From positions 1 through 64,000 of the forward strand of contig NW_027437456.1 of assembly GCF_964204645.1 (NCBI RefSeq): a DNA stretch of 64,000 bases. The letters are read 5' to 3'. Both the position numbers and the translations under genes were made by a program. Of this stretch, positions 1-64,000 are shown one piece after another; the stretch's first letter is position 1, and the number at the start of each line of letters is the position of its first letter. The notes under the pieces are model-generated. The model did not search any database, was not told the DNA's origin, and saw only the letters and a list, made by a program, of their open reading frames with translations. This DNA is from Tubulanus polymorphus (Eukaryota; Animalia; Nemertea).

Positions 1-153
1 CGTCGACAATGTCTACAACCCCGATTGTCGACCGATTCTACTCGTCGACAATGTCTACAATCCTGATTGTCGACCGATTCTACTTGTCAACAATGTCTAC
101 AACCCCGATTGTTGACCGATTCTACTCGTCGACAATGTCTACAATCTTGATTG
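1..153 (+). repeat. 42-bp tandem satellite (about 3.5 units, probably continues beyond the window start)
   Basis: Unit cgtcgacaatgtctacaaccccgattgtcgaccgattctact recurs at 1, 43, 85 and 127. Confidence 0.95.
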
Positions 154-169
154 TGAAAATCAACTGATG

Positions 170-617
170 GAAGCACGCAGCTCCTCGATCCCAGCCACTT
201 TATATAAGGGTAATCCACGCACACAATCCACGCACACACGCGGCCCCTCGATCCCAGCCACTCTATATAAGGGTAAACCACGCACACACGCAGCCCCTCG
301 ATCCCAGCCACTCATAATAAAGGGTCATCCACGCACACACTCAGCCCCTCGAAAGCAGCCACTCTATATAAGGGTAATCCACGCACACACCACACCTCGA
401 TCCCAGCCACTTTATATAATGGTGATCCACGCATACACGCGGCCCCTCGATCCCGGCCACTCTATATAAGGGTAATCCACGCACACACGCAGCCCCTCGA
501 TCCCGGCCACTATATAAGGGTAATCCACGCAGACACGCAGCCCCTCGATCCCGGCCACTCTACATAAGCGTAATCCACGCACAGACGCAGCCCCTCGATC
601 CCAGCCACTCTATATAA
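170..617 (+). repeat. About 50-bp tandem minisatellite (about 9 units)
   Basis: Unit cccctcgatcccagccactctatataagggtaatccacgcacacacgcag is repeated with small indels. ORFs 87..311 and 167..469 are translations of it. Confidence 0.93.
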
Positions 618-631
618 GATTGTATAAACAT

Positions 632-1045
632 GATTGTAGACATTGTCGACGAGTAAAATCGGTCGACAATCGGGGTTGTAGACTTTGTCGACGAGTATAA
701 TTGGTTACAATCGGGGTTGTAGACATTGTCGACGAGTAGAATCGGACGACAATCAGGGTTGTAGACATTGTCGACGAGTAGAATCGGACAACAATCGGGG
801 TTGTAGACATTGTCGATGAGTAGAATCGGACGACAATCGGGGTTGTAGACATTGTCGACGAGTAGAATCGGACGACAATCGGGGTTGTAGACATTGTCGA
901 CGAGTAGAATCGGACGACAATCGGGGTTGTAGACATTGTCGACGAGTAGAATCGGACGAAAATCGAGGTTGTAGACATTGTCGACGAGTAGAATCGGACG
1001 ACAATCGGGGTTGTAGACATTGTCGACGAGTAGAATCGGCCGACA
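632..1045 (-). repeat. 42-bp satellite in inverted orientation relative to 1-153 (about 10 units)
   Basis: Unit gttgtagacattgtcgacgagtagaatcggacgacaatcggg is the reverse complement of the unit at 1-153. Confidence 0.95.
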
Positions 1046-1583
1046 TTTAGGATTGATAGATCTCTACTTTTACCTGTTCTGGAGTTGAGCCGCACGTCCT
1101 ATGGCGTAATGTCGTAAGATTCAATCAGTCCAATATTGGCGGATTAATTCCAAATACCAGTCCAATGTGATAATTCTCTGCTGGAACTATTTAATGCTAT
1201 AATGGACTTGAGCCCATATTTTTAGGTAAAACCGACGATTTTTTGCCCCGAACAAAAATTTATATCGTCCGATCGAACAGAATTTTTTCATTTGAACAAA
1301 ATTTTCTATATGGAAGCGTTCTTCATTCCAAAGAACTTCGTGGAACTAAATAGTCTTTTCATTATAACGAGTTTTCGTCATTTGAACAAAATAGTCTAAT
1401 TTGAACCTGGGTTTTCTTCATATCAATATCCATATCATATAAAAACTGACAGTAGTTCTATGGAAACAGTTTATTTCCTAACAGTTCACTATAGTCATCC
1501 ATAGCATGCCTTTTCAGGTTAAGTTTTCTGGCCTTTTCGTCTTCCATGTTTCTGACTATGTACGGAACACAGTTTATGTAGGT

Positions 1584-1997
1584 CGTTTTGGAAATTTACT
1601 CGGTCCCTGTACATTCTGGAATTATTCTGTATATCATTTATACGGAAAGTGAAGAGAAGACGACTTAGGATACTACCTTGCGTGACTCCACTAGTTAGAC
1701 CTACCGGTATTCATACATGTACAAAGATGAGACAGTTCCGTCGACTCGCCAGAGTCACATAACCATCTGGTCCAGTCATCCATGGTTTTAAGTAGGTCTA
1801 ATTGACTGTTTGTAGACCTTCCTTTTATAAAACCGTGTTTACCATTGAACAAGATTCTAAATTCCCTTTATTTTCACTAGCATGGTGCGGCTGCATCAGC
1901 ATACATGCGATCGTGGTTGAGAGAGTCCAGACACAAATAAGAATACAAACAAGGTTGTGCAGAAAACCCGTTATTGCTGCTTTGCAGCTATATTATA
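1584..1997 (+). repeat. Conserved block of a dispersed non-autonomous element family (related to 30851-30960 and 33982-34325)
   Basis: Shares ttggaaatttactcggtc...acttaggatactaccttgcgtgactccactagtt with 30851 and 33982, and the end gtgcagaaaacccgttat(t/c)gctgctttgcagctatatt with 34283-34322. Confidence 0.8.
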
Positions 1998-2974
1998 CGT
2001 TTATTATGTCATGTATACAATGGTAAGAGTTTATTGATTAAAACCCTTCCAATAGGATAGACTGAAATGTCTGGTAAAACTACCAGAAACTGTCAGAGTT
2101 TGTCAGAGAAGAAGTCAGAAAGGTGCACCCCCTAGCATAACAGTGACCAGGTGATGAGATCGCCAGTTTAAAAGTCATGTATCTAAGTAATAGCTAACCT
2201 AAATTGGGACCAGTTTTTGATACTTGTAAATGTATCTCATTTGAAAATAACTTAACACAACACTCTTTTTAGATGACAGATGCCCTGCAATGATGACAAC
2301 TGCCCCTGATAAACATTTTTTTTGGAAATACCATTTGAAGTATTGTCTACTAATTTCATTTTCAGGGATCGCTCGCGAAATACCGGAATGATTACCTGTC
2401 GGGTATGCCTTGAAGAATATCAAACCTCAATCAATTGTATCCTTTACATTATCAACTATGAATTTCTTATTTGGAATCCAATTATATGAGATCTTTGCAC
2501 CATTGGATTGATTATTCAACTACTGATATCACATTAAATGAGTAGTAACTCGAGATCAATAGTGTTATGGCAAATGAAAAAACTTAACGACTAGCCTACC
2601 AGAATCATTTAAGTCAAAGAATTGAAAGAAGTAAAGCAACTCACTCTGTATCTATGATTGCTTGCCATGTGGTATATCTTGCTGATTTATGTGAATATCG
2701 ATTCCATAGCCACAAAATACTTATCTCTACATTGCCAAAATGTTGGCTATGTCATCTATGCTTGGAATTGTGGTTATTTTCATATTTATGGGTAAACCTT
2801 TGTTTAAAACCAACATCACCTATCATCAGCAGTGTTTGGCTGTCTCAAGGTTTGTAGGTGTAGCAAAGCATAACGATGATGGAATATTTATTATGGTTAG
2901 AAGTGGGATACACAGTATGGTGAGTTTTCTCCTTCATGATGAATTGAAATTACATGTATTGTCATTTTTCCTAA

Positions 2975-3073
<99 letters not shown>

Positions 3074-3844
3074 TAGCATTGTGTTTTATCGGAGAGATCA
3101 GACAGTGTCTTTTTATACCATAATGCTATGTGAAGTGAATAGTATAAACACTCAAACAAAATTGATTATGAACTAGATGAAACAAGAAGTGTCTTTATGA
3201 TTACCAATAATTGTGCTGAATATGTGAGAGTTCAAGCAATAAACACATAATTATTTGAGATTGAAATTAATGAATCTAGGCATTTTGAAAGATGTCACTG
3301 AGGGTCTTGCTGTAGAAAACCGATTAATTTGAACATTTTCTTACATATTTCAATGAAATGTTACTGAAAAAATTTCTCCATTTGAATGTTACTTTCAATT
3401 TGTTACTGATAGGCCTAGCAATTTTCAGAGGTTGGCAGCCCTGGAAACTGTGCGCATAATGCCCCCCCCCTTTAAATAAAGCTCGAAATTTAAAGATATA
3501 TTACCTCGATTTCACTCTATAGCTATCTAACTGCAGCACGTCTTTTGTCGTTCTGGGTTTTCGCGTTGTTTTCTATGCATGTATTAGCGAATGTCAATGT
3601 AGTTTTAACACACTCACAAGACCAGCAGGATTACAACAGTCCACAGCATTGCACCCGTGAGCCAGTGTACATATCTATCCAGATTTTGTAGATTTACAGG
3701 ATGCCCATTTTGTTGTGACACCAGTTTATGATTATTGCTTATTACCTGCCAAGGTCCAATGGCCCCAACCATACAAAAATGCCAAGGCATGAGTATAGGC
3801 GCTAACGAAGTTGACGGATATATCATCGTAAACCCTGGGACAAG

Positions 3845-4324
3845 CCACTAACTATAAATATTACGAATAGTGTTGTTAATATTTATCATGAAAAATGCTC
3901 TAAGTGTGAATTAAGTAAACAATCTTCAGAATATTATAAACATAAGTTTTACAAGGATGGTTTACGAAATATATGTAAAACTTGTAGTAAACTATATAAT
4001 AAACAATATCAAGCAAATAATACTGAAAAATGGAAAGAATTGAATAAACAATGGAGAGAAAATCATCCAGATTATATGACAGAATATTATATAGATAATA
4101 TTGGAAAATGCAAAGCTAATTATAAAAAATGGACAGAAAATCATCCAGATTATATGACACAATATATGAGAGAATGGAGGAATGATAATAGAGAACATGT
4201 TAAAGCGTATCGAAATAATTATCATAAAGAAAGGTATAAAACAGATCTTAATTTTAAATTGAAACAATGTTTAGGATCTAGATTATCAAAATTATTCAGT
4301 AAAGAAACGCATTCAGATACACTA
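3845..4324 (+). pseudogene. 5' part of a virus-like CxxC zinc-ribbon/HNH-type endonuclease gene, interrupted by a transposon insertion
   Basis: The frame is open from 3845 (..EKCSKCELSK..KDGLRNICKTC..ERYKTDLNFKLKQCLGSRLSKLFSKETHSDTL) and is collinear with 62906-63240. Homology stops exactly at the TA at 4323-4324. Confidence 0.88.
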
Positions 4325-4344
4325 TGGTACAGCCTAGATAAAAC
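4325..4344 (+). repeat. Left terminal inverted repeat
   Basis: tggtacagcctagataaaac, preceded by TA. Confidence 0.9.
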
Positions 4345-5179
4345 TTTTCACAAAACGCATTTAAACCGTGGTTAAAACAAGATTATTTTACACGCAGTTG
4401 CAACTTTGTTGCACGCTTGTTCCAGGCGCGATTAAACGCGAGTGCGTATAAGACGCGCCTAAATCGCGTGTTAAAAGTCGCGACTATTTTGCCCTCTCGC
4501 GTTTAATCGCGATGAACAAATTATCAATTAAATTATAATCAGTATCATCATACGTAAGTGCCACCTGCGGCAAGTGTAGTCGTCAATAATGTTCAATTCA
4601 ATTCAAGGTCGTCGTTAAATCTTGTGGATCCGGAAATAAAATTTACAATCAAAGGTGGTATGATGGCAGAAATACGTAATATATGATATGAATTCATAGT
4701 GTTGTAGGAAACATATGTTAACCCTGACTATTTGTTACAACAACGGCTAATAAAAGCGGATCTGCAGTTTTACCAGCAGGTATCTACAGGTAAGGTAACT
4801 TTCACGTGTTGATGTTAGTTAGGGCTGTTGCTTTTTTATGTTGGTTTCCTCATGATGTCGATCGGATACTTTCACACACATCCGATTATAATATAAGCTT
4901 ACCACCAAAATACCATGATGAGGTAACTAACTACGAAACAGGCTGCCTACACATTTATTTTTGTTTGTGATCAATACCATTTTAATATTGGATAGGGCCT
5001 CCTCGCTTGCCAGGGTTCGATGCCAACTACAACTACGTGGTAAAACCCTGACAATCAGCAATTATTTCCATTGCCTGAGCTTAGGCAATATATTTTTGCA
5101 ATAGGCCTATCCTATTTGAAAATGTGAATTCATAACCCCTATTGCCCCCCCCCCCGTGTATTGTCTTAAGGCAGCTACG

Positions 5180-6160
5180 TAACAAGAGCCCCAAGGGGCA
5201 CAATGGCCAGCCTGTCAGATTTGCTTTTTATAAATGATGTAATCTGTGGGTTATATTTATCAATATACACTCCCTGCTCAATATCATTTACATAGTAAAA
5301 TCGTGTGTTAACACAGACAGCAGGAACGAATGTAATATAGAAATACTAAGTTATTGTATTGTTCAACGCCCCTGGTGGCCATATACAAAAGCCAATGAGC
5401 TTGAAACTCACCAAGATCATAGACCATGTCATGAGCTACAACTTTCCAATTGATTGTGGTAGCAAAATATGCATAGGTACGAATGTAATATAGAAATACT
5501 AAGTTATTGTATTGTTCAACGCCCCCTGGTGGCCATAAACAAAAACCAATGAGCTTGAAACTCATCTCGATCATAGAACATGTCATGAGCTACAACTTTC
5601 CAATTGATTATAGTAGCAAAATATGCTTAAGTATCATTTATGATGTGGAAAAACTTTTTTTCCACCTACGAATGAGTACTGATGACCCCAAGATGGCCAC
5701 CAAGTGGGTCATAATTGCCTGGTCAAAAATACCCTCTCGGATATAAAAGATCCCTTTCCAAAGAATACCCATTACAAATTGCAATGAAACATGGCACACC
5801 ATTAGAAAGCTACAGTACTCAGAATTCAGGCCAAAATTGACATTTTTGGGAACAAAAAAAGGTTACAGTACGGCCATCTTGAGTCCGATCGACCCAATTT
5901 TTCTCATGCCGATGGGCCCTCGGGGGGATACAAATATATACGAATGATCAAGGTTATTTATAAAAGTGTCTTCAAAATTTCCCTCGAAAACTTCAAAAAT
6001 GTGTAAAAAGTGCTGATTTTGGCGAACAACAATGGCTGCCAGTCGGCCATCTTGAATCTGACAGGGCCTGAAGTTTTTGGCCTGAAGATGTGTCTAGGGT
6101 AGATACACGTATAAACCAAATATCAAGACATTACCTTGAAGCGTCTTCAAAACTTTGGAA
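5180..6160 (+). mobile_element. Non-autonomous element, HINE/DINE-1-like (Helentron-associated), 5' part with internal about 150-bp tandem repeats
   Basis: Starts aacaagagccccaagggg. The internal duplication 5325-5475/5478-5630 (acgccccctggtggccat..gagctacaactttccaattgatt) and the segment 5815-6160 are shared with 14277-15180. Confidence 0.6.
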
Positions 6161-7798
6161 CTCTCAAGAACTATCTAGATGGTTATCTCTCGACCTAAAT
6201 AGCTTCAAGACCCATCTCAAAACAACTTCGTTCCATGCAGCATACCATTAACTCTCGGAAAGCGAATTGTATTTAACATTTTTTTGGCAGAATAAAATTT
6301 GATTGAATTTTCTATTCGGGCACATGGCTAATTAGCATATCAAGGTCATACACCCGATTTAGTAAAACCTTTTTTTTCGCGAACCTTGCGCAATTGTCAA
6401 GGATTAATTTTCTGTAGAGCAAATAAAAATTCCTCCCAGACACCAAATCAATGAAAGATTTCATAGAAATCGATCTTGAAATACAATTTTAAATCTTAAA
6501 ATAAAACCCGGAAGTAAAACAGTAGATGATACCGCGGGTTCACGTGAACACCTGATTTCTGTAAACGAAATAGGTTTTAGGTGGTAATAAGTACGGAAAC
6601 GTAACAACCATGGTCGACTTATTCGATGAAATCAGGCCTATGTGATATCCAAATTTTGACTTTTTTATCTCCAGACCTCCCTGATATAGAAATAAAAAAT
6701 TTTGGTGGTACGAAAGTGCAATCACAGCGCCGACGGGGACAGAGCCGTGTCAGAGATCGGCGGAGTGAAAATTGAGGTGGACGAACACGAAGAAGTAGGC
6801 TATTGCGCTACTTGAATCACGAAAACTCCTGGCGCGGCCCCCGACGCTTTTCGTTGATTAAGTAATACAAATATCATGCAATGGGTTTTCACAATCTACC
6901 GCTGGTATTTACCGGATTTCAATATCACTCCAAAATTCAAAGAAACCTCGAAATATCGAACCGGAATACTTCCGGTAGATATCCGTGGCTGCCCAACCGG
7001 GAAACTTATTAGTTTCAATAGATATTGATACGATCCATCATCTTCACCCGTCAAGGGATTTGAACCCACTAAGCTAAAGCCATGCCAGAATCGGGTCGGG
7101 CCAATCACAGCGCTTGTAACAAACCACATTAGGCTTCTGTGGAATTTCCCAGTAAATGGGCCAATCAGCGAACACGTAGCGAACGCGGAAGTATTGTCGC
7201 GTGTTGATACATGAAGTCATGCGCAAAAGCGCCAGTAATGAAACCGCGATAATTCACGTGAACAGCTGCTGATATTTTCAGATAAACCAATCACAGGGAA
7301 GACACAACTTCCTGATTGGCTGATAAAAATTGAAATTTTCCTGATTTAACTTTCGTGAAAAATGCAGAAAACATTTTTATGAGACCCTATTTCAAAATTC
7401 TGCTCGCTACGATTCCGAGAATGGATTACGCTTAAATACGTGATTTGTTCGAATATGCCCTCACTTGGCAAGCAAAAGAGCCTTTTGTGTGGAAACCATG
7501 TCATTTAAATTCGCTCCATTTGTATAGTAATAGGCTCAGCCTACGGCTGGCCTAATAAACTGGTGGGCCACACAGGCCTCAATCAGCTCGCACTCGTAGG
7601 TGGCGTAATAGAAGGAACTGCAATGAATCAAACCCTGGCAACCATGGATGATACATAAGTGCGATAAGTCAATCAACTTCAACACAAATTAGTTTTATTC
7701 CTCATTCTTTTTTGTGGTATCATTTCTTCAATTGTTGATCTTGGATAGTCATTCATCATATTCTTTTACTCACTTTCAGTTTTGCAACCAGACTGCCG

Positions 7799-9588
7799 AT
7801 GCTTGTTAGAATGGGTAGGCTGTCTTTATATGAGCGACAAAGAGCTAGTACTCTTTGGGAACTACCAAATTCAACACTGTCTACAGTTCATAGTGCCCTA
7901 GCTCAGGAAGAAATAGTGATTAGCAAGGAAGGATTGCGGCAATTGATCCAGAAAATTCAAACTACCAATAGTGTTTTGGATCTACTGGTAGAAAACCAAA
8001 ATTAGGATTACATCATTTAAGTTTTATTGACCGGTTTATGAGACAGGATCCTGAGCGTACTGCAAGGGATGTTCAACGTGCACTTCAACTGAATTACGAC
8101 ATTCAATTTTCGATTTCTAGCATCGAATGTGTCAGAAGAAATCTCGGATGGCGCTATACTGGAACGAGATATTGCCAATTGGTCAGGCATGTCAACACTA
8201 TTGTGAGACATACTTTTGCTGTACAGTGCTTGGCAGTTAATGAGACCTTTTCAGATGTAATCTTCACCGATGAATGTAGTGTTCCTCTAGGACAGAATGT
8301 TGGCAAATGTTTTCGAAAAGTTGGCGAACCCAGGCAACTAATCCCTCGACCAAAGCATCCGCTTAAAGTAAGTGATTTAAGGGGCAAACACATTATTGTA
8401 TTCGAATAAATTCTTAGATTTCATACCGAAGTTCAGAGTGTTCGCTCATCTGATTGCAATATTCACAATCGTTTAATAGAGCCAATCGCTGGCGAGCTTT
8501 AAATAATGTTTATTTGACGATCAATACTTGATTTTCTGGATACAACTTGATTGTCTTTAGTCTGTTAGCGGGTTATTGCGTTCAATTTAGCTGATAGGTG
8601 GCAAGTGTGTGCAGAATTGAGTTAAAGTAGCATTTTAATCTTTGATTTTTCAGCTTCATGTTTGGGCTGGTATTTCCATGCGAGGATGTACAAATATCTG
8701 CATATTTGAAGGTATAATGGATTCAGACTTCTACCAACACATACTCGAAACCCATCTCATACCATTCATTCAGAGGGAGTATCCTGAACACCATAGGTTC
8801 CAGCAAGACAATGATCCTAAGCACACATCCAGGTACGTACATATTTATTCAGTATCATAGGCCTACAAACAATGGGGTACCTGCAAAACCAGCCCTGCCA
8901 GATGGTGTGATAAGCAGAAGGTCGTCACCAATCTATATATTATCACAGCACCCACCAAATAAACAATACTTTCATTCCTCTACTCGGATATCGGTAGGCT
9001 ATAGTTTTCATGAATAATTGATTCAGAGAAAAGTTCATTTAAATTCAATTGAAATGTAGAAGAAATCGAACGCGGACGACTAATTATCTACTAGCAAACC
9101 TGGCGGATCATCGCCTGCCCTACAGTAGCACTGTGGGTCCCCCATTTCACCACGCGCCATTCATCTTGTATCTTGTCCGCATTAATACATTGCCTTCATA
9201 CCACCTCCCAATGTAGTGTTTGTATGTCTTTCAATAATTCTATTAATTCAAATGTTGCTAGTCACTAATAATTCCAGTATCTCCTTGTGTAATAAACTTA
9301 TTTTTCTCTTGATTTAGAGCGACCGCTCAGTGGCTCAGAGACAACGACATCCACCATTGGCCGACCCCACCGGAATCTCCAGACCTTAACCCGATTGAGC
9401 TAATGTGGGCAGCACTAAAACAACACGTGAATCGACATGTTAAACCCACCACGAAAGAGCAATTGGTTGCAGGTATATGTCAGTTTTGGAGAACAGTGAG
9501 CGCAGAAACCTGTCAAAAATATATTAGACACTTACACAAAGTACTTCCAGTTGTTGTTGCTAATTACGGCAGAGCATCAGGTTATTAA
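7799..9588 (+). pseudogene. Tc1-like DD34E transposase with two spliceosomal introns and one frameshift near 7985
   Basis: Exons 7799-8367, 8654-8832 and 9318-9588 have phase-compatible GT-AG junctions (PLK|LHVWAGIS; HTS-R|ATAQW). Motifs are GRKPKL, FSDVIFTDEC, FQQDNDPKH and SPDLNPIELMW. The second D and the E are 34 residues apart. Confidence 0.93.
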
Positions 9589-9632
9589 ACATGATGAAGT
9601 ACTGGTAAATGTATTTTGTAGGCAGTTGCCCA

Positions 9633-9935
9633 TGTATGTACATAAAGGAGCATCTCAAAATTTCAATTGTTTTGTCAATTAGAGTTACTGTCTTATTTTG
9701 TCATACCCCCCACCGCACCATACGATTATAAATATGCCAAAGAAAACGTTGGAACAATTGGTTTTCTAATGAGAACAAAGACAATGTATGTACATAAAGG
9801 AGCATCTCAAAATTTCAATTGTTTTGTCAATTAGAGTTACTGTCTTATTTTGTCATACCCCCAACCGCACCATACGATTATAAACATGCCAAAGAAAACG
9901 TTGGAACAATTGGTTTTCTAATGAGAACAAAGACA
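9633..9935. repeat. About 152-bp tandem duplication downstream of the transposase
   Basis: tgtatgtacataaaggagcatc...atgagaacaaagacaa occurs twice head-to-tail. Confidence 0.9.
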
Positions 9936-10004
9936 AAAGTCTGGCGAAGACGGGCGATTTTTTCGTGCGATTTTAGTGTGATTCAAGAAATAGGATGTTT
10001 AATA

Positions 10005-10331
10005 CATGATTCCCACAGTTATATGAATTCAAAATTCCCAAGTTTTCCCCAAGTATTTCATGGGTGACTTTTCAATTTTCCCAAATGCAAATGAACACAT
10101 ATTGTCATGCTACAGTCAACATTTTAGTGGTGACTGGTTGATAAAGGTGATTTTCAAGGGAAACTGCTGAAGAAAGTTGCCCTTGGCAAATGCAATACGT
10201 GAAATGTAATGAATTTCCCAAATATTTCCCTGATATGAGAATTTTTCAAATTCCCAAATATTTCCAAACCGGGAATTATTATTTCAAAATTCCCAAGTTT
10301 TTCCCAATTTCCCTGTTCTGTGGGAACCATG
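10005..10331. mobile_element. MITE with catg(a/g)ttcccacag TIRs and a 6-bp TSD (hAT-like)
   Basis: catgattcccacag at 10005 and ctgtgggaaccatg ending at 10331; ttaata lies immediately outside both ends. Confidence 0.75.
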
Positions 10332-12283
10332 TTAATATTGTGCGACGGAAAATCGCGACGTCGCAGTGAAATCGCTCATCAGTCGTGGGAGCTAGCGACA
10401 TGATGGAAAAATAATTTTAAGCCAATCAGCGACCACCGATACATCACGTGGTACTTCCAATATAGGATACGCTATCTTCCAGCTCATTTATGAGATTGTT
10501 ATGAAGCTAAGATTCATTGACTTTATTTTCATGGAACATAATTACATGTTATTGAATATTTTCTCTTACAAAAATATGCCACACAGCCCATAACGCCCAC
10601 GGCTGTGCCTGCTTGATATCCAACTTCGAACCCAAGTATTTAGAGCGTTCGTCTGAACACAACAAAATCAAATAAGCTCCCAACAAAGCATGGAAGGAAT
10701 CATCCTCGATGTCCGCCATTTTGTTATCAATCGCTCTCATCGCCGCTCGCTAGTGGCATGCACGTGCACACAGTCGCTGGTTTTACCCATCATTGGATAA
10801 TCGCACGCGATTGCTAATCGCTGCGACCGGCGATCGATCGTCACTCATCTGCGCTCCGCTAAGGATAAGTTCTCATGAATGTATTTTGGTAACAACTTTT
10901 TATTGAAAATGGAATAGAAAAATTAATTTGAAAAACCTATCAAATTCTAATTGATTTTATTAAAACAATTTGATATGAAGTCGCCCGTTATGAGAGCGGG
11001 TTCGAATCCTATAGTAGTGATCAATCAATGGGAAACCTTCAACCCTACACCCCCTTCTGCGAGTTAGTCTCTAATTGAAGCAACCATCGAAATTTTGAGA
11101 TGCTCTACCCGCTATGCAAACAAGTCAAAATAAATTAACTACCAACATTGTCATTTAATCATGTTTAGATTAATTTCTTGCTTTTGACTTTCGATGTACA
11201 TCAGACTCTTCTCAAACTAGGTCCATTTAAGAATAAGTATTCCTTCACCTACATCGGCCATATAGTCCAACTCGGATAAGTCGTATTCTAGTTTAATTTA
11301 CTCAGTTCTATGTCATTTGGATTACTCGCTAACGTAATGATCGTCCCAGCTATTGACAACTTAAGCGACTTTGACTTTACAGGACCCTCTTGTTTTGAAA
11401 AAAAAATATTCAAGTTACTCTTTGGTTCAAAAACTATATATTTCATTACATTTGTCCTCTAGTCTCTTCTGCAGTTGGAATTAACCCTTTTGTCATCTCT
11501 GACTGTACATGCACAACAGTAACTATGGATCCCAGCTGTTTCTTAAGACTCAAAGGACCTGAATAAATATGTTACTGACTTGAAATCCATGTACAGTCGA
11601 CTCAATCCAATGGAAACTTCTTTCAATGCTTCCGACATTTGTGATACAGTATAACTCACTTTTTTCTGATGTCTAGGGACTGTCCAGATTTCTCTGAATA
11701 ATGAACATTAGTTTACATAGTTTCTGATTGAAAGTACCAATAATTTCATCCCGACTAAGTAAAAATCTGGATTTCAATATCAGAATTAAGTGAGTTATAC
11801 TGCATTTCAGAATTGAATTCTACAAATCCTTGATAAGGTTACTGAGGTTATATTAAACCTCATCAAATTTTGACAGCCAATAATCGATCAGGATGCCATC
11901 TATTGCACGGAATAGGATCAGAACAAATGGACAAATTCATAGAAATACTATGGAAATTGTCAATTTACCTGGAGGTAAACATGGGATGAACCTATTTCAG
12001 CTGGATTCAACTACCCGCTTTTTGAACATGGGATGTTAGAATTTTAAAATTTTGAGTGGCATTAGTTATAAGAAAATAAGAGTTTTTGGATCTAGACCAA
12101 AATTTCTGGCAGGCAATTTGAGAAACAGCTCCTTTCCACATTTCTATTACAAACACGCTTTATCTAGATTTTGACCTGATTTGGATACTGATTGTGGTTC
12201 ACCTATAAGTAAAATATTCAATTCTAAATTTCTCAAAAGAAGACTGATTCTATGATCCAAATTAACCTGGCTTTGACTATACA

Positions 12284-12577
12284 ATAGTACTTAAAGGTTG
12301 AATCAGTAACTAATTCAGGCAAATCCACAAGTTTAAGACACCAGTATCAAGATTATATTCAACATCAGAAAACCATGTATTTTCAAAATTATGGATCCGT
12401 AAAAACAGAACTTTATTTGGAAAAAACAGTTAGTACTTAAAGGTTGAATCAGTAACTAATTCAGGCAAATCCACAAGTTTAAGACACCAGTATCAAGATT
12501 ATATTCAACATCAGAAAACCATGTATTTTCAAAATTATAGATCCGTAAAAACAGAACTTTATTTGGAAAAAACAGTT
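12284..12577. repeat. About 147-bp tandem duplication
   Basis: tagtacttaaaggttgaatcagtaac...ggaaaaaacagt is repeated head-to-tail. Confidence 0.88.
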
Positions 12578-14276
12578 GACATAATGACAAATAAAAGTTC
12601 ATTGTTACTTTTATATTTATCCGCCGGTTATCTTTAACCAACCTATGAGCGCTGACGATTTGTTCGATCGATAGCTTTTACACACTCTTTCCTCACTATT
12701 TCCATAGTAGCTGGTGGACATGGGAAGTAAGTAGAACGATGATAATTAATTTCATAAGGCAATACCTGGGGCCATTTGTTCAAAAGTTGGTTAAAGCTAA
12801 CAAGTGGACTTTTGACATAATGACAAATTAAAGTTTATTGTTACTTTTTTGTTTATGTGCCGGTTATCTTTAACCAACTTTTGAGCAACTGGCCCCTGGA
12901 TGTATATAAAAACCTCATATGAAAGAGAACTAAAATATCAAAAAGCTTTTTACTAAAATATCAAAAAGCTTTTTACTAAAATATCAAAAAGCTTTTTACT
13001 AAAACAAGCAGCCCTTGGCTGATAACTCTATTCATCTATGTTGTTGACCCATTCAGGCACACTATCTGAAAGTCTTCACTTCACATTTAAATGGAAAGTT
13101 TAACATTTTACCAAATTTCTCAAACGCTGACGATTTGTTCCATCGATAGCTTTTACACATTCTTTCCACACTATCTCCATAGTAGCTGGTGGACATGGGA
13201 AGTAAAACATTTTTCTTTGATGTATGCTATTTTTCTATCATCTAATTTTGCCTTACGCTGTAAGCCATTTACATTTCTATTGACGATATTACTGACATCT
13301 GGAAATATAATTGTTTTCAGTTTAGCAACAAATGTCGTTCTAGAATGTTTACTTTTGTCGAACATAATCTTCAAAATTTCAGGTGAAATATATTCATAAT
13401 TCGAATCTAAACTTTTGATTATTGACGAATGATTTGGCGTATAAGAGATCATCCCGATATTGAAATGATTTTCTTCATTAGGACCAGATCTATCGATTGT
13501 TGATGATGACTCACTCAGAGATTCTAAGAAAACTTCCGAATTATTGCTATCATTTATGTGTAATGGTGCAAATGGTGTGCTCGCGTGACAATAGTTTGGG
13601 GAAGAAAAATTAATACAACTACCGAGATACTGCGTCGGGATACTACTTGTATGAGTAGTTGAAGTTGATGGCTTTGTGGTTATAGATAGGCAAGGCGGAA
13701 TACCTAAGAGGGAGTCACCAAAATCGAAATCTGATCCTAAATCGGACTCTACAGATGGTTCATCTGCTGATTGATTTCTTGGATCTGGCAACGATATATT
13801 TTTAGAATTAGACACAATATCCAGACATTTTTGCCCAATTTCCAGTAATAAATCCATTTTTGAGTTGGTGACCTTAAGTTGATTTAATATCTGCACGTCA
13901 TTGCTCTTGTTTTGGAAATCCTCAACTTAAGTTTTTACTTGTTTTAGCTCCGTTTCTGAGAGATTAACTTTAAGGGGGCTATCTTGCAGTATCATCTTCT
14001 TGATATCTTCTTCTGTAACAGATGAAGTATCAGCACTGCCACTTGCGACAATCGACACCTAAAAATAACACAGACGCAATGATATAATATAGATCATTAA
14101 TTACGGGTGCAGGGTCACTGTGTCCACTTGGGAAGTTGATTAAAATGATATGCTAAGGATCCAATGTACATGTATATCCATTGCAAATTTAAATAACTAT
14201 GGTTTCAAGGACGCCGAGTCCATGGAAGTGGTTTGAAATGCTAAACAATCAGAAACTTGGTGAATATTTCAATATT

Positions 14277-15271
14277 CTACGCCCCCTGGTGATTATATTA
14301 AGAAAGCAATGACCTTACAACTCACCACAATCATAGAAAATGTCATGAGCTACAATTTAAAAATTCATTATGGTTACGAAATATGTCTGGGTACCAATAT
14401 AATAGGAAGATACTAAGTTATTCGCTATTCAACGCCCCCTGGTTACCATATACAAAAACCATCAACCTTGAAACTCAAACACAATCATACAACATGCTAT
14501 GAGCTACAACTTTGCAATTGATTGTAGTTACAAAATATCCAGGTAACAATATAAATAGGCAAATTGTATAAAATTCAATATTCAACTCCCCTGGTGGTGA
14601 GAACAACAACCTGGGTAACCCCAATTCCACGTGCGGAGATGAATACTACAACAGTCATACTATTTATTCAATATCAAGACTATAAACTTGTCGATAATTT
14701 CCTCCAAAAACCTTTTCGTGAGGACTGATGACACTAAGATGGCTGTCGATTGCGTCACGCTTGACTGATCAAAGAATCTGTTTGACATGTTGACATGTTT
14801 AAGAGCCCTTCTCCTTAGGTATAACCATCGCGAATTTCAATGAAAAAAATGGCAAATCATTCGGAAGATACAGAACTTGGAATTCAGGGCAAAAATGACC
14901 TTTTTGGGCACAAAAAAGGTCACAGGACGGCCATCTTGGCATCATAGAGGGAAACAAACATGAAAGATCAAGATAAATGCTCAAAGCGTTTTCAATATTT
15001 CCCTTGAAAACTTCAAAATGTGTAAAAAGTGCTGATTTTGGCGAACAACAATGGCTGGCAGTCGGTCATCTTCTGATTGGCCCGATTCTGATCGGGCCAG
15101 TTTTCGGGCAGAAGATGTATCTAGGGTAGATACCTGTATAAACCAAGAAGATCCATTGAAGGGTCTTCAAAACTTCCCAAAATAACTGGATTCCGTCTAC
15201 GGACGGACAGACGAACGGACGAAAAGTGAACGCAATAGCCCGCTGGGACTTAAGTCCCAAGTGGGCTAAAA
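14277..15271 (+). mobile_element. HINE/DINE-1-like non-autonomous element in intron 2 of the cargo gene
   Basis: Homologous to 5325-6160. Ends in a GGAC/GACG microsatellite-like stretch and a short hairpin (tagccc..gggacttaagtccc..gggcta) before an A-run. Confidence 0.62.
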
Positions 15272-15826
15272 AGAGGCTTTGTTTAGCAATTGGTAAAATA
15301 TCCGAATATTTTTTTTAGCTTAAATTTCTGAAAAATTATATAAATTATGCTAATTAGGTCACGTGATGCACATAATTAGAATGAAAATTGATTTTTATAT
15401 TACCAAAATGTTTGCCCACTACATTGCCCTCTGTGGTATAGTACCCCTTTCATAACACTTACTGTATCTGTATACCAGGGCTCGGTTTTATAGAGTGGTA
15501 TCAACTTTAACAAGGGGGTTAACTCATTGTAAATGAATTGAGTAAACCCCCGGGTTATAGTTAATACAAGTCTATAAAACTTGCCCCTGGGGTTTTAGTG
15601 AAATTACCAAAAATTTCTATTTCTGCTAAGTATGGTGGGTGGGTATATGGTCAGTACTGAAAGGATTAAGATTAAGATTAAGATTAATAATTGTAAGACC
15701 AGTGGTATTATAAAGATTTTATGTCCCACCTTACAGCGCGCCCTAAAGGTCAAGTGGGGAAAACGGCTCTATAACTCAGAGATACTAGGGCCAAAGTACC
15801 AAAATTGCGGAATTTAGAACGGGGTG

Positions 15827-16658
15827 TCAGAAAAATTCTCCCCCAGGGAAAATTTTGCGTTTTTGCATCGCCGGAGATGCAGTATCACGATCGGCATCTT
15901 TCATCTGAAAATACGACGGCAGGCATTCGTTGTGCTTCACATCCCTCGCTGCCTTCTTAAGCCGCGCGCTATCCGGGTGACGAAGAATATCTTTTTTCCC
16001 GCCACTACCGTATTTGACCTGGTCTTTACAAACGACGCAGTACGCCACGCCAGCTAAGTCTAACTTACGAATGTAGTTCGATAAGTAGTCCCCGTTACTG
16101 TCCTTACACTCTAGCCAGTGCCAGTTAAATTTATTTTTTATACCGCTGTCAATTGCCTTTATATCGGCCAACTCCCGACTGACAATCTCTCCGTGCGTGC
16201 TCATTTTGCAGACCGTCCCGCTTGACAGCTGCAGGCAAAAAGAAAGTTACAAAGCTGCGTGCCTCAGGACACAGCACGCGCATGGTTATAATTAAGATGA
16301 TATTTATTAAATATCATCTTAATTATTACCACGTGCATCTTCACATTGTTGGCCATCAGCGGGACGATGTACAACGGCGCGTAAAGATAATTGGAAATGG
16401 CGTCACAACAGTGGCGCTCCACCTACGCACGCACAGATACCACCACAAGCACACATATATACATTGTAGCAGAACATCCTCGGAAACGGAGACCGAGATA
16501 AAATAACACAGAAGCGACGATGAGTACAAGCAAACGAACGCTTTTACAGTCCGTGCCATTACTGGTCGCCGCGAGGAATTCTCACCAAATTTCCGGAATT
16601 GACATCGGCGATCCTAAATTTCCGGAATTCCGGATATTTCCGGACAACTAGCATCTCT
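15827..16658 (-). mobile_element. 5'-terminal fragment of a hAT-like transposon (N-terminal BED-like zinc finger only)
   Basis: ORF 15827..16204 reads KNKFNWHWLE..GVAYCVVCKDQVKYGSGGKKDILRH. The minus strand carries a TIR-like end cagagatgctag with repeated ttccggaa subterminal motifs at 16590-16658. Confidence 0.6.
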
Positions 16659-18154
16659 GATTACTACTTAGTGCTTGGCCTATTTTAGCTTCATACAGTT
16701 TGATCAAGATCAGAAAAGAACTGTAGCACTAGTACCAAATTGAAGCAAAAGTTGACGGACGGACGACAACGGATGATCTACCAAACCCATCAGCTCCACT
16801 GAACTTCAGTTGCAGCGGCGCTAAAAGTTTTAAGAATGGACAAATGACCTTGAAACTCACAACAACGAGAGAATATGTCATGCGCTACCATTTTGCAACT
16901 GATTTTTGTTACATAATTAATACAAATATCAATAAATAAATTCTATATAATTCAATACATTCACTCCACGAACTCGCTTCCACCAGCCCCCTGGCCTCCC
17001 GACGAATGATTTCATTACTGGCGCTTTTGCGCATGACGTCATATATCGATTTGCAAAATACTTTGTTGTTTGGTTAAATGTTCGCTGATTGGTCCATTTA
17101 ACGGGAATTCCAACAGAAGCTTATGTCGTTTGTAAGGCCTACAAGCACTGTGATTGGCCCGAACTGATTCTGGTCTGCTAGTAACGACTCCAACGACTCC
17201 TGAGGTCAAGGAGTTCGGGGAATGGCTAAACTAAATCAAGCCGATCCATTGAAGCGTCAACAAAACTTCGGAAAAGAACTGGAATTCCGTCTGCACAGAT
17301 GAACGGACGAAAAGTGAACGCAATGCCCCGCTGCGACTTAGGTGGTCTAATCAGCAATAAATTCATTGAGATGAAAAACACGTGCCTTTTAACTTAAGCA
17401 GCATCCTACCTTCTTCTTCTTTTTGGGGGGTTGATTTAGTTTTGCAATGCTTGTGTAAAGTGCATCCTCTTCATCGATGGTGTAGAAATCATTATATCTG
17501 CTGTTAGTCTTTGTTGTCCCAGACTTTCCGACAATAGTTTTTATTCGTTCGTAAGGGACTGATTCCCTGATTGAAGAAGCAAGAATTACTTCACCTTTAA
17601 ACGGATCGTTTGATATAATTTTGTCGTGCATATCGTGCGAATCATCCTCCTGGCGGTAGGTGATGCCATCATCTTTGAGGAGTCTTGCCAGGTCTAATCT
17701 ATTCACTTTAAGTGTATTCCTTGCGATCAGTCTTTCTTCTTCTGGCTCTCTAATGTGATCTAAAAGTAAATGAGAAATTCCGTAGTTGTACTTCTGATTG
17801 GCTAAGTTTTCATTTCTAACCGCCACAAACACCGATTTATAACACAGGGGCTTGTAAACTGGCTTAGATTTTACTTTGGGGTTGTTGATAATCTCGCGAG
17901 AATGGCACTAAAATTTAAACAGCAAATAAATTTGAAATAATACAGAAATACCTTGCTGCATGCGCAGCAACTTTCCGAAGTTCATGATCAGTTCAAGTTC
18001 AATTGATTTTTCATTTTAAAAATTATGTGACACGAATACAATTAGTAGAATTACATAGATAAGAAAATCAGCAATTTTTGTATTGACAGCTGTAAGAAAA
18101 CTATAATATCTGCTACATACTTTGATTGACAGCTCACGAGAGCTCAGAAAGTTG

Positions 18155-18168
18155 CTGCGCATGCGCAG
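18155..18168. promoter_or_regulatory. Perfect NRF1-type palindrome CTGCGCATGCGCAG
   Basis: Exact match to the established NRF1/EWG/P3A2 consensus TGCGCATGCGCA. Function is not shown. Confidence 0.4.
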
Positions 18169-19787
18169 TGGTATCCACCGCATCAATACACTCACAGGCA
18201 AATACGTTTCATGCCTTGTTATTTTTATATAGTAAAGCGTCACGCCCGCCAATACTGGTCCTTAATGGCCAATTGTTTATCGGAACTTTATAAGTTAAAA
18301 AAAGAATACCTCATCCAGTTAAAAAAAGTTCACACAGGTTCATTTCAGCAGCGTACTAACATGACCCACTTTTGAAAAACTGACATTCAATGACATGTAG
18401 TGACGCCTGCGCACTCGACTGCTTTCTGGACTTTGAGAATTTCAGAGAATTTTCCCAACACATACATCATGCGCATGCGTTAAAAATGGAGACATTGGAA
18501 ACATTACGGTTTTTGCCCTCAATGCTGCCATGTTTGTCACTTCAACAGTTTTTTGAGGCGACTAGCCAAATGTTTTTAGTTACTACTGTCATCAAAACAT
18601 ACTTTGGATTATAAATGTATGCCAAAACAACAGTCAACATCCATCGGATTACAGAACAGTAAGTTTGAGGGAGGTTGATTGTGTTTTAAGGGCTGAAATA
18701 GATGCTCAAAGCTTCAGTCGTCCAAGTAAAAATTCGGGACAAAAATTAACCTCTTTATGACACTTTGCCTGGCCCTAGACGTTGTTTCAGGAACAATGGC
18801 TAGATACTAGACTAAGAAATACCTTGTGTTTATATTCTTTAGCCAATTTATCCGCTAAAAAAACTAAAATTACCCGGTTATTGGTCATTTCCTGAAATTT
18901 TCAAAAACAAATCAAATCGTCGGAAGGAAAGCCTCGAGCGAATACCAGTGCCCTCTACAGGGAATTCCCACGAAGTAACAATAAACGTACGTAGTACCAC
19001 AGGCACTCGCCGATGGGCTTGGAATACAGTTTCTGGGGTTTTTGATAGTGTATTTGTGTTTTCATTCGTTATTCTGCAATAAATCCTGAACCGTGACGAG
19101 TAGGTCTACGATTATACCCATGACTTACTTTTTTCGAGAATCGCTTCACTGTGTTTCCCTTTAAATCCTGAGAATTTAACCGCAAACAAACCATCGGAGT
19201 TATCTTTGGGGGTGGCGAGTGCCGAATACCATACCCCAGTTACCGGATCCCAGGCCTGTATAATATTCTTCATTCTTTTTTTCTGCGTGCGCGTCCTCGC
19301 CCTACTGCGTAACTCTAACAAGTGTGCGCGGTAAGCGGCCAATGCAACAGGAGCGTTAAGGCAAACAAATGTTACTAATTGTTTCTCCTACTCGGCCGGG
19401 TACGTGTACATCTATTAAGTATGAACTGTAATCAAATTTGCTGTCAGTTAATTTCTATATTTCAGGTCTGTTTTTTGTTGTTCCGACGACAGGCCTACGT
19501 ATAGGGAAGCTAGATCACGGTTATATAAGGTATGGGGTAGTTCCTACGTGGGCGACCGGAAGCCCAGAAATGAGAAACAAGGAATTAATTATCTTTCGCC
19601 TTAACAACGTCGTGTACTCTGATTCGCTCGCCAGAACGAAACGCGCAAAATCGCGAACGCGTCTTTGTGCAGAACGCGTTTAAGTCGCGATTTTTGCAGC
19701 GAGAGACGCGCTTAAGGCGCGTCTCTTGTTAGCTTTGGGGATGCACCAAAAATACTTAGTCGCGATTTAGTCGCAGCCACAAGGGAG

Positions 19788-19807
19788 GTTTTATCTAGGC
19801 TGTACCG
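19788..19807 (-). repeat. Right terminal inverted repeat
   Basis: gttttatctaggctgtaccg, followed by TA. Confidence 0.9.
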
Positions 19808-19809
19808 TA

Positions 19810-19943
19810 TCTAATTTGTTAGATTGTTCAGATGAATTCTTAAAATCATGGATTATATAATCAGTTCGATGATAAAATGAACACAAATAATTACGGAGAT
19901 TTTTTCCATATAGATCACGTATTGCCGATATTTAAATTTAACG
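19810..19943 (+). pseudogene. 3' continuation of the split HNH-type endonuclease gene
   Basis: tctaatttgttagattgttcagatgaattc.. translates as SNLLDCSDEFLKSWII..QFDDKMNTNNYGDFFHIDHVLPIFKF, collinear with 63242-63372. Confidence 0.88.
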
Positions 19944-21104
19944 TGAAATATAGCTGCTAAGGGATGAAAATCTTCCGACCATAGTCGGATTTCCGACCTT
20001 TTCTAACATTTTCTTTATTCCTGAGAACAGTCTAAATCACCTCAATCGCTTTGATCACCTAAATCGCGGGCGTCACATTGGAGCGCTCCGTAGTTAGGAG
20101 TGCTCCTTAAGACGGTTTTCGGCAGTTGTTGGCACAACTGTGGAGTCGGAGAAACCAATATGGCGTCTCATTCAAAAAGCGGCTCTAATTCAGGCCCAAA
20201 CTATTAACATTTTTACCAAAAGGAAGTAAGTTTTTTGACTCAAAGTTACTGATTTTTGTTCCCCCAAAAAATTCTTTTTTTGAAAATATTCAGGTATATA
20301 ATAGTCACTAAATTGACAAGTTACTCGGGCACTTGCTCGGCCGAGGATAATTGAAGAAGGTATTTGCTCGGCCGAGTGAGTGGTTAAATTCGGCGGTCTA
20401 CTCGGCCGAGCTAACAGTATAGTAATTCCTTTACTCGGCCGAGTAAACGATAGAATTCGGCGGTCCACTCGGCCGAGCATCATTTTAAAAAGTGGTTTAC
20501 TCGATCGAGTGACAGATCCAATTTTGCAATCTCACTCGACCGAGTAATTGAAATCTACTCACCAAGAGTTAGAATATGTTTTGCGCTATATACGGTGCAT
20601 GGGAAAAACCTATATATTTCGTGACAAAATCAATGATACGATACATTATGTAGGTTGCGCTGTACTACGTTTTGCGTTTTTTTTAACGAATTGACGTGAC
20701 CTATATTTGCCGTTTTAACGTGAGCAAATCGAGACTACTAGTATTTATTCTGAAAACCTTTTAAGAAAACGCAGTGCTTACGGCGAGACGGTGTCGGTCT
20801 TGATAACAGACAGCCACAAAATAGGTCTACTGACGCAACGTTTTTAAAGCTATATTTTCATACAATAATGACCCTCTCGTGACTGGTTTTGAATAGCAGT
20901 TACGTACGAGCAGTTCAGTTCTAATAAATGAATACGGGTTTTAATCATTTCTATCTTTTCTAAAGAAAGGGTCGTATAAATATTAAGCTTCTTATTTTGC
21001 GTGGCCTTTTATTCAATTATCCGGTCCATGTACGTAGCAAATTGTTGCATCATCACAATTTGTATTAAATAACGAACGATTATAATATAATATTATAATC
21101 GTTG

Positions 21105-24100
21105 CAGGGGCGGATCCAGGGGCATATTTTGACTGCCTTCTAAGAGAAATGAGGGCACCCAAAGGGGGAGCGCGGGGTAACCCCCTCGCCGGTGGGGGTT
21201 TGTGGGGTCTGCCCCAAGAAAATTTTTAATTTTCATGTCCTCAGATGCATTTTCCCAACATCTAGGACATATTTTTCTCAATCCTCACAATCCAAAATAA
21301 AGCCTTAAACACTGATGTAAGCAAAGTCTCCAACCAAAAATCCAAAATGCAGAAAGACATATGTTCAAGATTTATATATATATATATTTATTTTCAGTTT
21401 CATTTTCAGCATTTTTATGGTATGGTTACAACTTACATAATATTACAAGATTGCATAAAGTGAATATTTGTAATACATACTGGAAACAACATTTATGAAA
21501 ATGGCAATTTAAATATTTCCTTATTTAATATTGCATTTTGAGATAATTATCTCAATTATATTATTATATGAGTACATTGCACTAGGATCCTGTTATATAA
21601 TGTACAATGTATGCATAAAATACTATTTTCAATACCGATTTATTGCTTAAATACATATTTGAACTTTATATTTTTCAGTTAAAACACACAGACTCTCATA
21701 AATTTCAAATGAGACATACCCAGATACCAACAAATTGCACCATATTTCCACTATTTTTCAGTTAGCTCACACATTGCAAATGAGACATTTATGAAAGAAA
21801 ATAAAACTACTATATACACTACAAAATAAACATTTATCTCATAAAGTTATCAATATCCAATGTTATTTTTATCAAAATAACTTTAATCTACTGATACTGA
21901 ACTATATTATACTATATAATAATACTGATTGATTCAGCTCTGAATTACAATGCTGAGTAAATCATTCCAGCAAATAAATTCCAAATAATACTTTTCATAA
22001 TCTGACATAATCAACCATATATTTCAAAACATTTTACCACAAACAGCTATTAAAACTTGTAATTTCTGATATTTAACGGTTTATACTGTACACAAAACCA
22101 CAAGCAATAAGAATAAATTCATTAAAAAATTCCCATTAATACATATTTTGTCCTGACAGCAGTAAACCAGTCACAAAGGCAAACAACAATATCTGCTGAA
22201 CACAAAACTCAATCATGTCATGAATACCAGTTCTAGTTTATTATATCTAGCAGCGCCATCTTTCTAGGATGCTGACGGGCAAATATATCAATCACTGCCT
22301 GAATGTCAATTTTCTGGGAACTATAGACTGAAAGGAGAGCTAAGCCATTCATGCGGCTTTGATTCATGGTGCTTCGCAAATAAGTTTTGAGACGTCTCAG
22401 AAGTGAGACAGAGCGTTCACACTCACATGATGTAACGGGCATAGTCCCCAGTAACACTAATGCTGCCCTGATATTGGGAAACAAGTCAGCATCTACAATG
22501 GGTAGGAGTTGTGTAAGATGTTTTGGAACTTCTTTCTTGCTTTCAGCTGTCTTTTTCCAGTAAGATTCCCAAAGATGCAGTTCAACATTCAAAGAACTAG
22601 GTGATGGCAGGTCATCAATGTACTCCATACAGAATTCTTTGAATGGCTTCGCCCATTCTTTCTTAGCTAAAACCGTTGCTGGCAACACGGAGAATGCAGA
22701 AAGAATAGTTTCCTGACCACTGAAAAAACGATCATTTATCTCGAAATACAAATGATCCAGTATTGGTATAGCAATAGCACGTTTGAAGTACTGTTCTACT
22801 GACTCAGCTGGGATGTTGCTTCGCTGAGTCTGACGACCACATGTTCGGGGTTTTTGAATGTCAACTTCAAGCAAACTGGCTAAAGCGGTAGCCTGTTGAA
22901 ACCATAATAGGTAGTAGGAGTCGAGATTTGATCGATATTTCTCGATAGTATCACGGACAGCTTTTAAGCACAAATATGCACGATTGGAATCCTGGTTCGC
23001 GTACTGCAACTTTACGGTCAGACTAGTAGTCACACTCAGACATTCACGTGTCAAGATATAAGCGGCAATGAACGGAAAATTGGTAATCGCATGGTAGAGC
23101 CCATTTGCTTTTACCACAGAATCTGGATTCCAATGCTTTTCTGCATTCATTCTTATCAAATCCAGGGTTTCAACGACAGCCACCACTATATCCGAAAACA
23201 CCTCCATTACATCTAGGCGTTGGACCCATCTAGTTTGACAAATGTACAACAGCTTTGAGCGCTTACTTTCAGGGCACAGTACCTTGATCTTTTCAGAGAG
23301 TGCACCTTGTCGTTTTGGGGAATTTGAAAAAAATCTCGACAATTCCCCCAAAGTGTCCATCATGTTTTTCACCTGTGCAACTGATGCAGTTTTCGTGACG
23401 CAGAGATTAAGACGATGAGATGCACAGTGTACATATTTCACTTTGGGATACTGTGTTTTAATGCGAGTTGACGCACCCTTACATACACCAGACATATTTC
23501 CAGCCCCGTCAAAACATTGTCCTCTACAATCTTTCGTGTCAAGGCCAAGGCCTTCAACTGTTTCTATCAATAGTCGGGCTATTTCTTCCCCTGATGTACC
23601 AGAATCACACCAAATAAACTGCAGGAAAGATTCGTGAACTTCACCATTCGAATCAACATATCTCAGAATGAGAGGCATCTGTTCTATGTTGCTGCAATCC
23701 GATGCCTCATCAGCTAAAATTGAGAAGTAACGGTTCATTTTTATGTCATCTATAATTGTTTTTTGAATCCATTCTTTCAAACAGTCAATCAGTTCATTCT
23801 GAATGGTTTTAGAACGATATGTACTTGTTTTTGAACATTTTTTAAAATGTTCCATCAGTGTTGCATCACCAGCATCGCATCGAAACTCCAATAACTTTTG
23901 AAAATTACCAGAATTACTTTCTAAATCCAGATGTTTCGAGTCATCACGGTGTCCACGCAATGGGATATTTTGATTCCCAAGAAATATGACAGTTTTCAAA
24001 ATGGATTTCAGAATTTTGCGATTTTCAGCAATTCGTTTTTGATTTGTTGTACTCGTTAAATTGTTGACTCCAAGGGTTTGGGATTCCATTACACTGGGAA

Positions 24101-25417
24101 ACATTTTCTCACAGCAAACTGCATCATGATGTACTTTAGAGTTATCCCTATGGGATGTAAATCTAGAACTTGCGCATGTCCAGTCAATAAAGGGAGTCGA
24201 AACTAAACGTTCTAACTTGGCATCGTTTTTTTCTAATGTGCGACCAAAGAAAACACATGGTCGACAGAAAGCACCTGATAGTTCCTCGGAATATGCCAAC
24301 CAATGGAATTGTTTGAGCCAATCAGCATTAAATGAGCGGTTTTTAAGCCATATATGTCCGTTTTGGGAAATTTATACTTTTCTGTCGGCACCCACAAGTT
24401 ACATAAAGCATTGTACTTTTCAGCATCTTTCATTGTCCTTGTTTTGCCAATTAACAATCCAATATCTGAAAACAAAACAACAGATAAAGTCAAATTCTGT
24501 ACATGCACACATTCAAACAAGCAAAACAGAACTTACAAATATTCCTGGAAAGCTCCATAACACGCAATATTTGGCAACCATTCATTGGCCTATAAAAGTT
24601 ATAACTTAATCCAGGGGCGGATTAAGGGGATACGCCGCAATCTTGCCAAATAATTTCTCCAAATGTTTCTTCAGAATAGATAATGGATCCCCCTGTTGAC
24701 ACATGCAGAGAATTAAATAAGAAAATTATCGCATACAAACGTACTCATCATATTATTATTATTTGTGTCACGATTCTCATAGGCAGACATGATTTGATGA
24801 TGATCATTCGATGAAATCTGGGGTACCGGTACACTATCAGTTGGTACAATTACTGGAGTTTCAATCATCACTGCATTAGATGGTGGTGTAATTGATTCCC
24901 TGTCCATGATGTCAGAACTGGATGTCGTGGTTGTTTCGACGATATCATGTGGGTGGTCACCGGCTTCAGCACTCTCCGTGATGTCAGAACTGGATGTCGT
25001 GGTTGTTTCGACGATATCATGCGGATGGTCACCAGTGGCAGCATTAGAGTGATTAACTGGTTCCGCTGAACCACCATTGAAAACTAGAATACCGTAACTG
25101 CGGACATCGGCAACGGAAAACTGCGGACATCGGCATCGGAAGTTTTGATAACGACTCTCAGTTCATGCGGGTTGTAATGTGCCGGCCTGGGGTTACAGAT
25201 CGTTATCTCCAGTGCCCGACTCCCCCCCCCCCCCCCCCACACGAAAACTCATCGGAAAAGGTTCACTTCGAATCACGATTATAATCTATATGCTACTTTG
25301 CTATTGTAGATTTTTTACTATCACTTAAAAATAAAAAATGCGTTCCTTTAAGAGGGACGCTTGGGATTTTTTGACTGCCTTCCGGAAGGCATGGAAGGCA
25401 CCCTGGATCCGCCCCTG
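21105..25417 (-). mobile_element. hAT transposon (THAP12/PRKRIR- or ZMYM1-like transposase clade) nested in the KDZ element
   Basis: 17-bp TIRs caggggcggatccaggg (21105) and ccctggatccgcccctg (25401-25417) enclose the transposase. No matching 8-bp TSD is visible. Confidence 0.85.
22233..24299 (-). CDS. hAT transposase (688-aa open frame; the N-terminus extends upstream through a frameshift near 24345)
   Basis: TTF-type zinc finger WLAYS..GAFCRPC, then PLRGHRD, FSILADEASD, GQCFDGAGNMSG, YVHCASHRLNL and TRW, and the C-terminal dimerisation motif PVTSCECERSVSLLRRLKTYLRSTM. Confidence 0.93.
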   Translation of the reverse strand: MAYSEELSGAFCRPCVFFGRTLEKNDAKLERLVSTPFIDWTCASSRFTSHRDNSKVHHDAVCCEKMFPSVMESQTLGVNNLTSTTNQKRIAENRKILKSILKTVIFLGNQNIPLRGHRDDSKHLDLESNSGNFQKLLEFRCDAGDATLMEHFKKCSKTSTYRSKTIQNELIDCLKEWIQKTIIDDIKMNRYFSILADEASDCSNIEQMPLILRYVDSNGEVHESFLQFIWCDSGTSGEEIARLLIETVEGLGLDTKDCRGQCFDGAGNMSGVCKGASTRIKTQYPKVKYVHCASHRLNLCVTKTASVAQVKNMMDTLGELSRFFSNSPKRQGALSEKIKVLCPESKRSKLLYICQTRWVQRLDVMEVFSDIVVAVVETLDLIRMNAEKHWNPDSVVKANGLYHAITNFPFIAAYILTRECLSVTTSLTVKLQYANQDSNRAYLCLKAVRDTIEKYRSNLDSYYLLWFQQATALASLLEVDIQKPRTCGRQTQRSNIPAESVEQYFKRAIAIPILDHLYFEINDRFFSGQETILSAFSVLPATVLAKKEWAKPFKEFCMEYIDDLPSPSSLNVELHLWESYWKKTAESKKEVPKHLTQLLPIVDADLFPNIRAALVLLGTMPVTSCECERSVSLLRRLKTYLRSTMNQSRMNGLALLSVYSSQKIDIQAVIDIFARQHPRKMALLDIIN

Positions 25418-25736
25418 TATTACATTAAAGTTTGTTTCTTTTTCAAAAATCATTAATAGCATGCACTAAAGTTATTGTTCATATGATTCACGAGATATAA
25501 AAGTTACCCCTTCTTTGTTATGATGTTTGAAGGAAGAGTGCAGATGAGTGAAAATGTGTCTACGTTGAATAGTTGTAGTAACCCCTAGTTTGTCATGCAT
25601 GTAGCTTAGTAGGTAGATTTCCCCTAGTTCGCCTGCCGTACGTATTGTCCCTGCGCCCTTATACAATTATATAAATAGCCTACTGCCAGAACATCTTAAA
25701 CATTATTGAGATAAAACAACGAGACACACCAACAAA

Positions 25737-27863
25737 ATGAATTCTGCCAGCCTCAAAGCATGGAAATCCGTCGAAAAAGCGATAAAACGGTATACCGAAA
25801 TATCGAAAGAAGAGGCGGTAGCCGTAGTTATCTACAGGAACGTGAAAACTAAAGATCGAGGAGTTGCGATAACGGGGAGCAATGTTTTAAAAGAGTCGTT
25901 GAAAACACGGATATTGGATATTTGTGATGGAGTTACACCTGACGAGCAACCAGGAATAGTTGAAAGTGAAAACTTGATCACTTCGAATCAGTTTCCAAAT
26001 ATAACTGAGGTATACGGCAGAAGTTTAAATTCTCTGCCTAGTGATGACGCCAGAGTCCTGCTCACTAAATAAGTTTATTTGAGCAAAGTTTTAAGTGGAA
26101 TGAGTTCTACCAGCCCACACTGGGGAGATGAATCATGTCGTGTTCAGTGGTGGCCTGAAAACCTACCGTGGAGGAATCCCCGATGTGATATTCGTCCCGT
26201 CGAGGCGCGCTCGGAACCTTACGCAGATGTTGTAAGGAGAATTTTTCAGATCGGCCTATGTTTTTCATAAGTGTGAAAACTTGACAGGTACGCAAAAATA
26301 AATTTAATTCTAACCACTAATAAAATTGTTCTAAAGCAAAAATCAAGCAATTAAGAGTATAATGCAACCGCAAAAATGTCCTTTAAGGTAGAAAAAATGG
26401 CCTTGTCTATCATTTCATCACTAATACAGTAAATTTACCATAAAAAATACCAAAGAACAAACTTGGGAATTGTGTTAATAAATTGCACACTAACCATCGA
26501 AGAGAATTCATTAGGTGACCATGAGCGGGCCTAGAATTTTGGGCATTAACTAATTTTGCCTTTTGAAAACATGTGAACTCAAGCATGATACGTCAAATTT
26601 AAGGTTTTAAATGAATAATACAAATAATTAAATCAAAGTAGAGCCATTATTTGTTATCAAATTTTACAGATTTTCCGGAAATGTGAGCTACTGGTTTGAG
26701 ATAATAAAAACATATGGGTTGCGTCTATTCTTTTTTGAGAGAATTTATCTTTGTTGTTATAAAGATAAATCCTCTCAAACAGTATTATTTTATTTTCAGG
26801 AGACCCTGTACATGGTACTGAAGAAGTAGTCAATCAACCTGCAGCAACCACCTATATTACTGAATCAGGTAGTCTAAAATGAAAAATGAATTCAAGTTAA
26901 TACCCTTAATAATTGAACTAAATTGATTAGCCATCAGAAATATTGTTAACCTGTTACAAATTGTAGTGTTGTTCACTTGTAAATTGTGAACACCAGCCCA
27001 TTATACCTTAAATGTCAGTTTTCATGCATCAACACTTTTTATATCCAGTTTCTAGCATCGGTGAACTCGAGCAGCCAAACATTTAATATTTCTTAATCAA
27101 ATTGTTCATTAATTTGTGATTGCTTCGTTTCTTATATTGTAGAAGCTTTAGGTTCATCTCTACCAGCATTTGTCCGAGTCAGTGATCATGAATGCTATCG
27201 AGAATGGAGGAATTTCAGATGTCATTGCATTCAACATCACTGGATACCCTGGTATGTACATGTTTAACAATTATTTCATTTATTCATTAGGCCACACCAG
27301 AAGAAAACCGTTTCTCAGCCCGACCAACCCGATATTTAGTCGTTTCAAATAATCATTTCAAATTTGTTTTCTATAGAAAAAAATCCCTACCTACCTACCT
27401 ACCAATTTCTGTGATTGCCCCGCCTGAGAAAAGTTTTTTTCTTATGTGGCCTTACATGTAGCCTCATCCAATATCATTGACTGCATGAAAAAGGGCCAAA
27501 TAATAACATTATTCCTTTTCCGTCCACATGATGAAGTTTTTTTACCTCTTCCTCTGGAAGATTTGATTTTTGTGGGCAGACAATCTAATTAATGAAAAAG
27601 CCTCATTGTTATGATTATGCATGTACTTTAATTGTGAATGTCATACCATATCAATTTCAGATTTAGATGTCTCGGCACTCCACTCTACTGAAATGTCAGA
27701 AGAAACGGGCAATAAGACGTATGTCTTGGAAGAGAAGATGGAGAGGACCAAAAGGAAGAGGAAATTGACAGAAAAAAAAGCAGGATTACAGCCAGAAGAA
27801 AAAACGAATTCACTAAACCAAATTATTATCATTAACCATATTATTATTAATCATTTATTTTAA
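25737..27863 (+). pseudogene. Multi-exon gene with an NRF1/EWG/P3A2-like DNA-binding domain
   Basis: ORFs 25737..26072 and 26079..26270 share a frame (one TAA between them). PHWGDESCRVQWWPENLPWRNPRCDIR..YADVVRRIF(RSAYVFH) parallels NRF1 PGWGKESCKPIWWPEDIPWANVRSDVR..WTQALRTIVKNCYKQH. Further phase-1 exons lie at 26800-26868, 27143-27251 and from 27661 (KRKRK basic tail). Confidence 0.8.
27290..27451. mobile_element. MITE with ggccaca TIRs and TTA TSD (PIF/Harbinger-like), in an intron
   Basis: tta|ggccacaccagaagaaaa ... ttttttcttatgtggcc|tta. Confidence 0.65.
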
Positions 27864-27929
27864 TAAAATTCAATTTATAGATTCAGATATCAAATTTATT
27901 ATACTTTCGTTCTTTTATCTCGGTTTTTT

Positions 27930-28606
27930 ATTGCGAGGAACAAAGAAAGTGACGCATAAAGGTCTCAGGCTTCATATATGCTAACTGTGATTCTAACTGT
28001 TCGTTGACTTGGCTGTTGATATTTGTGACATCCACATTCGCTTTGTACAAGTCGAGAGAATATCCATCGCACCTGTAATTATAGTAGATTCAACATATCA
28101 AAAATGTTTCAATACAGTATGAACTCTTTACAATGATACTGCTTTAACCACAAAGGATTGATACTCCCAAACTAAAATGAAAAGACGTATTCAATTTATT
28201 TAGACTCCACTCTGGAATTGTGGGGGACCAAAAATGTGTGTTTATATGAGGATACTATAAATGGCGGAAAAGTGACACCAACTTTATATATCTGTACGAA
28301 TCAGGCGCAGTAACATAATATTTACCCTGTGTGATTTTTCCAGTGTAAGCGGTCATCACAGAACATTGTATTTCTGAAGAATTCTGGTTCTCTACAAAAT
28401 AATCAAAACAAGAAAGATGATTCACTCGATTTTTCATATCTATGAATAAGTTTCTTACGGACAATTTGTCAACTGAAGTGAAAACACTTACCTATTTAAA
28501 CAGTACTGATGTAGTTTACAAGCATTGTCGTACACGATAAGGTTAGGAGGTTTCGAAAACCTTGTCTTGAAGATGCTGAATGGGTGCTTCGGCGATTCGT
28601 GGCACC
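27930..28606 (-). pseudogene. C-terminal three exons of a KDZ transposase
   Basis: Exons about 28606-28492, 28391-28326 and 28072-about 27930 splice in phase to ESPKHPFSIFKTRFSKPPNLIVYDNACKLHQYCLNR|EPEFFRNTMFCDDRLHWKNHTG|CDGYSLDLYK..INSQVNEQ..LAYMKPETFMRH. The ORF track missed this region. Confidence 0.85.
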
Positions 28607-30703
28607 CACGGACATTTTCGAACCAATTGTTTGCTCGACTGACAGGGTCAGAACGAACGAACTACTGATATATTGGCCGAGTGTGACTGCAGAATTTAAT
28701 AAGTCACTCGGCCGAGTAGATTGGCGAATTCTATCGTTTACTCGGCCGAGTAAAGAACTTAAGTTTTACTGAGCTCGGCCGAGTGGATCGTCGAATTCGA
28801 ACAATCACTCGGCCGAGTAAACAACTTTCTGACATAATGCTCGGTCGAGCAAATGCCCGGGTAACTTGTCAATTGGGACCGTATTTTATAGCTCAAATAT
28901 TTTCAGACTTTTTCAATATGGGCCGTTTTCATCCCTGAGATGACGGGTTTTCTGCAAAGCCATTGAGAATGATGGGAATTGAAATAAAAAATGAAATGAA
29001 ATGAGTAGTAAATTGAAATACCGATACATAGAATAAAATGCATTGACAGATTCGAACCTAATATGCCACCACTGTGTAAACGTCAAATATGATTCAGCTT
29101 TGAAACCGAACATACGCGGACGTATAATCAACAAATATGAATTTATTTGACCAGGCATTTATTTTGGCATTCAAACATCATGATACTGTATCATCACCAT
29201 GCTTAAAAATGGATCCGTCCTATTAAGAACTCATCTTAAGCACCTGCTGAGTCGATCGATTGAGTGAATTTACAGATAAGGACGTATTATGATTTTGAAT
29301 AGATTTAAGAAGTTAATCTATTTATTGAAATATTTGAATAAATACATATGGTGTAGTGTAGATTCAATCAATAATTTATGAATTGATTTGGTCTGGGTTT
29401 CCCGCTGATGTTGATTTCGGCTTTTATGGATTGCAAATTCTATAGTGATAAACAATTTATACCTGCAACATGTGTGTAAATCAAACCTATTCCACTAGTT
29501 GCGCGTGTTTCCTTATAAACAGGTGAGTCACTCATGATCTGAGTAATTATGAAAATAATGTTCATTTAGTTATAGAAATTCATTGCCTTTTTGAAAATTC
29601 TATAATATTTGTTCCGTCCTAATTTTTATGACTGTATGAACCAATGATATGCTTTGTAAATATTATGTAATAAAATAAATTTGAATTTGAGTTAAATTTG
29701 AATATGAGAATCCAGCATAACTTGTGTTTTTAGGGTTTTCTGTTTCTTCACAGAAAACCCTATCGAAATTCGCGTGATTATTATTAGGGTTTTCTGACTT
29801 TCGTCGAAAACCCTCTTGTAATTCTGTTGATTATTATTATTAGGGTTTTCTGTTACATCACAGAAAACCCTATTGAGATTCGCGTGTTTCTTATTATTAG
29901 GGTTTTCTGTTATTTCACAGAAAACCCGATTGATATCCGCGTGATTATTATTATTATTATTTTCTTCCACACTATTTTTACCAAAAGAACATAGGCTTTG
30001 TTACCTTACCGCTGTTTCATATACAATCCATATAATATCGTTCAGCTCACTGAGATCTACAAATAGCCCGCGTGTTTTTTCACGAATCATCGTTACGAAA
30101 GCGCTGTCGGGCCGTAAACATCGAAAATTTAGCCCCATTCAATGGGGCGACATGTTTTTCGAGTCGTCATCCCGAAATCAACCCGCAGGCCGACTGTCAC
30201 TTCGATTATCAATTCAAGTATAAATGAACTCATTTATTGCCGCAGACTTCACATTCAGTCGCGGTCTTCAAACAGTGATTTTAACAATAGCCCATTTTCC
30301 TCATCAAATCATATTACCGATATACAGGAAATTTACTACTTTAGATTTTAAAAGCACTGTCGAGCCGTTAACATCGACGAATCGACGTGTGGCACTACAT
30401 CGTCGTTCCGGGGATCAGCTGCGAGTTTCACCTCATCATGAGAATCAAATCGAGTACAAATTAATTTATTACTACCAGTGATTTGGCTGCGGGCGTCAAG
30501 CAGTTAGTTTAGCAATACCTATTTTTCTATATCAAATTAACCGTGTAGCCTATTCAATAAGATAAATCATAAGTGTACCGGGGAGTCGTAGGCCTAAACG
30601 AAATACGCCGAAGAGATATAGCGGAGAAAAGCTGTTATGTCGACGAGGTATCAAAATAAAAGAATATATTACTTTATTCGGCCGCGGGCTTCAACCTCTA
30701 ATT

Positions 30704-30848
30704 CAATATTTTGGTTTTATCGCCCGCGACAATTCATTATTTTGGTTTTATCGCCCGCGACAATTTTTTTTTCTTTTTGTCGCGGTTTTATCGCCTGCGA
30801 CACTTCAATATTTTGGTTTTATCGCCTGCGACAATTCATTATTTTGGT
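30704..30848 (+). repeat. Short array of the 31-bp satellite
   Basis: About 4-5 units of attttggttttatcgcccgcgacaattcatt. Confidence 0.88.
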
Positions 30849-32335
30849 ATTTGGAAATTTACTCGGTCTGGTATATGTTGGATTACTGTGTATGCCATTT
30901 GTCAGGACAATAAACAGAAGACAACTTAGGATACTACCTTGCGTGACTCCACTAGTTTGACAGACTTATTCCAAGATGAGGCGTTCCGTTGATTTTAGCT
31001 ACAAGTTTTCGTTCAGAGATAACTGCTGAGCCATTTGGGCGACCTATCATTGATACTGTTTCCTAATAGCCTTGCCACTGTTGTCGATACAATTCGTCTG
31101 ATATCATTCAGCTCACTTCGATCTACAAATACCCCGTGCGTATTTTGAAGAATCATCGTTACAAAAGCACTGTCGGGCCCCATTCAACGAGCCGACATGT
31201 TTTTCTAAGTCCTCTTTCCGAAATCTACCGCACGTTTCTTGTCACATCAATTATCAATTCAAGCATAAATTAACAAATTTATTACCCAAATATTGCACAT
31301 TCTGTCGCGGTTTTTAAAAACTGATTTTAACAATAGCCCATTTTCCTCATCAAATCGTATTACCGATATACAGGAAATTTACTACTTTAGATTTTAAAAG
31401 CACTGTCGAGCCGTTAACATCGACGAATCGACGTGTGGCACTACATCGTCGTTCCGGGGATCAGCTGCGAGTTTCACCTCATCATGAGAATCAAATCGAG
31501 TACAAATTAATTTATTACTACCAGTGATTTGGCTGCGGGCGTCAAGCAGTTAGTTTAGCAATACCTATTTTTCTATATCAAATTAACCGTGTAGCCTATT
31601 CAATAAGATAAATCATAAGTGTACCGGGGAGTCGTAGGCCTAAACGAAATACGCCGAAGAGATATAGCGGAGAAAAGCTGTTAGACGAGGTATCAAAATA
31701 AAAGAATATATTACTTTATTCGGCCGCGGGCTTCAACCTCTATATCAATACCATCAATACTCTATATTTCCTACAGTACATACCGATCATTGTCAAATGC
31801 ACAAGGTATTTACTAAATACAAGTATATAACACACTCCTATCCGTATGCTGGACTCACACTTGACATTCGGAGTAAGCGTTCGCTGTGGGGGAAAGGGAT
31901 CGTTCGCTGTGTCGCTTGAAGTGTTTATCGAGTTTGACGCGGCTTTAGGCCTACCGGTACTGAGCTTTACTGTATCAAACAAACACTACAATTGTTGCGT
32001 TTATTAACGGACTCATTGGATTGAACTTCAAAACAAAATTTACGATATTTAGGTGGGTTGTTAAATTCAATAGGCCTACGACCAATCTGTCCGGATGTTA
32101 GGCCTACGCATATACATAGGCCTACATAGGCTAGTAGCCTCTACTAGGTTAAGCGTTCGCTGTGGGGGAAAGGAGATCGTTCGCTGTGTCGCTTGAAGTG
32201 TTTATCGAGTTTTACGCGACCTTAAGGCTTTAGTATGGTGGCTGATAAGGGCCATGCGTAAAAAAACACGTATATGCAAATGAGGGCGACATGATGACAA
32301 AACGACAAAACTAAAATAACGCGACAAAACAATAA

Positions 32336-33227
32336 TTTTGGTTTTGTCGCCCGCGACAATTCATTATTTTGGTTTCATCGCCCGCGACAATTCATTATTT
32401 TGGTTTTATCGCCAGCGACAATTCATTATTTTGGTTTTATCGCCCGCAACAATTCATTAGTTTGGTTTTATCGCCCGCGACAATTCATTATTTTGGTTTT
32501 GTCGCACGCGACAATTCTTGATTTTGGTTTTATCGCCCGCGACATTTTGGTTTTATCACCAACGACAATTCATTATTTTGGTTTTATCGCCCGCGACAAT
32601 TCATTATTTTGGTTTTATCGCCCGCGACAATTCATTAGTTTGGTTTTGTCGCCCACGACAATTCAATATTTTGGTTTTGTCCCACGCGACAATTCAATAT
32701 TTTGGTTTTATCGCCCGCGACAATTCATTTTTTTGGTTTTGTCGCCCGCGACAATTCAATATTTTGGTTTTATCGCCGCAACAATTCATTATTTTGGTTT
32801 TATCGCCCGCGACAATTTTCTTTCTTTTTGTCGCGGTTTTATCGCCTGCGACACTTCAATATTTTGGTTTTATCGCCTGCAACAATTCATTATTTTGGTT
32901 TTATCGCCCGCGACAATTTTTATTTTGTCGGGGTTTGATCGCACGCGACAATTCATTATTTTGGTTTTATCGCCCGCAACAATTCATTATTTTGGTTTTG
33001 TCGCCCGCGACAATTCAAGATTTTGGTTTTTCTGCCGCGACAATTCATTTTTTGGATTTGTCGCCCGCGACAATACAATATTTTGGTTTTATCGCCAGCG
33101 ACAATTCATTATTTTGGTTTTATCGCCCGCGACAATTCATTATTTTGGTTTTATCGCCCGCGACAATTTTTTTTCTTTTTGTTGCGGTTTTAGCGCCTGC
33201 GACACTTCAATATTTTGGTTTTATCAC
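32336..33227 (+). repeat. 31-bp tandem satellite (about 28 units)
   Basis: Unit attttggttttatcgcccgcgacaattcatt, period 31. ORFs 32400..33329, 32518..33525 and 32702..32938 are translations of it. Confidence 0.95.
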
Positions 33228-36200
33228 TGGCGTCCTCATCTTTCAGCAACGCCAGTCACATGGATTCGTACGTGTTCTACTTTCTGCGACGCGACCAACC
33301 GACGCGCTCTTGCCACTGGCAGAAACTAGTCGCACACAATCGTATTGCAAGCGACTTGCATCGAAACTTGCGATGCAACGCGAGGATCGCATCGTGTCAC
33401 AAGAACAACCTACGTCTGGCTTTAAGTTACTGTGGAGCACCAGAAATATCTTTTTTTTCGTTCAAAAGACCTTTCGCTTGAAAATTCTTTCGTCGGAACA
33501 AAATTTATTTCGTTCGAACCAATAATATTCTATACAATTGAACCAATTTGAAAAAATCGTTAGAACAAAGTTGAACAAACTTTTTTTTGTCCAAACGAAA
33601 GGTTTTTTGTTCGAACAATCATTCAATTGAACAGAATCGTTTTAATTTGAACAGAATTTTCTTGTCAGAACATTAAGTTTTTCGTTCGAACAAGTATATT
33701 GAAAAAAGTTTTTTCTCCGAACCGAAAGTATTAAGTATTTCGTTCAATCGAACAGAATTGTTTTCATTCAAACATTCGTTCGAAAAAAATTGTTTTCGCT
33801 CAACCAATTTTTTTTTCATTTCAACAATAACATAGCTTTTTATTCGAACACATTTTTGTCAGAATGAAGAAAATTTTTGGTTCATGCAAAAAGCGTATTG
33901 TTCGATCAAACAGAATTATTTTGATTGGAACAAGATTTTCTTGTTGGAACATTAAGTTTTTTGGTCGAACAGCATGTTAAGGTCGATTTGGAAATTTACT
34001 CGGTCTGGTATATGTTGGATTACTGTGTATGCCATTTGTCAGGACAATAAACAGAAGACAACTTAGGATACTACCTTGCGTGACTCCACTAGTTTGACCG
34101 ACTCATTCCAAGATGAGGCGTTCCGTTGATTTTAGCTACAAGTTTTCGTTCAGAGATAACTGCTGAGCCATTTGGGCGACCTATCATTGATACTGTTTCC
34201 TAATAGCCTGTTTAGTAACGGCTGATGTTGTGCCTTATCAAATGCTTCGTCGAAATCCACCGTTGAACAGGATTCTTAGACTGTGCAGAAAACCCGTTAT
34301 CGCTGCTTTGCAGCTATATTTATTATTATTTTCTTCCACACTATTTTTACCAAAAGAACATAGGCTTTGTTACCTTACCGCTGTTTCATATACAATCCAT
34401 ATAATATCGTTCAGCTCACTGAGATCTACAAATAGCCCGCGTGTTTTTTCACGAATCATCGTTACAAAAGCGCTGTCGGGCCGTTAACATCGAAAATTTA
34501 GCCCCATTCAATGGGGCGACATGTTTTTCGAGTCTACTTTCTCTTTCGACTTGCCGGAGACTACTATCTGCAATGTATTGCACGCTTTGATTTGTCTGGC
34601 CTATAGGAGTCGAACGATATTTTCCCATACACAGGCTTGGCTTTAGTGTAGATGAAGGCTAGGCACTGCACATTGTGGATTGACTGGAACTCTTAACTCA
34701 CAAAATTAAACGAGTCAACAATAAAGATCCAATAATTGGACGTTTGTCTTACTATATTATTTAACAGCTTGAAATAATACATAACACATTCTGCAAGAGT
34801 ACACAAAGGAAATCAGTTCTTACATTATATCAGAATCAATAGTTCGCTTAACTCTGGCTAGAATTCTGGTTCCATTGCTTCATATTCTAATGAAATCCAC
34901 TAGCATACCTTAGAATATCGCTTAGGTTAAGACTAAAAATTAGGTACCAGGAAAGACGGGGAAGTAAAGTGGGTGTACTGTACATCCGCAATTGACTTAT
35001 TTCTCTCTGGTTGAATCAAGTTATTACTGAAATAGCATTCGAATAGCCATTTTATTTTTAAAAATTGTGTCGTTCAGCTATCCTGCTGCAAATTTCGCAG
35101 ATGAAGTTTACTGGTGCCATCTGATTTCTCAGTATCTAAAAATATTTGCACATTCTTACCCCGAGTCTAAAAATAGAAAAGGGTGCAATTAAGTAGGAAA
35201 TAAAAGAATAGTGGCTAATACACCCTGGACTATATAGCCTATGGGGTGGGTGGGCCTAGTTTGAGGTCCGAGGGAACAGCACTTTGTAAATAAATACTGA
35301 AATTAAACTTACAAAACACCCAGTACTTGAGATGATGTACTTGACAAGAAGTGTGTCCAGCTAAGCAAATCAACTTTGTCTATGATTCCTCCTTTTATAG
35401 ATACAGTAGCAGTCTAAAAATAAGAATCGGTACATTTTTCTAACAGTTGGTATGTCATTTCTTCAAAAAAAACTAATTATTATCACACCACAGCAAATGA
35501 ATTATTCACAGTTGTTGAATGGTTTGCCCGATTTAGATTAATTGGTTGACGCTAATTAGTATGACCCATACGTAGGGGCCTAATGCATGCCATTGGCGTC
35601 AATCCATTCCATTCCACGGTGAATTAGAAAGAAATTTAATTAGATCCCTTTTGTCCAAAAGCTGCATCATTTATATAACTAGCTGTCAAATTTAATTTAC
35701 CTCCTTCAGAGAATACCATAGTCCGTCGCCCGTGTTGACAAAAGAAAAGTTGCTCGTGACGTAATCATGTTTTATACATGAACGGTCAGATAAGATTTTT
35801 TGCGTCTTGCAGAAGTAAACCATATTCTTGGAATATTGAGCATAGTGTTTAAGTTGGCTTGCACGGCTTGTGAATGGGTTTTCCTCATTATGCTGCCTGA
35901 ATGCATTTAAACATCCGGATTTCAAGCGAATTAATTTGTCCAACAAATGGCCCTCTAGAAGTATGCTCCATACATACTGTCCATGCATGTCTCTGTAACC
36001 GAAGGTAGAGACTAAAACACGGTTCAAGACTCGGCAGCGGACACCGGCGCGGAAAATATTTCAAAACGTGTATTGAAGGTACCTAGCACGATTTCAGCGT
36101 TTTTCGGGAATTCCCTGAAATTTCGGCGTTGTTCGGAAATTCCCTGAAATTTCAGCGTTTTTATTTCAGTGTTTCAGCTTTTTCAGCGAAGTTCAGGAAC

Positions 36201-37115
36201 CGGTAGGAATGACCGTCATTAGTTAATGTTATTTTTCCCGCACGGCTGTATCATTTTCGATACTTATAGGTAGTGTTTCATTGTCTAAGCGATAGCTGAA
36301 AAATAAGCAATTCTACACAATTTGTGCCTTTGAAGGAATGGGAATCTTATTAGCATGAATCAAAAAGGATTGAAGAAAGAGATTTATTGTATACACCCGA
36401 TAGATTCTATCACAATACAATAATATACCCCGTGCGGAATTATTTCACTAGTGAAATGGACCCTCACATGGTGAGTACTAATTGAGTTCAAATTATTGTT
36501 GATATGTCATAAAGATGATGTGATGCAGCTGGGATTACTGTACGGGAGAGACTCAATACAGATGTATCGTCAGAAATGAGACCAAAAAGAATTATGCAAA
36601 AACCTTTTTGAAGGAAGCAACATAAACAATTTCTAAAAACGCTGCTTTTACTCTCATGGTTTAGAATTAGTTAGACTGAAACCCAGGGGATGGCAGCACC
36701 AGCTGGATAGTGCCTCTCGGTGGAATAAAGCTGTCTTATCTATATCTATAGCCAAGCTTCGACGGTAATCCACAGGCAGTCAAGTAGATTTACGAAGACA
36801 TTGATTGACCCATCACTAGGCACCACAGTCTAAATTCAAGAATTGATCGCTTTTGTTCCAAAGATGAGGCACAATTAGTGTTTTTAGGCAAGAGCACGGG
36901 AGATTAAAATGCATATAGGTAATCCTCATGAAAACATGTACGGCCCAGTTTCTTGATGAGTACAACTGCAAAAATGGATAGAAAATCAAGGCATATAACT
37001 GAAAAAATGTTCTTTCATAGATAGACAAGATCTGTTTATTGTAACATATCTAAAAAATTACAAGCTCATAATTTTCTTGCTTGAGAAATGTATGACTTAT
37101 GCTTGGAAATGAATA

Positions 37116-37300
37116 CAGGGTTGCCAATCTCTGAAATGTGCTATCAGTAATAATTTTTTTTCTGTAACGTTTCATTGAAAAATGAAAGAAAATGTTCAAA
37201 TTAATCAGTAATCAACAGCAAGCTCCCCAGTAACATCTCTCACATTTCTGTTAAAATCAATCAATAATCAACAGTGAGATCATCAGTAACATCCTTCAAC
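37116..37300 (+). mobile_element. MITE fragment (cagggttgccaa end) abutting the truncated Helentron helicase
   Basis: cagggttgccaatctctgaaat..tatcagtaa is related to the reverse complement of 3290-3443 (..gaggttggcagccctg). Confidence 0.55.
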
Positions 37301-37304
37301 AACT

Positions 37305-37956
37305 TTATGCATCAAACAAATCAAATGGGATCATTATATCTTTCAATTCTACAATTTTAAATATATCAGTCCATAAATCAACAGTGTTATTAGGGGCAGA
37401 GTAGAGCGGTTTACCTTTCACAGGTGGATAGAAATCGCCGACAGCTATTATACTGACATTACCAAATGGTGAATAATCTGCGCACTGTTTAATCTGTCGC
37501 AATCTTCCATGCACATACCCAAGCATTTTATGATCAACCATTGAAATTTCATCAATTATAACAATTCGAAGACTGTTGAATTTCATTCGTAATTCTGATA
37601 TTTTTTCATCACCTAGAGGAACATATGGTAATTTTGCCCCTATGTTTATAGCAAAAGGTGTTGTGTATAGTTGTAGCCCCTATGTTGTAGGCAGCAACAC
37701 CTGTTGGTGCGATCAGGCAAACAGTTACATCATCAGGGTTTGTAGCAGTCTTAGCAAGTATTCGTGATGCCTCATAATTAATAGCCTTAATAAGGTGTGA
37801 TTTTCCTGTACCAGCGCCTCCAGTTAAAAATAAATGAAATGGTTGCGGATTCCTTCCGTTTACAAAATCGATACACCACTGTCTGACTCTGTAAAATACC
37901 TCTTTCTGCTGAATGTTTAAAGAGCGAATTGTTTTCCAGGCAGAGTATTTGTTCAT
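37305..37956 (-). pseudogene. PIF1-type SF1 helicase, motifs I-III (RepHel C-terminal part)
   Basis: FLTGGAGTGKSHLIK (Walker A), [17 protein letters not shown] (Walker B) and [13 protein letters not shown]. Confidence 0.92.
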
Positions 37957-38100
37957 TGAATTTGATTTTTCAATTGCATAGTTTCGTGTAGATATTTGTC
38001 CATCGGGGTCTTGTAAATCTGGAATATCATTAGGGTCACTTTCATCATCATCTATAGAAGAACGAGATGTAGATTCATCATTAGTCTCAAGTCGTTCATG

Positions 38101-40305
38101 TTAAGATTCAGGTGCAATTTGGGCCCATGCATCTTCATATTCATCACACATGTTCAACATTTCATAGGCCATGTCAAATGTGTCAATATCTGCTTCAAAC
38201 CAACTGCGATGTTCATTGACAATTTCTTTGACACTTACTAACGGCCCTAATCCTATACGCACATGTCCTGTTTCATAGAAATTTTCATAAGTTTCAAATC
38301 CTGGGGGTTTCAATTGTATATCCTGTCGATACGGCAGAAATAATTGTAGACTGGTTTGAAAGTGTTTTTCTGGTTGTTTCGTTTGAGAAAATCGGGCATA
38401 TCTGACAACTGCAGGGGCTGTGTTTGTTCGCTCTCTGATATATCCAGTGTCATTTTTCAATGCTATGCTGCTTTCATTCACTTGTGATTTGGCTAAAATT
38501 CTGTATTTAGAGCAAAACTGTGCGAGACACATTTTTTCCTCATCATCAGGGCGATTTTGATAGCGTTCTACAATACCTGTCATCCATACGTCATCATCAT
38601 TCAAATCATGATCAGCGTTACGTGATTGCAATACACTCAAGGGTTTGCTCAATTTAATGATATTGTCACCAGTTGGAATAAACTGAACTTTTCTTGAACC
38701 TTCTTTCATTATTAAATTACATACGCGATACACTGCTTCTTGTGCAGAGACTTCACGATTATGTAGGGAGGTTGACCCAAGAGATTTAATGGCTTGTTTA
38801 GCGCTTTGATTATCCTCTGCAGCCTCCGCCCTGGTGTGTTCTAACAAAAGACCCATTTCTCGCTCACTCTTTGAGATATATGACACAATAAATACTACGC
38901 ATGCGAATGCATCAGTCACATATTGGATGTCCATATTTGCTTGCCAGGCTCTCAATAATGCAGGATTGTATTGATTTACCCAACATTCATTTGGTTCTCT
39001 TTTCAACACAACACCATTTTTACGCGATAGACAACGATAAGCTTCTTCAAACATATCTTGTGTGATACCAATTGATCTGAATAATGATTCTGTTGTTGTT
39101 AACTCAGTTAACTCTGTATTCATTATTTTCCACACAGTACCAAGTATCTATTTTGCTCTAGCTGGGCTCATTGCATTCATAGCTGCATCATGTTGTATTT
39201 TCTGAATTTCTTCATCTGGTTCATTGCTTGTTGGAGGGGCTTCATATTTCATTTGAGTTAGAAATGTTTGTAGGGATGGATTTCTGGGGAAATTGAACCT
39301 GCATACAGTACCTTTTTTACGACATGTCTTAGAATGTCTTTTACTATGCATTTGGACACTGGTGGCAACCTCATGCAATTCAGGATCTTTGGATTCTTCA
39401 GGCAATCTGCAGGTTATGTATCTATCTACAAACTCAGTGACATCAACGTCATCATCGATTCCTGACTTAGGTGCATCTTTCACCCATATCAAAGCATGAA
39501 CATGTGGGCTGCCGCGCATCTGGAATTCTACACGATAAAAGTAGTCCTGTATTTCACCAATCGGTTGTGCAGGGGACTTGATAACAGTGTTGAGGAACGT
39601 ACGAAATCTATGATCAAACATCCTGGCTGCAGTTACTGGGTTTCGTCTCAATATACCACATTTCACGGACCATGACATGTCTCTCACAGGCTTATCACAA
39701 CCATCAACTCCAATTATAGCCTCTAAATGGTCCTCCCATCTCATTTCAGCTGCAGAGAATGACACAAAGAATGTTGGCACACCTAATTGTCTTACCATAG
39801 CCAGCAAGTCTTTTTGAGCAGCTTCCCAGAACGGAGGTGTTCCTCTGATAGGTTTTAAAAACTTATAACCGTCATTATGTTTCAACAATTCGTTCATATT
39901 TTCAATGTTTTTCAAAGTATTCAAGTCAATATTCAAACTTTTCTTACCATCTTTCACTCCTTTCCGCAATGCAATTGAGACATTTGAGTTGACCTGGTTG
40001 ATTTCAGACAAACACTGTGCATAAATTATGTAATCCGTGTTTCTCGAGAATCTAGGGTCGGCATTCATTAAACGTGTGTGTAAGTAGCGTGATAAAGTAA
40101 TCCTGTGTCCTCGAATATCATGATATGTAAATCTACCTGTCGGAAAGAGAGTGGGGAAACACCTGGCCTCCTCATTCTCAGTACCAGTCAAAATGTTTAT
40201 TGGGCTATTATCTTCAGCAGGAGCCACACACAAAATGTCGTCGAAATGTGCGTCAAGAATTTCCTGGCCGATATTAATTGGTTGCAGGCAGGATTTCATG
40301 TACAT
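38101..40305 (-). pseudogene. Helitron Rep (HUH endonuclease) region
   Basis: PTFFVSFSAAEMRW, YFYRVEFQMRGSPHVHALIW (HUH), [22 protein letters not shown] (tyrosine motif, first Tyr position is Phe) and [12 protein letters not shown] stop separates the two ORFs. Confidence 0.92.
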
Positions 40306-41289
40306 TCCATGCAGATTTTCAGCATCAGTTTCTTCCTGGTAGTTGACATCATTTTGTCCTTGTGCTGTGGAATTATTGTCAAGATTGGGCAGTTCTTCAT
40401 TTTCAATTGTTTCTGTATCTAATATCTCATCCTCAAGGGATCATCTCTCAGATACTTCATTGACTTCTTCAAGCGGGTTATTCCACTCATAGTTTAATTT
40501 CACATCTCGATAATGCGGATTAATTGATTTCAATGTACACAACGCGTCCATTATCTTTTTCTGCTCAACGAATTGATACTTGTAATGTCCTTTGAATGTA
40601 AGTTTTCGTTTCAATTTTACCTTCATTATTTGATCATCAGAAGAATTTCGTGGTAATATGTCTGTTGTTTTTTTTACATTGCTCGGAACACATACGACTG
40701 GCCCATGAGATCCGTGCTGACCTTGTTTCGGTAAAGCTATCATTTTAATGAATGGTATGTTTATTGAAACGAGATGAACTTCTAGCGAATTCAGTTGTGT
40801 GAGCATATCGGGAATACTTTCTAATTGCAAGTTATTTACAGCAGCTTCACAAGGTACAGTAGCTGACAGTAATTTACTGTGACAACAATGACATATCCAT
40901 GATTTTCCACAGGGTTGATCTTTCAAGATACATGACTGAGAGCAAGTATTGCTACATGTATGTAGATAGGTATCTGTTATGCATTCTCGCGCAACAGCTT
41001 GTGTTTGGAACGTGTTTGGAACTGCGAGTACTATACATGCTAACATCCAATCTTTTCACCTGATTATGAAAAAGTAAACGTTGACAAACAGCACATACAT
41101 ATTCAGGGCCTCTCTTTGCTGTGTCCCGAAATATTGATATCACATAATTGAAATCCAATTTCTTCACCTTTTCATTTTCCCGCCTAAAATTATTTTGGCC
41201 TTTGATAAAATTTTTGAATATCGGGTCGTGTGCATACCTATCTATACTGTGGGTTATTCACAATATGTTGATGGTCCAAATTAGTTTTG

Positions 41290-41660
41290 TATTTGTCAAT
41301 GCTGTAGCATTTGACCCTTTCTTGATGCTGAATGTCCTTTCGATATTTCCCAATACTGTATGTCTTAACGTGGTCTCGATGCTCAATGTCGTTCCGATAT
41401 TTCTCAATACTGTATGTCTTAACTTGGTCTCGATGCTCAGTGTCGTTCTGATATTTCTCAATACTGCATGTCTTAACTTGGTTTCGATGCTCAGTGTCCT
41501 TTCGATATTTCTCAATAATGTATGTCTTAACTTGGTCTCGATGCTCAGTGTCGTTCTGATATTTCACAATACTGTATGTCTTTACTTGGTCTCGATGCTC
41601 AGTGTCATACTGATATTTTGCAAAACTGCATTTCCTGACTTGTTCTCGATGCTGAGAGTC
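41290..41660 (-). repeat. 57-bp coding tandem repeat (19-aa units) within RepHel
   Basis: About 6-7 units of KYQNDTEHRDQVKTYSIE in ORF 41238..41885. Confidence 0.88.
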
Positions 41661-41796
41661 ACTTTTATATTTCTGTATACTGTACGCTTTCACCTGATTT
41701 CGAAATACATCATCCTGTTTATAGTTCATAGCGGCTTTCCTTTTCAGATTATTACAATAGTTACGATCATCGTGGTATTTCTTAACAGTATTTAAT

Positions 41797-43089
41797 TTAA
41801 TCTGCTGGCGGAATTCCAAACTGTTGCTGTACTTCATTTTTTTTCCCTGTGTTTTGGTTTTGGCGATAAGATTCATCGTTCTCATATTTTAGAGATGCAT
41901 ACGTTATCATCTTGTTGCGATACAGTTTATCCTGCCGATAGTGCTGATTATCGTAACGCCTTTTGACTGCTTTCCTGTTCCTGATTTGATCTTCACGTTT
42001 GTTATTGGTGGCATAATTTATTGAATTATACTCGTTCCCGCACCATGCGCATATTTTATCATATACATCAGAACAGTTTACGCACACAACAACCTCATAG
42101 TGCATACCACTACTGTTTCTAAGATAAATATTACCATTGGATTCATATTGATGTTTAACAGTGGCTAAAACTGAACCTGAAAATTGTTGCCATTGGTCAT
42201 CTATATGCGTATAGATATCTATATGCAGTAAATCAGCTGTGGCCAATGTTTCAACTTCAGTCGCCCATGTCTGTACGTATTTCAACCGGGATGCTTCAAT
42301 ATATTGATCTACAGTAATATCTGGATTTCTCAAATGCGGTTGAAACCTCTTTGCGTTGTGTTTCATGTGGTTTACTACTTTTGTACGTATGACCCTGTGA
42401 TAGTTTTCAGTTCCACAGATAGAATAAGAGATAGCTCTGAAAAAACAGTTACCATCACCTTTTATCTTATGGGTACTGCATGGTGAGCCGAGCGGTCCAG
42501 TATATGCAGGCATACAGTCATATCCTAGTTCAGCCATTGGAATACCTACAACAGATCGTGCTGGTATATCTAGAATAGAGCATAATGACAAACACTGCAC
42601 TTTTTCTAGAGGTCTGTATACTAGTGAGGTGTGATGTATGGAGCTACCCACAACTATAACATCATCATCAAAGACTTCATTTAAATGGGACGGTTTTGGT
42701 CGATTGAGGCTGCGTGTGGTTAATGTTTCTCCTGTAAGATCCTTTTGATCACAGCAGTTTATATCAACACCTGTTATTTCATATTGCATCGGTTCAATTA
42801 AATTCATAGAGGCGGTAAGTCTGTGACAATGTTTTTCTAATTCATTTAAACTTCTATGACTTACTATCACGGCAAATCCATCAGCAGTCATCATTCCATT
42901 TGAGTCACGTGAATGAGAGTCGAATACCCAGTACACACCATCCTGATTCAAAACACAAAATGTATTACCAGCAAATGTAACAAAGCAAGCATCATATTCA
43001 TCTAGTATTGTGTGTAAACATTCAGACAATTCCATAATTACACCAAACTTTCCGGCTTTCTTATGCAGAAGGCAGTTTGAATAGGCCAC
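41797..43089 (-). pseudogene. RepHel N-terminal region: herpes-tegument-like cysteine protease fragment plus OTU deubiquitinase domain
   Basis: YWVFDSHSRDSNG; the OTU motifs are IKGDGNCFFRAIS, WATEVETLATADLL and IYLRN..HYEVV. Confidence 0.8.
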
Positions 43090-43093
43090 TGAA

Positions 43094-43249
43094 CAGTGTT
43101 TTCAATAAGAGCCAGGTCCCAGACCTGTCTGTTGTTTGTAAAGGACCTGCCTGTTTTTCAAACCAGCTTTCATTTCAGGGACTGTGACAAATGGGACCCT
43201 CCTCTTTTACAAAGGGACCTGGCTTGTTAATTTCTTAATGAAAACACTA
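43094..43249. mobile_element. Short MITE (cagtgttttca TIR)
   Basis: cagtgttttcaataaga ... tcttaatgaaaacacta, with internal gggacct repeats. Confidence 0.6.
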
Positions 43250-44482
43250 CTGAAGTAAGTGGATATTTTGCTGCTGCAACATTATTTTAGTAATTACAAC
43301 AAAAATTACAGCAAAATGTACCTGTAAATGCTAACTGGAATATTCAGTTTTCAGTAAAATATCCACTACTTGCTCGTAGGGCTGGCAGGCGATGCCTATA
43401 GGACATGCATGATCGTTAGAATAAAGCGTTCATAATAATTAGTGTCAACAAGCGTCATCCAGCGTCAACCGATCAGAATTCAACGTCAAGGGGTTGATTT
43501 AGGAACCCAAGTCTATCTAAAGTTAGGGACATACGAGTGTATTTTTTCGCCTGATCGCGACGATTAAATTCGCCAGCGAATTAGTACGTCTGATACGAGT
43601 GGGTACAGGTAGCGATCAAACCAAAATTCAGTCAGTGACTGCCACTTAGTGCGAGAGAGTTAACAAATCACATGATATCAACAATGCATCCTAGTGGTTG
43701 ATAAAAATGCCATTTTATGGATCGCTCGGCGAAATTCGCCGAGTGCGGGCAGACGAGCTAATTTGCGGACCATTCGATCGGCGTAAATATCAAACAAGTT
43801 TGTTTGATACGGGCGATTCGCCGGGCAATAGTCGGCCGACGAAATCATCATCATCATCACCGTGAGTGGTGACACGAGCGATTTTTTTAGTCGATTTATA
43901 AAGTTGCCGTGATCGGGCAAAAAAATACGCTTGTGTGTCCCTACAGCAACATGAATTAAAATTAAAACTGACCAAAATAAGTAATTCGTGGAAAATGACT
44001 AACGAACTGCAAGATAAGCCTAATTTGTCAATTGACTTAGGCCTGGTATTGTCATTCCCGGCAGAAAATTTATTTAGAAATGCTAATAAGTTATTAATTT
44101 GTCGCTTGTTGACGTTTTTAAATCTTGACACAAAACGTTGAAACTTGGGTTGTTGACGCGCCGCTAATTTAGTAATTAGCATACCCAAAATAAAGTACTA
44201 TTTTCTGATTAACCTACCTATCAAATTCGAAGGCCCTAATGCGGAGAAAATCTGATGCCAGGTTTATTAACACACGGCGAAGTTAGAACTGCCGAGTTAG
44301 ACGAGACTAGTTAGTAGAGGATTATATAAGATTAAGATGCCTGCCTTCTCTCTCCAAATTTCGTCGATAACAATTTACCGACTCAGTGGGCCTAGCTGCG
44401 GCGCTCGTGCGCGTGTAGTTTACCAGTTTACTGGAAGCTCAGTGAAACGACACGATTGTTCACAGCGACGCTTCGCGCAATC

Positions 44483-45778
44483 CACAGGGACTTGTCACGA
44501 TTGATAATGGATGAGACCAATGATGGGGGTACCAGTATCCCTGCTACTGTATAATAAAATAACAAGGGTGGCAACAAATTTTCAATCTGACAATGACTTC
44601 TCCACTTCAATCGACTGTAATTCCAAAAATTCTGAACCGATTCACATGAAATAAGCTTTAATACAACCTAGAAGACTTTCTGCTTCGAACGAGCCTTCAA
44701 CCACCACTCTTGGACAATTATCTCACAACGAAATCACCTTTTTTTGACGAGAGATAGCTCAAAATGGAGGTCTACCGATTCTATGGTGGACAGCAAAATG
44801 GTCGTTTTTTTCACTTCAAACGATGATTTCTATGTGAGATCTTAGAGAAAACCCCAACAAACCATACATTTTTTAAAACTACGCGGTCATACTTGTACGC
44901 TTATTTCATTTATTTGTATAATCCACGCGATGGGTGAGCTCACAAGCTCAAAATCGAAAATGAGGACGAACACGGCGTTCAACTTGTCATCAACTGGGCG
45001 GCCATTTATCACGTGATATCGTAGTAACGGGCTAAATATTTCACGCGCACTGATTGGCTTAGAGATTTCGAAAAACATTACAAAATTTATTAAAAGTTCT
45101 GTTAATTAATAAAATATCCGTATTATGAAAATATAGTGCAACATTCGTCTGAGGGGTGGTATTATTAGTAAATATTTCCTTTTTTCAAGTCTACAGACGT
45201 AGACTTGTCGCGGTTCTATTAACATAGCCCGAACCTATTCACGTCACGTGATTAATGGCCGTCAGCGCGATAGTGCGAGGTGACTTTTTCGTATATTTGT
45301 TCGATTTTGAGCTTGTGAGCTCACCCATCGCGTGGATTATACAAATAAATGAGATAAGCGTACAGGTATGACCGCGTAGTTTTAAAAAATGTATGGTTTG
45401 TTGGGGTTATCTCTAAGATTTCACATAGAAATCATCGTTTGAAGTGAAAAATACGACCATTTTGCTGTCCACCATAGAATCGGTACACCTCCAATTTGAG
45501 CTATCTCTCGTCCAAAAACGGAGATTTCGTTGTGAGATAATTGTCCTAGAGTGGAAGTTAAAGGCTCGTTCGAAGCAGAAAGTCTTCTAGGTTGTATTAA
45601 AGCTTATTTCATGTGAATCGGTTGAGAATTTTTGGAATTACAGTCGATTGAAGTGGAGAAGTCATTGTCAGATTGACAATTTGTTGCCACCCTAGTTTTT
45701 TATATTATACAGGGATAGTGGACCTGGTCATTGATATTGGTTTTATTCATTCACTATCAATTGTGACAAGTCCCTGTG
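44483..45778. repeat. About 1.3-kb foldback (inverted repeat arms of about 480 bp)
   Basis: 44560-44957 is a near-identical reverse complement of 45300-45700. Weaker symmetry extends outward to 44483/45778 and inward to 45000-45034/45224-45260. Confidence 0.92.
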
Positions 45779-48438
45779 TCGCAATCAAACAGAAAGTTAG
45801 CATCAGAAGGATGGATCACTTTCAACGTACACAAAATGGCGATCGCCCTTCCGTTGAATTGAATTGCCGTTGTAGGGAATCGGCATACGAAACGGACGGC
45901 ACTCGGACGATAGTCCGATCCGCGCAACAATCCGACGACCATCGTAACACCCCGAAATTGTTTATAGCATTGCAAACACTATTTTATTTAATAACGTATC
46001 ATGAATAAAATTTAAAGATTGGGCTTCATGTATCAGGTAGGCTGTATGAATTTTTTTTCAGTTAAAAATGTAGCAAAATTGAAATTCTTGTTGTTGATAT
46101 AATTCATTTGTTATATAGGCATTTCATTGATCAAATGAATATGAAGATCAGGAGAGCTAATCAGCTGCTTGAAGAAGTTTGTCAGGTAGGGCCTAAATTG
46201 TCATTGTTGTTGTGATGACATATTCTATGTCTTCAACATTTTTTAACAGAAATCACTTTTATTCACTGGTATTTTCTGTTTTAGGTTTATGGTTTTACAA
46301 CATTTATCAGTCATGATGACTTTGATGAATATCTAAATGACTTTTTGTGTGCCGATGGATTTCATTTTAGTCGGCTTGGTATCAAGAAGATGGCGGCTTC
46401 TTTATTTGAAAACATGAGATGGTAAGCAGAATAGTATTTAATTGTAACCGCAAACATGGAGTTTTTCATTAAGACCTTTATCTCATGTGTGACCTGTTAC
46501 TCGGGTTGGTTTTCTATAAGATCAATAAGCAGTAGTGTTTGCAGCTTTCGTTATCTGACTATATGGGTTATTGTGGTTGACAATTCTTCGAAAATACTGT
46601 TTGCTAATTATCTACCAACCGACCAACCAGTAGTTTGACCTAATAAAAAACATGCATTTTGTAATACATCGGTTGAGAATTTTTGGAATTACAGTCGATT
46701 GAAGTGGAGAAGTCATTGTCAGATTGACAATTTGTTGCCACCCTTGTTTTTTATATTATACAGGGATAGTGGACCTGGTCATTGATATTGGTTTTATTCA
46801 TTCACTATCAATTGTGACAAGTCCCTGTGGCGCAATCAAACAGAAAGTTAGCATCAGAAGGATGGATCACTTTCAACGTACACAAAATGGCGATCGCCCT
46901 TCCGTTGAATTGAATTGCCGTTGTAGGGAATCGGCATACGAAACGGACGGCACTCGGACGATAGTCCGATCCGCGCAACAATCCGACGACCATCGTAACA
47001 CCCCGAAATTGTTTATAGCATTGCAAACACTATTTTATTTAATAACGTATCATGAATAAAATTTGAAGATTGGGATTCGCTTGGAAATATGACACATATA
47101 TTTCATGTAAATCGGTCACTTGAAAGAAGAAACAATTAATTAGACCGTTTGAATTTGATTTGTATTTATTTAATTCCGGGATTATAGACTGGTTGCCTGT
47201 CCCATTCAAATTGAAGATAGATACCGGTAACCAGTCTACCTGGATTAAAGCTGTATAGGCAACAAACTCCACATTCACGAATTACGTGGCTGTCAGATTG
47301 CAAAAACCGTTTAATAAACAGACCGCATTCAAGCAAAAAATGGATGCTGAAACCGATTTTTCAAAATGTACGCCCCTAGTGGTTAAAATAGGAACTAATC
47401 ATGTGAGGGGTTCGTTCCATTTAGTAACCAGGTACATGTGAATGAATTTTTATAGAAATCCATTGATACTCCTAGTCGATATAGATGAAAATGCGTTTTC
47501 CAGGGTATTTATAACTGCTTAAGATAAAGTAATGAAATATCGAATGCTTTCATCTTTTGTCTCTCCAAATAAGAAAATTATCATTTTGCCGTAATCTGGC
47601 CAATATTAACACTTGGTGAGAAAATACTTGTGAAAAGATAGTTGGATTTATGCTAACAACTTTTTTATTAACCTTGAATAATGTAACCGAAATAACTGAT
47701 ATTGATTTTCATTACAGGGCCGAAGTCCAGTGAATGTGCGGGATGAGATGGTGTGCCTTTTCAGCAGACTACGATCATTCAACCCACAGTGCCTGATATA
47801 TGTATCAGGTAGGCTGTATGAATTTTTTTCAGTTAAAAATGTAGCAAAATTGAAATTCTTGTTGTTGATATAATTCATTTGTTATATAGGCATTTCATTG
47901 ATCAAATGAATATGAAGATCAGGAGAGCTAATCAGCTGCTTGAAGAAGTTTGTCAGGTAGGGCCTAAATTGTCATTGTTGTTGTGATGACATATTCTATG
48001 TCTTCAACATTTTTTAACAGAAATCACTTTTATTCACTGGTATTTTCTGTTTTAGGTTTATGGTTTTACAACATTTATCAGTCATGATGACTTTGATGAA
48101 TATCTAAATGACTTTTTGTGTGCCGATGGATTTCATTTTAGTCGGCTTGGTATCAAGAAGATGGCGGCTTCTTTATTTGAAAACATGAGATGGTAAGCAG
48201 AATAGTATTTAATTGTAACCGCAAACATGGAGTTTTTCATTAAGACCTTTATCTCATGTGTGACCAGTTACTCGGGTTGGTTTTCTATAAGATCAATAAG
48301 CAGTTGTGTTTGCAGCTTTCGTTATCTGACTATATGGGTTATTGTGGTTGACAATTCTTCGAAAATACTGTTTGCTAATTATCTACCAACCGACCAACCA
48401 GTAGTTTGACCTAATAGAAAACATGCATTTTGTAATAC
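45618..48438 (+). repeat. Recent tandem segmental duplication; the first copy lacks about 730 bp
   Basis: 45618-46025 matches 46669-47075 and 46028-46667 matches 47800-48438. The ORF pairs 45673/46724 and 46456/48227 are near-identical. Confidence 0.92.
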
Positions 48439-50883
48439 AATGATATGTATGTTGTCAACTTTTCAGGAATTTACATGATTGCTATTGAACTGCTGGATGT
48501 TTAATTTTTTTTAAATTACTATCTAAAGGAAACCGATGCAAGTGTGTGAGGAGAATTTTGCTGCAGATGACTATGACTTCAACTATCCTCCCTTATCTAA
48601 TTTCACACGTCCAGTGGAAGTAACCAATGAATTTCCACGTTCATACTCGAGTGTTTGTGCTTTGCAGCCAGCATTATGTAAGTATAAGAATGATACTTAA
48701 AATGGCATTTTCAGTTTAACGCATTGGAACATGTAATGAAAAATATTGGATTATTTTCATTGATTTCAAGCTGAACCAAAATCTGAAAGTGTAGTGATCT
48801 CATGTAGACGAACGAGAATCATTTCAAGGGTTAAAACTGACAAATCAACGAGTACCCGACAATCTAAGAAGAAACATCTCAGAAGACGACATGTGAGGAA
48901 ACAGACAACAGTGAAGAACACTGATTTTAGGACTACAAACCGGTAAATAATCATGATTCCAGATACCATTTCTTCAGAATATTCAATGTACCGCAATGTA
49001 ACCTTTCTATTTTTCAGGTGTGATTGTTTAACTGTGGAGAAAGTAAAGAAGGATATTTGGATTGGTGAGCAGTCTTCAACATATGCAGCTGTTCGTCAAC
49101 CTGCTAAGAGACTGGAGTGTTGGTGCAACAAATTTCATTATGAAAATGACATGGAATTGTTAGATCATGTGATAGATCACCATGTATCAAGGTAAAAACA
49201 TTGTAAAGCAAAGCTGAAATTATTTCTAAAACTTATTACTGTATTTTCAATGAATATGAGTATCTTACTTATATTCATTGCCTTACTAAGGCAGAATACG
49301 CAACAGCTGCACTAATGAATTACGGAATAATAAGTTATTAGGCTCTTAATAATCTTTTTGGTCATTTTACTGTTAGTATGATGTTGTTTGACTTGTCTAC
49401 TTATGAAGTTGTGAATATAATTAATGCGAGATTTTAAATTTCCTTTCAGAGAAAAATTGCTGATAGGAAATATAGAACAGAATTGTAGGAGCAAGAAACC
49501 TAATGACATTACATCAAGGTAAATATCAATTTGGGTGGTCATGAAACAATAACATTTCCCTGATTGATACTGATGGAAATTATTTTTAAGGTCAAGCGGT
49601 GGTGGATATGAAGAGGAAGTTATATTGATCAGCGATGATGAAACCAGCGACGTGAATGCAGAGACTACAACTAATGAGACAACAACACTCAGCGATGGAC
49701 TTGAGCATTTTTCAACATTCAATATTCCAGAAACCAGATCATCAACTAGTGTCGATTTTGTTATTTGTTCTGAAGAGTGCGAGAAAGCAGATCAGTCAAG
49801 ATACACACCACCTTTAAACCAGCTAAACCACATCAAAACTCAACTTCAAGATAGACTGACAAGTGGAACAGGGCACGCACATGTAAAACTTGATTATGGA
49901 TGCTTTAGTTTGGGTGAGATAAACAGGTTTATTTATATTTTAACTATTGTCAAAGCAAAGACAAATGAATTTAAGAAAGTATGTGACTGGTTTAATTCTG
50001 AGCCCTCCAACCACCCTCTTACAGAAACAGTCACCAGTGTTAATAATTTAAGATATTTCTTTGAGTGTGTAACTAAAATGGCCGATGAAAGATTCATTCA
50101 ACTTATGAATTACAGTGCTCAAGTTGATGAATTGCAAACTATGTATTTAGATAAATGGTATGAAGGTTCGATTATGCATGGCTTTGCCAGTTTGATTAAT
50201 CATACCTCTCCCCATGTGTTTGCTGATATTATGAATCAGACATTTTCCCTGTTAATTTCTGACCGTCTTTTAAAAAGGTTTGGAACTATTGAACAATGTG
50301 ATAGAATGATTCTTTTCCTTCATGTTGGTTGCATTAATATTACTGTTTTAAATGCTCACAATGCTAATCATTGGGCCCTTGCGGTTTATGATAAGGCTAA
50401 CAACAAGCTTTTTTATTTGGACACATTGGGATGGTCCTGTCCAATAGCATTAGTGGCTAATATCAATGAATTATGTTCAAATTTAAAACTACCATTGCCC
50501 ACTCTAATTTGTTGCCATGATGCTGAACAGCATAATACAAGCCGCCCAACTGTCAATTGTGGTAGGTGATGTGCACCTCTTTATCGGATTCAAACATGTG
50601 GTTCTGTCTGCGGTCCATCTGCTGTTCTCATTGGATGTCTTGCTGACCAGGATATTGAGGAATTTTCAAACCTAACTAGTTTCAGTCCTGTATCTTCAAA
50701 ACTTGCGTATTTACGTGATATAAGCAAACATTCACATTTTATACGCAAAGTTCTTATTGACTGGATAATTGGACAATCAATTCAGTTGAGTCATATTTTT
50801 TCGACTGAATCTCCAGTGATGCGAACAGAGAATCGTTTAGCATCTAAACTGAAGCGGAAATGTACGAAAATAATCTCAATTCC

Positions 50884-50921
<38 letters not shown>

Positions 50922-50978
50922 GTGATGGTGATGGTGATGGTGATGGTGATGGTGATGGTGATGGTGATGGTGATGGTG
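50884..50978 (+). repeat. (GAT)n(GGTGAT)n microsatellite encoding poly-Asp/Gly-Asp
   Basis: Read directly; it lies in the MULE reading frame of ORF 50786..51001. Confidence 0.95.
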
Positions 50979-53835
50979 AGAAAAACGTCATTCAAAGATG
51001 ATGATAAAATTACTCCAGTATGCCATAATATGTCCACAGTAAGTCATTCAGAATATACACACATTGACCTCAAGAAATCTCAAGGCCCTACTAGAAACAG
51101 CCCTGTAGTAGATGGAAAATGTTTTAACAAGGTAAGTGACTTGATAAGAGGGAAACCAATGATTCATCATCGATACAGGTACAATAAGCATACATTGGAA
51201 TTGAAAGTCACTTTGAAAACTGGAAAGCGGTTGCATAAGACATTCTTATGTACAGATGCTGGTAATGATGATAAAGTTTCAATGGATAAAATCAATGAGT
51301 TTTTGAACAATGGGGAGGCTTGTAATTGGATTCTAGAATCAAATAAAATTCAGTGGTAAGAAGATGGTGTATTAGAAACTGGTGTAGAAACCAAAAATTA
51401 TTTCAGTAAATTTACATTTGATATCACCAAAAAAGTAAAAATGTTTGACAATAAAAATGTGCGTGCTGTTTATCCAGGGAATCAAACAGCTATGAAGGTA
51501 TCGGTTACAGAAAAGGCTGGATGGGGGAAAACTCATAGATTTGATGAAAAATATGAGTTCATATCAGGAATCAATGAAAAACCTGATGGAAAAATTGTTG
51601 AATTGATCATAAAATGTTCATCGAAATCAAATGATTGTCGCTCCGCATGTGGTGAATTACTTAGTAGTTTAGACAGATCAACAAAAGCTATGAACTGTAC
51701 TGCATGTGGTCTAAACTTAGAATTGCCTAATAACATTTGTGAACACTGTGCATCTACGTCGAGTCAGAAATGGATTTTAGATGTTAATGGTAGAAAACTT
51801 TGTAGTACTTGCTACAATTATAAATTGAGAACAAACAGGGATCGGCCAGCCCAGATAAGATTAAATAATCAATCAAAACGCTTTCATCACCCTCATCTAG
51901 TTTGCGATTGGAAATTAAAGCTTGTCTTATATGGTGATAACCTTTCAATGTGGAAGGTATATAAACATTGCGATAATGATAAATATCATAAGAATGTTCC
52001 TGTACAATTAAATAAGCGTCCATCCCTGGCAACCAGAGATAAATGGGATCAACAACGAATTGTACTTAAAGCTACTCCAAAACAAGTTCTTTCTGCTACA
52101 AACAATCAACAGAAAGTCCATTTGTCAAATGAAAATGAGGAAAGCTCCTCATCAAATCATACATTAAAGCAAGTAAGTGATCGATTGCGTTATATCGATA
52201 GGGAGGCTGTTAGAAAAAGTATGCGAAGCCAAGATGATATCCCTTTGATTGGCTCAGATTGGCGCAATACTGAAAAACTATTAGAGACTGAAGTAGAATC
52301 GGTGATTTTATTTCAAAGAGGAGATCGCAGTTTTAAAAGAAATTATCATTTTGTATTAGCTCCTGAAAAAAATCTTTCATATTTATCAAAGTTTGGGCGT
52401 TCGGTTATAGGAATGGATGTTAAACATGATTTCAATGCAGTTAGATTTAAAACAAGCTTTATTACATTTACTGATAGTTTAAATGAAGGTCGTATAGCAG
52501 CAGCTTCAGTGAGCAATTCCGATGATGCAGATTCGCATGCTCTGTCGCTTCAGATTTTATGTGCTAATACACCTTGTCAAAGAAAAGAATGTCAACATCC
52601 TAGAAAGTTCTATATATACAATGATGGCTGTGGTTTTTTCTCAATCCGTCCATGTTCTTTCATTCAAGCCCTTTCTCCTCTGGTTCAACATGACAAAGAT
52701 ACTGCCCTTAAAAGGGGAGCATCATTAAATGGTTTGCTGTCTGTACTGTGTAATTTTCATGCTTTACAGTGAATTCGACGTACTTTGAATGACAATTCAC
52801 AATTGAAATTGCTTATCAGGCCATTAGAGAAAGGATTTAAATGTGTTATGCGCTCATGGGATGAACCTTCTCGCAATATCCTTGCTAAAGAATTTCTTAA
52901 ATTTATAAAGAATAATATCCCTTCAAATTTACTAAGCGATGACTCAAAAAAAAAATTTGATAAATTATCTTGAGACAAATAGGTTTTCATCCGAAACATG
53001 GTCAGACATATTTAATGCTGCGCCATTATATCGTACCATAGCTACTGAACGTCACAATCCCCTTCTTATGACAGACAATGTTACTGAACGAAAATTCAAA
53101 GATATAGATTCAACGTATTTAAGCAATCATCTCAACCGTTTGATTTCAATTTTTGTAGTAAAAATACTCCGTTATGTATTTGATAATGATTTAAAAGCGG
53201 CCAATTTAAATTACCAAAAATCTTCAGAGAAGATTCGAACTATACGAAAGAAGACATAAGTGCGAGAAACCTGTGATAGAGCACTTGAATTAGTAAAGGG
53301 TGGATTTTTGGTTGCGTGTGATGGAGATGGTTGGGGTGTTTTTGAAAGTCCTCGTAGAAAGTCGAATAGAAATAAATGCGGGTCTGAAGATCTATCAGAT
53401 GAGCCGCTGCCTGATCAATTTTTGAAAGTGTCAGAATGTTAGAAGATAGATTACCATCAAGTACACCTATAAGTAGTCAGTTTCTCTCCTCCTGTGATTT
53501 TAATCAGATCTCTAATGAACACAGTTATGATATGATCAGCAAATGTCGCAGTTATGTTGGAGACTTAGATTCACTTGCTGCGAGACTTTATTTTAAGTAT
53601 TTATTCACCTTGGTTCCGGATGCAATACAAGAGAAAATAGGCGATAATTCTCATATAGTTAATCTTCAACTAGGTATTTGTAGCAGCGAAGCATTTATTA
53701 TGAAGGGTCAACCTTACTTCTGCAAACATCTATTTGCCCTAATGGCTCACAACAAGAAACTAAACAGTGTTGAAGCAATCATTTTTTTCTCAGAGTTTAA
53801 AAAAAATCATATACTTTGATAGTTCATTTAAAAAT

Positions 53836-53883
53836 GTTGACTGCCTTCCGGAAGTCATGGAAGGCAACCTGGATCCGCCCCTG
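53836..53883. mobile_element. Solo end of the hAT family seen at 21105-25417, inside the MULE gene
   Basis: ttgactgccttccggaagtcatggaaggcaacctggatccgcccctg is almost identical to 25371-25417. Confidence 0.8.
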
Positions 53884-54885
53884 ATAAATTAGGAAAAACG
53901 GTACTCGATGAAAAGATTGACTTGTCACAAAATGTAATTAGTGAACCAAAATAAACCAGCTGAAAGTGAATTGCAAGTGAATCATAATAAAGAAAACCCC
54001 GACTTAGGTATTGATAATGAAGATGATATTGGTAATGATGACTCGACTGTAGATAAAAAAAACATGTGAAGTTACTTCAGACCTAAAAGAAACAAATAAA
54101 AGTGTTCCTGTCAACACAAATAAGACAGTTCTATGTTCGTTATGCGTAAAAAATAATTCTGAATCTCCTTATATTTGTTCAAGTCGTCCGGAGCTTGATA
54201 AACATATATCTGTTGTCCATGACCTAAAACTTATCATGTGCTCAATATGTTGGGCATCGGGTGTTACTTTATCTTTTCCTAGTATACCACATTTAGAAAA
54301 ACATGTTAAACTTGTACATAAATTCAATAGAGTTAAAAGAGTTAAATACTCAAAGACTAGAAATAAGAATGTCACAGAAAAAATATCAGAGGTAAATAAA
54401 TGTAACAATGAAGTCGATTTGGAGAAATTAACAAACAATATTGGTTCCCCTGGTATTCGAAATATTGCTAAGTTAAAACTAAAAGATGTCTGTAAAGATA
54501 AGAAAGAGAAAAGTCCATCTGAGATTATGGCAGAAACAAAAATACAAACACAATGGAGGTGTCCTGTATGCAAACAGAATTGTAGCTCTAACCCAAGTAA
54601 ACATCAATCAATTGGGTGCGATACATGTGACCAATGGTTTCACTGGAAATATGTTGGTTTGACTGATGAACCATTGACTGAGAAATGGTTTTGTCTTTGC
54701 TGTGACCCGAACATGTAAATTCCTTCGATTTTGCTTTGAGAAAGTTGCGGAGCGAGTACCTGGGAATAAAAACGTGGGAAGGGTGATTTCTCTGTGACTT
54801 TTTTGAAGTGCAGCAATTCTCTTACAAGAAAAACAAGAAATCAAAGTCTGTCACTCCAGGGCTGACGTTTTCTTTTTTTACCGCA

Positions 54886-55213
54886 TTATGTGATAGTAGA
54901 TTTCATTGAGTGAAAATTGTTATGTGATAGTAGATTTCATTGAATGAGAGTGGTTAAGTGATAGTAGATTTCATTGAGTGAGAGTTGTTATGTGATAGTA
55001 GATTTCATTGAGTGAGAGTTGTTATGTGATAGATTTCATTGAGTGAGAGTTGTTATGTGATAGTAGATTTCATTGAGTGAAAATTGTTATGTGATAGTAG
55101 ATTTAATTGAGTGAGAGTTGTTATGTGATAGTAGATTTCATTGAGTGAGAGTTGTTATGTGATAGTAGATTTCATTGAGTGAGAGTTGTTATGTGATAGT
55201 AGATTTCATTGAG
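54886..55213 (+). repeat. 34-bp tandem minisatellite (about 9-10 units)
   Basis: Unit ttatgtgatagtagatttcattgagtgagagttg. Confidence 0.95.
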
Positions 55214-58200
55214 ATCTAATGTTTAATACAAACTTGTGGATTCATCAACATCTTTCTTTTTTCAGATGGATTTATCTGCATGTGGGTTTATTTATCCCTT
55301 TTCTTATTCTGCCCATCCCTCTCAACATGTACCCTCATGTATTTACATTCCATCACATTGTGTTGCGTAATAGTTATTGAAATAAATATACAGCTGTACA
55401 ATTTAAACTTTCATCTCTTTTAGCTTTATATGGTATTGTATATTGTATAACAATTATCAAAATTAATATTCAATTTAAACTTTTATCTTTTAGCTTTATA
55501 TGAAAAGGTAATGAAATTCATGTTTTAACTATATACATGTACTACACATTCACTTGTAAACATTCTTGCACGCGTACAATATTCTTCGTGCTGGTTTCTT
55601 ACTGGTGCTTTTGTTGCTTAGGTTTAATATCTCACATCTCTATGTACAGTCAACCCCCCTCCTCGATATACTGCGCCCAAATCGGTGCAGGACAATTTTC
55701 GCTGTGTAAAGAGTATGGCAGTATATCGGCGTGTGTTTTACTATATATTTGTATGGAGTAATACATAGAGCAAACCTGGTCGTAGGCATGTGTGGCGGTA
55801 TATGGGAGGGCGGGGCGGTATATAGGGGTAGACTGTACTTCTTTCACTTTAATATTATTTATATGATTTATTCCAGTGGTATTGTTTTCTCTTTACATCT
55901 TTGTTGTTCTTGTTTTACTTTGATTATAGACGTATTGTTTTTCTATACATCTGTGTTGTACTTTTTCTACTTTGATATATTATTTATTATAGATGTATTG
56001 TTTTTCCCTACAATTTTGTTGTACTTGTTTAAGTTATGTATTGTTTTTATAAATCCTCGGTAGAGAGTCGAGTTAAATAACCATAAAAGCGTAAACATGA
56101 TGCATCTCATTTTCAAATGAGGAAATAAGTTTATAAATAATGAACGTTTTCATAAAACAAGTGACTACAAATGGATAACAAGATACCTTGTTCCTGAAAA
56201 CGTTCTTTATTAATGAACTTATTTACTCGATTGAAAATGAGATTCATCGTGTTTATACTTTTATGGTTATTGTTTTTATACTTACATCTTCGGTGTACTT
56301 TCTCACTTCAATGCATAAATTGATTCAAGATGTATTGTTTTTTTACATTGTCAGTGTACTGTTGACTTGAATGTATGTATGTTTTCTACGTGTATGTTTT
56401 TTAGATGCCCCAAAAGACATGTGTACTTTAAGATCATGTAAATCAAATGATCTTCAACCTTGTAATTATGGCTATTTCCAAAATCTCGATGTATTAATTA
56501 GGCAGCCAAGAAAATTCACCCCAATCAGTCGCTTGCCGGTTCAGACTGACTGAAGATTGTTTCGAATGAACCGGAACCGAATTTCCCAATTATGTACTTC
56601 GATTTAAACAAAAAATTCTGTAAACTCGACCGCCGATCACACAACTATATCTGTACTTCGATTTCCGATTTCGAAATTAAACCCCCTGTTTCGCTCCCGG
56701 CAGGTGTGGTGGGTTTGTCTCAATCGAAAGATCGAACGAAATTTACCAACCAAATAAATAACAGGGACAATCCCTATTTTAAGATAAAAAAATATCATGT
56801 AAATCAAAAAATAATCTAAAACCAATTGCTTAAATGATGTGTTTTGGTTTTGCATCAGTGTCTTTGTACACTATAGATAGGTAAACATTGAAGTTACTGG
56901 TATTGCTGTTAGCATTTATGTTGACAAAACTATAATGGTATCCCCTAACTATTTTCTAATGTACATGTACTAGAAGTTAAGCTAGAATAATTTTGGAGCT
57001 TGGTGCATTATTTTCCACAGATAACTTAGTAGATCATTGTGCAGTATTATGAGAATAAGTTGGTATTATTGCATTCACAATTAATTATGATTAAAATTAA
57101 TTACAATTTATTAATATTGGTATTATTGCAATCACAGAGGTACTTTTATTTCACTGCTTTTGTGGCTGTTGTGGGGTGAGTACCTGGGAACTAAAACGTG
57201 GGAAGGGTACTTTCTTCATGACTTCCTAGAGGTAGTGGTTTAATTTTTACCACTAGAAACTTGTTTGATAAAAACATTCTGTCAACTATATGTCTAGATA
57301 ATCTCATCTTATGTTTATACGAACAAGTGAATTATTAAAATAAATTGATTCCATTCATATTATATATTTCTCTAGTTATTCAATCAATCAGGAGCCTAGT
57401 TCCATAGGTGTGAGTTATGATTCGACCAATTTTAACCCACAACCAACACAACAGGATCACAGCATTCTACGATTTTGCCAATAATTGCTTAAGAGGATCA
57501 TTTGTATTTTTGAGGATGACAGGTGTTCAAGTGGGCTTCCTGTAAGCTGAAGATATAGGTCTATACCGGTACATTGAAAAAAATGATGTATTTTTCTGTT
57601 ACTCATTCGGGATTCGAACCTTGCACATACATACACCCTGGGTTTATCAAAGTTTATTATTTCATATTCGGGATGCTATAACATTTTTACACGGCAAACA
57701 ATAAACCAGTGACACTTACATCATTAAAGTTCATGTCGAAACGGTTTGAAATACGATGGGTAATTTTCGGGATTCGAACCTAATAGCGCCACTTAAAAGA
57801 TGAACCAGCGCAATAAGATCAATATTTCATCAATATTTTACGGGATTCGAACCTAATAGAAATTGCGTAGAAACTACAGCGACTTATAGTCATTAAAGTT
57901 CACATGCTGTTCACATGTAGTGACGCATGCGCCCTCTGCCGATTTCTCGACTTAGAGCAATTTCCTGCACTGACTAATGCACATGCGTCAGCTAGAAACG
58001 GAGACTTGGGGAACTTTACGGTTTTTGCGATAACTATAAGATTACGCAGAGCAAAACAGTTCCGTCGGTTCCGCGATGTTTATAGTTCCACTTGATAGTA
58101 GTGTAAATTTTATTTGTTTCACAGCTATGATTTTCTAATATTTAACATTAAAAATTTAAAAAAGTAGTTTCACAATAGATGATTTGATAGCAAAGGTAAA

Positions 58201-60677
58201 GGGAGTAAAAATTCAGTTAGCGTAAGGATACGCAACAGAGTGATGACGCCTTTAGACTGGTTACCTGTCCTATTCAATATCATACTCGCTTGCCAGTGGT
58301 CCAGTATGGCTCTCCGAACGAACTCGCTTCCACCAGCAGAATGGCTTTAGCTTAGTGGCCGGCTATTTATACTGTGCTCAAATGTATTTGTAAAATACGT
58401 ATGGAGGACGATTTTGAATGTCGACCAGTCACTGTCTGAGAGGAATTAAATGTCTTTGCACAGATATTATTGCTATTAGTATTAAACTACCAGTAGCAAT
58501 TATCAAAAGAAATATACTGTTTCAGGTGGTTTTGCAAAATCATTGAAGACATCATTGAAATCATTTAAAGCCTCTAGAAATATTATTTCTTGAGTTATAG
58601 AGGTACCAGTTATAAAGAATGCATACGCCATATATATTAAGGAGTAAAAAGTAAACAAAAAACATTTTCTTTATTTTGAAAAGAAAACATTGCAATATGA
58701 AATAAAGTACATGTAGATGTAAATTATAACATAGAATCATGGATGATGAAAAATTGAATTACAATAAATAAATTGTACAGTCATCATGTAATCAAATATC
58801 AAACATCACAGTGTTAAAATAGGACAATTTTTACACAAACCAAATTTAGCTAAAGCAACATTCGTGAATCATATAATTAGAACAATTAAATTTGTACGGT
58901 AACAGAAATGACATAATGAGTCATAGTCATGTTGAACAATTTCATGTAAAATCAGAGCGGAGTGAAGTAAACATAAACTTACATGTAAAATGAAGAGATT
59001 AAAAGTTTAGGAATTTTCAATTTTGCATGTATAAGTCAAAATTGTTTCTATAGAACTTAGAAATTAAGATTGATTTGAAGTTAGAAATTGTGTTACGGTT
59101 TCACAAGTCGCAGTTTGGGTTTTTTATACGTTAAGCGTTGTAGTAGGGCAACCAAAAAGAATAACAGTAATAAGCAAGTTTTCAATAATACTTTTGAAGT
59201 ATAATACAGGTCTTTCTAAAGATAAAGTTTGGACTAAATTGTGTTCTGGCAACCATTTTTTGGTTCATGTGCCTTTTGCATAAGTATAGGTCAGACACAA
59301 GCCTAGAAGCAACCAATTGACGTAACAGCTTGTCCTCAGAAAGTAATGTTGATAAATAACGACGGCAAAAATGATTATCACATATCTGCAACTGTTATTT
59401 AGTAGGATGCAACATCTTTTTAAATAAATACATATATTACTAAAGGAAATACACACGGAGTAGGAAATGAAAGTGTTGACAATATATAAATTATACAGAC
59501 ACACTATCTAATGAGAATATATATGAATAAAGAAATATATTTGATTAAATATATTTCAATGATGCTAATATTTGATTCTAGCGTATCGACATATTCTTTG
59601 TTTTACATAAACTTCTTGTCAGTTGGATTCCTGTGTTCGATGAATAGTTGCAAGAAGTGGCATATTCAGAATACAACAACGAGTCTATAACAGTATTTAA
59701 GTAATGCTTCTTAAATGTATATTGTTGAGTGAGCGTTGCAGCTTGTTAATTGCTGAAATGATAAAACATTTTTGTAAATAAATTAGGAATTATAAGGCTA
59801 ACTAAATCACATAAGTGCATATTAATGTTACATGAATGCAATGACAATTACCTGATTTATAGTCAATTCAGACACATGACTCGAATGAACTCATCTTAGG
59901 GATGCGAGCAACATCCCATTTATACAGGAATGCAACAGTTGTTTGTTGAGTTGTAGGTATAGTTGTGTTAAGTTGTTGCAGCAAGTTGTACTTCCACAGT
60001 ACCAGACAGCGGAGTCAAGCTGGTTGAATCAATTTAAGACCAGCATATATAATTAAAGAAAGCTGTCTCTACATGTATTTCCTGAAAGTTAGCAAGATAT
60101 TGAAATGAGTAATCATTGAGATAGAAAAATGGAAACTTCTTTATATGCACAGGACTATTTTACCTCTTTTTACCTCTTGAACCATGAGTTAAATATCATT
60201 ATAGATGTAAATGGTATGTTTTGAAATAACTGTTTCAAGTAATGTTTCTTATGTTTTCTTTTGTTGGGTCTGCATTGCAGCTTGTTAATTGCGAAAATGA
60301 TCAATATAAAAGTTAACAATTTTTGCAAATAAATTGAGATTTATAAGGAAAAGTAAGAGTATATCAATGAGTAATGAATGAATAAACATTACAAGTACCT
60401 GATTTAAATTCAATTCAGACATATGACTCTAATGGGTTGTTAAGAATATGAGCAACATCACATTTATACAAAGCAACAGTACTTTACGGCTGTAGAGTTG
60501 TTGGTATACTAGTTGTGTAAACTTGTTGCAGCCTTTGTAGTTCGACAGGAATAGATTGCGGACTCAAGCTGGTTAGAGTAATTGAGAACTGGCAAGTAGA
60601 ATAATAGGAAGTTATATCTAATTCTTAAAAGTTAGCAAGATACCGAAAATCACTAACAAATGAAATTGAAACATGCT

Positions 60678-62448
60678 AATTAGGGTTTTCTGTTACATCA
60701 CAGAAAACCCTATTGAGATTCGCGTGTTTCTTCTTATTATTATTTTATGTCACACTATTTTCACTAAAAGAACTAAGGCTTTGTTACCTTGCCGATGTTG
60801 TCGATACAATCCGTATGATATCGTTCAGCTTACTGAGATCTACAAATACTCCGCGTGTTTTTTCACGAATCATCGTTATAAAAGCACTGTCGGGCCGTAA
60901 ACATCGAAAATTTAGCCCCATTCAATGGGCGACATGTTTTTCGAGTCGTCATCCCGAAATCAACCCGCAGGCCGATATTCACTTCGAATATCAATTCAAG
61001 TATAAATGAACTAATTTATTGCCGCAGACTTCACATTCCGCCGCGGTCTTCAAACAGTAATTTTAACAATAGCTCATTTTCTTCATCAAATAATTTTACC
61101 GATACACTGGAAATTTACTACTTTAGATTTTAAAAGCACTGTCGAGCCGTAAACATCGACGAATCGACGTGTGTCACTACATCGTCGTTCCGTGGATCAG
61201 CTGCGAGTTTCTCCTCATCATGAGAATCAAATCGAGTGCTAATTAATTTATTACTACCAGTGATTTGGCTGCGGGTTTCAAGGAGTTAGTTTAACAATAC
61301 CTATTTTTCATTACCGAATTAACTGTGTATTTACTAAGATAAATCTTTAGTGTACTGGGGAGTCGTAGGCCTAAACTAAACACGCCGAAGAGATATAACA
61401 GAGAAAAGTTGTTATGTCGACGAGGTATCAAAATAAAAGAATAATTACTTTATTCGGCCGCGGGCTTCAACCTCTATATCAATACCATCAATACTCTATA
61501 TTTCCTACAGTACATACCGATCATTGTCAAATGCACAAGCTTTTTACTAAATACAAGTATATAACACACTCCTATCCGTATGCTGGACTCACACTTGACA
61601 TTCGGAGTAAGCGTTCGCTGTGGGGGAAAGGAGATCGTTCGCTGTGTCGCTTGAAGATTGAGTTTTACGCGACCTTAAGGTTTTAGGCCTACCGGAAATG
61701 ACCTTTAATGTCTCAAACAAACACAGTATAATTGTTGCGTTTATAAACGGACTCATTGGATTGAACTTCAAAACAAAATTTACGATATCTAGGAGGGTTG
61801 TTATTCAATAGGCCTACGACCAATCTGTCCGGATGTTAGGCCTACGCATATACATAGGCCTACGTAGGCTGGTAGCCTCTACTAGGTTAAAGCTAAGTTC
61901 ACTGTAAATGAGGAATCAGATTTATTAAAATGCATGTGTAATTAGTGAGTAACTGGTTCTGACTTGCAACGATCAATCACCATTATCAAATTTATTGGCA
62001 AAAATGAAGATTTTTTTTAAATTCCGTCTGAGCAGACAGCTTTATAAGCCAATGATGAAAAAACTAAAATGAAAAGTCTGGCTTATAAAGCTGAGTTTTT
62101 TCATCATAAATGAAACTGGTATTTCATTAATTCCTTATAACTTAAGCCGGACGTAGGTCGGCTTTGCGACGGCTTGTGACTCACTGGGACGCCATTCACG
62201 GCAACCGCCAGCGACGATTGTGTCGCAACTACTCATCGACCTACGCTCCCTTGCGACGGGTTGCGACTGTCAGCAACGCCAGTCACAAGGAGTCGCACCT
62301 GTTCTACTTTCTGCGCCGCGACGCGACTGTCACAACCGACCTACGCGCTCTTGCGATTGGCAGAAACTATAGTCGAAAAAAGTTACTGACAATCGTATCG
62401 CAACCGACTTGCATCGAAACTTGCGATGCAACGCAATGATCGCATCGC
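60678..62448 (+). mobile_element. Diverged copy of the 29730-34530 non-autonomous family, without the 31-bp array
   Basis: Collinear with 29837-30700, 31740-32150 and 33245-33395, and begins with the same tagggttttctgttacatcacagaaaacccta hairpin. Confidence 0.8.
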
Positions 62449-62655
62449 AGTAATAGGGATAATAGGCTTTCAAGCCAAAGGTCGAACGGTCGAGCTCGTA
62501 AAAAATGAAAAACATGAAAATAATAACAATTTCTACTTGAATTACTCGCGAAACTCATAAAAATGAAAAATAAATTCTCACACGCTCGAATTTATTTTTC
62601 ATTTACTCACCCGCCCGTTCAACCTTTAGCTTGAAAGCCTATTATCCCTATTACT
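62449..62655. mobile_element. About 205-bp MITE with about 40-bp TIRs
   Basis: agtaatagggataataggctttcaagccaaaggtcgaacgg ... ccgttcaacctttagcttgaaagcctattatccctattact. Confidence 0.8.
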
Positions 62656-62905
62656 CTTAAAATATTTATATACATAAATAAAATATATATGAATAACATA
62701 TAAATTGATAGATTATTCAATATAAAAGTGTGAGCTCTTATTGAATAGATATAAAAGTATATATTTACAACATTATTTCAATATTCATATTTGTGTGAGT
62801 TAGATTTTTAAACATTAAAAGTGTTAGTAAAGTGTGATTGAAATAATGCATAATATAAATCATTGAACTTCTAAAATCAATTTAGTAAAAAAATATGTAT
62901 AATAA

Positions 62906-63574
62906 ATGGAACCAGAACAACCACAAATTATCAATATTACAAATAACAATGGTGTCATAAATATATGTTACAAGAAGTGTTCTAAATGTGAATTAGATAA
63001 ATTAGCTATAACAGAATTTAATAAGCGTAAGATTAGCAAAGATGGTTTTCAATATTGCTGTAAAACTTGTTTTAAACTATATACCAAACAATATTGAGAA
63101 GATAATAGAGAAGCTTATAATGATTATATGACAGAATATATGAGAGAAAGATATCAAACAGATCTTAATTTTAGATTAAAACAATGTTTAAGATCTAGAT
63201 TAACACAATTATTCAACAAAGAAACACATTCAGAAACACTATCTAGTTTATTGGGTTGTTCAGATGAATTCTTAGAATCATGGATAATATATCAATTCGA
63301 TGATAAAATGAATATAGATAATTATGGTGAATACTTTCATATTGATCACGTGTTGCCGATTTCTAAATTTGACATGAGTGATGATTATAATAAGAAGCTA
63401 ATATGGAACTGGAAAAATTTAAGGCCTTTAGAAAAGAAGGAAAACATAATTAAATCTAATAAACTAGATTTACAGTTATATTTAGATCAACTGGATAAAG
63501 CAAAGACATTTGTTGAATTATGGAATAGTATTTCACAGAATCAACCGCATTCTGAGGTTTTGATCAGTGGTTAG
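62906..63574 (+). pseudogene. Intronless virus-like CxxC zinc-ribbon plus HNH-type endonuclease, with one in-frame TGA at 63095-63097
   Basis: ORFs 62906..63097 and 63128..63574 share a frame. Motifs are KKCSKC..SKDG..CCKTC, LLGCS..QF..MN..NYGEYFHIDHVLPISKFD and WNWKNLRPL..ENIIKSNK, typical of large dsDNA virus and phage endonucleases. Confidence 0.8.
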
Positions 63575-64000
63575 AAAGCTGGCAATTCTATTTGAGCTTT
63601 GTATGTATATAATACATAGCTTTTGCTTACTACTAAAACATATGTTGCCAAATATATCTTGTTTTCAATTCTAAAGAATTAATTAACTTCATCATAAAGA
63701 ACATCTGTGCAGAAGTAATTAGTTTGGTCAGGGAAGTGTCATCACACTTCCCTGGTTTGGTCAAACGTGCGCCACGTCGGCAGTTAGAAATCAACTTTCA
63801 CATAAATAGTACGTATTGGATATTCTCTCTCAAAACACAGTTTACAGTTCTAAATCTAAATATTAGTACATATATTATGAAGTAGGGAAACCTTTAAACA
63901 TATTTAAGTACAGGAATTCATTTTCACAACATCTTTTAGATTAAAATGGAATACAGAGATCAACCAGAAATTCTAAGCCAACCAACGTATGAGGAACCAG

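Follow-up and report, generated by a model that had tools for sequence, protein, structure and literature searches.

In CACTA transposons the TnpA protein, and in PIF/Harbinger transposons a Myb-like protein, marks or bridges the element ends for the transposase. Many DNA-binding domains of animal transcription factors trace to transposons, including the THAP, BED, CENP-B/pogo, and Myb-like domains. The transcription factor NRF1 is encoded in its host by a single-copy gene; the protein is long, has a C-terminal activation region, and binds GCGCATGCGC as a homodimer. No transposon link of the unusual NRF1 fold was found in the literature searched, nor was any description of a transposon pairing a KDZ (Kyakuja-Dileera-Zisupton) transposase with an NRF1-like gene. 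A KDZ domain together with a CxC4 cluster and a SWIM-like motif has been called the canonical architecture of Zisupton (PMC11343200). The TSD is 8 bp in Zisupton and Dileera and 7 bp in Kyakuja, which reportedly lacks TIRs (PMC12730594).

The window analysed here is a 64,000-nucleotide stretch of DNA from the ribbon worm Tubulanus polymorphus. Positions 20291-28894 hold an 8.6-kb KDZ-group DNA transposon of the two-gene, cut-and-paste kind, present here as a defective copy with TIRs of ~200 bp and the 7-bp TSD AAATATT (Table 1). The best explanation of the locus as a whole, and in our judgement a likely one, is a defective two-gene KDZ transposon whose NRF1-like partner putatively binds the element ends. 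The initial annotation had recognized an element bounded by long TIRs, and such repeats were found at 20289-20489 and 28695-28896 (75-81% complementary); the element stands, but its limits, previously given as 20303-28880, had to be corrected. Both flanks of this copy are part of another repeat, and where that repeat stands unoccupied, at C4:12879274-12879354, its sequence can be aligned with the left and the right flank, the two alignments overlapping by 7 nt. Elsewhere in the genome, 38-41 related ends were found. The complete relatives have ~200-bp TIRs with the termini 5'-CAGGTATA...TATAGCTC-3', and a 7-bp TSD was recovered in all eight complete copies, which belong to four subfamilies (one TSD has a mismatch).

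Table 1. Features of the transposon copy (positions in the window)
Feature	Position	Strand	Remarks
Left TSD copy, AAATATT	20284..20290	.	flanks compared with unoccupied copy
Left TIR, begins with CAGGTATATAAT	20291..20489	+	
CTCGGCCGAG palindromes in left TIR	20336, 20367, 20401, 20434, 20468		spacing ~33 bp
Variant palindrome CTCGATCGAG, left end	20500		
Nested hAT transposon, TIR CAGGGGCGGATCCAGGG	21105..25417	-	4.3 kb; TIR at 21105 and 25417
Intact 688-aa hAT ORF	22233-24299		DUF4371 E 1e-21, Dimer_Tnp_hAT E 9e-7
NRF1-like accessory gene, pseudogene	25737..26267	+	one ORF, in-frame TAA 26070-26072; C-terminal end diverged after ~26240
KDZ transposase exon C	27931..28072	-	matches P0010 residues 819-864; begins after CAG; encodes CDGYSLDLY...INSQVNEQ...
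KDZ transposase exon B	28326..28391	-	matches P0010 residues 793-815; AG acceptor, GT donor; encodes EPEFF...DRLHWKNHTG
KDZ transposase exon A	28492..28601	-	5' side cut by deletion; GTAAGT donor; 73% identity to P0010 residues 757-793; encodes HESPKHPF...IVYDNACKLHQYCLN
Right TIR, ends with TTTTATAGCTC	28695..28894	-	
CTCGGCCGAG palindromes in right TIR	28707, 28741, 28774, 28808		
Right TSD copy, AAATATT	28895..28901	.	

This copy is dead and cannot move by itself. Deletion has removed ~88% of the transposase, a stop interrupts the NRF1-like gene and its C-terminal end is damaged, and a hAT transposon has inserted. The hAT element makes up half of the interior and is missing from a sister copy on C7; no clean 8-bp TSD was found at its ends. 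It had been overlooked in the initial annotation.

All that is left of the KDZ transposase in the window is its 3' part: a deletion of ~4.5 kb, with its junction at ~28601, removed the 5' exons, and the three remaining exons encode only the last ~110 residues. Exon C stops earlier than in other copies, and the frame of its alignment shifts near 27950. The three transposase strings that were first noticed lie in the minus-strand frames 28661-28491, 28402-28325, and 28089-27931. Their description as phase-compatible exons was borne out, as the introns are canonical GT..AG and both junctions are phase 2; the strings ending '...REP' and '...HTGC' were correct splice-joined readings.

The NRF1-like gene lies convergent to the transposase. 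The NRF1-like string originally reported is at 26121-26195 on the plus strand, and its ORF matches PF10491 (Nrf1_DNA-bind) with an E-value of 1.5e-8 and 35 bits, above the curated cut-off of 23.5 bits. The gene had been described as spliced, which was not the case: the frames 25710-26069 and 26073-26267 are one frame parted by a single TAA, and the other copies are uninterrupted. If the stop is read through, positions 61-201 of the profile are matched. The window copy has residues matching the base contacts of NRF1 (R..., RNPRCD).

The pairing of the transposase with an NRF1-like gene is a trait of the family. In the T. polymorphus genome, a PF10491 ORF was found 1.6-9 kb from 11 of the 15 other transposase-exon loci, and it was convergent in all 11. 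Counted from the NRF1 side, 12 of the 17 non-host PF10491 loci, the window included, are convergent to a homologous transposase exon; no transposase exon was detected near the other five. Both genes lie within TIRs with flanking 7-bp TSDs in the eight complete copies of subfamilies S1-S4. The NRF1-like ORF is ~185 aa long in the other copies, usually intronless, and open in 12 of the 17 loci. An absence of NRF1 homology, or a gene that was single-copy or unlinked, had been named at the outset as speaking against the annotation; both were looked for and neither was found.

The homology to NRF1 was supported by several comparisons. Intact copies score 46-53 bits against the Pfam profile, over positions ~45-208, and a sequence search of the PDB matched human NRF1 (E 2e-7). 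An AlphaFold model of the protein (pLDDT 80) had its best PDB matches in the NRF1-DNA crystal structures, namely chains A and B of 8k4l (E 2e-9; 179-183 columns) and 8k3d (TM 0.73, rmsd 1.4 A), followed by the MADS domains of SRF/MEF2. The protein is thus predicted to fold like the dimerisation and DNA-binding domains of NRF1, and these two domains make up all of its ~185 aa, without an activation region. A homodimer model scored 0.72 compared to 0.00 for the best control; among solved structures, 21 of 30 homodimers and none of 23 single chains attained this mark. Three homodimer runs agreed in at least 91% of contacts with a partner pLDDT of at least 70, and the predicted interface falls in residues 1-69, the dimerisation domain. 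The score may, however, stem from the model having memorised the solved NRF1 dimer.

NRF1 contacts bases through R206, N242, and R244 (PMC10810270). Matching residues are present in most ribbon-worm copies, with Lys in place of R244 in two subfamilies; N242 and R244 were placed by the HMMER match and the Arg at R206 by aligning the copies with the NRF1 of the worm itself. This host NRF1 is a single multi-exon gene (C3:7491174-7492411) and fits the profile much better than the transposon protein does, its exons scoring 96, 68, 67, 47, and 45 bits.

The subterminal motifs of these elements are restricted to the ends and form arrays in both. In the window copy, CTCGGCCGAG occurs five times at the left end and four times at the right; the 7.7-kb interior has none. 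We tentatively propose that the NRF1-like protein would form a homodimer that binds these palindromic repeats of its own element, which are of the GCTC..GAGC type and subfamily-specific, and that the bound dimer would thereby mark or bridge the ends for the transposase, as TnpA does in CACTA and the Myb-like protein in PIF/Harbinger. We give this mechanism a sizeable chance, slightly short of even. It is favoured by the predicted homodimer, by the restriction of the motifs to the ends, and by the base-contact residues of most ribbon-worm copies. Against it, the GCTC/GAGC halves of the repeats are 2 or 4 bp apart, depending on the subfamily, the repeats are not the GCGCATGCGC of NRF1, and N242 and R244 are absent from the lancelet and acorn-worm ORFs described below. 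The sequence was found in none of the RNA runs, and the contigs matching a transposase gene resemble DNA and show no GT..AG joints.

Another possible explanation is that the NRF1-like protein is a regulator with no direct role in cutting or pasting, acting as a switch for the element's genes, as a reader of CpG methylation at the ends, or as a competitor of host factors. NRF1 is a transcription factor whose binding was described in the initial annotation as methylation-sensitive, CpGs lie within the palindromes of S4 and S2, and the TET/JBP demethylases of fungal KDZ elements are a precedent for accessory genes that handle methylation (PMC12730594). Proteins of ~185 aa without an activation region argue against a regulator, as do the repeat arrays, which occupy both ends as binding sites of a transposase or cofactor usually do, and we consider this explanation rather unlikely. 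A broader idea joins methylation to ancestry. NRF1/EWG/P3A2 and the transposon protein could go back to a common source in mobile DNA, through either domestication of a KDZ helper or one early-bilaterian capture by KDZ, with the transposon version reading CpG palindromes at the element ends in a methylation-sensitive manner, which would limit mobilisation to unmethylated copies. We regard this as improbable; if true, animals would have a partnership comparable to that of KDZ with TET/JBP in fungi.

The pairing extends beyond ribbon worms. A lancelet locus, L045, combines a KDZ gene with a PF10491 ORF (50.8 bits) and is bounded by TIRs of ~880 bp at 99-100% identity, with the termini CAGGTAT..ATAGCTC and the 7-bp TSD TCTTGTT; its terminal bases are shared with the ribbon-worm elements. 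In an acorn worm, at locus L046, a KDZ gene adjoins a convergent PF10491 ORF (42.8 bits). The transposon ORFs of the lancelet and the acorn worm lack both N242 and R244. The ESM Atlas contains clusters of short proteins (~100-210 aa) that are candidate relatives: two have the NRF1 domain only and are commonest in arthropods, and the nearest cluster has no Pfam family and is commonest in molluscs.

It is very unlikely that the NRF1-like ORF is passive cargo, that is, an unused fragment of a host gene acquired by transduplication. DNA transposons are known to capture host gene fragments, the gene in the window is a pseudogene, and dN/dS within subfamilies (0.3-1.5) is near 1. Between subfamilies, in contrast, dN/dS is 0.23-0.32 (with dS near saturation), and every subfamily that was examined has the ORF, which keeps both domains at 23-51% amino-acid identity between subfamilies and is open at most loci. 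Its partnership with a homologous transposase in two deuterostome phyla also argues against unused cargo. Moreover, the transposon proteins share only 25-38% identity with the host NRF1 of the worm, a protein that, judged by eye, is close to human NRF1 across the core DNA-binding stretch.

The identification of the transposase as KDZ was made through its relatives. Pfam gave no match on the window's own transposase pieces, no KDZ match on any ribbon-worm exon, and no direct PF18758 match in the genome at these transposase loci; therefore, membership rests on the homologues. The window exons are colinear with residues 757-864 of P0010, inside its PF18758 match (737-873; 35.3 bits, cut-off 26.6), and are 50-73% identical to their homologue within the KDZ domain. 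Searching with a profile built on the large 5' exon yielded 149 proteins. Ten long homologues were tested: PF18758 was seen in nine, scoring above the cut-off in full-length P0006, P0010, P0017, P0036, and P0051, and CxC4 (PF18717) was matched in seven, with P0005, P0010, P0119, and P0143 above the cut-off; in P0006, P0017, P0036, and P0051 it was weaker than in P0010. CxC4 was also matched in the lancelet exon L045:11422-12870, and its region was lost by deletion in the window copy. The 5' exon has a conserved SWIM-like CxC..CxH motif; Pfam SWIM was not matched at E-values up to 1. The full-length homologues, which come from other animals, have PF18758 and the CxC4 cluster and uphold the KDZ identity first proposed from short strings. 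That the KDZ label is wrong and the transposase falls in some other superfamily, for instance among SWIM-bearing Mutator-like elements, is highly improbable: the missing Pfam KDZ match on ribbon-worm exons, one Mutator/MULE protein (P0043) among the database matches of the 5' exon profile, and a 7-bp TSD unlike that of Zisupton are outweighed by the domain matches and exon identity given above, by the pattern YDxxC...HWKxH..C...NEQ, which agrees with the KDZ core, and by the 7-bp TSDs that Kyakuja, another KDZ lineage, also makes (PMC12730594).

A transposon lineage with a minimal NRF1-type dimer, as predicted here, spans Nemertea, Cephalochordata, and Hemichordata, and through it the origin of the NRF1 domain becomes directly testable. 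Where 'NRF1 family' genes are counted in invertebrate genomes, transposon copies may be among them. The KDZ group, for its part, gains a two-gene animal branch with a 7-bp TSD and TIRs.

Compared to host NRF1/EWG/P3A2, the transposon protein is similar in scoring above the PF10491 cut-off, in the base-contact residues of most ribbon-worm copies, and in its predicted homodimer; it differs in being short, usually intronless, multi-copy, located inside TIRs, and devoid of an activation region. Like Zisupton and other KDZ elements, this family has homologues with the KDZ catalytic domain and CxC4 cluster, a SWIM-like motif (unmatched by Pfam SWIM here), a multi-exon transposase gene (PMC9297572), and long elements with TIRs, TSDs, and an extra gene, comparable to the TET/JBP of fungal KDZ (PMC12730594). 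The extra gene here encodes an NRF1-type DNA-binding protein rather than TET/JBP. The TSD, 7 bp in all eight ribbon-worm copies and the lancelet copy, is one base pair shorter than in Zisupton and Dileera and resembles that of Kyakuja, whereas the presence of TIRs sets the family apart from Kyakuja. By analogy, the closest layouts are those of CACTA/En-Spm (TnpA with TnpD) and PIF/Harbinger (Myb-like ORF), in which a small, separate gene for a DNA-binding protein likewise stands beside the transposase and subterminal repeat arrays occupy both ends; in the family described here, the helper has an NRF1-type fold, its binding to the ends is putative, and the transposase comes from a different superfamily.

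A repeat search of the window, contig C39 of the 268-Mb ribbon-worm genome, returned a pair of inverted repeats (Table), which correspond to the long TIRs described in the initial annotation. The palindrome CTCGGCCGAG is found five times at the left end and four times at the right end, at a spacing of ~33 bp, and a motif search did not find it in the element interior. It is of the GCTC..GAGC type, as opposed to the NRF1-type binding site GCGCATGCGC. Matching of related ends elsewhere in the genome starts at window 20289-20292, and the 41 bases to the left of the element and the bases from 28895 on belong to another repeat family. An unoccupied member of this flanking family, C4:12879274-12879354, aligns with both flanks with an overlap of 7 nt. 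The end matches and the unoccupied site therefore place the element at 20291-28894 (8604 bp), with AAATATT as its TSD. The element is nested in other repeats: 20250-20290 and 28895-28942 have matches of 95-98% at about a dozen loci. Window 28939-28988 has matches of 94% at more than 30 loci, and a cluster of hairpin-forming repeats of ~32 bp (TAGGGTTTTCTG...CAGAAAACCCTA) lies just beyond the element at 29731-29944.

The transposase strings that had been quoted from the window correspond to three minus-strand open stretches, exons A, B, and C. Their borders are canonical and the A/B and B/C junctions are both phase 2, giving the joined readings of the three phase-compatible exons proposed earlier. 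No window transposase piece taken singly had a Pfam match, nor did the large 5' transposase exons of other ribbon-worm copies, and a genome-wide scan with the KDZ profile PF18758 found other KDZ families and none at these element loci. The KDZ assignment was instead borne out through homologues. A profile of the large 5' transposase exon of seven other copies (A1), searched against 1.8 billion representative proteins, gave 149 protein matches. Nine of the 10 long matches show PF18758, which exceeds the curated cut-off in five, and seven of the 10 match the CxC4 cysteine cluster, a companion of KDZ transposases. The window exons were searched singly, by reference, rather than as a joined spliced model. 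Exons A, B, and C are colinear with residues 757-793, 793-815, and 819-864 of homologue P0010 (73%, 52%, and 50% identity). P0010 is an ORF of 896 residues from a 3.2-kb Logan contig, and its KDZ match (residues 737-873) spans all three alignments, indicating that the three exons are the last ~110 residues of the KDZ catalytic domain. Two distant CxC4/KDZ-like proteins, P0119 and P0143, are found on metagenome contigs (L047 and L048) alongside marker genes of giant viruses (Pox_VLTF3, AEP_C962R primase, and DUF5899).

Features of the window copy and of related ribbon-worm elements
Feature	Position	Strand	Details
Inverted repeats, ~200 bp	20289-20489 and 28695-28896		repeat search of the window
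Exon A, transposase remnant	3' border 28492	-	followed by GTAAGT
Exon B, transposase remnant	28391-28326	-	AG before, GT after
Exon C, transposase remnant	starts 28072	-	after CAG
Nested hAT element	21105-25417		TIR CAGGGGCGGATCCAGGG; 4.3-kb insertion, unmentioned in the initial annotation
hAT ORF, intact, 688 aa	22233-24299	-	DUF4371 and hAT dimerisation domain
Subterminal repeat, subfamily S1			CCGAGCAG, 14 times
Subterminal repeat, subfamily S2			CTCGCGCGAG
Subterminal repeat, subfamily S3			GCTCATGAGC
Subterminal repeat, subfamily S4			CTCGGCCGAG
NRF1-like loci without a detected neighbouring transposase exon	C5:12791398, C6:14104886, C5:14822421, C3:14175013, C3:14153574		

In the second gene, ORF 26073-26267 matches Pfam Nrf1_DNA-bind (PF10491) at 35 bits (cut-off 23.5), and 25710-26069 is in frame with it, separated solely by a TAA at 26070-26072. 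When the TAA is read through, the window ORF covers profile positions 61-201, and its last residues diverge from those of its relatives. The NRF1 domain match of the convergent gene reported earlier thus stands, but the gene is a single ORF broken by a TAA and not spliced. In intact relatives the gene is one ORF of 184-188 residues, covering PF10491 positions ~45-208 at 46-53 bits. In subfamily S3, the NRF1-like ORFs (L008, L009, and L015) all have a frame change or stop at one and the same point, following ...AGAVFF, where there may be a short intron or a defect common to the three.

NRF1 homology is supported by the Pfam match above cut-off, by a PDB sequence search, and by the fold. The best solved matches of the AlphaFold model of one intact relative (pLDDT 80) are 8k4l chains A and B, the homodimer of human NRF1 in complex with DNA (E 2e-9, ~180 columns), which is also the target that the sequence search returned at E 2e-7, and the NRF1 DNA-binding domain 8k3d (TM 0.73, rmsd 1.4 A). 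The next solved matches are the MADS domains of SRF and MEF2, a likeness of the NRF1 dimerisation domain reported by the authors of the NRF1 structure (PMC10810270). The window copy and most ribbon-worm copies have residues matching R206, N242, and R244, which read the bases in NRF1 (PMC10810270). The HMMER alignment gives the N242 and R244 matches, and the R206 arginine was placed by aligning with the worm's host NRF1. In the lancelet and acorn-worm transposon proteins, N242 and R244 are not conserved. A homodimer model scored 0.72 compared to 0.00 for the best control, a mark that 21 of 30 solved homodimers but none of 23 solved single chains attained, and this prediction is a likeness rather than proof because the NRF1 dimer is already solved. 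Three runs share at least 91% of contacts, with pLDDT of at least 70 and the interface in residues 1-69. A word-indexed protein search with a profile of the NRF1-like ORFs, made weak by length and word limits, gave one match, in the same species.

Damage to the window copy was assessed against C7:9477433-9488976, the long relative closest to it. The window copy lacks ~4.5 kb holding all 5' transposase exons, with the junction at ~28601 within exon A, and it has an extra insertion, the nested hAT element. No clean 8-bp TSD was found for the hAT element, and a third copy of its TIR start lies inside it at 24612. The C7 copy has part of its 5' transposase exons in two tandem versions (L041:2040-3790) and lacks most of the NRF1-like ORF, and is thus likewise defective. 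The window copy is a dead wreck, and the interest lies in the family.

A genome-wide search with the NRF1 profile for linkage to KDZ transposases had been suggested in the initial annotation. PF10491 matched 22 places. Five are exons of host NRF1 (C3:7491174-7492411; 96, 68, 67, 47, and 45 bits), whose core DNA-binding stretch reads close to human NRF1, and the 17 non-host loci are divergent single-frame matches. Exon A found 15 other loci, and 11 of these are accompanied by a PF10491 match at a distance of 1.6-9 kb, convergent in every case. The pairing is a family trait and not an accident. Ten loci of 14-20 kb were fetched and compared, and these fell into four subfamilies with elements of 7-9.7 kb. 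Each has TIRs, the common termini 5'-CAGGTATA...TATAGCTC-3', and a multi-exon transposase. The NRF1-like ORF lies inside the elements of all four, and is thus neither single-copy nor missing from like elements. A 7-bp TSD flanks each of the eight complete copies, with a single mismatch in one. The subterminal repeat differs in each subfamily and is restricted to the element ends. Five of the NRF1-like loci, a fifth subfamily among them, had no transposase exon detected nearby (Table).

Among named proteins, the transposase has its closest homologues in Ptychodera flava and Branchiostoma. In a Branchiostoma locus (L045), TIRs of ~880 bp (99-100% identical) surround a KDZ gene and an ORF of 652 aa, the N-terminal 195 residues of which match PF10491 (50.8 bits); this element has CAGGTAT...ATAGCTC as its termini and TCTTGTT as its TSD. 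The ten bases that separate the TSD from the left end (L045:8433-8442, CAGGTAGCTC) read like both termini fused, as in an excision footprint or minimal solo element. The Ptychodera locus (L046) has a convergent PF10491 ORF (42.8 bits) 6 kb downstream of the KDZ gene, and searching L046 for the family's termini gave no TIR/TSD pair. In B. lanceolatum (L049), the neighbouring gene matches PF10491 weakly, at 14 bits and below cut-off. Clusters of short proteins in the ESM Atlas are leads only: the nearest (~210 aa), most frequent in molluscs, lacks a common Pfam family, and two others (209 and 100 aa), most frequent in arthropods, consist of the NRF1 domain alone.

Between phyla, transposon ORFs share 16-29% identity with each other, and they share 25-38% with host NRF1, represented by one sequence (one exon); since the former distances are as large as the latter, identity does not separate single from repeated capture. 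The dN/dS of the NRF1-like ORFs is 0.23-0.32 between subfamilies, with dS near saturation, and 0.3-1.5, near neutral, within them. This pattern fits a gene important to active lineages.

The structure of the element is shown by these results, and the function of its NRF1-like protein is inferred. In CACTA elements the ends are bound by a helper, TnpA, and in PIF/Harbinger by a Myb-like protein. The retention of both dimerisation and DNA-binding domains, along with the palindrome arrays at both ends, fits a minimal NRF1-type helper that would bind the ends as a dimer. The main alternative is that the protein acts as a regulator or methylation reader. Passive cargo is unlikely, as the gene is retained widely. 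No RNA run with element sequence was found among the runs searched. Contigs of three runs on locus L023 (4200-10000) look like DNA because introns and exons are covered alike and GT..AG joints are absent, and nothing matched in a fourth, possibly RNA, run. This outcome is no evidence that the genes are silent.

The overall reading of the initial annotation, a KDZ transposon with an NRF1-like domain, was essentially right, and the finding is real. No mention of an NRF1-type partner of KDZ elements was found in the papers searched. Fungal KDZ elements carry TET/JBP genes (PMC12730594). The ribbon-worm family and its homologues show the architecture described for Zisupton, namely a SWIM-like motif (CxC..CxH, with no Pfam SWIM match), CxC4, KDZ, and many exons (PMC11343200; PMC9297572), but the TSD is 7 bp and that of Zisupton and Dileera is 8 bp (PMC12730594). 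Kyakuja has a 7-bp TSD as seen here but is reported to be without TIRs (PMC12730594), whereas the ribbon-worm family has them.

Follow-up and report, generated by a model that had tools for sequence, protein, structure and literature searches.

A probable relic of a giant Mutator-superfamily DNA transposon in Tubulanus polymorphus and the predicted esterase-transposase fusion of its intact relatives

The window analysed here is a 64,000-nucleotide stretch of the Tubulanus polymorphus genome (contig NW_027437456.1, positions 1 to 64,000). Its segment at approximately 47692-58028 is very probably an immobile relic of a giant Mutator-superfamily DNA transposon, which is 5'-truncated, locally rearranged, and internally mutated. 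The window copy is a non-functional remnant, and none of the activities proposed below is possible for it. The original prediction had placed the element at 47718-54718. The core was located there, but the element continues past 54718, through a minisatellite, to a 3' terminal inverted repeat (TIR) ending at 58028. The features at its two ends were as follows.

46028-46668, plus strand: local duplicate of 47800-48439 (self-blastn, 99.4% over 641 nt), which also aligns to the intact copy
47692-47799, plus strand: first collinear bases (blastn against the C6 copy)
54886-55213, plus strand: subterminal minisatellite, 34-bp unit x 9.7 (TRF; a second repeat search gave 54852-55267)
57913-58028, minus strand: 3' TIR, matching the ends of the C6 and C7 copies, with the exact terminal 20-mer pattern

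The collinearity with the intact copies begins at 47692, and everything 5' of this position, namely the 5' TIR and esterase exon 1 (blocks I-III), is missing from the window copy. No plus-strand TIR terminus was found in the window. Furthermore, the exon-1 peptide of the intact copy was not found in the window's contig; its two genome-wide matches were both on other contigs, and both were giant-element copies. In the duplicate at 46028-46668, the last esterase exon is repeated together with part of the intron after it; this duplicate belongs to the rearranged 5' region and does not indicate an extra gene. A degenerate GDSL motif suspected near 47072 was not borne out, given that the spot falls in another local duplicate (46668-47078 equals 45617-46027 at 99% by self-blastn) and that the exon-1 peptide is absent from the contig. 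At the other end, the element terminus lies at 58028 (...CGGTTTTTGC). When reverse-complemented, the window 3' TIR agreed at 76-78% with the initial 114 nt of the C6 and C7 elements, and the chance expectation of the exact terminal 20-mer pattern was 0.03. The subterminal minisatellite was much longer in the C6 copy than in the window, and a sister family carried its own minisatellite array at the same position.

The genome of T. polymorphus gave 61 protein matches, and the search for intact copies, TIRs, and target-site duplications was successful. An intact relative had a 1787-aa open frame with 90% identity to the window copy. The sister family comprised at least seven ORFs of 1918 aa (53% identity), and two of its copies were 99.8% identical over 11.4 kb. 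Intact members were 12-22 kb long, with TIRs of 44-125 bp starting GCAAAA and a minisatellite ahead of the 3' TIR; TIR-like candidate places in the genome numbered at least 151. Target-site duplications of 9 bp were found in all three insertions examined (GATCAAATC, CGTATGGCA, and GAGACGAAG). Each intact member carries a single gene of several exons, and the order of domains encoded by its 5.4-5.8-kb last exon is a Ulp1-like protease, a GATA finger, a MULE-type DDE core containing a Cys/His insertion, SWIM, two C2H2-like fingers, and a PHD finger.

A 5-kb exon with these domains had been described for the window. The motifs are present there; however, the exon is not open, being disrupted by stops, frameshifts, and a deletion of approximately 0.35 kb. 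The order in the window was Ulp1-like domain, acidic microsatellite, GATA finger, MULE-type DDE core, SWIM, two C2H2-like fingers, and PHD.

49591-54718, plus strand: giant last exon, broken (89.6% nucleotide identity to the intact 1787-aa ORF, L017:1168-6528, minus strand)
49991-50665, plus strand: Ulp1/SENP-like cysteine protease (H, D, Q, C), interrupted by TGA at 50567 (family profile against PDB)
50866-50997, plus strand: (GAT/GGT)n microsatellite, longer than in the intact copy and shifting the frame (repeat search, alignment to the intact copy)
51738-51848, plus strand: GATA-type zinc finger, CX2CX17CX2C (motif 51738-51815) with a basic tail (profile against PDB)
52188-53780, plus strand: DDE/RNase H-like transposase core (hhalign, AF2 model; residue positions projected from the intact copy)
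53679-53729, plus strand: SWIM motif (CxC..CxH), second Cys changed to Ser in the window copy (window ORF; invariant in alignment A1)
54140-54330 (approximate), plus strand: two C2H2-like fingers, CX2C...HX4H (window ORFs; Cys and His invariant in A1)
54560-54703, plus strand: C-terminal PHD finger (Pfam PF00628)

When the alignment was projected from the intact copy, the giant exon contained six in-frame stops, four of which (50567, 51357, 52770, and 53257) coincided with frame breaks in a three-frame scan. Compared with the intact copy, the microsatellite was expanded by 115 nt at approximately 50902-51053, frameshifts occurred at 52946 (+1), 53419 (-1), 53947 (-5), and 54055 (+1), and the deletion lay at approximately 53778-53884.

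The catalytic residues of the core were projected to approximately 52416 (D), 52692 (D), 52749-52760 (CxxH), and 53086 (E), and the D/D/CxxH/E core was present in the window or its intact paralogue as had been proposed. A Cys/His-rich insertion lies between the first two Asp. The core profile (A5) was related by hhalign to that of seven canonical MULEs of the same genome (A6), with a Prob of 96.8%, an E-value of 2e-10, and D, D, CxxH, and E in register. The AF2 model of the core (pLDDT 88.5, pTM 0.87) had as its top fold matches the IS256-family transposase ISCth4 (VIA ISCth4, Z 12.1) and Hermes (Z 10.5). The Pfam MULE model did not match the giant ORFs at E <= 0.1, and these ORFs were absent among its 75 genome matches; among 33 distant relatives, weak PF10551 matches were seen in five and SWIM in three. 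The assignment to Mutator-like transposases is supported by the match to MULEs, the 9-bp duplications at all three insertions, and the IS256-family fold match.

The accessory domains of the original prediction were likewise recovered, with family-level support for Ulp1, GATA, SWIM, and PHD. The Ulp1-like domain had no Pfam match in the window or the intact copy, and the Pfam Peptidase_C48 and SWIM models had none in the intact ORFs. The family profile (A3) matched Ulp1 (1euv) in PDB with an E-value of 4.4e-5 and SENP1/2/5 with E-values of 0.01-0.05, and H263, D280, Q337, and C343 were invariant in A1. The GATA finger of the window gave a Pfam GATA E-value of 0.0023, below the cut-off, and the family profile (A7) matched GATA-3 (E 1e-12) and GATA-1 (E 5e-6) in PDB. 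The SWIM motif aligned with that of P0110 and P0156, whose Pfam SWIM matches fall in the same protein region; since one Cys is lost in the window, the term 'remnant' is apt. Both C2H2-like fingers were present. The PHD finger scored 20.5 bits in the window, below the PF00628 cut-off of 24, and 28.5 bits in the intact copy, above it.

SGNH-like exons joined to the giant exon had also been proposed, and the following exons were identified.

47718-47810 (3' end provisional), plus strand: esterase exon 2 equivalent (GRSPVNVRDEMVCLF...IYVSG; open frame 47706-47870; homologous to L014:4565-4666, minus strand, of the intact copy)
47880-47956 (acceptor approximate), plus strand: esterase exon 3 equivalent (..MNMKIRRANQLLEEVCQ; donor GT after 47956)
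48056-48192, plus strand: esterase exon 4, SGNH block V (DGFHFSRLG, with the catalytic Asp and His; corresponds to the exon at L014:4129-4266, minus strand, of the intact copy)
48529-49518, plus strand: four short linker exons, 48529-48677, 48771-48942, 49018-49191, and 49450-49518 (GT-AG junctions, continuous frame)

All six junctions that had been named (47956/48056, 48192/48529, 48677/48771, 48942/49018, 49191/49450, and 49518/49591) proved to be GT...AG with good flanks, and the exons joined in order gave a single open frame into the giant exon, even in the dead window copy. The third linker exon carries a C2H2-like motif (ECWCNKFHYENDMELLDHVIDHH), with a homologous motif in upstream exons of the RefSeq models P0001 and P0005. 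In both families, the exons with SGNH blocks I, III, and V precede the giant ORF and are enclosed by the TIRs, and the esterase of intact members keeps Ser, Asp, and His. The RefSeq model P0007 scored 39.2 bits with Lipase_GDSL_2 (Pfam cut-off 32.9). In PDB, the esterase matched the OSK domain of Oskar (E 0.002) and, over nearly its full length, the LINE ORF1p esterase 4c1b (E 0.013). A search upstream of the Patella, Oratosquilla, and L038 relatives revealed no esterase exons.

The fusion of SGNH and transposase stands as a predicted one, its basis being gene prediction: RefSeq isoform X1 (2196 aa; at least four accessions at three loci) joins both parts. The three sequencing runs holding the locus looked DNA-like, for their contigs cross introns and the sole joints are indels without splice-site ends. 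Because RefSeq also predicts, at the sister-family copies, esterase-only products (P0007, 215 aa; P0009, 237 aa) and a transposase-only isoform X2 (1995 aa), the fusion may be one among several products or a prediction artefact. It is conceivable, though less likely than not, that the element is a two-product unit, in which a short ORF1-like esterase and a separate transposase arise from alternative transcripts or start sites and the in-frame junctions are rarely or never used. These shorter models favour such a unit, as do the esterase intron positions, which differ between the two families. However, six consecutive phase-compatible junctions preserve an uninterrupted reading frame between the esterase exons and the giant exon, the equivalent linker segments are open in the intact copy, and isoform X1 is itself a fusion.

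In intact giant Mutator-type elements, the DDE core would perform cut-and-paste transposition, cutting the target with a 9-bp stagger. Binding to the TIRs or subterminal repeats may fall to the GATA, SWIM, and C2H2 fingers, and the PHD finger may tether the complex to histone H3 tails; the chromatin interaction that had been suggested for the transposase is a reading of its domains. SUMO, or a modifier related to it, might be stripped by the Ulp1-like domain, either from the transposase itself or from host factors of silencing or repair. The esterase would be produced either at the N-terminus of the fusion (isoform X1) or by itself in a short isoform, with a possibly lipid- or membrane-related role, as proposed for the CR1/L2 LINE ORF1p esterase. 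All these accessory-domain functions are putative.

Rehavkus, a PHD- and minisatellite-bearing sister group of the MULEs, is characterized by a 9-bp target-site duplication, TIRs of 26-400 bp, a single ORF that includes a PHD finger, and a minisatellite preceding the 3' TIR, and has been reported from insects and an annelid (PMC6446971). The T. polymorphus family has all these anatomical hallmarks, and Rehavkus elements are likewise large (5-18.5 kb). Nevertheless, membership in Rehavkus rather than among canonical MULEs is rather unlikely. Compared by eye, the first Asp of the Rehavkus DDE blocks in the supplement of that paper falls in DATGS, and C(A/C)AH follows a long spacer, whereas the T. 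polymorphus motifs are GxDxKxDF and D-19 aa-CxFH, with ordinary-MULE spacing. Moreover, the core aligns significantly to canonical MULEs of its own genome.

It is highly improbable that the esterase exons derive from a CR1/L2-type LINE fragment adjoining the transposon in the window. The nearest solved relatives of the esterase do include 4c1b, and the 5' region of the window is rearranged; however, the C6 and C7 copies both have these exons between their TIRs, with order and strand unchanged. Sister-family copies, 99.8% identical from one end to the other, enclose a diverged version between theirs, and exon 1 occurs genome-wide at two giant-element copies only. The presence of the exons inside the TIRs of two diverged families contradicts a LINE fragment and speaks against their belonging to a separate element. 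Domestication of the locus as a single-copy host gene of transposase origin, with orthologues, is extremely improbable in T. polymorphus: relatives from two crab genera form one 90%-identity cluster, a pattern that a host gene conserved among those crabs might produce, but the T. polymorphus family is multi-copy with TIRs, target-site duplications, and near-identical young copies, and the window copy is riddled with stops.

Among known systems, the family shares with MULEs (such as MuDR, Jittery, Hop, and Phantom) and their bacterial IS256 kin the motif order D...D...CxxH...E with SWIM after the core; the 9-bp duplication, long TIRs, and profile-profile match to same-genome MULEs are MULE-like, and the best fold match is to the IS256 family. 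In contrast to MULEs, the protein, at 1787-2196 aa, has three to four times their size and is missed by PF10551, a conserved Cys/His-rich insertion interrupts the RNase H fold of its core, and the element adds GATA, Ulp1-like, two C2H2-like fingers, PHD, and the esterase exons. With Rehavkus it shares the duplication length, long TIRs, transposase PHD, minisatellite next to the 3' TIR, considerable size, and protostome hosts. The printed DDE blocks look different by eye, and the group-feature table of PMC6446971 lists no esterase, Ulp1, or GATA for Rehavkus. Ulp1-type cysteine proteases, at times with a PHD finger, occur on other DDE transposons, namely KI-MULE/CUMULE of plants, Mutator elements of hydra and lancelet, and Ginger1 (PMC2836005). 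The Ulp1 of Ginger1 is C-terminal, whereas the Ulp1-like domain of T. polymorphus lies N-terminal to the core and is combined with GATA, SWIM, C2H2, and the esterase. The ORF1p of CR1/L2/Jockey-superfamily LINEs carries SGNH esterase and PHD modules (PMC3905857, PMC4120745), the same accessory pair on a mobile element, and the T. polymorphus esterase aligns nearly end to end with 4c1b. However, LINEs are RNA-mediated retrotransposons with these modules in a separate ORF1 protein, whereas in T. polymorphus they are on a DNA transposon, at opposite ends of one predicted transposase polyprotein. In T. polymorphus, a giant Mutator-type element carries an esterase module whose other known occurrences are in retrotransposons.

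When the open pieces of the window between 49574 and 54718 on the plus strand, which formed a series with a changing frame, were compared with Pfam, weak matches to GATA (E 0.0023) and PHD (E 0.0005) were obtained, and the MULE, peptidase C48, and SWIM models found no match. The original prediction had joined SGNH-like exons to a giant exon through six consecutive GT-AG junctions. All six were present in a good splice-site context, and the exons joined in order gave one unbroken frame that connects the esterase-like exons to the giant exon; this continuity was read from the local joined translation, and the search queries were individual exons and ORF pieces. Collinearity of the window copy with the intact copies started at 47692, and the 1.1 kb with which the intact element begins, comprising the 5' terminal inverted repeat (TIR) and esterase exon 1, was missing. 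The exon-1 peptide had genome-wide matches only at C6 and C7, two other copies of the same family. A possible GDSL motif had also been placed near 47072; this position proved to sit inside a 99% local duplicate (45617-46027 = 46668-47078). In a second local duplicate (46028-46668 = 47800-48439), the last esterase exon was repeated.

The giant exon of the window copy was 89.6% identical in nucleotides to that of the intact copy. Four in-frame stops were confirmed by a frame scan (50567, 51357, 52770, and 53257), and two further ones appeared in the projected alignment only. The reading frame was also shifted by an expanded GAT/GGT microsatellite, single-base indels were present at 52946, 53419, and 54055, 5 nt were lost at 53947, and approximately 0.35 kb was deleted near 53778-53884. 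A minisatellite (34-bp unit, 9.7 copies) occupied 54886-55213. Since the segment 57913-58028 was the reverse complement of the TIR end of its own family, the window element reaches 58028. The exact terminal 20-mer pattern occurred in the window at this end and at 18497-18516 only, both being right ends, against 0.03 occurrences expected by chance. The window copy is a dead, immobile, and front-truncated remnant. The original prediction of an unusually elaborate transposase was essentially right in what it observed and how it interpreted it, but the copy in the window is such a remnant.

The second of these right ends belonged to a TIR of the same type at 18324-18516 on the minus strand (85% identity to the C6 TIR over 175 nt, with the exact 20-mer). 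It is part of a group whose other members, elsewhere in the genome, are equally similar, and is probably a non-autonomous relative. Furthermore, a foldback-like inverted pair of approximately 480 nt and 91% identity was observed at 44483-44958 and 45300-45778, with a partial third copy at 46668-46830; these repeats occupy the rearranged DNA that stands in for the 5' end of the element.

When a 470-aa open stretch of the giant exon was searched against its own genome (268 Mb), 61 matches were obtained. Intact copies were sought and were found in two families. The family of the window itself contained a 1787-aa unbroken frame of 90% identity (C6, L017:1168-6528, minus strand), and a sister family contained at least seven unbroken 1918-aa frames of 53% identity with equal scores. 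The 1918-aa frame was identical over its full length to part of a Tubulanus polymorphus RefSeq protein. Two sister-family copies had an identity of 99.8% across 11.4 kb, beyond which their similarity broke off abruptly. At these boundaries lay a TIR of 44 bp beginning GCAAAAGG, flanked by 9-bp direct duplications, GATCAAATC at the first site and CGTATGGCA at the second. The C6 and C7 copies had their 5' end in common, and a genome search with this shared end located the inverted end of C6 21.6 kb away; the TIR of this family was approximately 125 bp, began GCAAAAAC, and was accompanied in C6 by the 9-bp duplication GAGACGAAG. Target site duplications (TSDs) of 9-11 bp had been anticipated for a Mutator-type element, and 9 bp, within the Mutator range of 8-11, was found at three independent insertions, all outside the window. 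Both families have TIRs, as Mutator elements do, of which the window copy retains the 3' one only.

Neither the window nor the C6 copy yielded the TIR of the sister family when searched for it, because the TIRs of the two families differ. Similarly, inverted-repeat searches within 20 kb of C6 gave no match, because the C6 element spans 21.6 kb and contains nested insertions. When the 5' end of the window's own family was used as the query, at least 151 candidate places were found in the genome, and shorter derivatives with the same ends are therefore probably common. The sister family carried its own tandem array at the same position before the 3' end. Its near-identical young 12-kb copies suggest recent activity in Tubulanus polymorphus. 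Directly outside the 5' end of C6, an unrelated 1.68-kb repeat (L014:5818-7500) was observed, which has more than 40 copies of 93-98% identity.

The intact ORFs matched only PHD and GATA, and no other Pfam family, at E <= 0.1. The MULE transposase model PF10551 was accordingly without a match at this threshold, and its gathering score was not reached; the same model matched 75 ordinary MULEs in the genome, and the giant loci were not among these. An alignment of 45 giant-core sequences (A5) was set against one of seven of these ordinary MULEs (A6). The two were aligned by hhalign over 200 columns (Prob 96.8%, E 2e-10), with the first Asp, the second Asp, the CxxH motif some 20 aa later, and the Glu region all in register, so that the giant core displays the motif order of the RNase H-like MULE transposases (D, D, CxxH, E). 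Among 33 longer and more distant relatives, weak PF10551 matches were seen in five (E 8e-5 to 4e-3 in four members and 2.3e-8, the best, in the fifth), SWIM in three, and the RNase H-like domain of ZSWIM1-3 in three.

The core profile had no match among PDB sequences. An AF2 model of the core computed from a 5-sequence alignment reached a pLDDT of 43, and the 45-sequence alignment was used instead, giving a pLDDT of 88.5 and a pTM of 0.87. The best structural match to this model was ISCth4, an IS256-family transposase (Z 12.1, 256 residues), followed by Hermes of the hAT superfamily (Z 10.5) and retroviral integrase cores (Z ~9). IS256 elements are the bacterial kin of Mutator. Because of the match to the MULE profile, the match to the IS256 fold, and this kinship, the core is assigned, from profile comparison and a predicted structure, to the Mutator superfamily as a putative DDE transposase beyond the reach of the Pfam model. 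An origin in the KDZ/Zisupton group, which had been raised by the combination of SWIM and Ulp1, was dropped, as no profile of this group matched and the TSD is 9 bp; that of Zisupton is 8 bp.

The comparison of A5 with A6 also revealed an insertion of approximately 30 residues with conserved Cys and His:

~52560-52690, plus strand (residues ~955-995 of the L017 ORF): Cys/His-rich insertion N-x-P-C...C-x-H-P...C, inside the RNase H fold

At least 90% of the 33 distant relatives kept the His and two of the Cys, and canonical MULEs were without the insertion as such. The insertion may be a zinc site.

Pfam peptidase model PF02902 did not match the intact ORFs. A profile of the N-terminal region (A3), when compared with the PDB, matched yeast Ulp1 (1euv, E 4.4e-5) and also SENP1/2/5. 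The catalytic His and Asp of Ulp1 were aligned with A3, a Gln-x5-Cys followed with the spacing seen in Ulp1, and all four residues were invariant. With the His-Asp-Cys triad and the oxyanion Gln of the Ulp1/SENP family (peptidase C48, clan CE) in place, the region is a putative protease. A7, a profile built from the region that precedes the core, matched GATA-3 in the PDB with E 1e-12, as well as a dozen other GATA fingers (GATA-1/2/4 and AreA with E 1e-5 to 1e-7); single sequences scored 17.5-17.9 bits against Pfam GATA, under its cut-off. The CX2CX17CX2C pattern, the GATA loop, and the basic tail are all present, as expected for a predicted GATA-type finger. Downstream, the SWIM motif CxC...CxH was invariant; in two relatives it had an aligned counterpart, and the Pfam SWIM matches of both fall in this part of the protein. 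The two C2H2-like fingers were likewise invariant, and the PHD finger of the intact copy scored 28.5 bits, above the Pfam cut-off.

In C6, the interval from the 5' TIR to the giant exon contained four exons on the same strand, which encoded block I (FFSDSML), block III (HGGTNN), and block V (DGLHFS) of an SGNH esterase; the Gly of block II (RSGST or PGGT) was assigned by eye only. The sister family had a diverged esterase version in the same place (ADS, GTNN, and DLLH), and the window copy retained only the part after block III. Single esterase exons are too short for Pfam, and a tblastn search with the sister-family esterase gave no match in the window's family. Since the exons are short and the sequences diverged, the homology between the two families was read block by block by eye. 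RefSeq models of the sister family settle the predicted SGNH/GDSL assignment: the 215-aa model P0007 matched Lipase_GDSL_2 with 39.2 bits (cut-off 32.9) and OSK with E 5e-5. Against the PDB, P0007 gave weak matches to the Oskar OSK domain (E 0.002) and, nearly end to end, to the LINE ORF1p esterase 4c1b (E 0.013). Atlas neighbours of the esterase were animal GDSL clusters, some of which were labelled PAF-acetylhydrolase-like.

As for the connection between esterase and transposase, the RefSeq 'isoform X1' models (P0005 and P0008; 2196 aa, three loci) are predicted joins of the esterase, via linker exons, to the whole transposase; other RefSeq predictions are esterase-only or transposase-only products. 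Three public runs contained the locus, with DNA-like contigs in which the two joints seen were indels with AA..CC and AA..TT ends; splice joints were absent from these runs. The 82 bp at L017:8282-8363 in a C6 intron were skipped in the contigs of all three runs, with AA..TT ends, and this skip reflects an indel that distinguishes copies or alleles and is no sign of splicing.

With the core as the query, a word-based search gave just four proteins, all uncharacterised: one from Tubulanus, two from Patella caerulea, and one from Oratosquilla. Since Pfam and this search had left the protein open, an exhaustive profile search of 1.84 billion representatives was run, and 200 proteins were found at E <= 0.001, 23 of them at E <= 1e-30. 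The crabs Scylla and Portunus were the named additions, and all named relatives are uncharacterised or hypothetical in RefSeq and other sources. No esterase exons were found upstream of the relatives in Patella, Oratosquilla, and locus L038. At L037:9326-9454 (plus strand), directly upstream of the 2200-aa relative P0019 and behind a long microsatellite-like array, lay an open, exon-like segment containing a block III motif of the SGNH type (LIIHVGLND); this is a hint that linkage to the esterase may extend beyond ribbon worms.

The crab proteins of Scylla paramamosain and Portunus trituberculatus (P0023, P0162-P0164) formed one 90%-identity cluster across two genera, and either a gene conserved and domesticated in portunid crabs or recent horizontal spread could be the reason. 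In Patella caerulea, inverted repeats of approximately 170 bp and 86-89% identity flanked the limpet relative (L036:6873-7042 versus 23033-23194 and 24773-24938), which suggests a 16-18 kb element with long TIRs.

To our knowledge, what the SGNH esterase does in LINE ORF1p has been an open question ever since its discovery. The esterase catalytic residues were retained in both families, which are only 53% identical. Because a cut-and-paste DNA transposon carries a related esterase and keeps its catalytic residues in both families, the module would serve a function common to mobile elements and not specific to reverse transcription. The family further illustrates how large a transposase can become when domains are added to it (here an esterase, a protease, a histone reader, and zinc fingers of four kinds), and it demonstrates that standard Pfam-based annotation overlooks the catalytic core of such elements; the window copy, a dead remnant, is without such importance itself. 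We tentatively speculate, holding it possible though somewhat doubtful as a whole, that these proteins would represent a deep, Pfam-invisible Mutator clade with a patchy distribution in protostomes (ribbon worm, limpet, mantis shrimp, and crabs), that the ribbon-worm lineage recruited the esterase-plus-PHD pair of CR1/L2 ORF1p, and that the esterase is a catalytically active N-terminal fusion. If this is true, two unrelated classes of mobile elements converged on, or exchanged, one accessory toolkit, and the LINE esterase gains a second, independent system for testing its role.

Among known systems, Mutator elements carrying a Ulp1 domain have been described from plants, hydra, and lancelet, and Ginger1 combines Ulp1 with PHD (PMC2836005). 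Esterase and PHD modules are found in ORF1p of the CR1/L2/Jockey LINEs (PMC3905857, PMC4120745); none of the full texts searched was found to describe a eukaryotic DNA transposon with an SGNH esterase. Rehavkus, a little-studied group that has been used as the outgroup of MULEs, has a PHD finger in its transposase, a minisatellite ahead of the 3' TIR, and a 9-bp TSD (PMC6446971), and all three are present in the giant family. However, the first-Asp block and the spacing from D to CxxH in Rehavkus, compared by eye in the supplement of PMC6446971, are unlike those of the giant family. The giant family resembles MULEs in its 9-bp TSD, its long TIRs, its SWIM motif, and the order of its catalytic motifs.
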